A DNA stretch of 64,000 bases from an uncultured Granulicatella sp. (GTDB lineage: Bacteria; Bacillota; Bacilli; Lactobacillales; Aerococcaceae): contig NZ_CAURVV010000001.1 of the NCBI RefSeq assembly GCF_963528315.1, positions 13,464 to 77,463 of the forward strand, written 5' to 3'. The notes under the pieces were generated by a model. It was not told where the DNA came from, did no database searches, and was given only the letters and a program-made list of their open reading frames with translations. Position 1 is the first letter of the stretch, and the number at the start of each line of letters is the position of its first letter. Of this stretch, positions 1 to 64,000 are shown one piece after another. A program made the position numbers and the translations under genes.

Positions 1-447
1 CCAGATGTCGTATTACAATCGCTAAATCGTGATACAACTTATGCTGAATTAGAAGCTGCCACTTTAGCGATTCGTTCGGGTGCAAAATTTGTTGTAACGA
101 ATATCGACTCTAATCTTCCAAGTGAAAAAGGATTTATTCCAGGATCAGGCTCTATTACAGCATTTTTAAAAATGTCAACACAACAAGAGCCAATTGTAAT
201 GGGGAAACCAAGTAGTATTATTATGGAATCAGCTTTAAACTATTTGAATCAACAATATCCAGAGCAACATTTTACAAAAGAAGATATTGCAATGGTTGGA
301 GATAACTACCAAACAGATATTCAAGCTGGAATTCAGTATGGAATGGATACATTAATGGTTTTAACAGGATTCTCTACAAGAGAAGATTTAGAAGGAGTAG
401 CACAACCTACGCATCTAGTGAATAATTTAAGTGAGTGGAAGGTATAA
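1..447 (+). CDS. HAD-IIA family hydrolase (NagD/YutF-like), 5'-truncated by window edge
   Basis: Frame 1 is open from base 1. The C-terminal motif MVGDNYQTDIQAG...DTLMVLTG is typical of HAD-IIA phosphatases. Confidence 0.75.
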   Translation, partial: PDVVLQSLNRDTTYAELEAATLAIRSGAKFVVTNIDSNLPSEKGFIPGSGSITAFLKMSTQQEPIVMGKPSSIIMESALNYLNQQYPEQHFTKEDIAMVGDNYQTDIQAGIQYGMDTLMVLTGFSTREDLEGVAQPTHLVNNLSEWKV

Positions 448-449
448 GA

Positions 450-1079
450 ATGTCTACAACCATAAAAAGATGGAGTTTTTCGATTGTCTTAGCATTGTTC
501 TTATTGAGTACAGCAATTACCTTTGTCATCTTTTTTGAGCCACTATTTCGAGGTGTTATTTTATTATTTGGCTTAGAACAGCATAGTGGAATTTCTACAG
601 CAAAATTAATGGAGAATTATCATGTATTGATATCGTATTTAACAAGACCTTGGATTAAGGAATTAGTCATGCCAGATTTTCCGAGTTCTCCTCAAGGATT
701 ATTTCACTTTGAAGAAGTGAAACGTTTATTTATGATTAATTTCGGTATTGCAGTGATTTCTACGATTGTTTCACTTGTTTTGATAAGAAGGTTGAAAAAA
801 GAAAGAAAATTATTTCTATTACTTACTCCGTTAAAAGGAATATTATATGCAACACTGTTATTTGTCGTATGTTTAGTGAGCTTTTTCGATGTAATTTTTG
901 TAAAATTCCATGAATTATTTTTCCATAATTCAGCATGGATATTTGATCCAAAATTAGATCCAATTATCGAAGTATTGCCAGAAGAATTTTTTATGATTTG
1001 CTTTTTAATCGTATTTCTATGGCTTGTCTTTGGGATTATTGGGATACAGAGATGGATTAAAAAACAGGAACAGATGTAA
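450..1079 (+). CDS. Integral membrane protein (TIGR01906-like)
   Basis: About 210 aa with several hydrophobic segments. The ATG at 450 follows GGAAGG and overlaps the end of the upstream HAD gene. Confidence 0.55.
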   Translation: MSTTIKRWSFSIVLALFLLSTAITFVIFFEPLFRGVILLFGLEQHSGISTAKLMENYHVLISYLTRPWIKELVMPDFPSSPQGLFHFEEVKRLFMINFGIAVISTIVSLVLIRRLKKERKLFLLLTPLKGILYATLLFVVCLVSFFDVIFVKFHELFFHNSAWIFDPKLDPIIEVLPEEFFMICFLIVFLWLVFGIIGIQRWIKKQEQM

Positions 1080-1103
1080 ATAAAACTATAAAATTTCGTG
1101 ATT

Positions 1104-1146
1104 ATCTATCGTTTAGAGGTAACTTTAAGCGATAGGTATTTTTTTA
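1104..1146 (+). terminator. Possible intrinsic terminator
   Basis: ctatcg...cgatag stem with a large loop, followed by a T-run. Confidence 0.3.
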
Positions 1147-1231
1147 CACTTCTTTTACACTTTTCTCATACTCAAAAAAATTAAAACATGGTATGATAAC
1201 GAGGAAGAGAATAATGACCGAGGGAGAAAGT

Positions 1232-2173
1232 ATGAAAATATCAGTAGTGATTCCTTTTTATAATGAGGAAAGAATGATTGAAAAAATGTACAGTGAATTA
1301 GTTCATGTACTAAATCAACAAACAACAGAAGAATTTGAAATTATTTTAATTGATGATGGAAGTAAAGATAAAACTTTTGAAAAAATATTAGAAATTGCCA
1401 AAAATGATGAGAGAGTTCGCTATTTGAGTTTTAGCCGTAATTTTGGGAAAGAAGCTGGGACGATTGCTGGATTACAATACGCAACGGGCGAAGCCGTTAT
1501 TTTAATGGATGGGGATTTACAGCATCCACCTGCACTTGTTCCTCAAATGATCGAAGCGTACCTGGAAGGATATGATGTCGTAAGTGGCCGTAGAACAAGA
1601 ACGGGTGAAAGCCAATTTCGTACTTTTCTAGCGAATCGTTTTTATAAATTAGCCAATCGACTAATGGATACACCTTTAACGGATGGAATTTCTGAGTTTC
1701 GCTTATTTAGTCGAAAAGCAGTACGAGCGATTTTATCATTGAATGAATATAATCGTTTTTCAAAAGGGCTTTTCTCATGGATTGGGTTCAAGGAAAAAGT
1801 CATTGAATATGAAAATCATGTTCGTGAAATAGGAGAAACAAAATACTCCTTAAAATTTTCATGGAATTATGCCATTCAAGGGATTTTATCATTTAATGAT
1901 AAACCATTACGTGCGTGTATTAATTTGGGATTAGGTTGTTTATTAATATCTGTGCTATATATCGTGTGGATGTTTATTAAATATATGATTGATCCAAGTT
2001 CCTTAGTGAGTGGCTATTTTACAACGATTTTTGCAGTTGTCTTACTAGGGGGAATTCAGTTAATCTCTATTGGAGTTTTAGGAGAATATATCGGGAAAAT
2101 TTATTATGAAGTAAAAAAACGTCCTCATTATTTAGTGGATAAAACGAATTTTGAGGAGGAGAAAGATGAGTAA
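1232..2173 (+). CDS. Family 2 glycosyltransferase, polyprenol-phosphate sugar transferase (CsbB/GtrB-like)
   Basis: N-terminal ISVVIPFYNEE and DDGSKD motifs, a DGDLQHPP motif and two C-terminal TM helices. The RBS GAGGGAG lies before the ATG at 1232. Confidence 0.85.
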   Translation: MKISVVIPFYNEERMIEKMYSELVHVLNQQTTEEFEIILIDDGSKDKTFEKILEIAKNDERVRYLSFSRNFGKEAGTIAGLQYATGEAVILMDGDLQHPPALVPQMIEAYLEGYDVVSGRRTRTGESQFRTFLANRFYKLANRLMDTPLTDGISEFRLFSRKAVRAILSLNEYNRFSKGLFSWIGFKEKVIEYENHVREIGETKYSLKFSWNYAIQGILSFNDKPLRACINLGLGCLLISVLYIVWMFIKYMIDPSSLVSGYFTTIFAVVLLGGIQLISIGVLGEYIGKIYYEVKKRPHYLVDKTNFEEEKDE

Positions 2174-4787
2174 AAAGAAAGTAGTTTACTTAACGAGTTT
2201 TTTCCTACCAATTGGTATTATGCTTGTTTCGTGGATTATTAATGGATTCTTCCCATTTGGTGCAAAATCACTAATGGCAGTAGATTTTAATGCGCAATAT
2301 ATTGGTTTATATGCTTATTTGAAACATTTCTTCTTAAATGGGGATTGGAATAGCTTTTTCTATTCCTTTTCAAAATCCATTGGAGGAGGAATGCTGGGTA
2401 TTTGGGGATTTAATTTAATTAGTCCGTTTAATGTATTGTATTTCTTCTTTTCAGAACAAAATTTTCAATGGGCAGTTATGTTAACCATTGGTCTTCGATA
2501 TGGAGTAATGGGGCTTACTTGGACACATTTTTTTGTGAAGCGATATAATGGTTTAGAAAAAAATCCAGCATTTCTTCCTATGTTTGGAAGTTTATATGCT
2601 TTGAATGGATTTAATGTTAGTTATCAAATGAATCCTATTTTTTATGATGGGATGATTATGTTACCACTTGTACTAATGGGTGTAGAAGAAGTTTTGGATA
2701 GAATAGGTGCCAAACGCTATGTCCTATTGTTAGCTTTAGCTTTATTACTGCATTTTTACATGGGATATATGATTTGTATTTTTGTAGTTATCTATGCATT
2801 GTTTTATTTATTCAAATCAAAAGATAGAACGTTTAAACAAGGGTTTATTCAATTGCTTCAACTAGGCTTATATTCTATTTTAGCAGTTGGTTTAGTAGCC
2901 TTTATTATTATTCCAATTTTGATGAGCTTAGTTTCTACTAAAGGTGGACTTGAAAGTAAATTATTATTTGAATGGAAATTACAAATTGATCCTTTTGATA
3001 TTTTTTCTAAATTATTTTTAGGAGCATTTGATAATTCTTCTTGGCCAGCAGGTCCAAATTTACCGAATATTTATGTGGGAACACTAGGAATGATCGGAAC
3101 AGTTTATTATTTCTTAAGTTCTAACATTCAAAAAAGAGAAAAAATAGCCTCTTTAGGTGTCTTAATTGTTTTTATTCTATCTTGTGTTCATGAATTTACA
3201 AGTAAATTATGGCATATGGGACAAAATCCTGCAGGTTTCTTCTATCGATTTTCTTGGATTATGGCATTTTTCTTAGTTTATTTAGCTTATTTATCCTTAA
3301 GAGAAGTCGAGCAATTAAATTGGAAAAAATCATTAATAGTTGCTGGAGTCATGATTTTAATTTTCATTTTAGTGATGACAAGACAGTATTCCTTCTTAAT
3401 TGTTCCACAAAAAATTGCGACATTGGCATTGATTTTTGTGATGTTATCTATTTTAGTGTGGCCACAAATTCATAAAAGATGGGCCTTTTTGGCAGCAGTA
3501 ACTGCAATTGAATTAATGATGAATGCAACGATTGTTCAATCGAGAGTAGGGTATACGGATGCGTATAAATATCAAGATGCTGTAAAACAATTACAAACAG
3601 CAGTAGCTCCAATTCGCCCAAATGATAAAGAATTTTATCGTATTCATGGAAGCTTCCATTTAAGTAAAAATGATCCATTTATGGCGGATTATCCTGGAAT
3701 GTCTGTGTTTAGTTCTAATTTGGAAAATTCAACAAGAGATTTATTTGAACAATTAGGAAATAACGGGATTAATGCGACCACTTATTATTATGGAACACCA
3801 TTAAGTGATGCATTATTCAGTTTAAAATATTGGATGACGCCTAAACCGGTCTATACGAAGGATTATCCAGATACAAGTAAAATGTATGTGTTTGGAAAAT
3901 ATGCGACTCGTTTAGATATTACAGAAAATACTCCTGTAGTTTATGAAGAGGAGAGAACAGAAGTATTTCAAATTCCACAAACTCTTCCAATAGCATTTGG
4001 AGTAAATGAAAAATTAGCTTCATTAGAATTAAGAATGAATCAACCGATTCAAAACTATAATAAAATTACAGCAGCTCAATTAGGAGAAGATGTTAAATAT
4101 TTGGAGATGTTAGCAGCAAATGAAATTACAACTGATAATTTTTTAGCAATTGAAAGAGCAGAGACGTATCAAAGAATTGATTCTTCAAAACCAGCTAGCA
4201 TAACATACCGTTTTACTCCTCAAACAGATGAAGAGTATTGGGTCACTTTACCAACACGCTTCTCAAGAAATGATAAAAATAATATTAAGATGTATCTCAA
4301 TGGAGAGGAATATCACTTCTTAAATAATTATCAAGCGACTCAATTAGTGAATATTGCTTCGCAGTCCCAAGGAAAATCTATTGAATTTAAGATTGAAGTG
4401 AATACAGATGAAGAATATACTTTTACGGGTGTTAGATTAGCAAAAACTTATCGTTCAGTTGCAAATAAATTTATTCAAGAACGCCAAAATCAAGCGATTC
4501 AATTAACTCATTGGGATAACTCTCATATTCGTGGAACAGTTACGATTACAGATGATAGTACTGTTATGTTTACTTCGATTCCATACGATAAAGGTTGGAT
4601 TGTAAAAGTCGATGGAAAAGTCGTGGAAACAAGAAAAATTTGGAATAGTTTACTAGGTTTTGCGATTACGAATGGGGAACATACGATTGAATTAAGCTTT
4701 ATTCCAGAAGGATGGAAGATAGGAGTAGGGATTTCTATCGTATCATTTATTGTATTACTTGGGTTGATTTATAAGAAATGGATTTAA
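2166..4787 (+). CDS. yfhO: YfhO family membrane glycosyltransferase (teichoic acid glycosylation partner of CsbB)
   Basis: About 870 aa with many N-terminal TM segments and a large C-terminal extracytoplasmic part. The ATG at 2166 overlaps the stop of the GT2 gene (ATGAGTAA), indicating translational coupling. Confidence 0.8.
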   Translation: MSKKKVVYLTSFFLPIGIMLVSWIINGFFPFGAKSLMAVDFNAQYIGLYAYLKHFFLNGDWNSFFYSFSKSIGGGMLGIWGFNLISPFNVLYFFFSEQNFQWAVMLTIGLRYGVMGLTWTHFFVKRYNGLEKNPAFLPMFGSLYALNGFNVSYQMNPIFYDGMIMLPLVLMGVEEVLDRIGAKRYVLLLALALLLHFYMGYMICIFVVIYALFYLFKSKDRTFKQGFIQLLQLGLYSILAVGLVAFIIIPILMSLVSTKGGLESKLLFEWKLQIDPFDIFSKLFLGAFDNSSWPAGPNLPNIYVGTLGMIGTVYYFLSSNIQKREKIASLGVLIVFILSCVHEFTSKLWHMGQNPAGFFYRFSWIMAFFLVYLAYLSLREVEQLNWKKSLIVAGVMILIFILVMTRQYSFLIVPQKIATLALIFVMLSILVWPQIHKRWAFLAAVTAIELMMNATIVQSRVGYTDAYKYQDAVKQLQTAVAPIRPNDKEFYRIHGSFHLSKNDPFMADYPGMSVFSSNLENSTRDLFEQLGNNGINATTYYYGTPLSDALFSLKYWMTPKPVYTKDYPDTSKMYVFGKYATRLDITENTPVVYEEERTEVFQIPQTLPIAFGVNEKLASLELRMNQPIQNYNKITAAQLGEDVKYLEMLAANEITTDNFLAIERAETYQRIDSSKPASITYRFTPQTDEEYWVTLPTRFSRNDKNNIKMYLNGEEYHFLNNYQATQLVNIASQSQGKSIEFKIEVNTDEEYTFTGVRLAKTYRSVANKFIQERQNQAIQLTHWDNSHIRGTVTITDDSTVMFTSIPYDKGWIVKVDGKVVETRKIWNSLLGFAITNGEHTIELSFIPEGWKIGVGISIVSFIVLLGLIYKKWI

Positions 4788-4797
4788 TGTTTAGAAT

Positions 4798-4944
4798 AAG
4801 ACTTTAATATATGTAGCAATGGACGCCAGCAGCTTCGCAAAGCGAATCTCATGGCTAAACTTTGAGCCAAGGTCTCAAAGTTTCCAGTAAAAGAAGCCAC
4901 AATGATTTGTGGCTTCTTTTACGTATGCTACTAATATAAGTCTT
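4798..4944 (+). repeat. Structured intergenic repeat, long form, copy 1
   Basis: Outer arms aagactttaatatatgtagca / tgctactaatataagtctt. Core GGACGCCAGCAG, hairpin ttcgc-aaa-gcgaa, TCTCATGGC, hairpin actttgagcc-aa-ggtctcaaagt and a 15-bp hairpin gtaaaagaagccac...gtggcttcttttac. Confidence 0.9.
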
Positions 4945-4948
4945 TTCT

Positions 4949-5599
4949 TTACTTATGGTTCTTAAAAAATTCTTTTAAATCATTTAGGCTGATATCGCTA
5001 CTGTTTGATAAAGTTTCTTGTAATTGACCGTCTTTAAAGACTAATAAAGTAGGAATAGAATCAATATGATACTGTTCTGCAAACTTCGCTAATTCATCCG
5101 TCTTATTTTCCGTATCAATATAATAAATTGTAGCATTAATACTTCTTGCAGCCTTTCTTAATTTTGGAGCAAATTCCCTACAATACGGACAAGTTTCACG
5201 TCCAACATAAACAAAACGAATCTGTCTCTTTAGATCTTTCATTTCTTCTTGAATCCTTGTATTATCTAGCTCTACAAAATGACGTGTTGCTTGAACATAC
5301 TCACTGTAACGATAAACCAAAGAGTTATCATTTGAAATAAGAATACGAGGATTAACGAAACATAACATTATAACAATACCAATATAGGATGCAATCAATT
5401 TTTTTCGTGGACTCCAAGTTTTAAAGAAATGATCTTTTAGGAATAGAAAATAATATCCAGATGCTACAAGAAATTGTAAAAAAATCCATAGTAGTGAAAA
5501 TTCACTAACGAAATAATTAAATATCATATAAGCTAAAAGAATAATTAAGAATATACAATCACCTTTTGTAAAAAATTTAATCTTAGGCATCATGCCCAA
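4949..5599 (-). CDS. Membrane-anchored thioredoxin-fold protein (CPYC active site), paralog 1
   Basis: Three predicted N-terminal TM helices and a C-terminal thioredoxin-like domain with FVYVGRETCPYCREFAPKL. Closely related to the 6165..6806 ORF; the Trx domains are nearly identical. Confidence 0.75.
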   Translation of the reverse strand: MGMMPKIKFFTKGDCIFLIILLAYMIFNYFVSEFSLLWIFLQFLVASGYYFLFLKDHFFKTWSPRKKLIASYIGIVIMLCFVNPRILISNDNSLVYRYSEYVQATRHFVELDNTRIQEEMKDLKRQIRFVYVGRETCPYCREFAPKLRKAARSINATIYYIDTENKTDELAKFAEQYHIDSIPTLLVFKDGQLQETLSNSSDISLNDLKEFFKNHK

Positions 5600-5633
5600 C
5601 TCCTTTTACTATTGAATACATGAATCCTATCAT

Positions 5634-5891
5634 TTAAAAGAAATGCATGAGGATTAATGATACAATCATGATACAACTCCAAATGAATAATACAATCATT
5701 TTTCCTTTTTGATTCCAAGTTTTAGGGATAAGATCTTTTTTTAATATGAAATAACATCCTGCTGTTGCAAGAGCTTGAAAAAAGAGCAATAGTGAGGAAG
5801 ATTTGCTAGTAAAAAAACTGTATATCAGGCAACCTAAAAGAACAATGACAAATAACCAATCTCCCTTTGTTAAATATTTAACTTTTGACAT
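5634..5891 (-). pseudogene. Truncated paralog of the membrane thioredoxin (TM domain only)
   Basis: MSKVKYLTKGDWLF... aligns with the N-terminal TM domain of the two flanking paralogs but stops before the Trx domain. Its upstream region is similar to those of the paralogs. Confidence 0.5.
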
Positions 5892-6013
5892 TACATCCAC
5901 ACCCTTTACTATTTTATAATTAAAGTATAGCACTATTCCCTAAAAATGAAAGAGCTTTCTTATGTTTTATGAAAATTTTATTAGTGAAAAATAGTTTAGT
6001 AACGAGAAAAAAA

Positions 6014-6156
6014 GAAAAAAATTTTGTACTAGCAGTAATAAAATCTGATATATCAGATTTTATTAGAGGGAAATTTGAGACCCTAGGCTCAAATTTTAGC
6101 CATGAGATTCGCATTACGAAGCTACTGGCGTCCTTGCTAGCTACAAAATTTTTTTC
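6014..6156 (-). repeat. Structured intergenic repeat, long form, copy 2
   Basis: Reverse orientation. Arms gaaaaaaattttgtactagca / tgctagctacaaaatttttttc; core ggacgccagtag read on the minus strand. Confidence 0.9.
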
Positions 6157-6164
6157 TTTAATAA

Positions 6165-6806
6165 TTATTTGTGGCTCTTTAAAAATTCTTTGAGGTCGTT
6201 TAGGTTGATATCGCTACTGTTTGATAAAGTCTCTTGTAATTGACCATCTTTAAAGACTAATAAAGTAGGTATAGAATCAATATGATATTGTTCTGCAAAC
6301 TTTGTTAATTCATCCGTTTTATTTTCCGTATCAATATAATAAATTCTAGCATTAATACTTTTTGCAGCCTCTTTTAATTTTGGAGCAAATTCCCTACAAT
6401 ACGGACAAGTTTCACGTCCAACATAAACAAAACGAATCTGTTTCTTCTGAGCATTCATGTCATTCTGAATAGTAGAATTATCTAGTTGAACAAAATGATT
6501 TGTTGCTTGCACATATTCAGTTGTTCGGTAAATCCAAGAGTTATTTTTAGAAATAAATAATGGAGGAGCGATTAAAAGAATCATTAAGCAAATAGCAATT
6601 ATGTTCTTTGCTAGAGTAGAAAATTTATCACTTAGAGGCGATTTAGTTACTAAATAGTAAGCTCCTGTTGCTATGACAAATTCATAGAGAATCCAAAGTA
6701 AGGAATTTCCACTAATAAAATAATGAAATAGCAAAAAACAAATAAGAAGAATTGAAAACAATTTGTCATCTTTCGTCAAAGACTTAATCTTACACATTAA
6801 AACCAA
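6165..6806 (-). CDS. Membrane-anchored thioredoxin-fold protein (CPYC), paralog 2
   Basis: Same architecture and the same ETCPYCREFAPKL motif as 4949..5599. Confidence 0.75.
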   Translation of the reverse strand: MVLMCKIKSLTKDDKLFSILLICFLLFHYFISGNSLLWILYEFVIATGAYYLVTKSPLSDKFSTLAKNIIAICLMILLIAPPLFISKNNSWIYRTTEYVQATNHFVQLDNSTIQNDMNAQKKQIRFVYVGRETCPYCREFAPKLKEAAKSINARIYYIDTENKTDELTKFAEQYHIDSIPTLLVFKDGQLQETLSNSSDINLNDLKEFLKSHK

Positions 6807-6893
6807 CTCCTTTATTATTTTATACCTAGATTATAATATAAAACTCTTTTTTTGAAAAACGTTTTTATAAAAGGAGAGAATAAAAATATTAAA

Positions 6894-7031
6894 GAAAAAA
6901 TTTTGTACTAGCAGTAATAAAATCTGACACATTAGATTTTATTAGAGGAAAATTTGAGACCAAGGCTCAAATTTTAGCCAAGAGACCCGTAAGGGGCTAC
7001 TGGCGTCCTTTGCTACTACAAAATTTTTTTC
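6894..7031 (-). repeat. Structured intergenic repeat, long form, copy 3
   Basis: Reverse orientation. The core is almost identical to copy 12 (gagacccgtaaggggctactggcgtc). Confidence 0.9.
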
Positions 7032-7136
7032 TTTAATATTTTGTACTGGAAAACATGAAATCATACTTTTGTCCCATTGTAGTGGGACGAGAATATGCTA
7101 TAATTTTCCTAAGAGAGTTGATAAAGGAGAAGTCTT

Positions 7137-7820
7137 ATGAAGAAACATATTATTCAAGCTATTAAGCTATTTTTCTTTGTAGCAGTCAGTTCAAGAGTTT
7201 TTGTAAGAATGCATAGTTCTGCAGAAATGTTTTTATTTCTTTTATTATGCTATGGCATATTTTTCTATGTACTATTCCGAAAAGAAATGAATCCACCAAA
7301 TTGGAAAACATACCTACATAAGGAAAAAGAATTCCAAGGTCCATCAGAGAAGCAACAAGAGATTTATGAAAAGGCAGGTTTATCAGAAAGTGATGTTGTC
7401 TTCTTTAGAGAGAAAATGAATCGAGCAAAAACTCAAATTCAACAAATTGAGGCTTATACAAAACAAAATAATAAAATCGAAGCCATTGCCAATCGCTACC
7501 AACTATTAACGATTTTAAAAGATTACTTTAAGGAAATTGTCCAACATCCAGAACGCTTGCATGCCGTTGATAAGTTTTTAAATACGTATTTACCAGGCTT
7601 AGAAGAAATTATGGGAAAATATATTGAAATAGAGAAACATATTTCTAAAACTCAAGAAACTTATCAAGTGCTAGATCAAACAATGGAATTATTAGATGAT
7701 TGTTGTCTTCAAGTGGAAGCAGACTATCAAAAATTCCAAGCACAAGATTTTAGTGATTTAAATTTAGAAAGAGAACATTTTCAAAAACAATCTCAAAAAG
7801 AAGAATTTGAAGACTTTTAG
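7137..7820 (+). CDS. xpaC: XpaC-like (5-bromo-4-chloroindolyl phosphate hydrolysis) protein
   Basis: Two N-terminal TM helices and a helical C-terminal part, positioned directly upstream of a TelA-like gene as in Bacillus xpaC-yaaN. Confidence 0.6.
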   Translation: MKKHIIQAIKLFFFVAVSSRVFVRMHSSAEMFLFLLLCYGIFFYVLFRKEMNPPNWKTYLHKEKEFQGPSEKQQEIYEKAGLSESDVVFFREKMNRAKTQIQQIEAYTKQNNKIEAIANRYQLLTILKDYFKEIVQHPERLHAVDKFLNTYLPGLEEIMGKYIEIEKHISKTQETYQVLDQTMELLDDCCLQVEADYQKFQAQDFSDLNLEREHFQKQSQKEEFEDF

Positions 7821-7832
7821 GAGGAAATATAG

Positions 7833-9026
7833 ATGACAGATAAAACTTCAACAGTAGAAGATTTAATTCAAAATCCATTTGGGGAACAAGTGAGTGTAAC
7901 ACCATTATCAGAAGTGTCTCACGATTTTCCAGCAACACAAACAGAAGCAAGTCCGAAGAAATTAATTGATACATTGGATGAAAAACATCAAGAACAAGCT
8001 CGTGCATTAGCGAAGCAAATTGATGAAACAAATTTACAAGCGATTATTAGTTATGGGGCTGCAGCTCAAAAACAATTAGGAGAATTTTCTCACCAAATGC
8101 TTTCTCATGTGCAAGCAAAAGATACTGGAGAAATTGGGGATATTTTAAACGACTTAATGGAGCGTTTAAATGAAACTGACCCAAATGATTTAGTAGCTGA
8201 AAATCAAGGATTCTTCCAAAAATTCTTTGGAAAAATTAAGAAGAGTATTTATGAAATGCAAGCTAAATATCAAGAAGTTGGATCTCAAGTTGATAAAATT
8301 GCGATTCGTTTAGACCATGAAAAAAATGGCTTGTTAAACGACAATTTATCATTGGAACAATTATATCAACGTAATAAAGATTTCTTTGATGCTTTAAATA
8401 TTTATATTGCGGCTGGAGAATTAAAATTAGCGGAATTACAAGAAACATTAATTCCTGAAGCTTTAGAAAAAGCACGTGTAACAGGTGACCAAATGGATGT
8501 ACAAGTTGTAAATGACTTAGAACAATTTTTAGATCGTCTAGAAAAAAGAAATCATGATTTAAAATTAACGAGACAAATGACGATTCAACAAGCACCGCAA
8601 ATTCGTTTAATTCAAAATACAAACCAGGCATTAGCTGAAAAAATTCAATCATCCATTACTACAACAATTCCGTTATGGAAAAACCAAATTGCCATTGCAA
8701 TGACATTATTACGTCAAAAAGATGCTGTAACGGCACAAAGACAAGTGTCAGAAACAACAAATCAATTAATTCAAAAAAATTCAGAAATGTTGAAAATTTC
8801 TACAATTGAAACAGCCCGTGAAAATGAACGAGGTATTATTGATTTAGAAACATTACAAAAAACTCAAAAAGACTTAATTGAAACATTAGAAGAAACATTG
8901 AAGATTCAACAAGAAGGTAGAGCAAGAAGAAGAAAAGCAGAAGTTGAATTAACAAATATGGAAGAGGATTTACGTCAAAAATTATTAGTGTTAAGTCATA
9001 AAGAAAAACAAATTCATCAAGATTAA
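7833..9026 (+). CDS. telA: TelA/YaaN family toxic-anion-resistance protein
   Basis: 397 aa and all-helical. The region [22 protein letters not shown] and the overall length are typical of TelA. Confidence 0.75.
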
Positions 9027-9031
9027 TTTGT

Positions 9032-9060
9032 GAAAATGTGGAACATTTTTCTTATTTTCA
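9032..9060 (+). terminator. Intrinsic terminator after telA
   Basis: gaaaatgt-gga-acattttc hairpin followed by a T-rich run. Confidence 0.45.
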
Positions 9061-9112
9061 TAGGATTTATGATTCAGTAGTAAAGATGTAATCTGCTTGT
9101 AATAAAATAAAC

Positions 9113-9141
9113 TTGCGATTTTTTCAAACATTATTTACAAT
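9113..9141 (+). promoter_or_regulatory. Sigma-A type promoter
   Basis: TTGCGA, a 17-nt spacer, then TACAAT, about 30 nt upstream of the 9174 ORF. Confidence 0.45.
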
Positions 9142-9173
9142 AGAGATAAATAAATTTTTTATGAGGTGAGAAA

Positions 9174-9689
9174 ATGCACGTTTGGATCGTAGTAGTAGCA
9201 TTATTAGCTTTAGCAGTATTTTTCTTATTCATTTCATTGTTCTTAAAAGACAATCAATATGAAGATGAATTAGATGAATTAAGTGAAGGCTTATTAGAAT
9301 TAAATAGAGAAGTGTATTCTTTAAAGAAAAAAATTCAAGAGTTGGAAGGAACACCAATTTATCGTGCTCCTGTAGAGCATGCTCCTCAACCTGAACAGGA
9401 ATTTACATTTATTCCACAACCAGTAGTTGAGCCAGAACCAACTTTCACTCCAAGATTTGAAGAAAAAGAAGAGGAAGTTCAACCAGTATTTGAACCACAA
9501 CCAACATTTACTGAGCCAACTTTTTCACAGCATGAAGAAGAGGAAGATTTACACAGCATTACTCGTAAACATATCCTAACTTTATTTAGTCATGGTGCTT
9601 CTTATGAAGAAATTGCTGAACAATTAAATGTTCCAGTTTCAACTGTTCAATTAGTAATTGATAGCTATTTTGAATCAGGATCACATTAA
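9174..9689 (+). CDS. Membrane-anchored protein with coiled coil, Pro/Glu-rich linker and C-terminal HTH-like segment
   Basis: N-terminal TM helix (VWIVVVALLALAVFFLFISLFL), a PQPE-rich linker and the C-terminal segment HGASYEEIAEQLNVPVSTVQLVI, which resembles a sigma-region-4/LuxR-type HTH. Confidence 0.45.
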   Translation: MHVWIVVVALLALAVFFLFISLFLKDNQYEDELDELSEGLLELNREVYSLKKKIQELEGTPIYRAPVEHAPQPEQEFTFIPQPVVEPEPTFTPRFEEKEEEVQPVFEPQPTFTEPTFSQHEEEEDLHSITRKHILTLFSHGASYEEIAEQLNVPVSTVQLVIDSYFESGSH

Positions 9690-9700
9690 GGAGGGGTAAT

Positions 9701-10147
9701 ATGAGTAAAACAAAATTTCGCTCTTTAGGTGTAGGTTTCCTTTTATCAGCAATTTTCTTAGCTTTAGCAACTGTGGCATGGCCATTTGTTCCTGAATCAT
9801 TTAAAAGTCAATTAGATAGTGTTCATTTACCATTAGTAACAGACACTGTGAAAACGACTGAAGAAACAACAGCAGCTACAACTCAAGCTACACAGACAAC
9901 TGAAACAACTACTAAAACAACTGCTAAAGTTGCAGATAAACCTGTAACGATTACAGTTGAAAGTGGAGAAGTTTCAAGTGATGTTGCTCGTAAATTAAAA
10001 GAAGCAGGAGTTATCACTGATTCTAAAGCATTTGTAGATTATTTATTAGAAAATAATATTGCAGAAAATATTTTGGCAGGAACATTTGAAATCCAACCAA
10101 ATAGTAGTTTTGAAGAAATTGCTCGTACAATTGGAGCTTTACGTTAA
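9701..10147 (+). CDS. Membrane-anchored protein carrying only the N-terminal LysM-like domain of MltG/YceG
   Basis: TM helix, Thr-rich linker, then VTITVESGEVSSDVARKLKEAGVI...LAGTFEIQPNSSFEEIARTI, which resembles the MltG N-domain. No catalytic domain is present. Confidence 0.5.
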   Translation: MSKTKFRSLGVGFLLSAIFLALATVAWPFVPESFKSQLDSVHLPLVTDTVKTTEETTAATTQATQTTETTTKTTAKVADKPVTITVESGEVSSDVARKLKEAGVITDSKAFVDYLLENNIAENILAGTFEIQPNSSFEEIARTIGALR

Positions 10148-10158
10148 TCTATAAAAAT

Positions 10159-10200
10159 AAGAGGTAGACACTTGAAAATAGTGTTTACCTCTTTTCTTGT
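10159..10200. terminator. Bidirectional intrinsic terminator
   Basis: aagaggtagacac / gtgtttacctctt 13-bp stem flanked by A- and T-runs, lying between convergent genes. Confidence 0.65.
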
Positions 10201-10201
10201 T

Positions 10202-11104
10202 TTAGGTTGAAGATTTTCTCATCCAGATTAGATAACTAAATAAGACGAAGATTAAGATTGTTAAGCTAATGAGTATTTCAATCGTAACGAATAAATTCAA
10301 TAGAGAAATTTGTAAAATTCCTTGAGCCATTTTCAGTGAAGTTGCTGTAACAATGGTTGGGAATGTTAAAGCTGAAAATGCGGGTTGAAATCCTTGTTTT
10401 AAAATTTGCGGTAAGCGACTCAAGACTAAAAAGAAAAATATTTGAGATGAGATGATCATCAAGATGATAGAGTATGTTAATAATTGATGTCCACCTACAC
10501 GTACGAGTGAAGCTAGTAGTAAGGAAAATGGAGCACAATAAATTCCTTCTTGTCCTAATAATTCAACTGGTAGTGGTTTTTTCTTCAAATCTAGATAAAT
10601 GCGTGGATATAAATAAAACGTTAAGATAAAGCCGAAAATAATCGTTGCATAGGCAATTTCAATGATTCCTACAACAGGATAAGTGAGTGCTGCTACTGCA
10701 ATACCGACATATAATACTGTCCAAGATGGTGTTGCGTAAATTTTTTCTTTAGATTTCAATAATAGAATCGTAAAATAAGTAATTAGTCCAATATCTAATA
10801 GGAATGAGAACCACCAAAGAACTTGTGCTAAGAGAGGTACACTTGGAATTGTACGTAATAAATAAGTAGATAAAATCATTCCTGCCATAGGGAAAGTAGC
10901 CATTCCAGATAAAACAGGTGGTTTCTTTAATTCTTTCGTAGAATTTTGCCAATCGAATAAATGGGAAATCAAGAAGATAATCCATAATCCTAATCCAAGT
11001 ACACTAAACACATGGGATAATTCAGGTAAGGTGTCTGAGATAAGATTTCCAGCGCCTGCTAACCCAAGAAGGCAACCAGAAAATGCTAAAGGTAACTTTT
11101 TCAT
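10202..11104 (-). CDS. TDT (tellurite-resistance/dicarboxylate transporter, TehA-like) family transporter
   Basis: About 300 aa with 10 predicted TM segments. The ATG at 11104 is preceded by GGAGG. Confidence 0.65.
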   Translation of the reverse strand: MKKLPLAFSGCLLGLAGAGNLISDTLPELSHVFSVLGLGLWIIFLISHLFDWQNSTKELKKPPVLSGMATFPMAGMILSTYLLRTIPSVPLLAQVLWWFSFLLDIGLITYFTILLLKSKEKIYATPSWTVLYVGIAVAALTYPVVGIIEIAYATIIFGFILTFYLYPRIYLDLKKKPLPVELLGQEGIYCAPFSLLLASLVRVGGHQLLTYSIILMIISSQIFFFLVLSRLPQILKQGFQPAFSALTFPTIVTATSLKMAQGILQISLLNLFVTIEILISLTILIFVLFSYLIWMRKSST

Positions 11105-11265
11105 AAAATCCTCCAATAATCTTTTTGAGAAAAGTATAACATAAAAATGAATGAAGGAAAATTTAAATTTGAAAGGGGTTTAATAAACTGCTTAAAATTT
11201 GCACTTAATTAAGTTTAAATAATTTTAAATTCTGATAGAAATAGTACGAAACTAAACTTAAATTA

Positions 11266-11274
11266 TGCTATAAT
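11266..11274 (+). promoter_or_regulatory. Extended -10 element (TGCTATAAT)
   Basis: TGnTATAAT lies 35 nt upstream of the PBP start codon. Confidence 0.4.
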
Positions 11275-11308
11275 AGAGCAGTGAATATTAAAAGATGGAT
11301 GTGAATAC

Positions 11309-13549
11309 ATGATTAACAAAAGAAAGAATCGTCCTATAAAGAAAAAATCACATATTCCATTTCGATTAAATTTATTATTTTTTATCGTGTTTTTTTCATT
11401 TATGGCATTAATCGGACGATTAGCGTATGTTCAATTAGTCAAAGGAGATGACTTCATCGCCTTAGTGAAACGTACAGAAACTTCTACTGCAAAAAAAGCA
11501 GTTCCAAGGGGTTCTATCTATGATAGTAAAGGAAAAGTTTTAGTAGGAAATAAACCAAAATTAGCCGTTAATTTCACTCGTTCGTCAGATGCTACAACAG
11601 CGAGTATGTTGGAAACCGCTAAAAAATTAACGGAGTTTATTACAGTAGATACTAGTAAATTAAGAGAGAGAGATTTAAAAGATTATTGGTTTGCAACTCA
11701 TCCGGAGGAAGCTAGTAAGCTATTAACGGCAGAAGAGAAAAAGAAAGCATCCAAAGAAGGCTTATCGAATAGTAAGACTTATGAGATGCAGTTAGATCAT
11801 ATTACAGAAGAACAAATCAATTATTCTGATAGTGAAAAACAAGCAATTGCTATTTTTACGAAGATGAATAGTGCTTATGCCTTATCAACCGTTACGATTA
11901 AAAATGATTCTGTAACAGAACAAGAAGTTGCTCGAATTAGTGAACGTCTTGGAGAGTTAAAAGGGATTGACATTGATTCAGATTGGGATCGTGAATACCC
12001 AATGGGAGATATGTTGAAGACAATTCTAGGTTCTGTATCTTCTGAAACAACAGGTTTACCTTCTGATAGAGTGCGTTCTTTATTAACTCTAGGGTATTCA
12101 TTAAATGATCGTGTAGGTACAAGTTATTTAGAAGAACAATATGAATCAGTTTTAAGTGGAACAAAAACAGTGGTTCAAAGCCAAACGAATAATCGTGGAG
12201 AAGTGGTTAACCACGAAGAACGTTATGGTGGAAAAGCTGGTTCCAATTTAGTGATGACAATCGATACGGATTTTCAAAAGAAATTGGAAGATATTGTTAC
12301 TAAAGCTGTAGAAGGATTATCAGATGCCACTGCAGACCGAGTGTATGTTGTTGCAATGAATCCAAAATCCGGAGATGTTTTAGGAATTACTGGTAAAAAG
12401 AAAAAATATAATGAAAATTATCAAGTAACTGGAATTGAAGATGATGCCTTAGGAGCTATTAATGGTGCCTTTGGGATGGGGTCAGCTGTAAAAGCGGCAA
12501 CAGTTATTTCTGGATATATGGATGGAGTTATTACAAGAGAAGATAATACGCTTGTCGATGAACCAATTGAGTTTGAAGCTTCTGAACCGAAAAGTTCTGT
12601 ATTCAACCGTAATGGTAGTATTCCTTTAACAGATTTAGATGCGATTGAACGTTCTTCAAACGTTTATATGATTAAGTTAGCCATGAGAATGGGCGGACAA
12701 TATGAGTATAAAAAAGGTGGAAAATTAAATATTAATCTTAACGTATTTGATAAATTACGTGAGTATTATGCTCAATTTGGTTTAGGGGTACGTACTGGAA
12801 TTGATTTACCTAATGAAGGAAAAGGATATAATGGTGGTACAGGTGCTGCCTTCTCTGCACTGGACTTTGCGTTCGGTCAGTTTGACTTATATACGCCATT
12901 ACAATTAGCTCAATATATGGCTACTATTGCCAATGGTGGAACACGTATTGCACCTCGTTTAGTAAAAGAAATTCATTCAACAGGTAAAGATGGAGGAATT
13001 GGTGATTTAGAGACAGTTGTTCCAACAAAAATTATGAATTCTCTCCAAGTAGAAGCAGGATTAATTGATCATATTAAAGAGGGATTATATCGTGTAACGC
13101 ATGGAGCAAACGGAACTTCAGCTTATACGTTTAGAAATTATACGCCTTCTGTTTCTGGTAAAACAGGTACAGTAGAAGCGTTCTACGATGGACCATTACC
13201 ACAATTTAAACAAAAGGAAGTAGAAAATTCTACATTTGCTTCTTATGCACCTTCTGATAATCCAGAAATTGTTGTATCAGTTGTAGCACCATATTTTTCA
13301 AATGGAATTCCTGACGATTTTGCAGCCGGAATTACAAAACAAGTGTATGATGCATACTTCCATCAAGAAAGTTCAACTTCATCAACAAATTCTACAATTG
13401 CTAATGGACAAACAAATGCTCAAGCAGGAAATCGTTCAGCGCAACAAGCTGCAAATGCACAAGTCCAACAAAATAGTCAAGCAGCAACAGTAAGACAACA
13501 ACAAAATGCTACTGTTCCGGTAGCTCCAGTAAGAAGACAAGGACAATAA
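11309..13549 (+). CDS. Class B penicillin-binding protein (PBP2b/PBP2x-type transpeptidase) with Q/N/A-rich C-terminal tail
   Basis: N-terminal TM anchor, the SxxK motif (GSAVKAAT), SSN and KTG(T) (SGKTGT) motifs, and a 61-aa low-complexity tail. Confidence 0.85.
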   Translation: MINKRKNRPIKKKSHIPFRLNLLFFIVFFSFMALIGRLAYVQLVKGDDFIALVKRTETSTAKKAVPRGSIYDSKGKVLVGNKPKLAVNFTRSSDATTASMLETAKKLTEFITVDTSKLRERDLKDYWFATHPEEASKLLTAEEKKKASKEGLSNSKTYEMQLDHITEEQINYSDSEKQAIAIFTKMNSAYALSTVTIKNDSVTEQEVARISERLGELKGIDIDSDWDREYPMGDMLKTILGSVSSETTGLPSDRVRSLLTLGYSLNDRVGTSYLEEQYESVLSGTKTVVQSQTNNRGEVVNHEERYGGKAGSNLVMTIDTDFQKKLEDIVTKAVEGLSDATADRVYVVAMNPKSGDVLGITGKKKKYNENYQVTGIEDDALGAINGAFGMGSAVKAATVISGYMDGVITREDNTLVDEPIEFEASEPKSSVFNRNGSIPLTDLDAIERSSNVYMIKLAMRMGGQYEYKKGGKLNINLNVFDKLREYYAQFGLGVRTGIDLPNEGKGYNGGTGAAFSALDFAFGQFDLYTPLQLAQYMATIANGGTRIAPRLVKEIHSTGKDGGIGDLETVVPTKIMNSLQVEAGLIDHIKEGLYRVTHGANGTSAYTFRNYTPSVSGKTGTVEAFYDGPLPQFKQKEVENSTFASYAPSDNPEIVVSVVAPYFSNGIPDDFAAGITKQVYDAYFHQESSTSSTNSTIANGQTNAQAGNRSAQQAANAQVQQNSQAATVRQQQNATVPVAPVRRQGQ

Positions 13550-13554
13550 TGGTA

Positions 13555-13590
13555 AAAAAGGACTTTTGAATTTTCAAAAGCCTTTTTTTA
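13555..13590 (+). terminator. Intrinsic terminator after the PBP gene
   Basis: aaaaaggacttttgaa / ttttcaaaagcc hairpin followed by TTTTTTT. Confidence 0.7.
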
Positions 13591-13618
13591 TTGCTAAATT
13601 GAATAGACAAGATATAAT
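13591..13618 (+). promoter_or_regulatory. Sigma-A type promoter
   Basis: TTGCTA, a 16-nt spacer, then TATAAT, immediately upstream of the NUDIX gene RBS. Confidence 0.5.
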
Positions 13619-13638
13619 AGTATTAAGGAGGCTTATTT

Positions 13639-14178
13639 ATGAATGATTTTACAGAAGTAACCGTACAAAAAGAAGTGAAATACCAAGGTGGTATTTTTAC
13701 AGTTGAACACCATGTAGTATCTCTTCCAAATGGTAAACAATCAACAAGAGATATTGTTTTACATAATGGAGCAGTAGCAGTTCTTGTTGTTCATGAAGGA
13801 AAGATTTTATTAGTTCGTCAATATCGTAAAGCCATTGAAGCTCATACATTAGAAATTCCAGCTGGTAAATTAGACCACGATGGAGAAAGCCCATTAGAAG
13901 CAGCCAAAAGAGAGTTAGAAGAAGAGGCACAATTAAGTGCAAATGAATGGAAAAAAGTAGTTGATTTAGTACCAACTCCTGGATATTGTAATGAAAAGAT
14001 TCATTTGTATGAAGCAAAGGGAATTCAGCATTTAGAGAATGCTGCACCATTAGATGAAGATGAATTTGTTTCAATTGAGTGGATTCCAGTGGAAGAACTG
14101 ATTCAAAAAATCCATAACGGAGAAATTACTGATGCAAAAACGATTATTGCTGTTCAATATGCAGCATTGCATCAATAG
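13639..14178 (+). CDS. NUDIX hydrolase (ADP-ribose pyrophosphatase-like)
   Basis: Nudix box GKLDHDGESPLEAAKRELEEEAQL. Confidence 0.8.
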   Translation: MNDFTEVTVQKEVKYQGGIFTVEHHVVSLPNGKQSTRDIVLHNGAVAVLVVHEGKILLVRQYRKAIEAHTLEIPAGKLDHDGESPLEAAKRELEEEAQLSANEWKKVVDLVPTPGYCNEKIHLYEAKGIQHLENAAPLDEDEFVSIEWIPVEELIQKIHNGEITDAKTIIAVQYAALHQ

Positions 14179-14186
14179 GAGAAAAT

Positions 14187-14396
14187 ATGTCGAAAGAACC
14201 ATTATTAACACGAAAAGCTTTGAGAGAACATGTAGTAGAGCAAAAAAGGTCTCAAAATAGTGAAGAGATTGAATGGAATGATTCACCAGTTCCTAAAAAG
14301 CCTTTTTTAGAAAGATATAATCGCTTTTTAACGATTTGGATGATTGCGATGATTGTACTCATTATTGTAGCAATTGGTGTTCAAATCTTCTTATAA
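14187..14396 (+). CDS. Small tail-anchored membrane protein
   Basis: 69 aa with a charged N-terminus and one C-terminal TM helix. It starts 8 nt after the NUDIX stop. Confidence 0.4.
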   Translation: MSKEPLLTRKALREHVVEQKRSQNSEEIEWNDSPVPKKPFLERYNRFLTIWMIAMIVLIIVAIGVQIFL

Positions 14397-14427
14397 TGGA
14401 TTGTTGTGCTGAATGCTAGGTTAGGGC

Positions 14428-14456
14428 TAGACAATTCATAAGAGCTTTGATAAAAT
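14428..14456 (+). promoter_or_regulatory. Candidate promoter of the pheST leader
   Basis: TAGACA, a 17-nt spacer, then TAAAAT. Confidence 0.35.
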
Positions 14457-14459
14457 AAC

Positions 14460-14714
14460 ACATATATTTAAAGACATTGATGGAAAAGGGTTATAGAAAT
14501 TTTCATTATTAGGGAGAAAGGTCAGCGACTGAAAGCCTTTCATGAAAATCTACAGCTTTTCACTTCCGAAGTCGCCATTGGGATTCGATAGATGAATAAT
14601 GGATCGGTTCGTTACCGTTAATAACGCCGAGTGCCTGCAATGCAGGAATGAGGGTGGTACCGCGATAAATTTCGTCCCTTACAATTTTTAGGAATTGTAA
14701 GGGACTTTTTGTTT
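14460..14714 (+). promoter_or_regulatory. T-box leader (Phe specifier) with terminator
   Basis: Canonical T-box sequence AATGAGGGTGGTACCGCG at 14647-14664. A terminator hairpin gtcccttacaatt/aattgtaagggac plus T-run lies at 14674-14714. A candidate UUC specifier is at 14564-14566. Confidence 0.85.
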
Positions 14715-14742
14715 ATGAAAATGATTTATAGGAGGAAATAAA

Positions 14743-15792
14743 ATGAATTTAGCAGAAATGAAACAACAATTTGATGCGATTCGTCAAGATGTATTAGCTG
14801 CATTAGAAACAGTTCAAACGTTAAAAGAAGTTGAGCAAATTCGTGTGCAACAATTAGGAAAAAAAGGACCTATTACAGAAGTTCTAAAAAATATTAAAAA
14901 TATCGTTCCAGAAGAACGTCCACAAGTAGGAGCGTTAGCAAACGAATTACGTAGTATAATTGAAGAAAAAATTACAAGTATTAAAGCTGACTTAGAAGCA
15001 AAAGCATTGGTGGAATCTTTACGTAAAGAAACAATCGATGTTACAATGCCAGGTCGTCCAATGACAGTCGGTACAAAACACGTATTAAGTCACGTGAGTG
15101 ATGAAGTAGAAGATTTCTTCATTGGATTAGGATACCAAGTAGTAGAAGGTCCAGAAGTAGAATCAGATCACTATAACTTCGAAATGATGAACTTACCAAA
15201 AGATCATCCAGCTCGTGATATGCAAGATACATTTTATATTACACCAGAGTATTTATTACGTACGCAAACTTCACCAGTTCAAGCACGAACAATGGAAAAA
15301 CATGATTTTTCTAAAGGGCCATTAAAAATGATTAGTCCAGGACGTGTATTTAGACGTGATAATGATGATGCAACTCACTCACATCAATTCTATCAGATTG
15401 AAGGATTAGTAATTGATAAACATATTACAATGGCGGACTTAAAAGGGACATTAGCTGCATTTGCCAAAGAATTATTTGGTCAAGAACGTGAAGTTCGTTT
15501 ACGTCCAAGTTACTTCCCATTTACAGAACCTTCTTTAGAAGTAGATATTAGCTGTTTCAAATGCGGTGGACAAGGCTGTTCAATTTGTAAAGGAACAGGT
15601 TGGATTGAAATTTTAGGTTCAGGGATGGTTCATCCAAACGTATTAGAAGCTGCTGGAGTAGATTCAAGCGTTTATGGTGGATTTGCCTTTGGATTAGGAC
15701 AAGACCGTATTGCAATGTTGAAATATGGAATCGAAGATATTCGTTCACTTTATACGAATGATGTTCGTTTCTTAAATCAATTTACGAAGTAA
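14743..15792 (+). CDS. pheS: Phenylalanine--tRNA ligase alpha subunit
   Basis: 349 aa with class II aaRS motifs ([32 protein letters not shown]). Confidence 0.97.
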
Positions 15793-15804
15793 GGAGAAGA
15801 GAAT

Positions 15805-18225
15805 ATGAAATTATCGTATGAATGGTTAAATGAATATTTAGATTTAAGTTCAATTACTCCTCAAGAATTAGGGGAAAAAATGTCACGTACTGGGATTGAG
15901 GTAGATAGTGTATCTGTTCCAGGTGAAGGACTAAGTGGTTTAGTCGTAGGTCGTGCATTAGAAGTAGTGGATCATCCAGATTCAGATCATTTACATGTCG
16001 TAACCGTAGATGTTGCTGAAGAAGAACCATTACAAATCGTTTGTGGTGCACCAAATATTGCTAAAGGACAAAAAATTATCGTAGCGACTCATGGAGCACG
16101 TATTGCTGGTGGTCATAAAATTAAACGTGGAAAATTAAGAGGAGTAGAGTCTCAAGGGATGATTTGTTCTCTTCAAGAATTAGGGCTTCCTTCTTCATTA
16201 GTACCAAAAGAATATGAGCAAGGCATTTACGTATTTGAAGATGATGCGATTAAAGTTGGAATGGATGCTGTTAAAGCATTAGCATTAGATAGTGCGATTG
16301 TGGAATTAGACATTACAGCGAACCGTGCAGATGCTTTAAGTATGAGAGGTTCTGTTCATGAAATTGGTGCTATTTATAATTTAGAAAATACATTAACACC
16401 AGATGAATTTTTAGAAGGTGGGTCGTCTTCATTAGAATCATGGATGACAGTATCGGTTGAAGATGAAGTAGATGCTCCAGCTTATCATTTACAAATTATT
16501 AAAAATGTGACCGTAAAACCAAGTCCACAATGGATGCAAAATCGATTAATCGCTGCAGGTGTTCGTCCAATTAATAACATCGTCGACGTTACAAACTATG
16601 TTTTAATGGAATATGGACAACCGTTACATGCATTTGACTATGATCGTTTAAATTCAAAACAAATTCATGTTCGTCGTGCAAAAGATGGAGAAACATTAGT
16701 AACATTAGATGGTGTTGAGCGTACATTAAGTAATGAAATTGTCATTACAGATGGAGAAAAACCAGTTGCCTTAGCTGGTGTAATGGGCGGATTAGATTCA
16801 GAAATTATTGAAACTACAACAACTGTTGCATTAGAATCAGCATTATTTGATCCAAAATCTATTCGTTTAGCTTCTCAAAAACATAATTTAAGAAGTGAAT
16901 CAAGCAGCCGTTTTGAAAAAGGAATTAATAAAGCGACTATTTTACAAGCTGGTAAGAGAGCTGCAGCATTAATTGCTGAATTAGGAGATGGTGAACTAGT
17001 TGAAGGAGTAGCTTCTGCTCAATCACTAACATTAGAGTTACCAGTAGTTTCTATTTCATTAGAACGCTTAAACCATGTTTTAGGAACTAGCCTTTCAACA
17101 GAAGAGGTATTACAAGTATTTAAACAATTAGCTTATCCAACAAAAGAAGAACAAGGAGTATTCCATGTAACAGTTCCTGCGTGGAGATTTGATATTTCGA
17201 TTGAAGCAGATTTAGTCGAAGAAGTTGGACGTATTTATGGATATGATAAAATACCTTCAACATTACCGACAACTGCAAGTACTCAAGGTGGATTAAATGA
17301 GAAACAACGTTTTGTTCGTTGGACACGTCAATTTATGCAAGGAGCAGGTTTATCACAAGCTTATTCTTATGCATTAACAACTCCTGAAAAATCTCATTGG
17401 TTTACAGTAGAAGAAAGACCAAGTATTCGTTTAGATTTACCAATGAGTGAAGAGAGAAGTGAATTAAGACAATCAATGCTACCAAGCTTACTTGAAGCAT
17501 TACAATATAATGTCGCTCGTTCTCAACAAAATGTTCGTTTATTTGAAGTTGGGAAAGTATTCTCTATTGGTAATAATGGTTCTGAAGATTTCCAAGAAAG
17601 AGAAGTTATCGGAGCTGCAGTAACAGGAGAATGGGGACATGCTTCATGGCAATCACCAGCACAACCTGTTGATTTCTTCGCATTAAAAGGAGTATTAGAA
17701 GCTTATTTTGCAGAATTAAACTGTAATGATCGTATTCGTTTTGTTGCAACAGATGCAATTCAACAATTACATCCAGGACAAACAGCTTATATTTATTTAG
17801 GCGAAGAATTAGTTGGATTTATTGGAAAAATTCATCCAGTGATTCAAAAAGAATTAGATTTATCGGATACATTTGTATTTGAATTATTAGTGGAACCTTT
17901 ATTAGTTGAAGGATTACAAGAACGTGTGATTCAATCTGTACCAAAATTCCCATCAATGACACGTGATATTGCGTTATTAGTTCCTGTTACAATGGCACAT
18001 GCAACATTAGAGTCAGTGATTAAAAAAAATGCAGGTCAATATTTACAATCAGTTACTTTATTTGATGTATATAAAGGGGAACATGTACAAGAAGGTTACC
18101 AATCATTAGCTTATTCGATTCGTTTCTTAAATAAGGAAGCTACTTTACAAGAGGAAGAAATTAAACAAGCAATGGATCGTATCCAAACAGCCTTAGTTGC
18201 ATTAGAGGATGTAACCATTCGTTAA
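15805..18225 (+). CDS. pheT: Phenylalanine--tRNA ligase beta subunit
   Basis: 806 aa with N-terminal MKLSYEWLNEYLDL and the tRNA-binding, B3/4, B5 and FDX-ACB domain order. Confidence 0.97.
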   Translation: MKLSYEWLNEYLDLSSITPQELGEKMSRTGIEVDSVSVPGEGLSGLVVGRALEVVDHPDSDHLHVVTVDVAEEEPLQIVCGAPNIAKGQKIIVATHGARIAGGHKIKRGKLRGVESQGMICSLQELGLPSSLVPKEYEQGIYVFEDDAIKVGMDAVKALALDSAIVELDITANRADALSMRGSVHEIGAIYNLENTLTPDEFLEGGSSSLESWMTVSVEDEVDAPAYHLQIIKNVTVKPSPQWMQNRLIAAGVRPINNIVDVTNYVLMEYGQPLHAFDYDRLNSKQIHVRRAKDGETLVTLDGVERTLSNEIVITDGEKPVALAGVMGGLDSEIIETTTTVALESALFDPKSIRLASQKHNLRSESSSRFEKGINKATILQAGKRAAALIAELGDGELVEGVASAQSLTLELPVVSISLERLNHVLGTSLSTEEVLQVFKQLAYPTKEEQGVFHVTVPAWRFDISIEADLVEEVGRIYGYDKIPSTLPTTASTQGGLNEKQRFVRWTRQFMQGAGLSQAYSYALTTPEKSHWFTVEERPSIRLDLPMSEERSELRQSMLPSLLEALQYNVARSQQNVRLFEVGKVFSIGNNGSEDFQEREVIGAAVTGEWGHASWQSPAQPVDFFALKGVLEAYFAELNCNDRIRFVATDAIQQLHPGQTAYIYLGEELVGFIGKIHPVIQKELDLSDTFVFELLVEPLLVEGLQERVIQSVPKFPSMTRDIALLVPVTMAHATLESVIKKNAGQYLQSVTLFDVYKGEHVQEGYQSLAYSIRFLNKEATLQEEEIKQAMDRIQTALVALEDVTIR

Positions 18226-18229
18226 GGCG

Positions 18230-18396
18230 CTACGGAATAAAAGAATTTCCTTACGTAGTAAGGTCGCCAGCAGCCTCGCTCTGCGAGTCTCATGGCTAAA
18301 ATTCGAGCCTCGGTCTCGAATTTTTCCTACAAAAAAAGCCAGAAATTTTCTGGCTTTTTTTGTTTTTACTACGAAGGAAATTCTTTTATTCCTTCG
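18230..18396 (+). repeat. Structured intergenic repeat, long form, copy 4
   Basis: Starts 5 nt after the pheT stop. Core GGTCGCCAGCAG. Hairpin 2 carries the compensated variant aattcgag/ctcgaatt. Hairpin 3 (aaaaaaagccagaaattttctggcttttttt) looks like a bidirectional terminator. Confidence 0.9.
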
Positions 18397-18558
18397 CTTG
18401 TAACGTTGAAAGAAAGAACTTTCTTTGTCTGTGTCTTTAATTTTCTTTAAATAAAAAAATATTTTTCCGCCTTTTTTTCGTATATATAAGTGAAGTGTAA
18501 TTTCTAGTGAAAAGTCAATGGAAGATACTTTCAAACAATAGAGAGAGGATGAAATTAT

Positions 18559-19446
18559 ATGAAAGAGAGAATTGAAGGTGCAAGACCAATGATGGATTTA
18601 ATGGCAAAGAAGATATTTAGTAATACGGAAATTACTACGCAATTTATACGAGACATATTTGATTTACCTGTCGAACAAGTAAAAATTTTAGAAAGTACAC
18701 AAATACACGAGTTTTATTTGGATGAATTTCCATTTTCCACCCATATTGATGTTTTGGCAGAATTGGATGATCAAACACAAATTATTATTGAAATACAATT
18801 AGCTCTACAAATTGACTTTATCAAGCGTTTGTGTTTATATTTATGTGAACAAGTTTCTAAAAATATGAATACGCATAAAAAAGATGGCACACAAACCTAT
18901 CATCTCGCAAAGGAAATGATTCCAGTATATGCCATTGCGATTACACAGGAACGATATTTTGAAGATGATCGAATGTATCATTCATTTAGCTTAAGAGATG
19001 ATGATTCTTACGAAGAATTAAAAGTATATTTTAAAGGAATCAAAGAAAAGCGTAACTTAATGCGTATGGCATTTTTAGAATTAGATAAATATGATCCAAC
19101 TAAAATAAAACATTATAGAAAAGTTCGATGGATTGAGTTTTTTGGTAACAAACCTTATACACAAAATCCAGAGGCAATACTAGAAACAGCAGATATGATT
19201 ATGAATCGAACCGGCTGGACAGAGGAGGAACGAACGATGTATGATGATCGAACAAGAAAATTAGATGGCTACTATGCCCATTTAGAGTATGTCGCAGAAG
19301 AAAAAGAACTAGCAAGAATGGAAGGTATATCAGAAGGTGCCATTACAACTATTGTTAGCTTAATCAAAGATGGAATCCTCACAATTGAAAGTGGGGCAAA
19401 GAGATTAAACATGTCAGAATCAGAATTAACTTCGTACTTATCATAA
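18559..19446 (+). CDS. Rpn family recombination-promoting nuclease / putative transposase (PD-(D/E)XK, YhgA-like), copy 1
   Basis: N-terminal MMDLMAKKIFSN...FIRDIFDLP and the IIIEIQ motif are typical of the Rpn/YhgA family. It is a paralog of 45119..46063. Confidence 0.7.
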   Translation: MKERIEGARPMMDLMAKKIFSNTEITTQFIRDIFDLPVEQVKILESTQIHEFYLDEFPFSTHIDVLAELDDQTQIIIEIQLALQIDFIKRLCLYLCEQVSKNMNTHKKDGTQTYHLAKEMIPVYAIAITQERYFEDDRMYHSFSLRDDDSYEELKVYFKGIKEKRNLMRMAFLELDKYDPTKIKHYRKVRWIEFFGNKPYTQNPEAILETADMIMNRTGWTEEERTMYDDRTRKLDGYYAHLEYVAEEKELARMEGISEGAITTIVSLIKDGILTIESGAKRLNMSESELTSYLS

Positions 19447-19450
19447 AAAT

Positions 19451-19499
19451 AAAAAGTTGTTACATCCTTATTAGTAGATAAGGAGTAACAACTTTTTTT
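19451..19499. terminator. Bidirectional intrinsic terminator
   Basis: aaaaagttgttac...gtaacaacttttttt long hairpin between convergent genes. Confidence 0.7.
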
Positions 19500-19532
19500 G
19501 TCAAACAAGCAAAGAAAATTTTTATTCGTTCT

Positions 19533-20729
19533 TTATTCATGCGGTATGTCAATCGTTTCGTTTCTTTCCCACATTGGGATGCTGCACATTACAACTAGGA
19601 AAATGAAAGCTGATTGAATCCAAAATAGTGCTAAGTCGAAAATTCCGTGAACCGCAACAACGACTAAAAATGAAACATATAATCCAACAATTGGACGTTT
19701 TTGAGGTTGACGATTCATTTCAATCAAACTACGAACAGGTTTGATACTAGCAATCGCTAATAATAAAGTACCAATATATCCATAACTTAAAATCGTATCA
19801 ATATAGATACTATGTGCATGTTCATGATAAATGGCACCGATTCGTTGATAGCTATGCATATACGTTAATGGCCCTTCACCGAAAAATGGATTTTGTTTGA
19901 AAAGCGTGAATCCTGCATTCCAAATGGAAATACGTTCATCCATGGACGAATCTAATGTTCCCATTCGAACTCCAATATCATTTGAAAATAGGAAGAATAG
20001 TCCAATAATAAAGACGCCAACACTTAACCAAAATGCTCGAGAACTTTTAATCGTTGTAAATAAATAGATAATAGCCCCGCAAATAATGGCTGGGAAAGCT
20101 GTTCTATTTTGAGTAAAGTTCAATCCGAATAAATTGATAAAACAAGCGATAATACAGATGACTTTCCATTTCCAATTTTTGGTCGTTGTGAAAAGGTAAA
20201 AACCAATCATAATACAGAAACAACAAATGATTCCGTAATAATTTGGATTAAAGAATGTAACCTCAGCACGATTTTGATGCCAGACTTGCATATTTGGTGC
20301 TAAAAATGCGTAGTTAAATTTATGAACAATTTCAAAATGTTCTAAAAAGGCAAATAGCGCTGCAAATATACTTCCTAATAATATCGTCTGTAATACAATG
20401 TGGAAAAAGTCTTGATTAATCCGTTTCTGGTAATAAACAAAGAATATGGCAAACCATAAAAATAAAATGGAAGCTGCAACTCCTAGTAAATTTCCACTAA
20501 CTGCTGAGATAATTGTGCTATAGGTAATAAACGTTAATAACACGGGATAATTCAGTAGTTGTCTTAAAATACGTTTCATTTTTCCTGTGAAAATTAACAG
20601 GATAAAATAAAACAAGAACAATGATAAAAACAAGTAAAACGGCAAGAAGATGCTGACAATCATTAAATAGAGTGCCAAATCTTGGTTTGGGAATCGCTTG
20701 ATCTTATCAAGGATATACATTAGTTTCAT
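19533..20729 (-). CDS. O-antigen ligase (Wzy_C) family polytopic membrane protein
   Basis: 398 aa with about 10-12 TM segments and a central loop region. Confidence 0.55.
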   Translation of the reverse strand: MKLMYILDKIKRFPNQDLALYLMIVSIFLPFYLFLSLFLFYFILLIFTGKMKRILRQLLNYPVLLTFITYSTIISAVSGNLLGVAASILFLWFAIFFVYYQKRINQDFFHIVLQTILLGSIFAALFAFLEHFEIVHKFNYAFLAPNMQVWHQNRAEVTFFNPNYYGIICCFCIMIGFYLFTTTKNWKWKVICIIACFINLFGLNFTQNRTAFPAIICGAIIYLFTTIKSSRAFWLSVGVFIIGLFFLFSNDIGVRMGTLDSSMDERISIWNAGFTLFKQNPFFGEGPLTYMHSYQRIGAIYHEHAHSIYIDTILSYGYIGTLLLAIASIKPVRSLIEMNRQPQKRPIVGLYVSFLVVVAVHGIFDLALFWIQSAFIFLVVMCSIPMWERNETIDIPHE

Positions 20730-20958
20730 AATAATTCCTTTCTAAAAATGAGAATGCTCTCAAATGAATGGTATGATATCTGACTTATTTTACCATTTTT
20801 CATTGAAATGGGAAACATTTTTAAGCAGATTATAACTTTTCTCATAAAAAACATAGGCACGTGAGCAACATAGAAGACAAAAAACTTATGATAATGATAT
20901 GATATTTGTAAATTAAATCGTATAGATATTTTAAATAAAGATGAAAGAGGGAAAAAAC

Positions 20959-22308
20959 ATGAGAGAATACGATATTATTGCAATTGGTGGAGGAAGCGGC
21001 GGTAGTGCTACGATGAATCGTGCAGCCATGCATGGAGCAAAAGCAGCCGTTATTGAAGGAAATATCATTGGGGGAACTTGTGTAAATGTTGGGTGTGTTC
21101 CTAAAAAAGTAATGTGGTATGGAGCTTTAGTTTCAGAAACACTTAAAAATTATGCATCAGATTATGGATATACAATTGGAGAAACTTCATTTGATTTCAA
21201 AAAATTAAGAAAAAATCGTCAAGCGTATATTGAACGTTCACGTCAAGCATTTTCAAATAACTTCAATAGAAATGGAATTGACTATATTGAAGGATATGCT
21301 CGTTTTGTAGATAAAAATACAGTAGAAGTAAATGGTGAACTGATTCGTGCAAAACATATTGTCATCGCAACAGGTTCATATGCTTTTGTTCCAAATGTTC
21401 CAGGTAGTGAACTTGGTGGAACTTCTGATGATGTATTTGCATGGGAAGAATTACCAGAATCAGTATCAATTATTGGTGCAGGATATATTGCTGTTGAATT
21501 AGCAGGAGTTTTACATGGATTAGGAGTAAAAACTGACTTATTCGTTCGTAAAGGTGGACCGTTAAGAGGATTTGACCAAGGTATTGTTGAAGTGTTAGTG
21601 GAAGAAATGAAGAAAAATGGTCAACCATTACATACACATAAAGTTCCTCAAAAATTAGAAAAATTAGACAATGGAGATATTCAAATTCATTTTGAAGATG
21701 GTACAACTCATACAAGTCAAAAAGTTATTTGGGCAGTTGGACGTAAAGCGAATGTTAGCCAATTAAATTTAGAAGCAGCAGGAGTGGCTTTAAATGAACG
21801 TGGATTTATTCAAGTAGATGAATATCAAAATACTACAACACCTGGTATTTATGCACTAGGGGATGTTTCTGGTGAAAAAGAATTAACACCAGTAGCGGTT
21901 AAAGCGGGTAGAACATTATCAGAACGTTTATTCAATGGAAAAACAGATGCAAAAATGGATTATGAATTAATTCCAACAGTTGTATTCTCTCATCCAGCGA
22001 TTGGATCTATTGGTTTAAGTCAAGAACAAGCGGAAGCAAAATATGGTGCTGAAAATATTAAAGTATATGAATCAAACTTTGCAGGAATGTATTCAGCCAT
22101 TACAGTTCACCGTCAAATGACAAAATTAAAATTAATTACATTAGGTGAAGAAGAAAAAATTATTGGCTTACACGGAATTGGTGAAGGCGTTGATGAAATG
22201 ATTCAAGGTTTCGCAGTTGCGCTTAAAATGGGAGCTACAAAAGCAGATTTTGATGCGACAGTAGCAATTCACCCAACAGCTTCAGAAGAATTTGTAACAA
22301 TGAGATAA
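20959..22308 (+). CDS. gor: Glutathione-disulfide reductase
   Basis: YDIIAIGGGSGG FAD motif, redox-active GGTCVNVGCVPKK and the C-terminal HPTASEE motif. Confidence 0.85.
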   Translation: MREYDIIAIGGGSGGSATMNRAAMHGAKAAVIEGNIIGGTCVNVGCVPKKVMWYGALVSETLKNYASDYGYTIGETSFDFKKLRKNRQAYIERSRQAFSNNFNRNGIDYIEGYARFVDKNTVEVNGELIRAKHIVIATGSYAFVPNVPGSELGGTSDDVFAWEELPESVSIIGAGYIAVELAGVLHGLGVKTDLFVRKGGPLRGFDQGIVEVLVEEMKKNGQPLHTHKVPQKLEKLDNGDIQIHFEDGTTHTSQKVIWAVGRKANVSQLNLEAAGVALNERGFIQVDEYQNTTTPGIYALGDVSGEKELTPVAVKAGRTLSERLFNGKTDAKMDYELIPTVVFSHPAIGSIGLSQEQAEAKYGAENIKVYESNFAGMYSAITVHRQMTKLKLITLGEEEKIIGLHGIGEGVDEMIQGFAVALKMGATKADFDATVAIHPTASEEFVTMR

Positions 22309-22324
22309 GAACAATTTAAAAGAT

Positions 22325-22364
22325 AAGGATGCTTTTGTTTCGGCAAAGGTATCCTTTTTTGTTT
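22325..22364 (+). terminator. Intrinsic terminator after gor
   Basis: aaggatgcttttg / caaaggtatcctt hairpin followed by TTTTTTGTTT. Confidence 0.7.
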
Positions 22365-22436
22365 ACATGATATTAGTTGAAGAATGAAGGAATTGAGTGT
22401 ATGATAAATTGTCATAAGATTTTAGGAGGAAAAAAA

Positions 22437-23138
22437 GTGAAAAAATACCAATATTTAATTTTTGATTTAGATAATACAATTTTTGATTTTTGGGGAGCAG
22501 AAGACTATGCTTTATCTCGTATTAGCCAAGAAGATGGATTAGAATGGACTCCAGAAGTTTTAGAAGTTTACCGTACAATGAATAAAGGCTTATGGGAACA
22601 ATATGAGCAAGGAGAGATTTCTCAAACTTATTTGAATGAAGAAAGATTTGTTCGTTGGTTTGCATATTATGGAATTCAGGTAAATGGAAGTGTTTGTGAG
22701 AAAAAATTCCGTCACTATTTAGCAGAAGCGAATACGATGATGCCAGAAGCATTAGACATTATTCATGAATTAAAGAAAGACTTTGTCATGGTTGCAGCTA
22801 CAAATGGAATTGAAGAAACTCAATTACTACGTTTGAAAACAGCTGGCTTAGAAAACTTCTTTGAAAAGTTATTTATTTCTGAAGTAGTGGGATATCGTAA
22901 GCCAAGTAAAGAGTTTTTTGAAGCTGTAGTAGAGCAAACTGAAGGAATGACGATTGAGAACGCCTTGATGATTGGGGATAGTTTTAAGGCGGATATTTAT
23001 GGAGCGAGTCGTGTTGGAATGGATACTTGTTGGTATATGGAAAATCCAGAACGACCAACTGAACCTGAGGAATTGTTGGCTGTAGAGCCAACATATCAGA
23101 TTGGGCATTTATCCGAACTGAGAGAGTTTATTTATTAA
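22437..23138 (+). CDS. HAD-IA hydrolase (YjjG-like nucleotidase family)
   Basis: GTG start 6 nt after AGGAGGA. Motif I FDLDNTIFDF; motif IV MIGDSFKADIYGA. Confidence 0.7.
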   Translation: MKKYQYLIFDLDNTIFDFWGAEDYALSRISQEDGLEWTPEVLEVYRTMNKGLWEQYEQGEISQTYLNEERFVRWFAYYGIQVNGSVCEKKFRHYLAEANTMMPEALDIIHELKKDFVMVAATNGIEETQLLRLKTAGLENFFEKLFISEVVGYRKPSKEFFEAVVEQTEGMTIENALMIGDSFKADIYGASRVGMDTCWYMENPERPTEPEELLAVEPTYQIGHLSELREFIY

Positions 23139-23214
23139 AGGATTTAGTTATAGTAGCATTAGGACGCAAGCAGCCACCTGGCGGTGTCTCATTGCTGTTA
23201 CTATGAGAATCCTT
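23138..23214 (+). repeat. Structured intergenic repeat, short form, copy 5
   Basis: aaggatttagttatagtagca...GGACGCAAGCAG-hairpin-TCTCATTGC...ctatgagaatcctt. It lacks hairpins 2 and 3. Confidence 0.85.
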
Positions 23215-23276
23215 GGGTTCGGTCATATATATAGGGACGTATAGAATGTTAATGGATTTTTTGGGAGAGGATAAGA

Positions 23277-23657
23277 ATGGATCATATTGAATTATATGTA
23301 AGTAATTTACAGAAGACAAAATTATTTTATTCTAAATTTTTAGTTCAATTAGGATTTGAATTGTTTCAAGAATGGGAAGAGGGATTTTCTTATAAAAAAG
23401 GACAATTTTATATCGTATTTGTTCAAGTCAAAGAAAAATATCAATCAACTAACTACCATCGTTGTCATGTAGGATTAAATCATCTGGCGTTTTCTTGCTC
23501 TGATAAAAAGATTATTTCAAATATAAGAGAACAATTGATAGAAGAGAATGTAGAATTATTATATGATGAAAAATATCCATATGCTGGTGGGAAAAATCAC
23601 TATGCATTATATTTTGAAGATCCTGATAGAATAAAAGTTGAGATTGTATATCATTAG
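23277..23657 (+). CDS. VOC/glyoxalase-family protein
   Basis: 126 aa. N-terminal MDHIELYVSNL and C-terminal YFEDPDRIKVEIV are typical of the VOC fold. Confidence 0.7.
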   Translation: MDHIELYVSNLQKTKLFYSKFLVQLGFELFQEWEEGFSYKKGQFYIVFVQVKEKYQSTNYHRCHVGLNHLAFSCSDKKIISNIREQLIEENVELLYDEKYPYAGGKNHYALYFEDPDRIKVEIVYH

Positions 23658-23671
23658 TAATTTATTTTTTA

Positions 23672-23745
23672 ATGGATTTGTCTATAGTAGCATTAGGATG
23701 GCAGCAGCCCTGCGGTCTCTCATTGCTGTTACTATGAAAATCCTT
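23672..23745 (+). repeat. Structured intergenic repeat, short form, copy 6
   Basis: Same orientation as copy 5 and a nearly identical right half (tctcattgctgttactatgaaaatcctt). Confidence 0.85.
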
Positions 23746-23781
23746 ATATCAGTCATCTGATAGAATATCAAACTACAAAAC

Positions 23782-23830
23782 AAAAGGGATAAAATCACGT
23801 TCTATGAAACGATGATTTTATCCCTTTTCT
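23782..23830. terminator. Bidirectional intrinsic terminator
   Basis: aaagggataaaatc...gattttatcccttt 14-bp stem, located just 3' of the minus-strand tRNA. Confidence 0.7.
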
Positions 23831-23838
23831 ATATTTTA

Positions 23839-23921
23839 TGCGGCCGGCGGGACTTGAACCCGCACAGGTATACACCCACTGCCCCCTCAAGACAGCGCGT
23901 CTGCCATTCCGCCACGACCGC
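23839..23921 (-). tRNA. tRNA-Leu (anticodon GAG), type II with long variable arm; CCA not encoded
   Basis: Reverse complement is GCGGTCGTGGCGGAATGGCAGACGCGCTGTCTTGAGGGGGCAGTGGGTGTATACCTGTGCGGGTTCAAGTCCCGCCGGCCGCA. The acceptor stem pairs, the anticodon loop is TTGAGGG and the T-arm is GGTTCAAGTCC. Confidence 0.9.
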
Positions 23922-23983
23922 TCAATGTATGTAATCGTATCAAAGTTTTCCTTAGAATGCAAGTGTTAAAAATCGATGAAGGT

Positions 23984-24430
23984 TTACGGCTTTTCCTTTG
24001 AATCCAATACTAAACTTCCACGGCATCTACCACAACGGAATTTATTGGTATCAATTTTTCTCATACGGTGAAAAGTAGCCCCGCAAGACTTGCAAGAATA
24101 AACGTATCGATAAGGTTCCATTCGTTCTACAAAACGGAGCCCCTCAACTTCTCGTAAGAGCATTTTAAAATCTCTATCTTGGTGTCGATAACCTTTTCCT
24201 TCTTGATGTAAGTGATAATGACATAATTCATGTTTAATAACGCCAATTAAGACTTCTTTACCTAGAATCGTTTCAACTTTAGGATTAATCTCAATGTTTC
24301 CTGTTTTCAAAATATAACGTCCACCAGTTGATTTTAAACGAGCATTATAAGTGATTTGATGGCGAAACTCTTTATGAAAGTATTTTTTTGAAATTTCTTG
24401 ACATAATTGTTGTAAGCCTAATTCTTTCAT
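23984..24430 (-). CDS. SprT-like zinc metalloprotease family protein
   Basis: HELCHYHLH zinc-binding motif and a C-terminal CxxC...CxxC zinc ribbon. Confidence 0.75.
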   Translation of the reverse strand: MKELGLQQLCQEISKKYFHKEFRHQITYNARLKSTGGRYILKTGNIEINPKVETILGKEVLIGVIKHELCHYHLHQEGKGYRHQDRDFKMLLREVEGLRFVERMEPYRYVYSCKSCGATFHRMRKIDTNKFRCGRCRGSLVLDSKEKP

Positions 24431-24560
24431 TTACATCCATTCCTTTATTTTAATGTATCCATTGTAATATAAGAGAGGAGATTATTGCAATTCATTGACG
24501 TTCTTCTATTATAAGAGTAAAATGACACTCGGAAGATTTTAAAGACCTGGAGGAAAATGT

Positions 24561-25913
24561 GTGAAAATAGTAATTGTTGGTGGAGGTAAGGTCGGCGAAG
24601 TACTTTGCCGTGAACTAACTTCAGAAGCAAATGATATTGTTTTAATTGATAAAAACCCAGTCATTGTAGAAAGAATGATGAATAAATTTGATATCATGGG
24701 AATTGTTGGAAACGGCGCAAGTTATGATATTCAACAAGAAGCAGGAGTTGCGAATGCAGATATCTTTCTTGCTGTATCAGAAATGGATGAAATTAATATT
24801 ATTGCAGCCATTTTAGCAAAACAAATTGGAGCGGAATATACAGTAGCTCGTGTTCGAAATCCAGAATATTCTCAACAATTGAATTTTGTTAGAGAAAGTT
24901 TAGGAATTTCCTTATTAATTAATCCGGAATTATCAGCAGCACGTGATATTTTTAAAATTTTTAAATATCCATCTGCTTTAAGTGTGGAAAGTTTTGCAAG
25001 TAATCGCGTAAGTCTGATTGAGTTGGAAATTCAAGACCATTCACCATTAATTGGATTAAGCTTGAAAGACTTCAGAAATCGATTCGGAACTATTTTAGTT
25101 TGTGCAATTCAACGTGATTCTGAAGTATTTATTCCAAGTGGGGATTCTTTTATTCAAAAAGGTGACCGTATCCATATCACAGGAGCATATGAAGATATTT
25201 CTACCTTCTTAAAAATTACAAATTATATTACCAAACAAGTCCGTTCTAGTTTAATTGTTGGTGGAGGAAAAATTGCTTACTATTTATTAGATATGTTAAA
25301 AACGACTAAAATCCATCCAAAACTGATTGAAGTCAATGAAGAACGTGCGAAATTCTTAAGTGAACAATTTCCAAATGCAACAATCATTCATGCAGATGGA
25401 ACAGATCATGATGTATTGGAAGAAGAAATGTTGACAAATTATGATGCCTTCGTTTCATTAACAGGAATTGACGAAGAAAACTTAATTTTATCAGTATTTG
25501 CTAAACACCGTGGAGTTCGAAAAGTTATTACTAAAATGAGCCGTACTGGTATTTTAAAAGTATTAAAAAATGTCGACCCACAATCTATTATTACGCCAAA
25601 ACAAATTGTTGCGAATGAAATTGTTCAATTTGTTCGTGCTCGTGCGAATACAAAAGGATCAAATGTAGAGGCCTTATATCGTGTAGCCGATAATCAAGTA
25701 GAAGCATTACAATTCCGTATTGAAAGAAATAGTCGTGTTTGTGGCATTCCTTTATCAAAATTAAAAACAAAATCGAATTTATTAATTGCCTTTATCGTTC
25801 GTGGGGAAAAATTAATTTATCCGGATGGAAATGACCAATTAGAACCACATGATAGAGTAATCGTCGTAACAACTCAGAAAAACTTCGATGATATTATCGA
25901 TATTTTGGAATAG
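24561..25913 (+). CDS. trkA: Trk system potassium uptake protein TrkA (two RCK units)
   Basis: GTG start. IVIVGGGKVG and a second LIVGGGKIAY Rossmann motif; 450 aa. Confidence 0.85.
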   Translation: MKIVIVGGGKVGEVLCRELTSEANDIVLIDKNPVIVERMMNKFDIMGIVGNGASYDIQQEAGVANADIFLAVSEMDEINIIAAILAKQIGAEYTVARVRNPEYSQQLNFVRESLGISLLINPELSAARDIFKIFKYPSALSVESFASNRVSLIELEIQDHSPLIGLSLKDFRNRFGTILVCAIQRDSEVFIPSGDSFIQKGDRIHITGAYEDISTFLKITNYITKQVRSSLIVGGGKIAYYLLDMLKTTKIHPKLIEVNEERAKFLSEQFPNATIIHADGTDHDVLEEEMLTNYDAFVSLTGIDEENLILSVFAKHRGVRKVITKMSRTGILKVLKNVDPQSIITPKQIVANEIVQFVRARANTKGSNVEALYRVADNQVEALQFRIERNSRVCGIPLSKLKTKSNLLIAFIVRGEKLIYPDGNDQLEPHDRVIVVTTQKNFDDIIDILE

Positions 25914-25916
25914 GAG

Positions 25917-27392
25917 TTGATGATTTTGCAAAGAAGAACAGTATGTTATTTGGTAGGAAAAATTTTACAAGTAGAAGCTTTATTATTACTTCTACCATTA
26001 ATCGTTAGTTTGATTTATCGTGAAAGCCTCCATCAACTGTTAAGTTATGCTGGAACGATTGCTTTGTTAGTAGTTATCGGGACACTTTGTACACTAGCAA
26101 AGCCTAAAAATATGAAAATCATGCCACGAGACGGAATTGTAACGGTAGCGTTAAGTTGGATATTATTATCATTTTTTGGTGGTTTACCATTTGTATTTGC
26201 AGGAGAGATTCCTAATGTAGCAGATGCATTTTTTGAGACGGCAAGTGGTTTTACAACAACTGGATCAAGTATTTTAAGTGATTTGTCTATTTTAGGATAT
26301 TCTTCCTTATTTTGGCGCAGCTTTACCCATTTAGTTGGTGGAATGGGAGTTCTAGTATTTGCGTTAGCGATTTTACCAAGTACAGGATCTGATTCCGTCC
26401 AGTTGATGCGTGCAGAAGTTCCCGGACCAGTTTTTGGAAAATTAGTATCAAAATTAGCAAAAACTGCCAGAATTTTATATGCAATTTATTTAGTGATGAC
26501 TGCGATATTAGTCATTATTTTGATGCTTGTTAAAGTTCCGTTATTTGATGCCTTATTATTATCATTCGGGACTGCTGGAACTGGTGGATTTGCGATTAAC
26601 AATGCAGGATTTGCCATTTATCAAAATCCTGAGATGGTTGAGTGGATTATCGGTGTTGGGATGATGCTATTCGGTGTGAACTTTAACTTATATTATTTCT
26701 TATTATTAGGATCGATTCGAGAAGTATTGACGGATGAAGAAGGACGTTCTTATATTGGAATTATTGCATTTGCATCTGTCGCTATTTTTGCTTCATTAAG
26801 TATCGTTCAATCACAATTGGATGTTCCATTCAGAAGTGTATTCTTCACAGTTTCATCGATTATTACAACAACTGGATATTCTACAGCTGATTTTGGGTTG
26901 TGGGGTGTATTTCCTCAAGTAGTGTTATTACTGTTAATGTTTATTGGTGGATGTGCTGGTTCTACTGCTGGGGGAATTAAAGTTTCTCGTGTCGTAATTT
27001 ATTTCAAAAATGCCATCGCAGAAATTAAAAAAATGGGACAACCACGTCGAGTGATTATGTCGAAGTTTAACGGAAAAGTAGTTGACGATAAAATGTCGAG
27101 TGGAATTGCGAATTACTTATTAGTATACGTGGCTGTATTTTTGGTATTGTTAATTTCTGTTTCTATTGAAGCACCTGACTTTTTAACAGCATTTTCAAGT
27201 GTTGCAGCGACTTTTAATAATATTGGTCCTGGTTTAGGAGAAGTGGGACCAACAAGTAATTTCTCTATGTATTCTGATTTTAATACGATTTTATTATCTC
27301 TTGGAATGATTGCTGGACGTTTAGAGATTTATCCAATGATTTTATTATTCTCTACCACTTCACTAGGAGCGTTCTTCATTTCTGAAAAATAG
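25917..27392 (+). CDS. trkH: TrkH family potassium uptake membrane subunit
   Basis: About 490 aa and polytopic, with repeated TTTG/TAGTGG selectivity-filter-like motifs. The exact start (TTG 25917, ATG 25920 or TTG 25926) is uncertain. Confidence 0.85.
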   Translation: MMILQRRTVCYLVGKILQVEALLLLLPLIVSLIYRESLHQLLSYAGTIALLVVIGTLCTLAKPKNMKIMPRDGIVTVALSWILLSFFGGLPFVFAGEIPNVADAFFETASGFTTTGSSILSDLSILGYSSLFWRSFTHLVGGMGVLVFALAILPSTGSDSVQLMRAEVPGPVFGKLVSKLAKTARILYAIYLVMTAILVIILMLVKVPLFDALLLSFGTAGTGGFAINNAGFAIYQNPEMVEWIIGVGMMLFGVNFNLYYFLLLGSIREVLTDEEGRSYIGIIAFASVAIFASLSIVQSQLDVPFRSVFFTVSSIITTTGYSTADFGLWGVFPQVVLLLLMFIGGCAGSTAGGIKVSRVVIYFKNAIAEIKKMGQPRRVIMSKFNGKVVDDKMSSGIANYLLVYVAVFLVLLISVSIEAPDFLTAFSSVAATFNNIGPGLGEVGPTSNFSMYSDFNTILLSLGMIAGRLEIYPMILLFSTTSLGAFFISEK

Positions 27393-27403
27393 GGGGGATC
27401 GTT

Positions 27404-28321
27404 TTGAATCAATTAGTAAAGGGAAGAATTTACACATTAATTGGAGCCATTTCGTGGGGATTATCTGGAGCCTGTGGTCAATATTTGATGAATGATTCAG
27501 CAGTTTCTCCTATTTATTTAACAGCATTACGAATGATGATTGCAGGTTTAGTTTTAACTTTATTTGCATTTTGGAAACAACCAAAACAATTTCGTGAAGT
27601 AGTGAAGTCTCCCAAAATAATGGGAAGAATGTTGTTCTTTGGAATTTTTGGATTGATGTTATGTCAATTAACGTATTTATTTGCCATTCATACGTCCAAT
27701 GCGGGAACGGCGACTGTACTGCAATATACTTGTCCGATTTTAATTGTCATTTATGTGAGTATAAAAGAGAAGACAGTACCAACGGTAATGGAATTTGTTG
27801 CAATATTTTGTGCGTTAGTTGGTACGTTTGTTATTGCAACTCATGGGAATCCATTTAACTTATCCCTTAGTCCAGCAGGATTATTTTGGGGAATTATTTC
27901 TGCATTTACCTATGTATTATATACTTTGTTGCCAGGTAAATTAATTCAGCAATGGGGAAGTTTAGTTGTAACAGGATTAGGACTATTATCTGGTGGAATT
28001 TTATTTTATATCGGAAGTGCTAGTTGGCAATATACGATTCAATGGAAACCTTACACTTTATTTGCATTTATTGGTATTATTGGGATAGGAACTATTTTTG
28101 CCTATACATTGTATTTAGAAGGAGTTTCACTCATTGGACCTGTTCAAGGGAGTTTATTGGCTTCTGCTGAACCAATTTCTTCGGTATTTTTCTCGATCAT
28201 TTTATTAGGAGAAATATTTCAAGTAATAGATGTTGTGGGAATCGTACTAATCTTAATAGCCGTTTATCTCATTACAATGAAAGAACAATTGCAAGAAAAA
28301 CATATGAAAATAAACCATTAG
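27404..28321 (+). CDS. DMT superfamily (EamA-like) transporter
   Basis: 305 aa with 10 predicted TM segments arranged as two EamA-like halves. Confidence 0.7.
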   Translation: MNQLVKGRIYTLIGAISWGLSGACGQYLMNDSAVSPIYLTALRMMIAGLVLTLFAFWKQPKQFREVVKSPKIMGRMLFFGIFGLMLCQLTYLFAIHTSNAGTATVLQYTCPILIVIYVSIKEKTVPTVMEFVAIFCALVGTFVIATHGNPFNLSLSPAGLFWGIISAFTYVLYTLLPGKLIQQWGSLVVTGLGLLSGGILFYIGSASWQYTIQWKPYTLFAFIGIIGIGTIFAYTLYLEGVSLIGPVQGSLLASAEPISSVFFSIILLGEIFQVIDVVGIVLILIAVYLITMKEQLQEKHMKINH

Positions 28322-28324
28322 CCT

Positions 28325-28359
28325 ATACCTCTGTGAAGTAGATTCGCAGAGGTATTTTT
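28325..28359 (+). terminator. Intrinsic terminator
   Basis: atacctctg / cagaggtat hairpin followed by TTTTT. Confidence 0.6.
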
Positions 28360-28436
28360 AGTAAATTCTTAATAAAAATCTCCACAATTTTTCAAAGAAA
28401 TAGAGTAAGATAGAAAAGTCAAAGGAGGTTAATGAC

Positions 28437-29378
28437 ATGAAAAAAATAGTTCGCCCTATAGTGGTGGCTACGATGCTATTAGGACTTGTTTCTCAGCAAG
28501 TTTATGCAATTGATACAACAGCCATTAATGAGAAATGGGGGAAACCAACCGTTGTTTATGGTGGAGGATTAAATGATCAACAAATTAAAGAAACATCTAA
28601 ATTACTAGGAATTAAAGATGAAAATACAGTTACAACAACAAAAGCTACAGGAGAAGATTTAGTGAAGTATTTAGGTGCAGGAGAAGCAAATACTTCAGTA
28701 ATGATTTCATCGGTGATGGTTCAAAAGAGAAATAAAGGAGAAGGGGTAAAAGTTCATATTGCTACTCCGAAAAATATTACGCTTGTTACTTCTGAACAAT
28801 ATGCTAATGCTGCCATTACAGCAGGGGTAGCTGATGCAGAAATTGAAGTAGCGGCTGTCTCGAAAGTAACTGGTGAATCTGCTTTAACAGGTGTATATAA
28901 AGCTTTTGAAGCAAATGGTGTTGTATTAGACGGAAAACGTACAGCCGTTGCACAACAAGAATTAGAATTAACCAATCAAATTGCTCAAGAACAATCGAAA
29001 GAAAAAGGCTTTGATGCTGCAAAATTAGACCAGGCTATGATTGATATTAAGAAATCTCTTGCTGAAATTAAAGAAAAACAAGGTCAAGTAGCTACAAAAG
29101 AAGATGTTGAAAGAATTGTTAACGAAGCATTGAAAAAATATGGATTAGATAAAGTCATTAGTCCAACTCAAGTGAATAATATTATTCAGTTTGCCTTAAG
29201 TTATCAACAAACAAGTGCGATTGATTCCAAACAAGTCTTAGAACAATTAAATTCATTATCCAATACAGTAAAAGGAAAGATTGGTCAATTAGTAGATCAA
29301 GCGAATCGTGAAGGTTGGTTGGATAAAATCGTGGCATTTTTTAAAGAAATATTTAATGCTATTTTTAGTTCAAAATAG
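28437..29378 (+). CDS. Secreted DUF1002-like protein
   Basis: Signal peptide (ATMLLGLVSQQVYA), then WGKPTVVYGGGLNDQQ, which is typical of DUF1002 proteins. Confidence 0.55.
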   Translation: MKKIVRPIVVATMLLGLVSQQVYAIDTTAINEKWGKPTVVYGGGLNDQQIKETSKLLGIKDENTVTTTKATGEDLVKYLGAGEANTSVMISSVMVQKRNKGEGVKVHIATPKNITLVTSEQYANAAITAGVADAEIEVAAVSKVTGESALTGVYKAFEANGVVLDGKRTAVAQQELELTNQIAQEQSKEKGFDAAKLDQAMIDIKKSLAEIKEKQGQVATKEDVERIVNEALKKYGLDKVISPTQVNNIIQFALSYQQTSAIDSKQVLEQLNSLSNTVKGKIGQLVDQANREGWLDKIVAFFKEIFNAIFSSK

Positions 29379-29386
29379 AGTGCAAC

Positions 29387-29420
29387 AAAAAAGTCCATAG
29401 AGCGAATCTATGGACTTTTT
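29387..29420. terminator. Bidirectional intrinsic terminator
   Basis: aaaaagtccatag / ctatggacttttt hairpin between convergent genes. Confidence 0.7.
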
Positions 29421-29425
29421 ACTGT

Positions 29426-30253
29426 TTAAAATAAAATAAATAATAAACTTAGAACAATAATTAATTGAATACATAAACCAATTAAAGCGATGTATGGCGT
29501 ATCTAAACGAGTATCATTTTGTTCTTGAGCAATTGAAATTACAAACGTTACGATAAATGTAAACAAATGTAATGTAAAGAAGAATAAAATAACGACTAAT
29601 AACGCAATTGGAGATACAAATGTCATAAATGCTGTAATGACTAATAAAATAATCGCTAGAGCATTCATAGATTCATATTGTGTTAACCAATAATGGAATA
29701 CATGTTGTCGTTTTAAGAAAATATGTTTCACACCAAAAGCAATGACTGGGAATCCAAAATAAAATACCGCATAGAATAATAGTAGTTTTAAGAAAACTAA
29801 AATATAATTTGGTGTTACTGTTAAGCTAGGTAAAATGGAAATATCCGCTAGTAATTGATATTGAGACAAAACAGCTCGAATACCGTGAGTAGTAATATAA
29901 GCTGATAATAACGTCGATACAATAATCATAATGTAACCAAATAATCGACTGTTTTGACGTTTTCTTGAATAATTGTTCGTTGGGTGGATTAGTTTTCCAA
30001 AGAAAAAGCTAAAGAAACGAGTAATTCTTCTCCAAAAACTTGAATAAATGGCTTGGTTATTTTTAATACGATATTCTTGATCACTTCTGTTTTCTACAGG
30101 ATTTGGTTGAGTATTTTTATTTTCTTCATCAAATAAAGATGTTTGAATCGTTGTTGAATTTTCATCTAATTGTTCTTCTTGAATAGTGCCACAGAAAGGA
30201 CATAATGTTTCTTTCTCATCGATTAATTCGTGGCAGAAAGGGCATTGTTTCAC
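29426..30253 (-). CDS. Zinc-ribbon domain membrane protein
   Basis: N-terminal CPFC...CPFCG zinc ribbon followed by about 5 TM helices. GTG start after AAAGGAG. Confidence 0.5.
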   Translation of the reverse strand: MKQCPFCHELIDEKETLCPFCGTIQEEQLDENSTTIQTSLFDEENKNTQPNPVENRSDQEYRIKNNQAIYSSFWRRITRFFSFFFGKLIHPTNNYSRKRQNSRLFGYIMIIVSTLLSAYITTHGIRAVLSQYQLLADISILPSLTVTPNYILVFLKLLLFYAVFYFGFPVIAFGVKHIFLKRQHVFHYWLTQYESMNALAIILLVITAFMTFVSPIALLVVILFFFTLHLFTFIVTFVISIAQEQNDTRLDTPYIALIGLCIQLIIVLSLLFILF

Positions 30254-30321
30254 GTAAATTCTCCTTTATCAATCATAATTGATTATCTCTGTTGTATTGT
30301 ATCATAGAATGCAAGTGGACA

Positions 30322-30491
30322 AAAGAAAAAGGACTAGAAATCTCTAATCCTTTTATAGTGGCATATACATAATATATGTGTCATGGTGTTCACATCACAC
30401 ATGAACAAACAGCTACATCCGGTAGTGTGCAAGCACATCTGTTCCACTTGACTTAGCAGACTTCTTTGTCTGCTTGTCGCCTCATCGCATA
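30322..30491 (-). ncRNA. Candidate structured small RNA or cis-regulatory leader of about 170 nt (unassigned family)
   Basis: Minus strand: -35 GTGACA, 17-nt spacer, extended -10 TGTTATAAT (30498-30503). Then a GC-enriched stretch with at least 4 hairpins and an intrinsic terminator aggatta...tagtcct plus TTTTCTTTT (30322-30351). Confidence 0.4.
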
Positions 30492-30557
30492 GATAATATT
30501 ATAACAGACAAGAGAGTTGCTGTCACGCAAAAATATTAAACATCCAAAAATTTTCAA

Positions 30558-30582
30558 TATAAAAAGCACCTTAAAAGGTGCT
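30558..30582 (-). terminator. Intrinsic terminator of cdd
   Basis: agcacctt/aaggtgct hairpin followed by a T-run on the minus strand. Confidence 0.65.
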
Positions 30583-30589
30583 AAGTTGA

Positions 30590-30982
30590 TTACATTTCAG
30601 TAAATGCTAGTGGAACTAAATCACGTAAAATCGTTTCTTTTAATTCCCCTTTATTATTAGAAAGGTAAATTGGTGTATCAGCAGGGCATAGTTCTACTAA
30701 TACTTGACGGCATAAGCAACATGGAGGTAAGAAGTAATCTGTTTTACCAGCTACAACAAGCATTTCCACATCTTCTTTTTGATAGCCTTTTGTTATTCCA
30801 GTGAATAAAGCTGTACGTTCTGCACAGTTTGTTGCTCCAAAAGAAACATTTTCCACATTAACTCCAGTAATCACTGTTCCATCTTTATATAAAATTGCAC
30901 AACCTACTGGGAAGTTAGAGTAGGGACAGTATGAATGTTCCAATGCGTTTTTTGCATGTACATATAATTCTTCAGGTTTCAT
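30590..30982 (-). CDS. cdd: Cytidine deaminase
   Basis: 130 aa with the CAERTALF and PCCLCRQ zinc-binding motifs. Confidence 0.9.
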   Translation of the reverse strand: MKPEELYVHAKNALEHSYCPYSNFPVGCAILYKDGTVITGVNVENVSFGATNCAERTALFTGITKGYQKEDVEMLVVAGKTDYFLPPCCLCRQVLVELCPADTPIYLSNNKGELKETILRDLVPLAFTEM

Positions 30983-31003
30983 AAAAGTTCTCCTTAAATG
31001 GGA

Positions 31004-31381
31004 TTATTTTTCACGAATAATTTCGATTTTGTATCCATCTGGATCTTTTACAAAATAGTAGTTTGCTGGATTTCCAGGTAGACCTTTTAATTCTGTTACA
31101 TCATAGCCTTTAGCTACATGTTCAGCATGTAATCCTTCTAAATCAGCGCTACTAATCGCAATATGACCGTAACCATCTCCGATTTCGTATCCTGGATGTC
31201 CATAATTATACGTTAATTCTAATTCGTAATCGTCACCTTCAAAAGCTAAATAAACGATTGTAAATTTGTGTTCTGGGAAATCTTTACGACGAGTTTCTTT
31301 AAATCCAAATGCTTCTTGGTAGAAAGCTAAACTCTCTTCTAAGTTTTTAACACGAACACAAGTGTGTAACATTTTTGGCAT
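31004..31381 (-). CDS. gloA: Lactoylglutathione lyase (glyoxalase I)
   Basis: MLHTCVRVKNLEESLAFY...GYGHIAI...FVKDPDGYKIEII is typical of GloA. Confidence 0.8.
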   Translation of the reverse strand: MPKMLHTCVRVKNLEESLAFYQEAFGFKETRRKDFPEHKFTIVYLAFEGDDYELELTYNYGHPGYEIGDGYGHIAISSADLEGLHAEHVAKGYDVTELKGLPGNPANYYFVKDPDGYKIEIIREK

Positions 31382-31621
31382 AGTGGTCTCTCCTTTTATT
31401 GTTTTTGTCTTACTAGCATAATGGATTATAGGCTTTATTGCAAGAAATATGCAACTTAAAGGTGTGCAGAGTAAAATATGATGTGTAACCTAAAATGTAA
31501 ACACTTGTATATAAAATAAATACACTTTTTGATGAAAATCGAGTAAAAATAATTGCAGTTCAAAAAAGAATTTGCTATTCTGTTACCATTATGAAAAGAA
31601 TCATCTAAATGAGGTGTCAAA

Positions 31622-32998
31622 GTGAAAGTAATTAAATTTGGCGGAAGTTCATTAGCCAACAGTCAACAAATTAAAAAAGTATTTCAAATTGTACAAGCAG
31701 ATAGTGACAGAAGAATTGTCGTTGTATCTGCACCAGGGAAACGTCATTCAGACGATGAGAAAGTAACGGACTTATTAATTCAATTAGCGACTTCTCATAT
31801 TGAAGGACAATACAATGAAGCTATTTTAGAAGTAATTTTAGAACGTTATCAAGAAATTTATGATGAATTACAATTAAACTCAGATGTAATGGATAAAATT
31901 CGTCAACATTTTGCAGAGTTAAAAGAAAGTACATTAGAACCTGCTTATTTAATTGATGCGTATAAAGCAAGTGGAGAAGACAATAATGCAAAATTAATTG
32001 CAGACTACTTTACAAAAGAAGGCTTACCAGCAAAATATATTAGCCCTAAAGAAGCGAATTTATTCGTTAGCGATACTCCAGGAAATGCTCAAGTATTAGA
32101 AGAAGCGTATAAAGAATTAGAATACTTACAATTAGAAAAAGATATTATTGTATTCCCAGGATTCTTTGGAGTTACAAAAGATGGAAAAGTTGTGACATTC
32201 TCTCGAGGTGGATCAGATATTACAGGGTCAATTTTAGCGAATGCAGTTTCAGCTGAAGAGTATGAAAACTTTACAGATGTGGATGCAATCTTTGTAGCAA
32301 GTCCAAAACTAGTTCATAAACCCCTTGGAATCGATGTGTTATCGTATACAGAAATGCGTGAGTTATCTTATGCAGGATTTTCAGTGTTCCATACTGAAGC
32401 GTTATTACCAGCCATTAAAAAAGGAATTCCAGTTCATGTATGTAATACGAATAATCCTTCTGCAAAAGGAACTTATATTATGAAAGGGAAAGTCAACTCT
32501 CCTTCTATTATTTCTGGTATTGCAAGTTCATCAGGTTTCGTTAGTGTTTATATTCAAAAATATTTAATGAATCATGAAATTGGATTTTTAAGAAAAACAT
32601 TACAATTATTCGAAGATGAAGGAGTAAGTGTAGAACATATTCCAACAGGGATTGATGATGCAACAATTATTATTCGTGGAGAAGATGCGACTGATGAAGT
32701 ATTAGATCGTATTGTTTATCGTCTGAAAGCAGAATTAAATGCGGATGAAGCGTACTATGAACGTGGATTATGTTTAATTATGTTAGTAGGTGAAGGAATG
32801 GTTAGCATGGTTGGTACAACTGCTCGTGTTGCTAGCACATTAGCCCGTGAACAAATTAATATTGAATTATACAACCAAGGGGTATCCGAAGTTTCTATGA
32901 TGTTTGGTATTAGAGAAGAGTACGAACAACGTGCCATTCAAGCATTATATGACGAGTTCTTTGGTGAAGAAGTAGAATACGAAGTTTTGGATAAATAG
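31622..32998 (+). CDS. Aspartate kinase
   Basis: GTG start. VIKFGGSSLA N-terminus, about 458 aa, with C-terminal ACT-like region. Confidence 0.85.
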   Translation: MKVIKFGGSSLANSQQIKKVFQIVQADSDRRIVVVSAPGKRHSDDEKVTDLLIQLATSHIEGQYNEAILEVILERYQEIYDELQLNSDVMDKIRQHFAELKESTLEPAYLIDAYKASGEDNNAKLIADYFTKEGLPAKYISPKEANLFVSDTPGNAQVLEEAYKELEYLQLEKDIIVFPGFFGVTKDGKVVTFSRGGSDITGSILANAVSAEEYENFTDVDAIFVASPKLVHKPLGIDVLSYTEMRELSYAGFSVFHTEALLPAIKKGIPVHVCNTNNPSAKGTYIMKGKVNSPSIISGIASSSGFVSVYIQKYLMNHEIGFLRKTLQLFEDEGVSVEHIPTGIDDATIIIRGEDATDEVLDRIVYRLKAELNADEAYYERGLCLIMLVGEGMVSMVGTTARVASTLAREQINIELYNQGVSEVSMMFGIREEYEQRAIQALYDEFFGEEVEYEVLDK

Positions 32999-33020
32999 TA
33001 AATTAAACAATAAATTATAT

Positions 33021-33096
33021 ATGACTTTCTAATGTAGCAATGGACGGTAGCAGCCTCGCAAAGCGAGTCTCATACTCACGCTACATTGGAAAGTAT
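33021..33096 (+). repeat. Structured intergenic repeat, short form, copy 7
   Basis: atgactttctaatgtagca-ATGGACGGTAGCAG-ctcgc aaa gcgag-TCTCATACT...gctacattggaaagtat. Confidence 0.85.
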
Positions 33097-33154
33097 TTTT
33101 TATTTTTCAGATTGTGATTGACTTCTAAGGGTATTAATACTTTTGTAAATAAAA

Positions 33155-33296
33155 ATAAATGACTCATAATAGTAGCAAAAGTACTAGAAGCCGAGTGGCT
33201 TCTAGTACAGGAAATTTCGAGACCTTAGGCTCGAAATTTAGCAATGAGACAGCTTTGCTGGCTGCTTGCGTCCTAGCTACTATTATGAGTCATATT
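33155..33296 (-). repeat. Structured intergenic repeat, long form, copy 8
   Basis: Reverse orientation. Core GGACGCAAGCAG...TCTCATTGC. Hairpin 2 has a compensated insertion (aaatttcgag/ctcgaaattt). It ends 4 nt from the ATPase stop codon. Confidence 0.9.
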
Positions 33297-33299
33297 TTT

Positions 33300-35177
33300 T
33301 TATAGTTTTTTAAGTAAACGTAATCCGTTTAAAATTACTAAGATGGTGCTTCCTTCGTGTCCGATAACGCCTAAAGGTAAGTTAATGAATTGGAAGACAT
33401 TCGCTAAAATTAAAATCGTGATTACTGATAATGAGAACACAATGTTTTGTAAAATAATGTTCTTCATTTTTTTAGATAACTCGTGACCATATTTAATTAA
33501 TGATAAATTATTTTTCAATAATACAATATCACTTGCTTCAATTGCTAAAGCAGTACCTTCACCAATGGCAATCCCAACGGTTGCATTTGCAAGAGCAGGA
33601 GCGTCATTAATACCATCTCCAACCATGGCTACAGAAACACCTTTATCAGATAAATTCTTAACATAAGTTGCTTTATCTTCAGGTAAACAGTTTGCTTGAT
33701 AATCAGAGATTTCTAAGTGTTTTGCTACAGCTTCGGCAGTTGATTCTGAATCACCAGTCATCATAATGGTTTGAATATTTTCTTTGTTAAAGTAGTGTAA
33801 TACAGATTGGCTACTTTCTTTAATTTCATCTGTAATGGCATAGAAACCAATGAATTGTCCATTTTTCTCGATTGCTAAAACAATTTCACCTTGTTCTAAG
33901 TGTCTTTCAATGTCAGAAGCTAATGCTGTGTGTTGTTTCCAGTCTTCATCAATCCAAGCTAATTTACCAATTTTCCAAGTTGAACCTTGAGCTGTTGCAA
34001 CTAATCCATTTCCAATCACTTCTTCAAAGCTGTCGAAAGTAATAGAATCTGAATTTTTGTAAGCTTGTGTATAAGTTGTAATTGATTTTCCTAATGGATG
34101 AGTTGAACGAATTTCCATTTCATACATCATTGCATGAACTTCTTCTTCGTTTTCATTTACAATTACTGCATGTTGAACAGTTGGTTTTCCTTTTGTTAAT
34201 GTACCTGTTTTATCTAAAACAATAGATTGAATAGAAGATAATTGTTCTAAAGATTCTCCACCTTTTAATAAAATCCCTTGTTTTGCTGCATTAGATAAAC
34301 TTGCTAAAATAGCAGGGCTAGCAGATGCAACTAAGGCACATGGTGACATTACTGTTAATAAAATCATTCCTCTATAGAAAGATTCTTGCCATGACCATTG
34401 GAATCCGAAGTAGAAGAATGCAATCGCTAATGGTACGAATACTAATACAAATTTTACATATTGATCTTCGATTTTGTTTAAGAAGCTACTTGTTTTTGTT
34501 TCTTGTTCTTGAGCTTCTTCTACTAATCGAATGATAGAAGCCATCACAGTTTCATCTGCATTTTTATGTACAGTTGCTGTACAAGATTGATGTAAATTAA
34601 TACTTCCTGCAAAAATTTCTTCGCCCACTTTTTTGTTAGCTGGAAGTGGTTCACCATTAATCATACTTTCATCGAATAAGCTTTCACCATCTGTTAGAAT
34701 AGCGTCCATTGGAACAGCTTCCCCTTTTTTAATGAAAATTATATCATCAATAACTAAATCTTCAACGTCTACTGTTTCATAGTGACCATCACGAATACGT
34801 GTCGCTGTTTTTGGTTGTAAGTTTAATAATTCTGTCATTGATTTTTGACTTTTTGCCATTGCATATTCTTCAAGAGCTCCACTTAATGAGAAAATAAAAA
34901 TTAATAAAGCTCCTTCTAACCAGTAACCAATAATTGAAGCACCGATTGCCGCTAATACCATTAATAAGTCAACATTTAAATGTTGTTCTTGGAAAGTTTC
35001 TTGAATTCCTTCAACGGCTGAGTGGAATCCACCAACTAAGAACGCTGCCAAGTAGCAAATCACAGATACTAGATTCAATCCGTGGAAGCTAGCAGCTAGT
35101 CCTAAAATAATTAATGTTCCGCAAGTAATTGTATAACGAATTTGTTTTTGTTCTAAAATATTCATAATTTTTTTCAC
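33300..35177 (-). CDS. P1B-4-type heavy-metal P-type ATPase (PfeT/ZosA/CtpD-like Fe(II)/Co(II) exporter)
   Basis: DKTGTLT phosphorylation site, TGDS and GDGINDAP motifs, the SPC motif (MSPCALV) instead of CPC, and no N-terminal HMA domain. Confidence 0.8.
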   Translation of the reverse strand: MKKIMNILEQKQIRYTITCGTLIILGLAASFHGLNLVSVICYLAAFLVGGFHSAVEGIQETFQEQHLNVDLLMVLAAIGASIIGYWLEGALLIFIFSLSGALEEYAMAKSQKSMTELLNLQPKTATRIRDGHYETVDVEDLVIDDIIFIKKGEAVPMDAILTDGESLFDESMINGEPLPANKKVGEEIFAGSINLHQSCTATVHKNADETVMASIIRLVEEAQEQETKTSSFLNKIEDQYVKFVLVFVPLAIAFFYFGFQWSWQESFYRGMILLTVMSPCALVASASPAILASLSNAAKQGILLKGGESLEQLSSIQSIVLDKTGTLTKGKPTVQHAVIVNENEEEVHAMMYEMEIRSTHPLGKSITTYTQAYKNSDSITFDSFEEVIGNGLVATAQGSTWKIGKLAWIDEDWKQHTALASDIERHLEQGEIVLAIEKNGQFIGFYAITDEIKESSQSVLHYFNKENIQTIMMTGDSESTAEAVAKHLEISDYQANCLPEDKATYVKNLSDKGVSVAMVGDGINDAPALANATVGIAIGEGTALAIEASDIVLLKNNLSLIKYGHELSKKMKNIILQNIVFSLSVITILILANVFQFINLPLGVIGHEGSTILVILNGLRLLKKL

Positions 35178-35218
35178 CTCATGTTTTATTTGTTGAATAC
35201 ATCATAACATAATTTTTT

Positions 35219-35243
35219 CTAGATTAGAATGATTCTAAACTAG
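35219..35243. promoter_or_regulatory. Palindromic operator candidate (Fur/PerR-family-like 7-1-7 core TTAGAATGATTCTAA)
   Basis: ctagaTTAGAATgATTCTAAactag is a 12-1-12 inverted repeat with one mismatch, about 45 nt upstream of the ATPase start. Confidence 0.5.
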
Positions 35244-35256
35244 ATGAGAGTGAAAT

Positions 35257-35284
35257 TCATTCTCAATTAGCTTATTGAGAATGA
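35257..35284. promoter_or_regulatory. Second inverted repeat (TCATTCTCAAT-6-ATTGAGAATGA)
   Basis: Perfect 11-bp arms that share the AGAATGA half-site with the first palindrome. Confidence 0.4.
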
Positions 35285-35386
35285 GAGAAGATAAGAAAGT
35301 CTTAATTTTTAAGGATTTTCCCTTTATAAATTTAAAAATTCATAGTAGAATGGTTTCATATCTTAAAAATGAAGGTGGGAGAACAA

Positions 35387-37192
35387 ATGAGTGATAAAAA
35401 ACCATTAACTCGTGAAGAAGTTCCTGTAGAATTAACATGGGACTTAACATTAATCTATCCAGATAATTCTGGTTTCGAAGCTGATTTAGCTTTTGTATCA
35501 GAAAAAATTCCAGTAATTGCTGCAAGTAAAGAAACAGCTTTACAATCTGGAGAAAATTTATATAACTACTTATTATTATCGAATCAAGTAGAAGAAAAAA
35601 TTGAAACAGCTTATGTGTATTCACACTTGAAAGCTGACCAAGATACTACAAATGATGAAAATCAAGTATTAAACCAACGTGCTTTCTCAGTATATGTTGA
35701 AGTGTCAGGTGCAACATCATGGTTTGAACCAGCTATCTTAGAAAAATCAGATGAAGAATTTGAAAACTTCTTTAAAGAAGAACCACGTTTAGAAGAATTC
35801 CGTGTTGCATTAGAAGCGGCTCGTATTCAAAAAGGTCACGTATTATCAGATCGTGAAGAAGCATTATTATCAAAAGCGAATGAAGTTTTCTCTGGACCAG
35901 GAAAAACATTTAACTTCTTAAATAATGCGGATATTAAATTTGGAACAGTTAAGAATGAAAAAGGGGAAGAAGTGGAATTAACTCACGGAAACTATACTAC
36001 ATTCTTAGAATCAACAAATGCTGAAGTTCGTAAAAATGCATTTGAAACAAAATATAAACCATATATTCAATTTAAAAATACATTTGCTAGCACACTAGGT
36101 TCAGAAGTGAAAGCTCATAATTTTAAAGCATTAGCTCGCAACTATGAATCAAGTCGTCAAGCTGCATTAGCTTCTAACCAAGTTCCTGAAGAAGTATTTG
36201 ATGCTTTAGTAAAAGTAGTCAATGAAAAATTACCATTATTACACCGTTATATTGCTTTACAACAAAAAGCTCTAGGATTAGATGAATTACATATGTATGA
36301 TATGTATGTTCCAATTACTGGTGAAGCTCCAATTACTTACAATTACGAAGATGCTTCTAAAGCTACTTTTGAAGCATTAAAACCATTAGGGGAAGAATAC
36401 CAAGATATTCTTAAACAAGCTTATGATCAACGTTGGATTGATGTTGCTGAAAATGTTGGTAAACGTAGTGGTGGTTATTCATCAGGTGGTTATGCAACTG
36501 CGCCATATATTTTATTAAACTGGCATGATGATTTAAGCAACTTCTTTACATTAGTACATGAATTAGGACATAGTGCTCATAGTTACTTCACTCGTCATAA
36601 TCAACCATATCAATATGGGGATTATTCAATTTTCTTAGCGGAAATTGCTTCAACAACGAATGAAAACTTATTAACAGACTACTTATTGAAGAAACATACG
36701 GATAAAGAGAGTCAAAAATATATTTTAAATAATTATTTAAATCGTTTTAAATCTACTATTTTCCGTCAAACTCAATTTGCTGAATTTGAGCATCAAATTC
36801 ATGTCGCAGATCAAAATGGTGAGCCATTAACTCAAGCGGCTATTTCTGAAATCTATGCAAATATTAATAAAAAATATTATGCAAATGTCATTCAAGATGA
36901 GCAAATTGCTTATGAGTGGGCTCGTATTCCTCACTTCTATATGAATTACTATGTATATCAATATGCAACTGGTATGGCTGCTGCAACTGCTTTAGCAGAT
37001 AAGATTTTACATGGTACTCCTGAAGATTTAGAGGCTTACTTAAACTACTTACGTGCTGGACGTAGCGATAAACCAATTGAGGTTATGAAAAAAGCGGGTG
37101 TAGATATGACGCAAACTCAATATCTATATGATGCGATGAATGTATTCGAACAACGACTAGAACAATTAGAAGCGTTGATGAACGAAGAGTAA
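35387..37192 (+). CDS. pepF: Oligoendopeptidase F
   Basis: About 600 aa with the HELGHSAHS zinc motif (M3B family). The ATG at 35387 follows AAGGTGGGAG. Confidence 0.9.
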   Translation: MSDKKPLTREEVPVELTWDLTLIYPDNSGFEADLAFVSEKIPVIAASKETALQSGENLYNYLLLSNQVEEKIETAYVYSHLKADQDTTNDENQVLNQRAFSVYVEVSGATSWFEPAILEKSDEEFENFFKEEPRLEEFRVALEAARIQKGHVLSDREEALLSKANEVFSGPGKTFNFLNNADIKFGTVKNEKGEEVELTHGNYTTFLESTNAEVRKNAFETKYKPYIQFKNTFASTLGSEVKAHNFKALARNYESSRQAALASNQVPEEVFDALVKVVNEKLPLLHRYIALQQKALGLDELHMYDMYVPITGEAPITYNYEDASKATFEALKPLGEEYQDILKQAYDQRWIDVAENVGKRSGGYSSGGYATAPYILLNWHDDLSNFFTLVHELGHSAHSYFTRHNQPYQYGDYSIFLAEIASTTNENLLTDYLLKKHTDKESQKYILNNYLNRFKSTIFRQTQFAEFEHQIHVADQNGEPLTQAAISEIYANINKKYYANVIQDEQIAYEWARIPHFYMNYYVYQYATGMAAATALADKILHGTPEDLEAYLNYLRAGRSDKPIEVMKKAGVDMTQTQYLYDAMNVFEQRLEQLEALMNEE

Positions 37193-37204
37193 CATAATAT
37201 AAAT

Positions 37205-37346
37205 AGACTTTCCTGATATAGCAGTATTAGGACGCTAGCAGACAGCTTTGCTGTCTCATAGCTAAAATTTGAGCCTAAGGTCTCAAATTTCCCTGCGATA
37301 GAATCTGTTTTACAGATTCTATTGCTCATACTGCTATGGAAAGTCT
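37205..37346 (+). repeat. Structured intergenic repeat, long form, copy 9
   Basis: Arms agactttcctgatatagcagta / tactgctatggaaagtct. Core GGACGCTAGCAG...TCTCATAGC, a compensated GCTA/TAGC pair. Confidence 0.9.
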
Positions 37347-37425
37347 TTTTTTATTTATACTATTTGTTATTTCTCTTTATTTAAAATATAATAAATGGTA
37401 TAAAAATATTTTAAAGGAGAAGGTT

Positions 37426-38328
37426 ATGGCAGTAGTAAATTTTGGAAATTCTTGTTCGTGGATTAATATAAATTCAGATTTAATTAGTGAGTATTCATCT
37501 ATCTATGAAACGTATGAAATTGATAGTGAAATGTTGGAGTACGCCCTTGATGAACATGAGCGTGCTCATATTGAATACGATCGACGTAAAGAAACATTGA
37601 TTGTTATTTACAATGTGATTAAGCAATCATTAAATTCAAATCAATACGAAACAATTCCTATGACATTTATTGTACGTAAAAATCAAATTATTACGATTAC
37701 AAACCATCATAATGAATATATTGTTCAAGCAATGAAAGAGGAATTAAAAGAAAGACCAGATATATCTCTGTTTACATTTTTATTTTCTAGTTTGTTTATG
37801 ATTACGGAATATTATTTCCCAAAAATTGAAAAATTAAAAAAAGAACAAGAGTTATTAAGTCAAATGTTACGACAAAAAACAACAAAGGAAGATTTGTTTG
37901 CCTTATCGGATTTGGAAATTGGTAGTGTGTATTTAGTTTCAGCTACTAAACAAAATGCGATTGTATTGGAGCAATTAAAAACTCAATCTGTATTTAAAGT
38001 TTTAGATGATGTAGAAAAAGAAGAGTTAGAAGATAGTTTAATTGAAGCAAAGCAGCTAGTGGAAATGACTTCGATTAATCTTCAAATTTTGCATCAATTA
38101 TCGGGTACATATAATAATGTTTTGAATAATAATTTGAATGATACGATGAAATTATTAACCGTTATTTCTATTCTTTTAACGGTTCCGGATATTGTGACGG
38201 GATTTTTTGGAATGAATGTGCAAATTCCTTTTACAGAACATTCTCATGGTTGGGGAATTGTATTAGGAATTATTATAGCAATTTGGATACTAGTCAGTGT
38301 GAGATTGTCTCGTCTTATAAAAAAGTAG
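37426..38328 (+). CDS. corA: CorA-family divalent cation transporter, paralog 1
   Basis: 300 aa. GMN signature (FFGMNVQIPF) before the last TM helix. Confidence 0.8.
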   Translation: MAVVNFGNSCSWININSDLISEYSSIYETYEIDSEMLEYALDEHERAHIEYDRRKETLIVIYNVIKQSLNSNQYETIPMTFIVRKNQIITITNHHNEYIVQAMKEELKERPDISLFTFLFSSLFMITEYYFPKIEKLKKEQELLSQMLRQKTTKEDLFALSDLEIGSVYLVSATKQNAIVLEQLKTQSVFKVLDDVEKEELEDSLIEAKQLVEMTSINLQILHQLSGTYNNVLNNNLNDTMKLLTVISILLTVPDIVTGFFGMNVQIPFTEHSHGWGIVLGIIIAIWILVSVRLSRLIKK

Positions 38329-38335
38329 AGGGCGT

Positions 38336-38481
38336 GGAAATTGAGTTTTTGGTATAGTAGTACTAAGACGGCAGCAGACCTTCGGTCTCATGCCTAAAAT
38401 TTGAGCCTAGGTCTCAAATTTTCTTGCAATAGAATCTGTAGTCAGATTCTATTGCTCGTACTACTATAAAAACTCATTTCC
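38336..38481 (+). repeat. Structured intergenic repeat, long form, copy 10
   Basis: Arms ggaaattgagtttttggtatagtagtac / gtactactataaaaactcatttcc. Core AGACGGCAGCAG...TCTCATGCC, a compensated GGCA/TGCC pair. Confidence 0.9.
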
Positions 38482-38518
38482 ACTTGAAACGAAAATTATG
38501 AGAGTGCGTATGATAAAG

Positions 38519-38598
38519 TAAGTTTTTTGTACAGTAGAATTAGGACGCCAGAAACCCTGCGGTCTCATGGTTCATACTACTATAAAATATCATTTCCA
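38519..38598 (+). repeat. Structured intergenic repeat, short and degenerate form, copy 11
   Basis: GGACGCCAGAAA-ccctgcgg-TCTCATGGT core. It is flanked by partial duplications of the copy-10 right arm (catttccacttgRaacgaaaattatgagag occurs twice). Confidence 0.7.
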
Positions 38599-38734
38599 CT
38601 TGGAACGAAAATTATGAGAGAGAATATAAAAACTCATTTTTACTTGTGTTGTGTGTAATTTTTTTCAGTTTAGTTATTAGTATCAACCTTTTAAATTATG
38701 ATACACTTACGTAGATTAATGGAGGGAGATATTT

Positions 38735-39637
38735 ATGGTTGAAAAGAATTTTGGGCACTCATGTGCATGGATTAATATTAACTCAGAGGAGATTAATGAT
38801 TATTCTACAATTTATCAAACGTATCAAATTGATAAAGAAATGGTGGAGTATGCTCTTGATGAAAATGAAAGAGCACATATTGAATATTGTCGTCCAAAAG
38901 AAACATTAGTAGTGATTTATAATGTCATTAAACAAACGAAGAGAGAGAATCGATATGAGACCGTTCCAATGACTTTTATTGTTCGAAAGGATCAAATTAT
39001 TACGATTTCGAACCGACATAATGAGTATATTGTAGAGGCGATGAGAAAAGAATTGGAAGATAGACCGAATATGTCTCTGTTTACATTTTTATTTTCAAGT
39101 TTAATGATGATTACTGAAAATTATTTTCCAAAGATTGAAAGTTTAAAGAAAGAGCAAGAGTTAGTGAGTCTAAAATTGCGACATAAAACTACGAAGAAAA
39201 ATTTATTTGCTTTGTCTGACTTAGAGATTGGGAGTGTTTATTTAGTTTCAGCAACAAAGCAAAATGCGATTGTATTGGAACAATTGAAGAATCAGAGTTT
39301 ATTTAAGAAATTAGAATTTGCAGAAGAAGAAAAATTAGAGAATAGTTTAATTGAAGCGAAACAGCTAGTAGAGATGACTTCGATTAATCTTCAGATTTTG
39401 CAGCAATTATCGGGTACTTATAATAATGTGTTGAATAATAATTTGAATGATACAATGAAATTGTTAACAATTATTTCAATTTTATTAACGATTCCGAATA
39501 TTGTAACGGGATTTTTTGGAATGAATATTACGGTTCCTTTAACGGGTCTTGCGCATGGTTGGGGAATTGTATTAGGGATTATTGTGACAGTTATTGTCAT
39601 TGCAAGTGTCGTCTTGTCACGTTTTATTAAAAAGTAA
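38735..39637 (+). CDS. corA: CorA-family divalent cation transporter, paralog 2
   Basis: 300 aa with the GMN signature (FFGMNITVPL). Closely related to paralog 1 by eye. Confidence 0.8.
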   Translation: MVEKNFGHSCAWININSEEINDYSTIYQTYQIDKEMVEYALDENERAHIEYCRPKETLVVIYNVIKQTKRENRYETVPMTFIVRKDQIITISNRHNEYIVEAMRKELEDRPNMSLFTFLFSSLMMITENYFPKIESLKKEQELVSLKLRHKTTKKNLFALSDLEIGSVYLVSATKQNAIVLEQLKNQSLFKKLEFAEEEKLENSLIEAKQLVEMTSINLQILQQLSGTYNNVLNNNLNDTMKLLTIISILLTIPNIVTGFFGMNITVPLTGLAHGWGIVLGIIVTVIVIASVVLSRFIKK

Positions 39638-39645
39638 AAGGAGTA

Positions 39646-39791
39646 GAATTGAGTTTTTATAGTAGTACGAGTAGTAGAATCTGTTGTGACAGATTCTACT
39701 ACAAGAAAATTTGAGACTACAGGCTCAAATTTTAGCCAAGAGACCCGTAAGGGGCTACTGGCGTCTTAGTACTACTATATCAAAGAAACTC
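39646..39791 (-). repeat. Structured intergenic repeat, long form, copy 12
   Basis: Reverse orientation. The core is identical to copy 3 over gagacccgtaaggggctactggcgtc. Confidence 0.9.
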
Positions 39792-39821
39792 TTTTCTTAT
39801 ATATAACGAAAAATATTAGAA

Positions 39822-39872
39822 AACAAATAAAAATAGGCGTATAATTAGGTGTTTGAACTTGATTGTACGCCT
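39822..39872 (-). terminator. Intrinsic terminator of rnhC
   Basis: aggcgta...tacgcct hairpin with a U-run on the minus strand. Confidence 0.55.
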
Positions 39873-39887
39873 TTGTTCGTTATGAGA

Positions 39888-40802
39888 TTATTTTGCTAAA
39901 TCAATAGCTTTTTGAGTGTTGGCAAAGTGTAATTTGGCAACTTTTCTTAAACCTTCCATACCTTCTTGTTTTAAAATTTTACTCGCTAATTCATCTACTG
40001 CAGCGTTAGCACCAGAGAGTAGAGGATATCCATATTCTTTCGATAATGTTTTTAATCCTTCTAAAAATGCATCTCTAGCAATCATAGAAGCTGCAGCTAC
40101 TGCGATATGGTGGCTTTCACCTTTTGTTTTAAAATAAGTAATTGGTTTAAGTGGTGCAGATTGATCTCCTAAATAACGATAATAGTTTGATGGAGAACAA
40201 AATTCATCAATTAATACAGCTTGAAGCAAATCAGCATTGATTTGTTGGTATAATCGTTTGATGGCTTGATTATGAAGTAGTGCTTTCATTTCATTTAGAT
40301 TTTTTGTTTGCTGTACTTCATTATATTTTTCAGGCCAAAGTGTAAGTAATTTGTATGGAACTAATTCTTTAATTTTTGGAACGATTTCTTGAATTTGAGC
40401 GTCTGTTAAATTTTTTGAGTCTTTAACACCTAGTATTTGCAATTCTTTAATAAGATTTTCAGGTACAAAAGCACAAGCCACGGTTAATGGCCCAAAGTAA
40501 CTTCCTGTTCCAACTTCATCACTACCAATGACACCCCAGTTTGAAAAGCCTTCTGGAAGTCCATTTGTTTCAACTTTTGCTTTCTTTGTACTTGTTGAAG
40601 CTGTTAAATCATGTTTTTGAACAAATGCATCCACATTAGTTCCTTGTAAAACAACTTTTCCAGAATGGTAAGCTGTAACCGTTAAAGAAGGAAGTTTTAA
40701 TTGATAATGTGCATGAGGGGGGATTTGATAGATAGCATCTTGATAAATTTCACCCAATTGTTGGATTGTTTGTTCATCTAATAATAAAACGGTTGTTGCC
40801 AT
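39888..40802 (-). CDS. rnhC: Ribonuclease HIII
   Basis: 304 aa with an N-terminal DUF3378-like domain plus an RNase HII-fold (GSDEVGTGSYFGPL). Confidence 0.85.
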   Translation of the reverse strand: MATTVLLLDEQTIQQLGEIYQDAIYQIPPHAHYQLKLPSLTVTAYHSGKVVLQGTNVDAFVQKHDLTASTSTKKAKVETNGLPEGFSNWGVIGSDEVGTGSYFGPLTVACAFVPENLIKELQILGVKDSKNLTDAQIQEIVPKIKELVPYKLLTLWPEKYNEVQQTKNLNEMKALLHNQAIKRLYQQINADLLQAVLIDEFCSPSNYYRYLGDQSAPLKPITYFKTKGESHHIAVAAASMIARDAFLEGLKTLSKEYGYPLLSGANAAVDELASKILKQEGMEGLRKVAKLHFANTQKAIDLAK

Positions 40803-40819
40803 AAATAACCTCCAATGAA

Positions 40820-40847
40820 TAAAAAGAGACTGAAATTCAGTCTCTTA
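40820..40847 (-). terminator. Intrinsic terminator
   Basis: aagagactgaa/ttcagtctctt hairpin followed by TTTTT on the minus strand. Confidence 0.6.
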
Positions 40848-40851
40848 TAGT

Positions 40852-41538
40852 TTAATGTACCATTTTAACCACGCAGCAAGGTTGATGCTTTTGTGTTTTT
40901 TTAGGGCATTTATCTATTGCATGATATAGATTTTCACAGACATGTTCAATCATATCTGCAGAAATGTTTTCATGTAAGATAACTCCAAATTGTTGATTTA
41001 AATTATCAAAAATAACAAGAGAAGGGTTTGATTCGACCATCATTTCTTGTGCAATTTGTTGATCTCTTTCATATTCTTGATGAACGAGTTTACTAGATTT
41101 ATCTTCGTAAAACATTTTTTCATCAAGTCCAATGGTTTGAATAATTTCCTGTAATAATTCAGGAGTGTATTCTTTATGAAGAAGATGTAGTTGTGTTTGT
41201 AATTCCATTAAAAAGGCTCTACCTAATTTTTTCCCTTGTAAAAGGGCAGCCTTATAAGATAGGGAAGCATCATAGATTTTTGTATAGATTTCGTTTCGTA
41301 AGTCAATATTCTTGTCATTTAATTGATTATTTTTCATATATTGCGTTACTGATCTAAAATTATGAAAAGGTATGAAATGAACGTGTACTTTATATGGAGT
41401 TCGTTCAATAAACTTCATCACTTCTTGTTCACAATGATAACATTGTCTTCCAATAGGATTAATAAATAAGTAACAGTCAAAAATTCTCTCAGTAGATAAT
41501 GGACTAGTATGAATACGACTCAGTTCACTATTCTTCAC
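40852..41538 (-). CDS. spxH: ClpXP adaptor SpxH/YjbH (DsbA-like fold)
   Basis: CYLFINPIGRQCYHCE CxxC-containing N-terminus, with a genomic context like the Bacillus yjbH-yjbO region. Confidence 0.7.
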   Translation of the reverse strand: MKNSELSRIHTSPLSTERIFDCYLFINPIGRQCYHCEQEVMKFIERTPYKVHVHFIPFHNFRSVTQYMKNNQLNDKNIDLRNEIYTKIYDASLSYKAALLQGKKLGRAFLMELQTQLHLLHKEYTPELLQEIIQTIGLDEKMFYEDKSSKLVHQEYERDQQIAQEMMVESNPSLVIFDNLNQQFGVILHENISADMIEHVCENLYHAIDKCPKKTQKHQPCCVVKMVH

Positions 41539-41618
41539 TTCTAACTAGATCTCCTTTCGTTGATTTGTATCTTTATTGTATCAGAAAACTGAAAAAAATC
41601 TGAATAAAAAGCCTTGAA

Positions 41619-42209
41619 TTAGCCAATATTTTTAAAAGCTTGTAAAGCTCGTCTAATTTTACTAATTGGTTTTTGTGGAGTAATACCATGACGATTTAAA
41701 ATTTCTAAGAAAATTTCTTTTCCTTCTTCTAAATCTTCAACTTCCATTTCAATTTCATAATCTGTTTGACCAGCATAGTGACTTTCATCTAATACTAGTA
41801 AATAACCAGGTTTTAATATACCTTCTAATCGATGGGTTGTTAAAGTAGCAGTGGGAGAGATATTGGATAATTCAATTCCTTGTTCTTCAAGTGCTAGCTT
41901 AATACTAGTAGGAAGTAAGAAAATATCTTCTTCCACCCACCATTGTAATTGTTCTGTAGGTAATTCTTCTGTAATCTCAATAACTTCGCAGTCTGATTGA
42001 GGAAGTTTTAATGTGATTTCTCCTGTTTTTTGTCCTTCAATAAGACGAATACGTAGAGCAGAACGATTATTTTCTAATTGTTGGTGACAATCATAATATT
42101 GATTCGTTTGCGTAATATCTTTCGTGAAAATAGATTGAAATTCTTCTTTTAAAGCTTCATATTGCTCTTTTGTTAGAAGATTTTTATATTCTTTTTCTAA
42201 ATGGGCCAT
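41619..42209 (-). CDS. CYTH domain protein (YjbK-like)
   Basis: N-terminal EKEYKNLLT (ExExK motif), 196 aa, divergent from relQ as in Bacillus. Confidence 0.7.
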   Translation of the reverse strand: MAHLEKEYKNLLTKEQYEALKEEFQSIFTKDITQTNQYYDCHQQLENNRSALRIRLIEGQKTGEITLKLPQSDCEVIEITEELPTEQLQWWVEEDIFLLPTSIKLALEEQGIELSNISPTATLTTHRLEGILKPGYLLVLDESHYAGQTDYEIEMEVEDLEEGKEIFLEILNRHGITPQKPISKIRRALQAFKNIG

Positions 42210-42368
42210 GTTTTTACCTCTTTCTATTACAAAGCTTTTTCTACTTTAGCTTAAAATAATGTGAATTACAAATAATAACCATTGAAGAGTTTAAGAATAT
42301 CAAAATTCTTTTAGAGTCAGTAAAAAATATGCTATGATAGGAGGGATGAGATTAAAGTAGGTGAGTAA

Positions 42369-43031
42369 ATGGAAGAAAAATATTTACCAAATGTTGAAGA
42401 TTGGGATGCTTTTTTAGCACCTTATAATCAAGCAATTGAAGAATTAAAAATTAAATTAAAAGGCATTCGCCTTCAATATCGCCAAAAAGGAAAACATGCA
42501 CCGATTGAATTTATTACAGGTCGTGTGAAGACTCCGGAAAGTATTCGTGAAAAAATGCAAGTGAGAAAAATTTTGACCGAAGACTTTTTAGAAGGAGTTC
42601 AAGATATTGCTGGATTACGAATTATGTGTCAATTCGTAGAAGATATTTTTGAAGTTGTACGATTACTTCGTCAACGAAATGACTTTACAATTATTATTGA
42701 ACGTGATTATATCCATCAAAAGAAAGCAAGTGGTTATCGTTCATACCATGTCGTTTTAGAATATCCTGTTCAAAGAATTGAAGGGGAAGAAAAAATTTTA
42801 GTTGAAATTCAAATTCGTACATTAGCGATGAATTTCTGGGCAACGATTGAACATTCTTTAAACTATAAGTATAAAGGAGAATTTCCAGAAATTATCCATG
42901 AACGTTTAGAAAGAGCAGCAGAAGCGGCCTTCTTATTAGATGAAGAAATGTCGCAAATTCGAGAAGAAATTCAAGAAGCACAATATATTTTCTCAACAAA
43001 TAAAGAAAATCAACGTAAAAGAAAATCATAA
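42369..43031 (+). CDS. relQ: Small alarmone synthetase (GTP pyrophosphokinase, RelQ/YjbM type)
   Basis: 220 aa. RVKTPESIREKM, DIAGLRI, GYRSYH and EIQIRTLAMNFWA motifs. Confidence 0.9.
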   Translation: MEEKYLPNVEDWDAFLAPYNQAIEELKIKLKGIRLQYRQKGKHAPIEFITGRVKTPESIREKMQVRKILTEDFLEGVQDIAGLRIMCQFVEDIFEVVRLLRQRNDFTIIIERDYIHQKKASGYRSYHVVLEYPVQRIEGEEKILVEIQIRTLAMNFWATIEHSLNYKYKGEFPEIIHERLERAAEAAFLLDEEMSQIREEIQEAQYIFSTNKENQRKRKS

Positions 43032-43071
43032 GTGTTCTTGTTGAAAAATAAGGAGAGGGTGAAGTGAATAG

Positions 43072-43887
43072 ATGAAAGTAGGGTTATATTATAATCAATC
43101 AGAAAAAAGCCAAAAAGTAGCAGAAGAATTTTTGAATTTATGTTGCCATAAGGAATTTGAACGAGATGATGAAAATCCGGATGTTGTTATTACAATTGGT
43201 GGAGATGGAACTTTACTAGGTGCTGTCCACCATTACAAATCACAACTAGAACATATTCGCTTTGCAGCTATTCATACAGGTCATCTAGGTTTTTATACCG
43301 ATTGGCGTGATTTTCAAGCAGGTGAATTAATTGAAAGTTTGAAGCATGATCAAGGAGAAAGTGTGAGTTATCCTCTATTAGATGTAACTTTAGAAAAAGC
43401 TGATGGTACTATTGATTATCATATTGCTTTGAATGAAGCGACTTTACGTAAAGTAAATGGGACACTTGTATGCGAAGTGTTGATTAATGGAGAATTATTT
43501 GAGAATTTTAGAGGAGATGGCGTTTGTGTTTCAACTCCAACCGGTTCAACTGGAGTGAATAAGTCATTAGGAGGAGCTATTGTTCATCCGAGAGCAGAAG
43601 TGATGCAAATGACAGAAATGGCTTCTATTAATAATCGTGTTTACCGTACATTAAGTTCTCCAATGATTTTTGCACCAGAAGAAGTGTTAACTTTATTACC
43701 GCATAGTGAAAATGGAATGGTACTATCGATGGATCATTTAACATATGATGCGAATGATATTGTTAAAGCACATTTGCATATTAGTAAAAAACGTGTTTCA
43801 TTTGTACGATATCGTCATACACATTTTTGGGATAGAGTAGAAAACTCCTTTATTGGAGCAAGAGAAATAGATTTAGAAGAAAGATAA
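43072..43887 (+). CDS. nadK: NAD kinase
   Basis: GGDGTLL motif and TPTGSTGVNKSLGG. Confidence 0.9.
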   Translation: MKVGLYYNQSEKSQKVAEEFLNLCCHKEFERDDENPDVVITIGGDGTLLGAVHHYKSQLEHIRFAAIHTGHLGFYTDWRDFQAGELIESLKHDQGESVSYPLLDVTLEKADGTIDYHIALNEATLRKVNGTLVCEVLINGELFENFRGDGVCVSTPTGSTGVNKSLGGAIVHPRAEVMQMTEMASINNRVYRTLSSPMIFAPEEVLTLLPHSENGMVLSMDHLTYDANDIVKAHLHISKKRVSFVRYRHTHFWDRVENSFIGAREIDLEER

Positions 43888-43899
43888 TGAGGGAAATCA

Positions 43900-44790
43900 T
43901 TGAATTTAACATGGACTTATCCGTATTCATCACCCATGATGATGCGTAGTTTTTTACAAGAAAAGGGAATTACAAAAACATTTTTAGCCCATGTCAAACG
44001 AAATGGGAAATTACTTGTAAATGGTCGAGAAGAAATTGTTCTAAAGACTTTAGTGCCTGGAGATGTATTGACGATGGTGATTCCTCCAGAAGGAGAGCAT
44101 GAAACCGTTGTTCCGAGTCATATTCCTTTGGATATTTTATTCGAGGATGACTATTTGTTAATTGTGAACAAGCCACAAGGAACAGCTTCGATACCATCAC
44201 AATTACATCCAGACCAATCAATGGCGAATCGTGTAAAAGGTTATTTACAAACGAAGAGAACCCAAGATTGTGTGACTCATGTTGTAACGAGATTAGACCG
44301 TGATACAACGGGAGTGATGATGTTTGCCAAGCATCGTGTGGTTCATGCATGGATGGATCAGGCGCTTCGAAATAAAACGATTCAAAAAACGTATCATGCG
44401 ATTGTGACGAAACAGGATGTTTTAAAAGAACATGATTTGATTGATGCACCGATTGGACGAACGGATGATTCGATTATTAATCGTTGTGTGAGACCGGATG
44501 GGAAGCCGTCTTTAACGGAGTATTGGTTAGAAGAAACGTATCAGCATAGTCAATTGGTGAAGATTCGTCTGCATACGGGGCGTACGCATCAGATTCGTGT
44601 GCATTTTAGTTGGTTAGGTTGTCCGTTGTTAGGGGACGATTTATATGGTGGCGAGAAGATTGAGCCTCTGGTAAGGCAGGCGCTTCATTGTAGTCAGCTG
44701 TATTTTGTTCATCCGATGACGGGGGAGCATATGTGTGTGAAGGCTCCGTTGCCGAAGGACATGGCGGAGTGGATAGAGAAAGATAGATAA
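43900..44790 (+). CDS. RluA-family 23S rRNA pseudouridine synthase (YjbO/RluD-like)
   Basis: TTG start. HVVTRLDRDTTGVMMFAK and HTGRTHQIRVH motifs. Confidence 0.85.
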   Translation: MNLTWTYPYSSPMMMRSFLQEKGITKTFLAHVKRNGKLLVNGREEIVLKTLVPGDVLTMVIPPEGEHETVVPSHIPLDILFEDDYLLIVNKPQGTASIPSQLHPDQSMANRVKGYLQTKRTQDCVTHVVTRLDRDTTGVMMFAKHRVVHAWMDQALRNKTIQKTYHAIVTKQDVLKEHDLIDAPIGRTDDSIINRCVRPDGKPSLTEYWLEETYQHSQLVKIRLHTGRTHQIRVHFSWLGCPLLGDDLYGGEKIEPLVRQALHCSQLYFVHPMTGEHMCVKAPLPKDMAEWIEKDR

Positions 44791-44808
44791 ATATTTTAGA
44801 TATAAATA

Positions 44809-44935
44809 GGAACTTTCCTATAGTACTAGGACGCCAGTAGACCTTCGGTCTCTTGGCTAAAATTTGAGCCTAAGGTCTCAAATTTTCCTGTAATAAAAGC
44901 CGCTTTGCTTTTATTACTCGTACTATGGGAAAGTT
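44809..44935 (+). repeat. Structured intergenic repeat, long form, copy 13
   Basis: aactttcctatagtac-TAGGACGCCAGTAG-gacc ttc ggtc-TCTCTTGGC-hairpin 2-hairpin 3-gtactatgggaaagtt. Confidence 0.9.
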
Positions 44936-44981
44936 ATTTTTATCTTCAGGGGGAAGGGAGGAAGAATACGTACAAAAATGG

Positions 44982-45046
44982 GGTTTTCTATGGTACTAGG
45001 ATGCTAGAAGCCAGCTATGCTGTCTTATCGTACTATGGGAAAGTTT
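44982..45046 (+). repeat. Structured intergenic repeat, short and degenerate form, copy 14
   Basis: GGATGCTAGAAG core. The right arm cgtactatgggaaagtt is identical to that of copy 13. Confidence 0.65.
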
Positions 45047-45118
45047 GATTGTTCGACAAATTCTTTATTTCCGTATCAAAAAAGACGACCGAAGTCGTCT
45101 TGAAATATCCTTATTCTG

Positions 45119-46063
45119 TTATTCGTCAGCAGACATACATTCATCTAATTCTATTACGGAAATGCTCAATTGTTTTGCGCCTTCTTCTTTAGAAAGAAGA
45201 CCATCTTTAATCAAACTGATAATCATCATTTTCTTTCCTTGTTCGATACCTTCTACTTTACCTTCTGCTCTGCCTTCTGTTACCCCTTCCATCCTTGCAT
45301 CTTTCTTTTCTTTTTCTATAGTAGCTAAAAAACTTGAATATGCCTGAAGATATCGTGTTCTTTCATCGTACATTTCTCGTTCCTCCTTTGCCCAGTCTAC
45401 ACGACTCACAATTCGATCCGCTTGTTCTAATATTTTTTCAGGACTTTGTGTATATGGTTGATTCCCAAAAAACTCAATCCATCGTACTTTATTGTATTCT
45501 TGTATCTTATCTTTATTATACTTCTCTAATTCTAAAAATGCCATTAAAGCTAAGTCTTGTTCTTCTTCAAATCCTTTAAAATAGACTTTCAATTCATCAT
45601 TTGTATTTTTTTCTTTGAAGCAGAATACGTGAACCATTTTATCGTCCTTAAAATACCTTTTTTGAGTGATGGCAATGGTGTACACTGGTAACAATTCTTC
45701 TGCGATTTTATGGGTTTCTACTCCAACTTTTTTATGTTTATCTGCATTTTTAGTCACTTGATTACATAGATATAACCATAAACGCTTAATAAAGTCAAAT
45801 TGATAAGCTACTTGGATTTCAATTATCACTTGTGTACCATCATTTAATTCGGCTAATACATCAATACTGGTGACATAAGTTTTTATATCTTCAAATTGAT
45901 GACTGTGTATTTGAGTTCCATCAAGTATTTTTACATGATGGACAGGTAAGTCTAGAATGTCCCTTATAAACTGTGCTGTTATTTCAGGATTACTGAAAAC
46001 TTTCTTTGCCATTAAATCCATCATTGGCCTTGCATCTTTGATACGTTCTACCATTTTTATCAT
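45119..46063 (-). CDS. Rpn family recombination-promoting nuclease / putative transposase, copy 2
   Basis: A paralog of 18559..19446 (ARPMMDLMAKKVFSNPEITAQFIRDILDLP...IIIEIQ). Its C-terminus has extra EG-repeats. Confidence 0.7.
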   Translation of the reverse strand: MIKMVERIKDARPMMDLMAKKVFSNPEITAQFIRDILDLPVHHVKILDGTQIHSHQFEDIKTYVTSIDVLAELNDGTQVIIEIQVAYQFDFIKRLWLYLCNQVTKNADKHKKVGVETHKIAEELLPVYTIAITQKRYFKDDKMVHVFCFKEKNTNDELKVYFKGFEEEQDLALMAFLELEKYNKDKIQEYNKVRWIEFFGNQPYTQSPEKILEQADRIVSRVDWAKEEREMYDERTRYLQAYSSFLATIEKEKKDARMEGVTEGRAEGKVEGIEQGKKMMIISLIKDGLLSKEEGAKQLSISVIELDECMSADE

Positions 46064-46194
46064 CCCTTAATTTTATTTTGAAGTAGAATAGTAATGAAGT
46101 ATTCTATCTTCATCTTCTAGATACGAAAAAAAGAGCGAAAAATATTTTTTTTTATGGTAACTTTTTTAAATTTGTTGAATAAGAGTCCTTACAT

Positions 46195-46230
46195 TAATAA
46201 ACCCGAGAACGCTAGATTGCTTTCTCGGGT
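46195..46230 (-). terminator. Possible terminator of the amidase gene
   Basis: acccgagaa/ttctcgggt hairpin. The minus-strand tail is only moderately U-rich. Confidence 0.4.
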
Positions 46231-46236
46231 TTTGTC

Positions 46237-47592
46237 TTAGTTGTTATAATATTGTTGGATTCCTTGAACGATACCGTCTACTAATTTTTGTTGATATTCT
46301 TTTGTACGGATTTTTTGGGATTCTTTTGAATCGTCCATGTATCCTAATTCTAATAAAACAGCAGGTTTGTTCGTTTCACGTAATACAGCAAAACTCTTCG
46401 CTAATAATCCAGCATCTTTTGCTTGAGTCGTTGCTAAAACAGATTGGTGAATATATGAACCAAGTTTATAACTATATTTCAAGCGAGTTGGATTATCATG
46501 CCATTTTTTATTAATGACAGAAGGAATATTTCCAGTTGGTAAGTACGTATAGGTTTGAATACCATCTTCACCACTGTCTAGTCCGTGACCTGTTGCATTA
46601 AAGTGAATGCTAATAAACATATCCGCATTTGTTTCATTCGACATTCTAGAGCGTTCAGTAATGAAATCAAGATAAACATCGCTTGAACGACTCATAATAA
46701 CTTTGTAACCAAGTGATTCTAGTTTTGTTTTTAATTGTTGAGAAACTTGAAGATTTAAGTCTTTTTCCTTTAATCCTAAATATTGAGCACCAGGATCTTT
46801 ACCTCCGTGACCAGGGTCTAAGAAGATGACTTTTTGATAGTTGTTAGTAGCAAATGGTAATTCATCCGAAGATTTTTCTTCTTTAATTTCTTTAATCCAT
46901 GCACCGTTTCCTTTAAAGCTATGAAGAGCACCATTAATTAAATGAGAACCTGTTACATATACACCATTTTCATCTAGATAGAACCATGCTTGATAATTAG
47001 AATCATAAATCCATTCTTTTTTCGCCATGTATCCACCTGATTTTAAGTAATAATCATCTTTCCAAGTGTTTTGAGCATAGCGTCCACTAGAAGTTAGATA
47101 AAACCATGATTGATAGGTTGGATCAAAGACCCATTCATTTTCAGCCATTGCACCTGAAGATTTTAAATAGTATTCATCTTTCCATTGATTGGCTAACATA
47201 ATTCCTTGAGGGTTAAAGACATACCATCTTTGATTGATAGACATCCATTCGTTTAGAGCTAAAATTCCAGAGGACTTTGCATAATACCAATGATTGTTTT
47301 GATAAATCCATTCATTATTAGCCATCTTTCCATCTTTATGGAAGTAGTAGGAATTCCAAACTGTATTTTTTAACATAACACCTTGTTCATTATAGTAATA
47401 CCAATGATTGCCAACTTGTTTCCATTGATTTTTGATCACTTCCTCTTTTGGAGGTGTAGGTACTTCAGTATTCTTTTTATTTTCTTTTTGCTCTTGTTGT
47501 GGAGCATTAGTAGTTTCTTGTGCAAAAATTGGAGTTGAAGCACAGAGGCAAGTCCCAATTAGTAAAGTTGATAAGAAAATTTTCTTTTTCAT
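46237..47592 (-). CDS. N-acetylmuramoyl-L-alanine amidase (Amidase_3) with N-terminal choline-binding-type cell-wall repeats
   Basis: Signal peptide, then about 8 repeats of the (W/Y)xxxxxxWYY/FxxxGxMxxNxW type. The C-terminal part has VIFLDPGHGGKDPGA and SIHFNA amidase_3 motifs. Confidence 0.8.
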   Translation of the reverse strand: MKKKIFLSTLLIGTCLCASTPIFAQETTNAPQQEQKENKKNTEVPTPPKEEVIKNQWKQVGNHWYYYNEQGVMLKNTVWNSYYFHKDGKMANNEWIYQNNHWYYAKSSGILALNEWMSINQRWYVFNPQGIMLANQWKDEYYLKSSGAMAENEWVFDPTYQSWFYLTSSGRYAQNTWKDDYYLKSGGYMAKKEWIYDSNYQAWFYLDENGVYVTGSHLINGALHSFKGNGAWIKEIKEEKSSDELPFATNNYQKVIFLDPGHGGKDPGAQYLGLKEKDLNLQVSQQLKTKLESLGYKVIMSRSSDVYLDFITERSRMSNETNADMFISIHFNATGHGLDSGEDGIQTYTYLPTGNIPSVINKKWHDNPTRLKYSYKLGSYIHQSVLATTQAKDAGLLAKSFAVLRETNKPAVLLELGYMDDSKESQKIRTKEYQQKLVDGIVQGIQQYYNN

Positions 47593-47741
47593 AATGCATC
47601 TCCTAATCTTTTATTTGATATCAGTGTAGCAAAATCACTAAATAAAATCTATGAAAATATAAAGGTTCATATTGTCATTATCACATAATAAAAGGTATAA
47701 TCATTTTATGTAAAAAAATAATGATTAATAGAGGTGATTCG

Positions 47742-49109
47742 ATGTCTGAAATGGCTTATGAATTTGATGAAATTTTAGAACAAATTCATCATACGTTAAA
47801 AACAGATGATAAGCAGCAATTTAAAGAAATCTTTTTAGAAAACCATACTTATGACCAAGCACAAATTTACTTGTCGTTAAGTGAGGAACAACGTCAATTG
47901 GTGTATCAATATCTGTCGCCAGAAGACATGGCACCTGTATTTGAAATTATTGAAGAAGATGTTGAAGATGTGGAAGAATATCTTCGAGAAATGGATGAGC
48001 GTTATGCAGCAAGAATGTTAGCAGAAATGTATGCTGATAATGCGGTAGATATTTTGCAACAAGTACAGGAAGATGAAGTAAGAAAATATTTGCGCATGAT
48101 GCCTCATAAAACTTCTAACGAAATTCGTAACTTATTAAATTATGAAGATGATACAGCTGGAGCGATGATGACAACAGAAATTATCGCCATTCATGAAAGT
48201 CAAACTGTTGGAAGTGCCATGACAACTGTTAAGAAAATGGCAGAAGAAGCAGAAACGATTTATTATGTGTATGTAGTAGATGAAAAAAACCGATTAAAAG
48301 GGGTATTAACTCTTAAGGATTTAATCGTTCATAAAGAAGATGTGAAAATTAGCGAAATTATGGTGGATCGTGTCGTTTCTGTAGAAGTGCAAGAATCACA
48401 AGAGGCAGTAGCAAAAATGATTCGAGACTATGACTTCTTAGCCATTCCGGTTATTGATGAAGAAGAAAAGTTAATTGGGATTATTACAGTCGATGATGCC
48501 ATTGACGTTATTGATGAAGAAGCAACAAGTGACTACTCTGGTTTAGCAGGGGTAGACGTAGATGAACAATCTGTGAACCCATTTATTGCAGCGTCAAAAC
48601 GTTTGCCATGGTTAATTAGTTTATTATTCTTAGGATTAACAACGGCAGCCTTATTAAGTCGCTATGAAGGAATAATCGGACAAGCTAGTATACTTTCTAT
48701 TTTCATTACATTAATTACAGGTACAGCAGGGAATGCGGGAACACAATCTTTAGCGGTAGCGGTTCGTAAGATTGGTTTAAACGAAGATGAGTCTGTTTTC
48801 GTAAAAACGATATTGTCAGAAGTTGCAACAGGGATTATTAGTGGGATTGCGACAGGCTTGATTATTTTTATCGTAGTAGGTTTATGGCAAGGAAACTGGA
48901 TTTTAGGTGGAATCATTGGAGTGTCAATGTTCTTTGCGATTACAGTAGCAACGATTGCCGGAAGTTTAATTCCATTATTAATTGACTCTATGGGATTTGA
49001 TCCTTCATTTGCGAGTGGTTTATTCATTACTACAGTGAGTGACTTAACGAGTGTATTTGTATATTTCACGATTGCAAGCATGTTTCTTGAGAAATTTTTA
49101 GGAAATTAA
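47742..49109 (+). CDS. mgtE: Magnesium transporter MgtE
   Basis: N-domain, tandem CBS domains and a C-terminal TM domain with GNAGTQS. The ATG at 47742 follows GAGGTG. Confidence 0.9.
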   Translation: MSEMAYEFDEILEQIHHTLKTDDKQQFKEIFLENHTYDQAQIYLSLSEEQRQLVYQYLSPEDMAPVFEIIEEDVEDVEEYLREMDERYAARMLAEMYADNAVDILQQVQEDEVRKYLRMMPHKTSNEIRNLLNYEDDTAGAMMTTEIIAIHESQTVGSAMTTVKKMAEEAETIYYVYVVDEKNRLKGVLTLKDLIVHKEDVKISEIMVDRVVSVEVQESQEAVAKMIRDYDFLAIPVIDEEEKLIGIITVDDAIDVIDEEATSDYSGLAGVDVDEQSVNPFIAASKRLPWLISLLFLGLTTAALLSRYEGIIGQASILSIFITLITGTAGNAGTQSLAVAVRKIGLNEDESVFVKTILSEVATGIISGIATGLIIFIVVGLWQGNWILGGIIGVSMFFAITVATIAGSLIPLLIDSMGFDPSFASGLFITTVSDLTSVFVYFTIASMFLEKFLGN

Positions 49110-49113
49110 CAAT

Positions 49114-49151
49114 AAAAATGGCTCCACCCAAAAAAGGTCGAGCCATTTTTT
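49114..49151. terminator. Bidirectional intrinsic terminator
   Basis: aatggctc...gagccatt stem with flanking A- and T-runs, between convergent genes. Confidence 0.6.
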
Positions 49152-49153
49152 AA

Positions 49154-49780
49154 TTATTCAGAAACTTTATAATACATTGCTTTTTTCAGTGCGTCTGAAG
49201 TTAGGGCAGATTGAGTACCAAATAAACGATCTTTTGTTGTATCAGAAGTATCCTTATTTCCTTCAATCAATCCATAAGTAACAACTTGATTTTTAGGAAC
49301 AAAGGTCATAATGGCACTTCCAACAGTTGGTTGATTTTCTAATGGAGAAAAAATCCAATTAAGTAAACCATCTTGATATTGTGTTTGTGTTGGTTGCACT
49401 TTATAAGTAGATTCTTTAACAGAAACTGTTCCATTTTCGTGGAAAGTTAATTCTTGACCATAGTCATTTCTCCACGTTCCTTTAATGCTTGAAAGATTTC
49501 CTGTTTTAATTTCTTCTATATTCATTGAAGTAGAAGCAACTGTAGTTTTATTTTGAACAGTAGCTTTCTTAGCTTCTTGAGTAGTTGTTTCTTGTTTTGT
49601 TTCAGAAGCTACTTTAGTTGTAGTAGGTTGTTCTTTAGTCGATGTTGCTTTTGTAGATGAGGTTGTCGTTGTAGAAACAGTTGTTTGCGTAGTTGTTGAT
49701 TCAGTAGGTTTAGAAGTTTGACTCTTACAAGCTGTTAAAACAAATAAACTAGATAATAAAACTAAATACTGTTTTTTCAT
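49154..49780 (-). CDS. Lipoprotein with Thr/Ser-rich linker
   Basis: Lipobox LFVLTAC, about 60 aa of T/S/Q-rich low complexity, then a globular C-terminal domain. Confidence 0.55.
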   Translation of the reverse strand: MKKQYLVLLSSLFVLTACKSQTSKPTESTTTQTTVSTTTTSSTKATSTKEQPTTTKVASETKQETTTQEAKKATVQNKTTVASTSMNIEEIKTGNLSSIKGTWRNDYGQELTFHENGTVSVKESTYKVQPTQTQYQDGLLNWIFSPLENQPTVGSAIMTFVPKNQVVTYGLIEGNKDTSDTTKDRLFGTQSALTSDALKKAMYYKVSE

Positions 49781-49883
49781 AAAATTTCCTCCCTTAAGTA
49801 CTTATATTATAGAACAAATTGCATAAAAAAACGATGAACTTTAAAGAGATTTAAAAAATATAAATAATTTTGTAGAAAACTGT

Positions 49884-49912
49884 TGACAAGAGAAGAGGAT
49901 TACTGTAAACTA
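49884..49912 (+). promoter_or_regulatory. Sigma-A promoter of the infC operon
   Basis: TTGACA, a 17-nt spacer, then TAAACT. Confidence 0.6.
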
Positions 49913-49914
49913 CA

Positions 49915-50050
49915 GGAGTTGAGAAAACAAGCAGAAGCATCCCGCTTCTCGCCTAAGTTGACTGAAGTCCTTGGGCCGATAGTAATGTTTATTTAATGAA
50001 GACATTGGCAGCGGGGATATTTTGTTCTCGTTGCTTTTTTGCTTTTTTCT
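49915..50050 (+). promoter_or_regulatory. L20 leader (ribosomal protein autoregulatory leader) with attenuator terminator
   Basis: Structured GC-enriched leader between the promoter and infC. A gcagcg...cgttgc hairpin followed by TTTTTTGCTTTTTT lies at 50008-50050. The position matches the Firmicutes L20 leader. Confidence 0.6.
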
Positions 50051-50076
50051 CTCAAAAATTTTGGAGGTGAACAATC

Positions 50077-50592
50077 ATAGCAAAAGATATGATGGTCAAT
50101 GATGGAATTCGAGCTCGTGAATTACGTGTAATTGACAATAACGGTGAACAAATTGGTGTTCAAACAAAAAACGATGCATTGCGTTTAGCAGAACAAGCTG
50201 GACTAGATTTAGTTTTAGTTTCGCCAAATGCAAAACCACCAGTTGCTCGAATTATGGATTATGGTAAGTATCGCTTTGAGCAACAAAAGAAAGAACGTGA
50301 AGCTCGTAAAAATCAAAAAGTCATCAATATCAAAGAAGTGCGTCTAAGCCCTACAATCGATGAAAACGACTTTAATACGAAATTGAAAGCAGCACAAAAG
50401 TTTCTTGAAAAAGGTGACAAAGTGAAAGCTACAATCCGCTTTAAAGGCCGTGCCATTACTCATAAAGAGATTGGACAAAAGGTTTTAGAACGTTTGGCAG
50501 AACAAGTTAGTGAACTTGCAACTGTCGAACAAAAGGCAAAAATGGACGGACGAAGCATGTTCTTGATGTTAGCGCCCAAAAATGACAAGTAA
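50077..50592 (+). CDS. infC: Translation initiation factor IF-3 (probable non-AUG start)
   Basis: The [21 protein letters not shown]-terminus is conserved. GGAGGTG at 50063-50069 is best spaced for ATA 50077 or ATC 50074; the first ATG (50089) would lie 19 nt from the RBS. Confidence 0.85.
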
Positions 50593-50614
50593 AAAGTAAC
50601 AGGAGGAAAGTCTC

Positions 50615-50815
50615 ATGCCAAAACAAAAAACACACCGTGGTTCAGCTAAACGTTTCAAACGTACAGGTGGTGGAGGATTAAAACGTTCACAAGCCTTCAC
50701 AAGCCACCGTTTCCATGGTAAAACTAAGAAACAACGTCGTCACTTGCGTAAACAAACAATGGTTCACGCTACTGACATCAAACGTATTAAACAACAATTA
50801 AGTCAAATGCGTTAA
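50615..50815 (+). CDS. rpmI: 50S ribosomal protein L35
   Basis: [18 protein letters not shown]. Confidence 0.97.
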
Positions 50816-50884
50816 TTCAGCACGCAAAACTATTACATTTTCTAGACAGTCGCAAGAGACTGAAAGACCAAGGAGGAATTAATT

Positions 50885-51244
50885 ATGCCACGTGTTAAAG
50901 GTGGAACAGTTACTCGTCGTCGTCGTAACCGTGTTTTAAAATTAGCTAAAGGTTACTACGGAGCGAAATCAAAATTATTTAAAACAGCTAAACAAGCAGT
51001 CATGAAATCATACATGTATGCTTACCGTGACCGTCGTCAAAAGAAACGTGACTTCCGTAAATTATGGATCGCACGTATCAATGCGGCAGCTCGCTTAAAC
51101 GGATTAAGCTACAGCAAATTAATGCACGGCTTAAAATTAGCTGGTATCGAAATGAACCGCAAAATGTTAGCTGACTTAGCAGTTAACGATGCAGCAGCAT
51201 TCACTGTTTTAGCTGAACAAGCTAAATCAGCATTAGCTAAATAA
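50885..51244 (+). CDS. rplT: 50S ribosomal protein L20
   Basis: [26 protein letters not shown]. Confidence 0.97.
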
Positions 51245-51367
51245 TTATCTGAGAGATTTTTTACAGTTAGTAAAGGAATCACTCGATATTCCAATAAGAT
51301 AAACCACCATTGAGCCCCGTTAAACTCAATGTGAAGAAATACCAAGAAGAATTTGGAGGAAATAATC

Positions 51368-51811
51368 GTGCGTACAACATTTATGGCAAAAGCTAGCACT
51401 ACTGAACGTAACTGGGTTGTAATCGACGCTACTGATGTACCATTAGGACGTCTTTCAGCTGTTGCTGCAAGCATTTTACGTGGAAAAAACAAACCAACAT
51501 TTACACCTAACGTTGACACAGGTGATTTCGTAATCATCATCAACGCTGATAAAGTAGCTTTAACAGGTAAAAAAGCATCTGATAAAGTTTACTATCACCA
51601 CTCAAACCACCCAGGTGGATTGACTGCTCGTACAGCTGGTGAATTACGTGCAAACAACTCTCGTAAATTAGTTGAATTATCAATCAAAGGCATGTTACCT
51701 AAAAACTCTTTAGGTCGTCGTCAATTTACTAAATTACATGTTTACGGTGGAGCTGAACATCCACATGCTGCACAACAACCAGTAGCAGTAGACATCCAAT
51801 CACTAATTTAA
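51368..51811 (+). CDS. rplM: 50S ribosomal protein L13
   Basis: GTG start after GGAGGAAATAATC. The product begins [21 protein letters not shown]. Confidence 0.95.
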
Positions 51812-51824
51812 GGAGGAAAAAGCA

Positions 51825-52217
51825 TTGGCTCAAGCACAATACCGCGGCACTGGACGCCGTAAAAACTCAACTGCCCGTGTTATCTTAGTACCAGGGACAG
51901 GTAAAATTACTATTAACAAAAAATCAATCGAAGAATACATTCCATTTGCTTACTTACACGAAGTAATCAAACAACCTTTAAACATTACTGAAACAATCGG
52001 AACTTACGATGTATTAGTAAACGTTAATGGTGGTGGATTCACTGGTCAATCAGGAGCTATCCGTCATGGTATCGCTCGTGCATTATTAACAGTTGATCCT
52101 GATTTCCGTGGCGCTTTAAAAGCTGCTGGTTTATTAACTCGTGATCCTCGTATGAAAGAACGTAAAAAACCAGGTCTTAAAAAAGCTCGTAAAGCTAGCC
52201 AGTTCTCAAAACGTTAA
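51825..52217 (+). CDS. rpsI: 30S ribosomal protein S9
   Basis: TTG start after AGGAGGAAAAAGCA. Ends ...[12 protein letters not shown]. Confidence 0.95.
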
Positions 52218-52239
52218 TATTTTATATATCAACATTTCA

Positions 52240-52271
52240 ACACTCTGTGGTTATACCACAGGGTGTTTTTT
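52240..52271 (+). terminator. Intrinsic terminator of rplM-rpsI
   Basis: acactctgtgg/ccacagggtgt hairpin followed by TTTTTTG. Confidence 0.8.
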
Positions 52272-52286
52272 GCGTATATGAGTATA

Positions 52287-52430
52287 GAAATTGACTTTTC
52301 CGGTTGTAGCAATGGACGCCAGAAGACCTGCGGTCTCTTGGCCAAAAATTGAGCCTGTAGTCTCAATTTTTCCAGTACTAGAATCCGATGGGACGGCTTC
52401 TAGTACTTGTGCACGTGGAAAAGTCATTTC
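52287..52430 (+). repeat. Structured intergenic repeat, long form, copy 15
   Basis: Arms gaaattgacttttccggttgtagca / tgcacgtggaaaagtcatttc. Core GGACGCCAGAAG-gacc tgc ggtc-TCTCTTGGCC. Hairpin 2 is one bp shorter in both arms (aattgag/ctcaatt). Confidence 0.9.
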
Positions 52431-52532
52431 TATTTTGGAGTGAGGTTATGGGAGGGCGTTTAGGAGAGTGAACTTTCTAAAGATTTCTTAATCTCAAAAT
52501 ACTTTCTTATAGTTTCATTATTCTAATTTTAA

Positions 52533-52561
52533 TTGAACAGGTTAGTGTTTTTCCGTATAAT
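52533..52561 (+). promoter_or_regulatory. Sigma-A promoter at the head of the immunity island
   Basis: TTGAAC, a 17-nt spacer, then TATAAT, 55 nt upstream of the first island ORF. Confidence 0.55.
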
Positions 52562-52616
52562 TAGGTTTAAATTACAAATATTTGTTGAATAAATCAGATA
52601 TTAAAGAGGTGAAAAA

Positions 52617-53057
52617 ATGACTTTTGAAGATAAATTTATGGAAGTTCAAATTGGCATGATTTCGTTAGCAATGGAATATGTCCAAAATCAAGCAGAAAAA
52701 GTATATATTTATGCAATAGCAGACAGTTTGTATAGTTTTAAGCCATTTTATAAAATTAATGGTATTGTAATTGGAATGGAAGAAGTTAATGAAGTTGTGA
52801 CAAAAAAAGTAGATGATTCTGATAATATGGCATTTTCTTTATTGAAATATGGAACTGAAGATATGCAGAAATTGCAGGAGGTTTGCCAAGAATATAATCG
52901 TGAACATCCGACTGAGATGTGGTTGATTTATGATGCACAGAAAAATACCCTTAATAGTCGCTATAGCTATGAAGGGCGTTATGAGAAGGATGAAGAATTG
53001 CTTCCACGTTTAGAGTTTGAAAAATGGTTTGAGGAAGTAAAAAGTAAGGAACTGTAG
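52617..53057 (+). CDS. Putative polymorphic-toxin immunity protein, family A copy 1 (possibly remote YezG/DUF600-like)
   Basis: 146 aa, acidic, with no signal peptide. It is near-identical to 56828..57271, and a third 3' fragment lies at 63706. Confidence 0.45.
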   Translation: MTFEDKFMEVQIGMISLAMEYVQNQAEKVYIYAIADSLYSFKPFYKINGIVIGMEEVNEVVTKKVDDSDNMAFSLLKYGTEDMQKLQEVCQEYNREHPTEMWLIYDAQKNTLNSRYSYEGRYEKDEELLPRLEFEKWFEEVKSKEL

Positions 53058-53068
53058 GAGAATAAGAT

Positions 53069-53542
53069 ATGTACCAACAAAATCAATCAATTATCTATCC
53101 CTTGCTAACTGATGCGCTCTTATTGGAAAGAGAAGTAGTGTGGAGAGTTAAACTGCCTGATGATTATAAGGAATTTATAAAGAAAGAGAATGGAGTCATT
53201 CCCTCAAAAAGGTATTTTCATTTTGAGCATAATGAGAAAGTAATTGATCGTTTTTTAGCTATACTAGCTATTTCAGGAGAGAAGACAGAAGAGGATTACG
53301 ATATAGGAGTTGTGAGTACGCAATTGGAAGGTCGTATTGTATTTGATGAAGATAATGTTGGAATGCAACTAATCCCTATAGCTGCATTATTTGGTGGTGA
53401 TTTTGTTTGTCTAAATTATGTCGAGGATTCCGAAAATCCAAGCATTTGTATCTGGTATCATGAAGAGTCCTATGAGCTGGAGCCTGCTATAGAGTTTTTA
53501 GCTAACAACTTCACAGAGTTTTTAGCAATGCTACAGGATTAG
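53069..53542 (+). CDS. SMI1/KNR4 (SUKH-1) family immunity protein
   Basis: LPDDYKEFIKKENG...IPIAALFGGDFVCLNY...FTEFLAML pattern is typical of the SUKH superfamily. Confidence 0.75.
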   Translation: MYQQNQSIIYPLLTDALLLEREVVWRVKLPDDYKEFIKKENGVIPSKRYFHFEHNEKVIDRFLAILAISGEKTEEDYDIGVVSTQLEGRIVFDEDNVGMQLIPIAALFGGDFVCLNYVEDSENPSICIWYHEESYELEPAIEFLANNFTEFLAMLQD

Positions 53543-53630
53543 CTATATTATGGATATTAATTTAACGCGAAGCAAATAAACGATTAAATGACTGCTTAAC
53601 GTAGGAATTCTCAGATGAAAGGATGATACA

Positions 53631-53966
53631 ATGGTAGAATATGAAAAACATAATTTAATAGTAAATAGTAAAGTTATAAAATGTTTTGAATTTGAAATCC
53701 GAAATGTAATTGAACATGGTGATGAATTTATTGTTTTATTGGAGATTCCTTTTGATAATGAGAGTGAAAAGAATAACATTTTAAGGATTGATGCGAGTGG
53801 AAATGTAGTTTGGGAGATAAATAATAGTGGATACAGTAATAATAGTTATCCCTTTGAACAGATGACTTTGGGAGATGGCTGGCTTTATGCAACTGATTTT
53901 TATGCCAGAAGGTTAAAAGTTGATATAAAAACGGGAAAAATAGTTGATATGGCTATATCAAAATAA
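53631..53966 (+). CDS. Hypothetical small protein (candidate immunity protein)
   Basis: 111 aa with RBS AAAGGATG. I recognise no family. Context only. Confidence 0.35.
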   Translation: MVEYEKHNLIVNSKVIKCFEFEIRNVIEHGDEFIVLLEIPFDNESEKNNILRIDASGNVVWEINNSGYSNNSYPFEQMTLGDGWLYATDFYARRLKVDIKTGKIVDMAISK

Positions 53967-54007
53967 TAGAAGTTTGAGAATTTCAGAAATATGTGGAGGG
54001 CTTATAA

Positions 54008-54409
54008 ATGAGCGAAGCTTACTTGCCTACAAGAGATAGTTTGGGTTATCAGAATGTCAAACAAGCTTTAGAGAAAATTTTTTCGATTGATCTTGATACG
54101 ATTAAGATTAATGGAGGAGATGATGAAAATTTTAATTTTCCGTTCATGTATAATGGTTATCATATGACAATAGGTATTTCATCAACCGGTAAAAATACGC
54201 AATTGGAAGCAGGAAAGGGTGGCTTATTTAACATTTGGTTCGCTCAAACGGATGAACAGAGATTTTCAATCAATTTTTTATCCAAGGTTATTGATGATAA
54301 GAGTATAAGAAGAGTGTATGGCTGTGATGAAGAATCAGTCGAACGGACTTTGAATATATTGAAAGACTTTCTAAATTCAGATAAAGCGGAAGTTCTATTG
54401 AAGAATTGA
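54008..54409 (+). CDS. Hypothetical small protein (candidate immunity protein)
   Basis: 133 aa with RBS GGAGGG. I recognise no family. Context only. Confidence 0.35.
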   Translation: MSEAYLPTRDSLGYQNVKQALEKIFSIDLDTIKINGGDDENFNFPFMYNGYHMTIGISSTGKNTQLEAGKGGLFNIWFAQTDEQRFSINFLSKVIDDKSIRRVYGCDEESVERTLNILKDFLNSDKAEVLLKN

Positions 54410-54621
54410 ATCTATGTCTAGATTTCATCACGGGATTTGTGAAATCGAAATTAGATCAAATAGATATTAATTTATCTCCAGAAGATTTACAGTTGAGGTC
54501 AAAAAACTTCAAAGAATTTTGAATGGTCTACAAAGTAAAGGACTACCTTTGTGTCAAAACCAAGATGCAACTCAGAAACTATAGAAACGTTTTGACAATA
54601 AATTAGATTGAGGTATTAAAA

Positions 54622-54763
54622 ATGGATGTAACAAAATTAAATAAACTATCCTATATTTATATTCTGAAAGCAATGCTGAAGCTGTGATCTAGTTAAGTCT
54701 ATTAATAGTGAAGATAAACTCTTTATCTTGCTTGATAATTATAACTGGGATAAAGGTTTTGAA
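54622..54763 (+). pseudogene. Frameshifted 5' fragment of a DUF4274-like gene
   Basis: Aligns at nucleotide level with the first ~140 nt of the intact 63234 ORF and its upstream ~60 nt. It has a 1-nt deletion and an in-frame stop, and is cut off at 54763. Confidence 0.65.
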
Positions 54764-54922
54764 GGAAGAATCAAAGATTTCTTTAAAGCTGGTGATACTG
54801 GATTAGGTAATACTTGGTATCATCATTAAGATGGTAAGACTCTTCAAGAGGTGGATAGTGCTATTTATAGACGTTTTACTCATAGAGGTGGCATCTCAAT
54901 TCTGAATTTAGGAGGTAAATAA
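54764..54922 (+). pseudogene. Remnant of an HNH/EndoVII-fold (WHH/AHH-type) nuclease toxin C-terminal domain
   Basis: Translates GRIKDFFKAGDTGLGNTWYHH*DGKTLQEVDSAIYRRFTHRGGISILNLGGK*. There is an in-frame TAA at 54827 and no start codon or N-terminal region. The stop lies 1 nt before the SUKH ATG. Confidence 0.6.
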
Positions 54923-54923
54923 A

Positions 54924-55379
54924 ATGGTATTAACTATAGACTCATTTGGTCATGCGGAAGAAGAAGATATCAAACTTTTAGAAAAACGATTTGATATCAA
55001 ACTTCCAGTGGACTACAAAGAATTTTTAGTTACACAAAATGGAGGAAGGAATTTATCCTATAAATTTGAAAATTCAATAAAGATCAATCAAATAGATGAA
55101 GTTATCAATATTGATACTATGTTTGGTATAAATACGGGAATTAAAAATGCTGATATAGAGCAGTGGACAGAAGAATATCGGAATGATATTTTTGAACATT
55201 CCATTATTATTGGTGACACTATTCAGCACGGATTTCTAATATTTTGGCAAAGTGATGATGAGAATGAAGGCCTATATTATTACGACGATACGTATCAATT
55301 AGAAGCCTCAAATGATGAAAATAACGCCTATTTTTTAGCTAAGACATTTTCAGAATTTATGGATTTAATACAGAACTAA
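54924..55379 (+). CDS. SMI1/KNR4 (SUKH-1) family immunity protein
   Basis: IKLLEKRFDIKLPVDYKEFLVTQNGG...FSEFMDLI. Confidence 0.75.
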   Translation: MVLTIDSFGHAEEEDIKLLEKRFDIKLPVDYKEFLVTQNGGRNLSYKFENSIKINQIDEVINIDTMFGINTGIKNADIEQWTEEYRNDIFEHSIIIGDTIQHGFLIFWQSDDENEGLYYYDDTYQLEASNDENNAYFLAKTFSEFMDLIQN

Positions 55380-55456
55380 GAGCATAATTGAGGGAATTAT
55401 CTGAATAGATGTTCCCTTAAATTTTCATTAGAATTGAAGAGGAGTTACCAACGAAA

Positions 55457-55942
55457 ATGACAGTTGAGAAGCAAATTCAAGATAAAATATATGAATTAAT
55501 AAATAATGTTAATAAGACCATTCCTGTTGATTGGGATGAAATTTATATAAATTCTGAAATGTCGGAAACTGGTGGGAATGTATATTTTTTCTTCAAATTA
55601 CCAGATAATGATAAATTATTTTATAGCTTATTAATTCCTGATGATTTTAAAGTTGAGGAGAAGACTTTTGAAAAAATGGATTATCAGAATTATGTTTTAG
55701 CAAGAGAACTATGGAATATTTTTGAAAATAATCATATTGAGGTATGGAAAAATGCAAGTTTTATTTATAAAAATAATAAACTTAGCAGACATTTTGATTA
55801 TGTTGATTGGAATGCTTCACAATTTGGACCAACTGATCGTATAAACTATTTCAGGTATAAATACATGAAAGTTGCACCAAAAGATAATATTCAAGAACAA
55901 CTTTTTCAAGAAATGGAAAAGTATCAAAGCAAATTTTTATAA
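55457..55942 (+). CDS. YezG/DUF600 family immunity protein
   Basis: IYELINNVNKTIPVDWDEIYINSEMSETGGNVYFFFK... matches the YezG-type N-terminal pattern. Confidence 0.65.
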   Translation: MTVEKQIQDKIYELINNVNKTIPVDWDEIYINSEMSETGGNVYFFFKLPDNDKLFYSLLIPDDFKVEEKTFEKMDYQNYVLARELWNIFENNHIEVWKNASFIYKNNKLSRHFDYVDWNASQFGPTDRINYFRYKYMKVAPKDNIQEQLFQEMEKYQSKFL

Positions 55943-56035
55943 AATTTTCAAGGTTAGAAAAAATTAGTCATATTTATTAAGTTTTTTTCAAAAGTAATCG
56001 ATTTAAAATTAATATACAGATACTGGTATAATTGA

Positions 56036-56236
56036 GAAATAAGTTCCTGGAAAGTATTTGAATCAGTAAAGAAAAGAGATTACAAAACTTCGGAAATAAG
56101 GGAAGCTCACTTGGATGAATTAAATGATATGGAAACAATGCAATTAGTTCCATCTGTTGTTAATAGTAAATTTGAACATCTAGGTGGGATAGCTGAAGTT
56201 AAAAAAACTATTTGTTTTATAGAAAGAAAGGTTTAA
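56036..56236 (+). pseudogene. Remnant of a second HNH/EndoVII-fold toxin C-terminal domain
   Basis: The open frame has no start: EISSWKVFESVKKRDYKTSEIREAHLDELNDMETMQLVPSVVNSKFEHLGGIAEVKK... It shares the xH(H/L)...T(L/M)Q(E/L)V...H(R/L)GG pattern with the 54764 remnant. The stop lies 7 nt before the next ATG. Confidence 0.55.
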
Positions 56237-56243
56237 AAAAACA

Positions 56244-56723
56244 ATGCAAATAAATCATAAAACTTTTGGTAAAATAAAATTCAATTACGGTTGGACAAAA
56301 GATATTTCTCTAGATATTTTCAATAAGCACCATATTTTGGAAATCAATATTGATGCGGATGAAGATGCTGAATTTGAAACTAATCAGGAAAAAGCTTATA
56401 GATTTTTCAATAATCACTTAGATGAAATAGTAAAAGAGGCAGATTCGGCAATTATATCATATTACAATCGTGAAATATCAGATATTGTTTCAAGTTACAC
56501 GAATAATAACGAAAAGAAATATTTTTTAGATATCATTGGAGATAAAGATAAAATTTATTCTTTGTTGCAACCTAAACAAATCATGTTTCCTTTAACATTT
56601 GATGAAAATATTGAAGAGTTTGGTTTTTTATGTGAGTGTGATTGGGATAAAGAAAATGGCATAGGAATAAAATTTGTTAATGGCGAATTGTCTGAAATTG
56701 GTTATCAGGATATACTCCTATAA
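56244..56723 (+). CDS. Putative cognate immunity protein (unassigned family)
   Basis: 159 aa and acidic, immediately downstream of the toxin remnant. Confidence 0.45.
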   Translation: MQINHKTFGKIKFNYGWTKDISLDIFNKHHILEINIDADEDAEFETNQEKAYRFFNNHLDEIVKEADSAIISYYNREISDIVSSYTNNNEKKYFLDIIGDKDKIYSLLQPKQIMFPLTFDENIEEFGFLCECDWDKENGIGIKFVNGELSEIGYQDILL

Positions 56724-56827
56724 GTATATATTTTCTTATAATTATTTGTAGTTTTGAAGTTAATTATAAGATTGATGGTGAACCAAAATCTGAAATAATA
56801 AAAAGTATAAATAGAAGGAGACGAAAG

Positions 56828-57271
56828 ATGAATAAATTCGAAGATAAATTTATGGAAGTTCAAGTTGGCATGATTTCGTTAGCAATGGAGTATGTCCAAA
56901 ATCAAGCAGAAAAAGTATATATCTATGCGATAGCGGACAGTTTGTATAGTTTTAAGCCATTTTATAAAATTAATGGTATTGTAATTGGAATGGAAGAAGT
57001 TAATGAAGTTGTGACAAAAAAAGTAGATGATTCTGATAATATGGCATTTTCTTTATTGAAATATGGAACTGAAGATATGCAGAAATTGCAGGAGGTTTGC
57101 CAAGAATATAATCGTGAACATCCGACTGAGATGTGGTTGATTTATGATGCACAGAAAAATACCCTTAATAGTCGCTATAGCTATGAAGGGCGTTATGAGA
57201 AGGATGAAGAATTGCTTCCACGTTTAGAGTTTGAAAAATGGTTTGAGGAAGTAAAAAGTGAGGAACTGTAG
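56828..57271 (+). CDS. Putative immunity protein, family A copy 2
   Basis: Differs from 52617..53057 by only a few substitutions outside the first 4 codons. Confidence 0.45.
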   Translation: MNKFEDKFMEVQVGMISLAMEYVQNQAEKVYIYAIADSLYSFKPFYKINGIVIGMEEVNEVVTKKVDDSDNMAFSLLKYGTEDMQKLQEVCQEYNREHPTEMWLIYDAQKNTLNSRYSYEGRYEKDEELLPRLEFEKWFEEVKSEEL

Positions 57272-57282
57272 GAGAATAAGAT

Positions 57283-57756
57283 ATGTATAAACAAGATCAA
57301 TCAATTATTTATCCTTTGCCAACTGATGCGCTATTATAGGAAAGAGAAGTGGCGTGGAGAGTTAAACTGCCTGATGATTATAAGGAATTTATAAAGAGAA
57401 AAAATGGTTTTTGCCCTTCTAAAAATTTATTTTCTTTAACAAATAGGTCCTTTTTGATTGAGCGATTCTTGAGTATATTAGAAAACACAAAAGACAAACC
57501 ACTTGGCATGTATGACATTGATGTTGTAATGTCCGAACTGGATGAAAGATTGTTTGTCCATGAAGATATTTTGGGATTTGAGTTGATTCCCATAGTAGCA
57601 TTGTATGGTGGAGATTTTCTTTGTCTAAACTATTTGGAGGATACTGAAAATCCGAGTATTTGTATTTGGTATCACGAAGAGTCCTACGAGTTAGAGCCAG
57701 CTATAGAGTTAGTAGCTATTAACTTTACAGAGTTTTTAGTTATGCTACAGGATTAG
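57283..57756 (+). pseudogene. SUKH family gene disrupted by a nonsense codon (mosaic paralog of 53069..53542)
   Basis: Codon 19 is TAG (57337-57339) where the paralog has TTG. The ends are near-identical to the paralog and the central ~50 codons are divergent. A GTG at 57349 could allow re-initiation. Confidence 0.7.
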
Positions 57757-57837
57757 CTATGTGTGGTGTAGTAGAATTCGTGATTGATAGAGTTCCTAAG
57801 ATAAATTGAGCATTAAAGAATCGAGGAGTAAATAATA

Positions 57838-58182
57838 ATGAAAGAAATACCATCAAAAAAAGATGATATGTTAGAAATTTATGAAGACAATGGTAAGTAT
57901 ATTTTAAAGTATCCGACTTTCAATATCACCTTGCCAGAGGTTTCTAAAGAAATCCCTAAAGAAGCAGTGGATAGCTATTTAGCAGGAGAACATAATGGTG
58001 AAGAATTAATTAATTATGCTAATTTCGGATTTTGGGAATCAAAAATTAGTCAAGAAGATGCTAACATACAATTTTTAAGAGATAATCCAGAATTTCTTCT
58101 TATTGATACAGATAGAAAGAGAGCCTATTTCTCCGAAAAAGAATTTGAAGAATTGTTGAAAAAAGCTCATATGGAAAGCTGA
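57838..58182 (+). CDS. Hypothetical small protein (candidate immunity protein)
   Basis: 114 aa with RBS GAGGAG. I recognise no family. Confidence 0.35.
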   Translation: MKEIPSKKDDMLEIYEDNGKYILKYPTFNITLPEVSKEIPKEAVDSYLAGEHNGEELINYANFGFWESKISQEDANIQFLRDNPEFLLIDTDRKRAYFSEKEFEELLKKAHMES

Positions 58183-58341
58183 ACTAAATGTTGTTCTGCC
58201 TAAGAAAGTTTCAGTAAGGATAGATACTGTTTTTGAAAAAGATTCTATATCAGTCAGACTAAAAATGTTTAACGTACGTTCTCAAATTGAAGGAGAGCCA
58301 CTTAGAATTAAGTAGATAAGAAATAAATCAGGGGATTAAAA

Positions 58342-58752
58342 ATGTTTGAAAATCAATTAAGTCAATTGTTTAATGATATAGCAAATAATGTAAATCGTAT
58401 TATTCCAGTAACTTGGAATGATTTATACTTTAATGTTGAGTTAAAGGAAGGGGACGGAGAAGTTTTATTTTATTTTAATACGAAAGAAAATCCTGAAAAA
58501 TATATTTTCTCACATGATATGCCAGTAATTTATGACATTCCATTTTCTGAATATATGGACACCTTTAATCAATTAATGAGCATTTCTAGAAACATTTTAG
58601 AGGTTTTAGAAGATAATAATCAACCTGAATGGTATGCAATGGTTTTAATAGTGAAATCTCGGAAACAATTAAAGGTTGAGTTTGATTATACTGATTGGTT
58701 TGCTAGTCCGTTTACCTCGAATCAAAGGCTGTCTTTTTTTAAATATAAATAG
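58342..58752 (+). CDS. YezG/DUF600-like immunity protein, C-terminally truncated by a premature TAG
   Basis: LFNDIANNVNRIIPVTWNDLYFNVELKEGDGEVLFYFN. After the TAG at 58750 the same frame continues LGEEPENNDLLQLFKEMEEYQNKS*, which aligns with the C-terminus of the 55457 paralog. Confidence 0.55.
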   Translation: MFENQLSQLFNDIANNVNRIIPVTWNDLYFNVELKEGDGEVLFYFNTKENPEKYIFSHDMPVIYDIPFSEYMDTFNQLMSISRNILEVLEDNNQPEWYAMVLIVKSRKQLKVEFDYTDWFASPFTSNQRLSFFKYK

Positions 58753-58828
58753 TTAGGAGAAGAACCTGAAAATAATGATTTACTTCAACTTTTTAAAGAA
58801 ATGGAAGAATATCAAAACAAAAGTTAAA

Positions 58829-58895
58829 CATCTTTGATGAACGCTTGAAAGACCTAGAGTATTTCCCATATGACCTTCTAGTCCAAGAAAACTAG
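58829..58895 (+). pseudogene. Orphan 3' fragment of a PoNi-like gene
   Basis: It encodes ...FDERLKDLEYFPYDLLVQEN*. The last ~67 nt are nearly identical to the 3' end of the 61836..62501 ORF. Confidence 0.65.
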
Positions 58896-58990
58896 GGGGG
58901 GATGGGGTTCTAACCAGTTTTAATTGAAAAGGGGAATATCTTCACCTATAGTAACTTTAAAATCGACCATAGCATAGGAGGCATCAGTAG

Positions 58991-59413
58991 ATGTTTGGAA
59001 AAATAAAATCAAATCCCTCTCATCAGTTCCATCCACTTACCAAGGATGAAATTAAAAACAGCGAATCAAAGTTAGGAATAATATTTCCGAAATTACTTAG
59101 AAAATTTTATTTAGAGATTGGCCATGGTTTTATTGGAAGTGAAGTAGGTAACATCAATCGAATTATGGATCCAGAGTCTGTTTTGGACTTTAGATTGAGA
59201 CAAAATGATTTTGAATTTTATCCGGATATTGAAATATATGATGAATTTGAAGAAGATAAAATGATTTTCTTTGAAGCAAATGAATCTGTCCTGATATCTA
59301 TTGGCTTCGGTTCAGATAATAGTGGAAAGATTTATTATTATGATGAAGAGATATCCAAAAATCTTGGGGAATTTTTAGAAAAATTGTTAGAGGACGATAC
59401 TTTTTATTATTAA
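58991..59413 (+). CDS. SUKH superfamily immunity protein
   Basis: LTKDEIKNSESKLGIIFPKLLRKFYLEIGHGFIG...LGEFLEKL. Confidence 0.6.
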   Translation: MFGKIKSNPSHQFHPLTKDEIKNSESKLGIIFPKLLRKFYLEIGHGFIGSEVGNINRIMDPESVLDFRLRQNDFEFYPDIEIYDEFEEDKMIFFEANESVLISIGFGSDNSGKIYYYDEEISKNLGEFLEKLLEDDTFYY

Positions 59414-59481
59414 TTTTTCTAACTTCGAAGATTTTCTAGATAAGTAGATGTGCTATTTTCAAAAAGGAATGAAGTAAGAAT

Positions 59482-59892
59482 ATGAAGTGGTTGAATTATA
59501 AAGGTAGTTCTATAGATATAATAGAAAGTGTGGAGCATAGATTACAAATTACTCTACCAGAGGATTATAAACAATTTGTTTTAAAATATGATGGTGGTTA
59601 TCCTAATCCTAATCATTTTAAGGTAGATGGGAAGGTAGAAATTTTCAATAATTTGATTAGCCTAGATGAGAATGAATACAATAATATATATGAAATTCTT
59701 GAAGATTTACAAGATAGAATCGGCGACCAACTAATTCCATTTGCAGAAGATGGGTTTGGAAATTTATTATGTTTTGATTATTCAGCTAATAAAAACATCG
59801 TCTTTTGGGATCATGAAAAGAACTATGGTGATTTTAAAGAGTTACCCCTTGTTTGTTTCAGTTTTTCTAGTCTAATTGAGAATCTTTTTTAA
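59482..59892 (+). CDS. SMI1/KNR4 (SUKH-1) family immunity protein
   Basis: IIESVEHRLQITLPEDYKQFVLKYDGG...IPFAEDGFGNLLCFDY. Confidence 0.75.
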   Translation: MKWLNYKGSSIDIIESVEHRLQITLPEDYKQFVLKYDGGYPNPNHFKVDGKVEIFNNLISLDENEYNNIYEILEDLQDRIGDQLIPFAEDGFGNLLCFDYSANKNIVFWDHEKNYGDFKELPLVCFSFSSLIENLF

Positions 59893-59951
59893 GATGTATA
59901 GTAGTAAATGACCATTGTTGAGTATATAAGTATGAAAATTGGAAGGAAATC

Positions 59952-60437
59952 GTGAGTATGAATCACCATAACGCATTATTTAAATTAGGAATAGCTACAT
60001 GGTTATCTAAGTCAATGCAGGAAAGTCAGTTTTATAACAAGATTGAAGAGCTTCTTGAAGAATGCTGGAAATGGGTAGAGAATCATGAGGTATCTGCAGA
60101 TGTCCTCTATTCCCTTCTTGATGATGGAACTGATTTCGGAGGGGCTTTAATTTATATGCAAGTGGATGAACCAAAATATGAATCAAAGTGGAACTGTATT
60201 TTTGAAGCAGGTGCTTCTATAGCATCATTAGCTTATAAGTTAGAAGGGAAAAAATATATACCTGCATTACTAGAAGAAATTGATTCAGCCCAACAAGAAG
60301 AATTCTTTAGTGAGCAATTGGAAAACATTCTTGGAAGTAAAATCCAACACCTAGATGACTTTAAAAACTATTTATTAGATGACAACGAAAAGAACAAAGA
60401 AAAGATACTAAAGAAACTATCTGATATATTAGACTAG
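59952..60437 (+). CDS. Hypothetical helical protein (possibly Imm6-like immunity protein)
   Basis: 161 aa and acidic. The assignment is tentative. The start is GTG 59952 or ATG 59958. Confidence 0.3.
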   Translation: MSMNHHNALFKLGIATWLSKSMQESQFYNKIEELLEECWKWVENHEVSADVLYSLLDDGTDFGGALIYMQVDEPKYESKWNCIFEAGASIASLAYKLEGKKYIPALLEEIDSAQQEEFFSEQLENILGSKIQHLDDFKNYLLDDNEKNKEKILKKLSDILD

Positions 60438-60467
60438 CTGTGAGATAAGAAAAAAAGGAGTGCATAC

Positions 60468-61133
60468 ATGTTAAGAGACAAACATAAAGATTATGCGTAT
60501 TTTGAAAAACGTTTGAATCGGTTACAAAAACGTTTAAGAGAAGCTGTCGAGATGACAGATGAAATTTCGGAGAAGTATTTGTTGTTCCATTATCAAGATT
60601 TGGTTTTGGATAATGAAGAACTAGTGAAACTTTCCTATTCTATAGGGGCTTCGAAAGAGGAGATTTTTCCCTATTATCAAGGTATTCTGTCTCATCTCAA
60701 AGTTATTGCTTCGCAGGGAGTCCCCTTTTATCGTGCAGTTGATGTCTTTGCCTTAGGAGTTCTTTATAGTGAGCGTAAGGAAGAGTTTCTGGATGATTTA
60801 AAGTCTATTTATGAGCAGATGGACCATACAGATGGTTTGATTGAATACTTTATGGTCTATCTATTCCATGATAAGATAGTTCCTTTCCACTCGATTTTAG
60901 AGTATCAAAATATGATTGAGGACAACTATGAGAGTGTAGCCAAGGCACAGGGGTTCTGGTATTATAGCCACTCGGATGCACCTTGGTATGGAATACATAA
61001 GTATGACAATAGAGGTTATGATGGCTACTGGAGTTTTGACACCGCCGCAACCTGTAAAATCAAAGGAATTTACGACGAACGCTTAAAAGACTTAGAGTAT
61101 TTTCCATATGATTTGTTGGTGCAAGGAGAGTAG
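60468..61133 (+). CDS. PoNi-like (DUF1911-type) immunity protein, tandem copy 1
   Basis: 221 aa. The conserved C-terminal two thirds (FALGVLYSERKEEFLDDLK...GYWSFDTAATCKIKGI) are shared with copies 2 and 3. The family call comes from remembered motif similarity. Confidence 0.5.
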   Translation: MLRDKHKDYAYFEKRLNRLQKRLREAVEMTDEISEKYLLFHYQDLVLDNEELVKLSYSIGASKEEIFPYYQGILSHLKVIASQGVPFYRAVDVFALGVLYSERKEEFLDDLKSIYEQMDHTDGLIEYFMVYLFHDKIVPFHSILEYQNMIEDNYESVAKAQGFWYYSHSDAPWYGIHKYDNRGYDGYWSFDTAATCKIKGIYDERLKDLEYFPYDLLVQGE

Positions 61134-61154
61134 GTTGAGAAAAGGAGTTAACAT

Positions 61155-61814
61155 ATGATAAGAGATAGAATCAAAACTGAAGAATACTTTCAGGAAGCAT
61201 TTGAATGGTATTCTGAAAGTTTGCGCAAGAAGTTGGAACGTTTTGATAAGGTAAAACCAGAAAATCTTTCGGATCATTTTCGATTTAGAGTTATTAATTA
61301 TGAAGATTTATTAAGAGTTGGTTACTCTCTAGGAAAGGATATTCAGGAGCTCTTTCCTTATTATCAAGGAATCCTCTCCAACTTAAAAGAGGTCGCCTCG
61401 GAAGGAGTTCCTTTTGACTTGGCGGTTGATATATTTGCCTTAGGAGTTCTTTATAGTGAGCGTAAGGAAGAGTTTCTAGATGATTTAAAGGCTATTTATG
61501 AGCAGATGGACCACACAGATGGCTTGATTGAATACTACATGGTTTATCTATTCCATGACAAGATAGTTCCTTTTCATTCGATTTTAGAGTATCAAAATAT
61601 GATTGAGGATGCTTATGAGAGTGTGGTTAAGGCACAGGGTTTCTGGTACTATAGCCACTCAGATGCTCCATGGTATAATAATCATACCAAAGATACTTAT
61701 GTGGGCTACTGGAGTTTTGACACTGCCGCAACTTGTAAGATTAAAGGTATTTTTGACGAACGCTTGAAAGACCTAGAGTATTTTCCATATGATTTGTTGG
61801 TGCAAGGAGAGTAG
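61155..61814 (+). CDS. PoNi-like immunity protein, tandem copy 2
   Basis: 219 aa. Same conserved C-terminal block and a divergent first ~70 aa. Confidence 0.5.
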   Translation: MIRDRIKTEEYFQEAFEWYSESLRKKLERFDKVKPENLSDHFRFRVINYEDLLRVGYSLGKDIQELFPYYQGILSNLKEVASEGVPFDLAVDIFALGVLYSERKEEFLDDLKAIYEQMDHTDGLIEYYMVYLFHDKIVPFHSILEYQNMIEDAYESVVKAQGFWYYSHSDAPWYNNHTKDTYVGYWSFDTAATCKIKGIFDERLKDLEYFPYDLLVQGE

Positions 61815-61835
61815 GTTGAGAAAAGGAGTTAACAT

Positions 61836-62501
61836 ATGATAAGAGATAGAATCAAAACAGAGGAATACTTCCGAGAAGACAGAGAATTGTATCTAGGTTC
61901 GCTAAATAGGAGATTAGCAAAATATGATAAAATTAAACCAGAAAATAAAAGTGTTTATTTTCGAAATCTAGTAATTGATAATGAAACTTTATTTAAAATA
62001 TGTTATTCTCTAGGGGATTCTGTTCAAACTCTTTTCCCCTATTATCAAGGGATTCTTTCTAATTTAAAGCTCATTGCCTCAGAGGGATTCCCATTTGACT
62101 TGGCAGTTAACATCTTTGCCCTGGGAGTGCTTTACAGTGAGCGCAAGGAAGAGTTTCTGGATGATTTGAAGGCTATTTATGAGCAGATGGATCACACAGA
62201 TGGATTGATTGAATACTACATGGTTTATCTATTCCATGACAAGATAGTTCCTTTTCACTCGATTCTAGAGTATCAAAATATGATAGAGGACACTTATGAG
62301 AGTGTAGCCAAAGCGCAGGGTTTCTGGTACTATAGCCACTCGGATGAACCTTGGTATAATTCTCATCAATATGAACACTGTGGTTATTATGGCTACTGGA
62401 GTTTTGACACCGCCGCAACCTGCAAAATCAAAGGAATCTACGACGAGCGCTTGAAAGACCTAGAATATTTCCCATATGACCTTCTAGTCCAAGAAAACTA
62501 A
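61836..62501 (+). CDS. PoNi-like immunity protein, tandem copy 3
   Basis: 221 aa. Same conserved C-terminal block, and the same intergenic spacer TAGGTTGAGAAAAGGAGTTAACATATG as between copies 1 and 2. Confidence 0.5.
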   Translation: MIRDRIKTEEYFREDRELYLGSLNRRLAKYDKIKPENKSVYFRNLVIDNETLFKICYSLGDSVQTLFPYYQGILSNLKLIASEGFPFDLAVNIFALGVLYSERKEEFLDDLKAIYEQMDHTDGLIEYYMVYLFHDKIVPFHSILEYQNMIEDTYESVAKAQGFWYYSHSDEPWYNSHQYEHCGYYGYWSFDTAATCKIKGIYDERLKDLEYFPYDLLVQEN

Positions 62502-62599
62502 GAAAACTGGGTTTCCACCAAGTTTTTATCGAACATGTAGTGTCCTTTTTCTTTCTACCTATCTAAATGTTTGATTTATTTATTAAAAAAGGAGTCTAT

Positions 62600-63139
62600 A
62601 TGTTAAAAGATTTTACAAGAGTGGCAACCTTGCCTCAAGAAGTAATAGAAAAGTATAAGAATCAAGTTCCAGAAGAGCTAGTTCAAATCTGGAAGGAAGA
62701 CGGTCTGGGGACCTTTTTAGATGGTTATTTGAAGGTCATTAATCCAGATGAGTATCTTGAACTGGTTCAGGAGACCTATTTCAGAGGGGACATTTCCATA
62801 CCTATTTTTGCGACAGCTTTTGGGGACATTATAACTTTGGAGAAGAAGAAATATTTGGGGATTATTAAATATAAAGATGGTACATTTGATATTTTTTTAG
62901 AAAATTTATCACATTTTATCAAGTTTCTACCTGACAAAAGTTTTACAGATGATTATTTTGACTTACCACTTTATCATGAGGCGGTAGAGAAATATGGTTT
63001 GCTTGACTATGCAGAGTGTTTTGGATTTGTGCCACTTTTGGTTTTAGGTGGCTTTAAAGACGTAAATCATCTGAATAAGGTAAAAATATATGAACATATT
63101 TTACTAATTACTCAATTAGCTGGGCCTATCGGAGATTAA
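62600..63139 (+). CDS. GAD-like / DUF1851 (Tdi1-type) immunity protein
   Basis: WKEDGLGTFLDGYLKVINPDEY...CFGFVPLLVLGG pattern. The ATG at 62600 follows AAAAAGGAG. Confidence 0.6.
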   Translation: MLKDFTRVATLPQEVIEKYKNQVPEELVQIWKEDGLGTFLDGYLKVINPDEYLELVQETYFRGDISIPIFATAFGDIITLEKKKYLGIIKYKDGTFDIFLENLSHFIKFLPDKSFTDDYFDLPLYHEAVEKYGLLDYAECFGFVPLLVLGGFKDVNHLNKVKIYEHILLITQLAGPIGD

Positions 63140-63233
63140 AAGTGGTCATATTTTTGATAATCTAATCAAAATCAAGGTGTAACTCAGGAACTATGGGAAT
63201 GTTTTTACAATAAATTAGTTTGAGGTATAAAAA

Positions 63234-63689
63234 ATGGATGAAATAAAATTGAATAAACTATCATATATTTTATATTCTGAAAGCAATGATAAAGCTGTGG
63301 AACTAGTTAAGTCTATTAATAGTGAAGATGAACTCTTTGTCTTGCTAGATAATTATAACTGGAATAATGGTTTTGAAGTGCCAGAGGCAATTATTACTCA
63401 TCCTAATTGTACTCTCTCTGTTGCCTTATTAGCTTTTCATCGAGCAGACGGTATACAATATTTACTTGAAGGAGAGGCTGTTTTTGCAAATCGTTTATCG
63501 AAATCCTGGGAAGATTTTATAAAGGAAGTTTATAATAAAATTTTGAAAAAGAAATATCCCAATGGAAGTATCTCTTTTCAGCCTGAAATAACAAAAATTC
63601 AAAAGTTCAAATTAAATAAGTTAACTCCTAATCTCGATCCGATTATTTTAGACGGAGTTTTAGGAAAAGATTTACATATTCGTCTTTAA
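63234..63689 (+). CDS. DUF4274-like protein (polymorphic-toxin immunity context)
   Basis: 151 aa. LNKLSYILYSESNDKAVELVKSINSEDELFVLLDNYNWNNGFEVP. A decayed copy lies at 54622. Confidence 0.5.
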   Translation: MDEIKLNKLSYILYSESNDKAVELVKSINSEDELFVLLDNYNWNNGFEVPEAIITHPNCTLSVALLAFHRADGIQYLLEGEAVFANRLSKSWEDFIKEVYNKILKKKYPNGSISFQPEITKIQKFKLNKLTPNLDPIILDGVLGKDLHIRL

Positions 63690-63705
63690 AAATAAGAATA
63701 ACAAT

Positions 63706-63821
63706 ATGATACTCTTGACAGTCGCTATAGCTATGAAGGGTGTTGTGATAAGAATGAAGAATTGCTTCCACGTCTAGTGTTTAAAAAATGGTTTGAGGAA
63801 GTTAAAGAAAATCAGCTATAA
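63706..63821 (+). pseudogene. Orphan 3' fragment of a family A immunity gene
   Basis: Aligns with the last ~115 nt of 52617..53057 (SRYSYEG...EELLPRL.F.KWFEEVK). The 5' part is missing. Confidence 0.6.
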
Positions 63822-64000
63822 TGCTTTTAATATTATGAAAATATTCTAAAATACACAACAAAGTGAAGTTTCAGGGATAGCAGTGCAACCCGAAGAGACG
63901 AAGACTCAACCTGATTTTTACTTCCAATATTTAGTACATTTTAAAATTGACAAGTCAATAAAGTCAAGTTATGGGCTACGTAGTGGCTAAAAATCCACTG

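Follow-up and report, generated by a model that had tools for sequence, protein, structure and literature searches.

Remains of a WHH-type nuclease toxin gene in front of an intact SUKH immunity gene in a probable Granulicatella immunity array

The locus lies in an array of 19 plus-strand ORFs (52617-63689) that starts after infC-rpmI-rplT-rplM-rpsI in the window, by which is meant the whole 64-kb stretch of DNA analysed. A terminator follows rpsI at 52239-67, a promoter-like site (52533-61) precedes the first array gene, and the array is probably transcribed as one unit. Its genes belong to the families SUKH (five genes), YezG-like (two), DUF6985, Imm6, PoNi (three), GAD-like/Tdi1_C and DUF4274, together with a DUF7957-type gene and several genes without a family. 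With at least four tandem, co-directional genes of unrelated immunity families and no complete toxin gene, it has the composition of a polyimmunity locus; no T7SS gene and no complete toxin was present within the 64-kb window, and tblastn of the window with three toxins returned only the tail described below. Housekeeping and array proteins alike group in clusters in which the named members are 'uncultured Granulicatella sp.'. The G+C content is 32.8% for the window and 31.6% for the array. Rfam searches also placed an L20 leader upstream of infC (49923-50045, 59.3 bits) as well as a single minus-strand tRNA (23839-23921). The features considered here, with the evidence for each, are as follows.

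54483..54621, plus strand: non-coding stretch homologous to the streptococcal SUKH-to-DUF4274 intergenic region (blastn).
54622..54754, plus strand: 5' fragment of a DUF4274 gene, about 45 codons (MDVTKLNKLSY...LLDNYNWD; tblastn).
54749..54764, plus strand: recombination junction, a 16-nt microhomology, GATAA[T/A]GGTTTTGAAG, common to DUF4274 and toxin genes.
54755..54922, plus strand: dead toxin 3' tail, comprising the ~57 terminal codons of a toxin of the WHH/Colicin-DNase type with an HNH/EndoVII fold (Pfam, blastn, alignment).
54911..54915, plus strand: GGAGG, ribosome-binding site of the SUKH gene, inside the last toxin codons (L-G-G-K; read from the sequence).
54924..55379, plus strand: intact SUKH (SMI1_KNR4) immunity gene, 151 aa (Pfam, orthologues, dN/dS 0.15).
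56039..56236, plus strand: second, independent WHH-type tail fossil, frameshifted (Pfam WHH, E 3.4e-7, 30.3 bits).
63234..63689, plus strand: intact DUF4274 gene, 151 aa (Pfam DUF4274, E 7e-19; tblastn and blastn matches to 54554-54764).

An earlier note on this DNA had described 54764-54922 as the tip of a decayed toxin gene, and its frame was reproduced base for base: the translation reads GRIKDFFKAGDTGLGNTWYHH, stop, DGKTLQEVDSAIYRRFTHRGGISILNLGGK, stop, and the longer translation of 54602-54925 ends in ...LVKSINSEDKLFILLDNYNWDKGFEGRIKDFFKAGDTGLGNTWYHH, stop, DGKTLQEVDSAIYRRFTHRGGISILNLGGK, stop. The codons of the central motif are TGG (54815-17), TAT (54818-20), CAT (54821-23) and CAT (54824-26), followed by the in-frame TAA (54827-29) that the note had placed within the catalytic motif and that replaces the Gln directly after WHH(H). 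The ribosome-binding site claimed for the toxin 3' end is there (GGAGGT, 54911-16), the frame closes with TAA at 54920-22, and a single base (A, 54923) separates it from the SUKH ATG at 54924; the absence of the toxin N-terminal region was likewise confirmed. The remnant had also been called fused to the SUKH gene, which is loose wording, since the two are neighbouring frames and form no fusion. Contigs of a public run labelled as RNA are identical to 54523-55076, so that the sequence, including its lesions, has been seen independently. These contigs span both the remnant and the SUKH gene and hint at their co-transcription, the RNA label being a guess that leaves room for DNA carry-over.

In Pfam comparisons, the read-through peptide, with the stop entered either as X or as Q, scored 28.5 bits (X; E 2.8e-6) or 31.4 bits (Q) against Colicin-DNase (PF12639, cut-off 25 bits) and 23.6 bits (X) or 27.5 bits (Q) against WHH (PF14414, cut-off 25.1 bits); the conceptual translation thus passes the Colicin-DNase threshold and sits at that for WHH, the score with X falling just under it. 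Coverage of both profiles is C-terminal only (positions 54-96 of 96 and 8-39 of 43, respectively). At the DNA level, blastn aligned 54749-54940 with positions 3450-3641 of a Streptococcus oralis B17021755 contig (L005), which hold the 3' end of an intact toxin gene and the start of its SUKH gene, at 91% identity over 192 nt; identity is 91-93% over 192 nt when a longer remnant in L009, a contig binned as Granulicatella, is also considered. With so short a peptide and a WHH score (X at the stop) just below the cut-off, a chance resemblance within AT-rich non-coding DNA might be suspected, but the DNA identity to the intact toxin end falls at the same position relative to the SUKH orthologue, the Colicin-DNase cut-off is exceeded and L009 keeps 43 further toxin residues upstream. 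The tblastn and blastn homology to the intact toxin and to L009 refutes a chance origin, the probability of which is negligible. The identification in the earlier note as the C-terminal tip of a WHH-type HNH/EndoVII toxin is accordingly borne out by Pfam, by the DNA identity to L005 and by the alignment of homologues. Given DNA homology to a true toxin and the same 1-nt gap to a SUKH orthologue, the tail is, as judged from sequence, a WHH/Colicin-DNase family member by descent, and is predicted to fail as a functional one.

A search of a large protein collection with the remnant peptide recovered almost exclusively small ORFs of 69 aa and no full-length toxin, and a search with an intact tip mostly ORFs of 80-230 aa; full-size toxins came from genomic loci. 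A sequence search of the PDB matched the Rhs C-terminal toxins 8bd1_A (E 2.5e-4) and 8h8a_B. The AF2 model of an intact homologue, P0015 (pLDDT 85.4), places five β-strands and two short helices before the part retained in the window and ends in a strand (TWHHH), a strand and a helix, which is the β-β-α order expected of an HNH-type site. Foldseek of this model against the PDB gave no match better than E = 2, so the proposed fold draws on the profile and sequence matches and on the C-terminal β-β-α order.

The product of 54924-55379 matched SMI1_KNR4/SUKH-1 (PF09346) over residues 11-147 with 52.7 bits (cut-off 25.4, E 8.6e-14) and SUKH_6 (PF14568) with 42.8 bits (cut-off 27, E 8.8e-11), while a PDB sequence search gave a marginal Smi1/Knr4 match only (3d5p_A, E 0.097). 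Scanning with this protein, one genome per species, yielded nine loci, mostly from mitis-group streptococci. Toxins with this tip that are full-length, or at least longer, were found in streptococci with a downstream gene orthologous to 54924-55379 (87-91% aa identity): an intact WHH toxin immediately precedes the SUKH orthologue both in L005 (91% aa) and in the metagenomic L016 (87% aa), where the toxin is a 153-aa WHH ORF, and identities behind intact WHH toxins range overall from 87 to 95% aa. The open 554-aa ORF of L005 ends ...ENGFEGRVKDFSKAGDAGLGNTWHHHQDGKTLQAVDSAIHRRFTHRGGISILKLGGR, stop, 1 nt before its SUKH orthologue (3623/3625); the ribosome-binding site and 1-nt gap reported for the window therefore match those of intact toxin-SUKH pairs, in L005 and L016 alike. 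The product of 54924-55379 is, on these comparisons, the predicted cognate immunity protein of the dead toxin.

The 554-aa L005 toxin carries WHH (E 1e-9), Colicin-DNase (E 6e-8) and PT-TG pre-toxin domains, and WXG100 (E 1.4e-18) and YukC/EssB (E 4.4e-81) are encoded within 8 kb of it. L016 and the S. constellatus contig L019 place a WHH toxin followed by SUKH inside T7SSb loci with EssC; in L019 the WHH toxins with their SUKH genes directly follow EssC-EsxC-WXG100, and the same trio lies directly upstream of the toxins in L018. Pfam detected PT-TG and no LXG domain in the L005 (554-aa), L019 (617-aa) and L018 (591-aa) toxins, a result to be read with the reservation that divergent LXG domains could escape the profile, and export of the parent toxins through the T7SS is therefore proposed from their gene neighbourhood.

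An alignment of 20 intact homologues has the invariant pattern TWHHHQDGKT...H...H.GG, from which the window departs at three positions: the first dyad His is replaced by Tyr (CAT>TAT, 54818-20), the Gln by a stop (CAA>TAA, 54827-29) and a helix His by Tyr (AIY for AIH, 54866-68), so that two of the four conserved His are Tyr, besides the stop. In WHH domains the first dyad His is a metal ligand, the second directs water and the two helix His are metal ligands (PMC3113570). The catalytic set of the W-H-H dyad and two helix His is consequently broken, the window reading W-Y-H-H-stop and AIY. The domain is also incomplete, as only ~57 of ~140 toxin-domain residues are retained, equivalent to 498-554 of the L005 toxin (the variable tip of which spans ~415-554), and these are interrupted by the in-frame TAA.

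Further damage is found among nine copies of the tail, including a second stop (TL-stop-EV), WYYY and GG>GV, a 27-nt deletion in L001 and a change of the stop to Ser in P0001; the SUKH frame is open in every copy compared. The same WYHH-stop lesions and microhomology junction occur in contigs assigned to Streptococcus and to Granulicatella at 92-98% DNA identity. As these lesions recur in many copies from other genomes, the decay is of old date and started outside this one. Pairwise Nei-Gojobori estimates, from a small sample of non-independent pairs, gave dN/dS of 1.45 for the tail (dN 0.065, dS 0.045) and 0.15 for SUKH (dN 0.034, dS 0.229): the tail is under relaxed constraint, whereas SUKH is under purifying selection. 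Together with the synteny with intact pairs, this difference supports the contention of the earlier note that the locus is a fossil toxin-immunity pair of which the immunity gene alone has been kept.

Raw divergence across nine loci was 0.060 for the tail (54749-54922) against 0.127 for SUKH third codon positions, about half, and is thus less than expected of fully neutral DNA; noise from small numbers or mosaic recombination may be responsible, as may a weak constraint on the leader of SUKH. It could accordingly be proposed that the tail is kept as a cis-element of SUKH beyond its ribosome-binding site (a leader, promoter or mRNA stabiliser), a proposal with which the low divergence, the ribosome-binding site inside the tail and the RNA-labelled contigs spanning tail and SUKH would agree. 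However, the tail holds no promoter-like site (the nearest is at 54628-54657, and such sites are no more frequent than in shuffled sequence), Rfam gave no match in the array when the entire window was scanned, and the predicted RNA fold of the tail is not distinctive (z -1.77). Moreover, in L002-L004 and L006-L008 the SUKH orthologue stands behind unrelated sequence that shares only the last ~13 nt, with the ribosome-binding site. We regard a wider cis-acting role as unlikely; the last ~15 nt of the tail would persist because they hold the SUKH ribosome-binding site, and the rest would be carried passively.

The 514-bp gap upstream of SUKH (54410-54923) was resolved by blastn into 54380-54443, shared with the syntenic locus L009; 54483-54764, corresponding to a SUKH-to-DUF4274 intergenic region and the 5' end of a DUF4274 gene; and 54749-54940, the toxin tail and SUKH start, which overlaps the DUF4274 segment by 16 nt. 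The toxin N-terminus has been lost, as the earlier note stated, but the region is not one where toxin sequence is simply missing, for it holds the DUF4274 5' end joined at the microhomology. The intergenic/DUF4274 segment, which includes the DUF4274 ribosome-binding site (GAGG, 54610-13), showed 90-91% blastn identity to positions 10496-10780 of L003, L004, L006 and L007, where the same N-part starts the gene following the SUKH orthologue, and 88.7% to 63166-63378 of the window itself. Used as a tblastn query, the 45-aa N-part matched positions 63234-63368, in the intact gene, at 89%, and also 54622-54657 and 54680-54751, which lie in two frames. The fragment is broken by two 1-nt deletions, after ~54655 and ~54685, and is split over three frames; in one contig variant from run X1 the G at 54685 is present again. 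That a DUF4274 match (E 0.05) was noise had been considered, and was rejected once tblastn found the intact gene at 63234.

At the junction, DUF4274 genes read ...TGGGATAAT GGTTTTGAAG TRCC... and the toxin ...CTTGATAAT GGTTTTGAAG GAAG..., with GATAATGGTTTTGAAG shared, and a side-by-side comparison of intact DUF4274 genes, chimeras, L005 and L009 showed that all chimeras swap partner exactly at GATAATGGTTTTGAAG. L009 shares synteny with the window between infC and the array and lacks the DUF4274 piece; its remnant, which extends over toxin residues 451-554 and contains one frameshift and two stops as well as the WYHH-stop seen in the window, is the older-looking state. As the sequence flanking the chimera upstream is that usually found after the SUKH gene, an origin within the cassette may be supposed, and microhomology-mediated duplication/deletion within a toxin-SUKH-DUF4274 cassette would be the simplest.

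Related rearrangements were observed elsewhere. P0034 (133 aa, from a metagenome contig) joins a SUKH N-part (…LEWTQEYKEDLPENTLIIGD) to an intact-looking WHH tail (AGIGNTWHHHQDGKTLQAV…), a second, independent chimera from which it appears that joins of an immunity-gene 5' part to a toxin 3' part recur. In Streptococcus sp. SK643 (L001 9724-9924), the 27-nt deletion in the chimera removes WYHH-stop-DGKT, and the SUKH gene is closely followed by another decayed WHH tail, of a different kind (…KTWSYYEELSLIKLVERHIHRHIGA; L001 10543-10713).

In relatives of the window, the chimera is an open 69-aa ORF (MDVTKLNKLSYILYSESNAEAVELVKSINSEDELFVLLDNYNWDNGFEGRIKDFFKAGDTGLGNTWYHH, stop) that ends at the same stop and whose first ~45 residues are not toxin. 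This ORF, a DUF4274 N-terminus plus 21 toxin residues up to WYHH, could conceivably be a functional micro-protein with a genuine stop: at least 11 protein clusters, 74-93% identical, have it open up to that stop, and the dN/dS of its N-part among chimeras (0.45) resembles that of the same codons in intact DUF4274 genes (0.34), although both values derive from few, non-independent, mostly near-identical sequences and 0.45 would suit a recently dead ORF as well as a functional one. The two 1-nt deletions destroy the ORF in this window, however, and the deletion in L001 removes its end; the stop has become Ser in P0001, the terminal residues are altered in P0009 and P0013, and a stretch of 48 residues, out of the ~150 that make up a DUF4274 domain, would probably not fold. 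A micro-protein therefore seems very unlikely.

In the 301-bp gap that precedes the DUF6985 gene 56244-56723, and immediately next to that gene, lies a second toxin-tail fossil (...REAHLDELNDMETMQLVPSVVNSKFEHLGGIAEVKK...). Over 32 aa it shares 78% identity with the end (...FTWHELNDMKTMQLVPSIVNSKFGHLGG...) of a 609-aa PT-TG/Colicin-DNase toxin of S. constellatus, and the toxin residues preceding it (RKEITKLRK.GK.TW) sit in another frame. The DUF6985 gene that follows the 609-aa toxin is 84% identical to 56244-56723, which suggests that DUF6985 is the immunity protein for this toxin. More generally, immunity genes of the window have 69-89% protein identity to those behind the S. constellatus T7SSb locus, where each follows a toxin: Endonuclease_NS_2 is followed by a YezG-like gene, Ntox15 by GAD-like/Tdi1_C, a PT-TG toxin by DUF7957 and the 609-aa Colicin-DNase toxin by DUF6985.

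Several other array genes are truncated or duplicated. The YezG-like gene 58342-58752 stops early and its frame continues as LGEEPENNDLLQLFKEMEEYQNKS, stop, to 58830, matching the normal C-terminus of the family, so that it is probably a nonsense-mutated immunity gene. A PoNi-type 3' fragment (IFDERLKDLEYFPYDLLVQEN, stop) lies at ~58830-58895, before the SUKH gene 58991-59413, and three intact PoNi genes at 60468-62501. At 63700-63820 there is a 3' fragment (…DSRYSYEGCCDKNEELLPRLVFKKWFEEVKENQL, stop) of a 146-aa gene family that is intact at 52617-53057 and 56828-57271. A two-gene cassette, a 146/147-aa gene without known family plus SUKH, is present twice (52617-53542 and 56828-57756), and in the second copy the SUKH gene is truncated at its 5' end and starts with GTG (135 aa, compared with 157 aa). 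Contigs assigned to Granulicatella and to several Streptococcus species (L001-L019) have array cassettes with 80-98% DNA identity to one another, but their order and neighbourhood differ, the chimera-SUKH-YezG unit following three different upstream genes; this combination of high identity and shuffled order points to cassette exchange between genera.

One further possibility is that the tail is a live orphan cassette, a reserve tip that could be recombined onto a full-length toxin gene in the manner of Rhs/CDI orphans or LXG fragments. LXG toxin fragments downstream of T7SSb loci are known and their reconstitution by recombination has been proposed (PMC13492133), and streptococcal arrays hold longer orphan toxin ORFs with a shared pre-toxin region (L005 4155-5192 and 1959-3623). 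The tail in the window, however, has no pre-toxin homology (the PT-TG / ...VDDVLEAG region), its upstream neighbour being the DUF4274 fragment; ~83 of the ~140 toxin-domain residues are missing, a stop and two His>Tyr changes fall at invariant positions, and the 64-kb window has no full-length toxin gene. A live cassette is thus highly improbable. The best explanation, to which we assign a probability of about 0.9, is that the stretch is the pseudogene scar of a WHH nuclease toxin and that SUKH alone has been kept by selection.

Under this explanation, the parent toxin would be one whose gene lies next to type VIIb secretion genes in oral streptococci, and the SUKH protein, the gene of which starts 1 nt further downstream, would neutralise it. 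The toxin-immunity pair would have entered the polyimmunity array as a unit, after which the toxin was presumably inactivated, the first His of the WHH dyad changing to Tyr and the following Gln to a stop, and then truncated. The leftover tail would next have been joined, at the 16-nt microhomology, to the 5' end of the neighbouring DUF4274 gene, and this 5' piece would finally have taken its two frameshifts in this genome. The SUKH protein presumably protects its host, probably a Granulicatella, when neighbouring streptococci deliver this toxin.

The finding on its own changes little, since toxin fragments beside orphan immunity genes are to be expected in polymorphic-toxin and T7SSb loci. 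The scars would nevertheless assign cognate toxins to two immunity genes, a WHH nuclease to SUKH 54924-55379 and a WHE-variant Colicin-DNase toxin to DUF6985 56244-56723, and indicate that the immunity cassettes were acquired together with toxins and not alone. The shared lesions could serve as a marker for tracing the spread of immunity cassettes between oral streptococci and Granulicatella, and the microhomology join of an immunity-type gene to a toxin tail offers a small, clean example of illegitimate recombination shaping such arrays. We put forward tentatively, at somewhat less than even odds, that the array is an acquired, immunity-only defence island of Granulicatella against T7SSb toxins of the oral streptococci in its neighbourhood, and a Gram-positive counterpart of the acquired interbacterial defence islands of Bacteroidales. 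If this is true, the two scars would record capture as toxin-immunity pairs, destruction of the toxins and then transfer of dead tail plus immunity gene between genera.

The locus can be compared with several known systems. It shares with the WHH/SUKH polymorphic toxin pairs of Zhang, Iyer & Aravind (2011, PMC3113570) the domain family, the immunity superfamily, the toxin-then-immunity order with tight coupling, and an active site made up of an HH dyad and two helix His; unlike those pairs, the toxin of the window is a non-functional C-terminal third and the immunity gene alone is intact. As in the heterogeneous polyimmunity loci of Zhang et al. (2012, PMC3482391), unrelated immunity genes run in one direction without a full toxin, and the content of the array differs between related genomes. 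Such loci usually lack toxin genes or cassettes (PMC3482391), whereas two toxin-tail scars are still recognisable in the array of the window and reveal the way in which two of its cassettes came in.

The incomplete LXG/T7SSb modules of streptococci, staphylococci and Listeria (PMC13492133; Garrett et al. 2022, PMC9484751) likewise consist of toxin fragments followed by immunity genes, with recombination among paralogous cassettes. In contrast to these, the array in the window follows rplM-rpsI, with no T7SS genes within 64 kb and apparently in another genus, its toxin fragment is far shorter than those described, and that fragment is joined to an unrelated gene through microhomology and not by homologous exchange between paralogues. 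In the orphan cdiA-CT/cdiI and rhs-CT/rhsI modules (Koskiniemi et al. 2014, as cited in PMC13492133) a tip and its cognate immunity gene are likewise displaced; as that citing account presents them, those orphans keep an intact tip and the upstream homology that allows re-activation, and the remnant in the window has neither. WHH toxins paired with SUKH proteins, polyimmunity loci, and toxin fragments next to strings of T7SSb immunity genes have thus been described before, and the locus is a further, well-resolved instance. Beyond the earlier note, the present analysis adds the junction at which the chimera was formed, the additional lesions in the catalytic site, how old and widespread the lesions are, and a second fossil.
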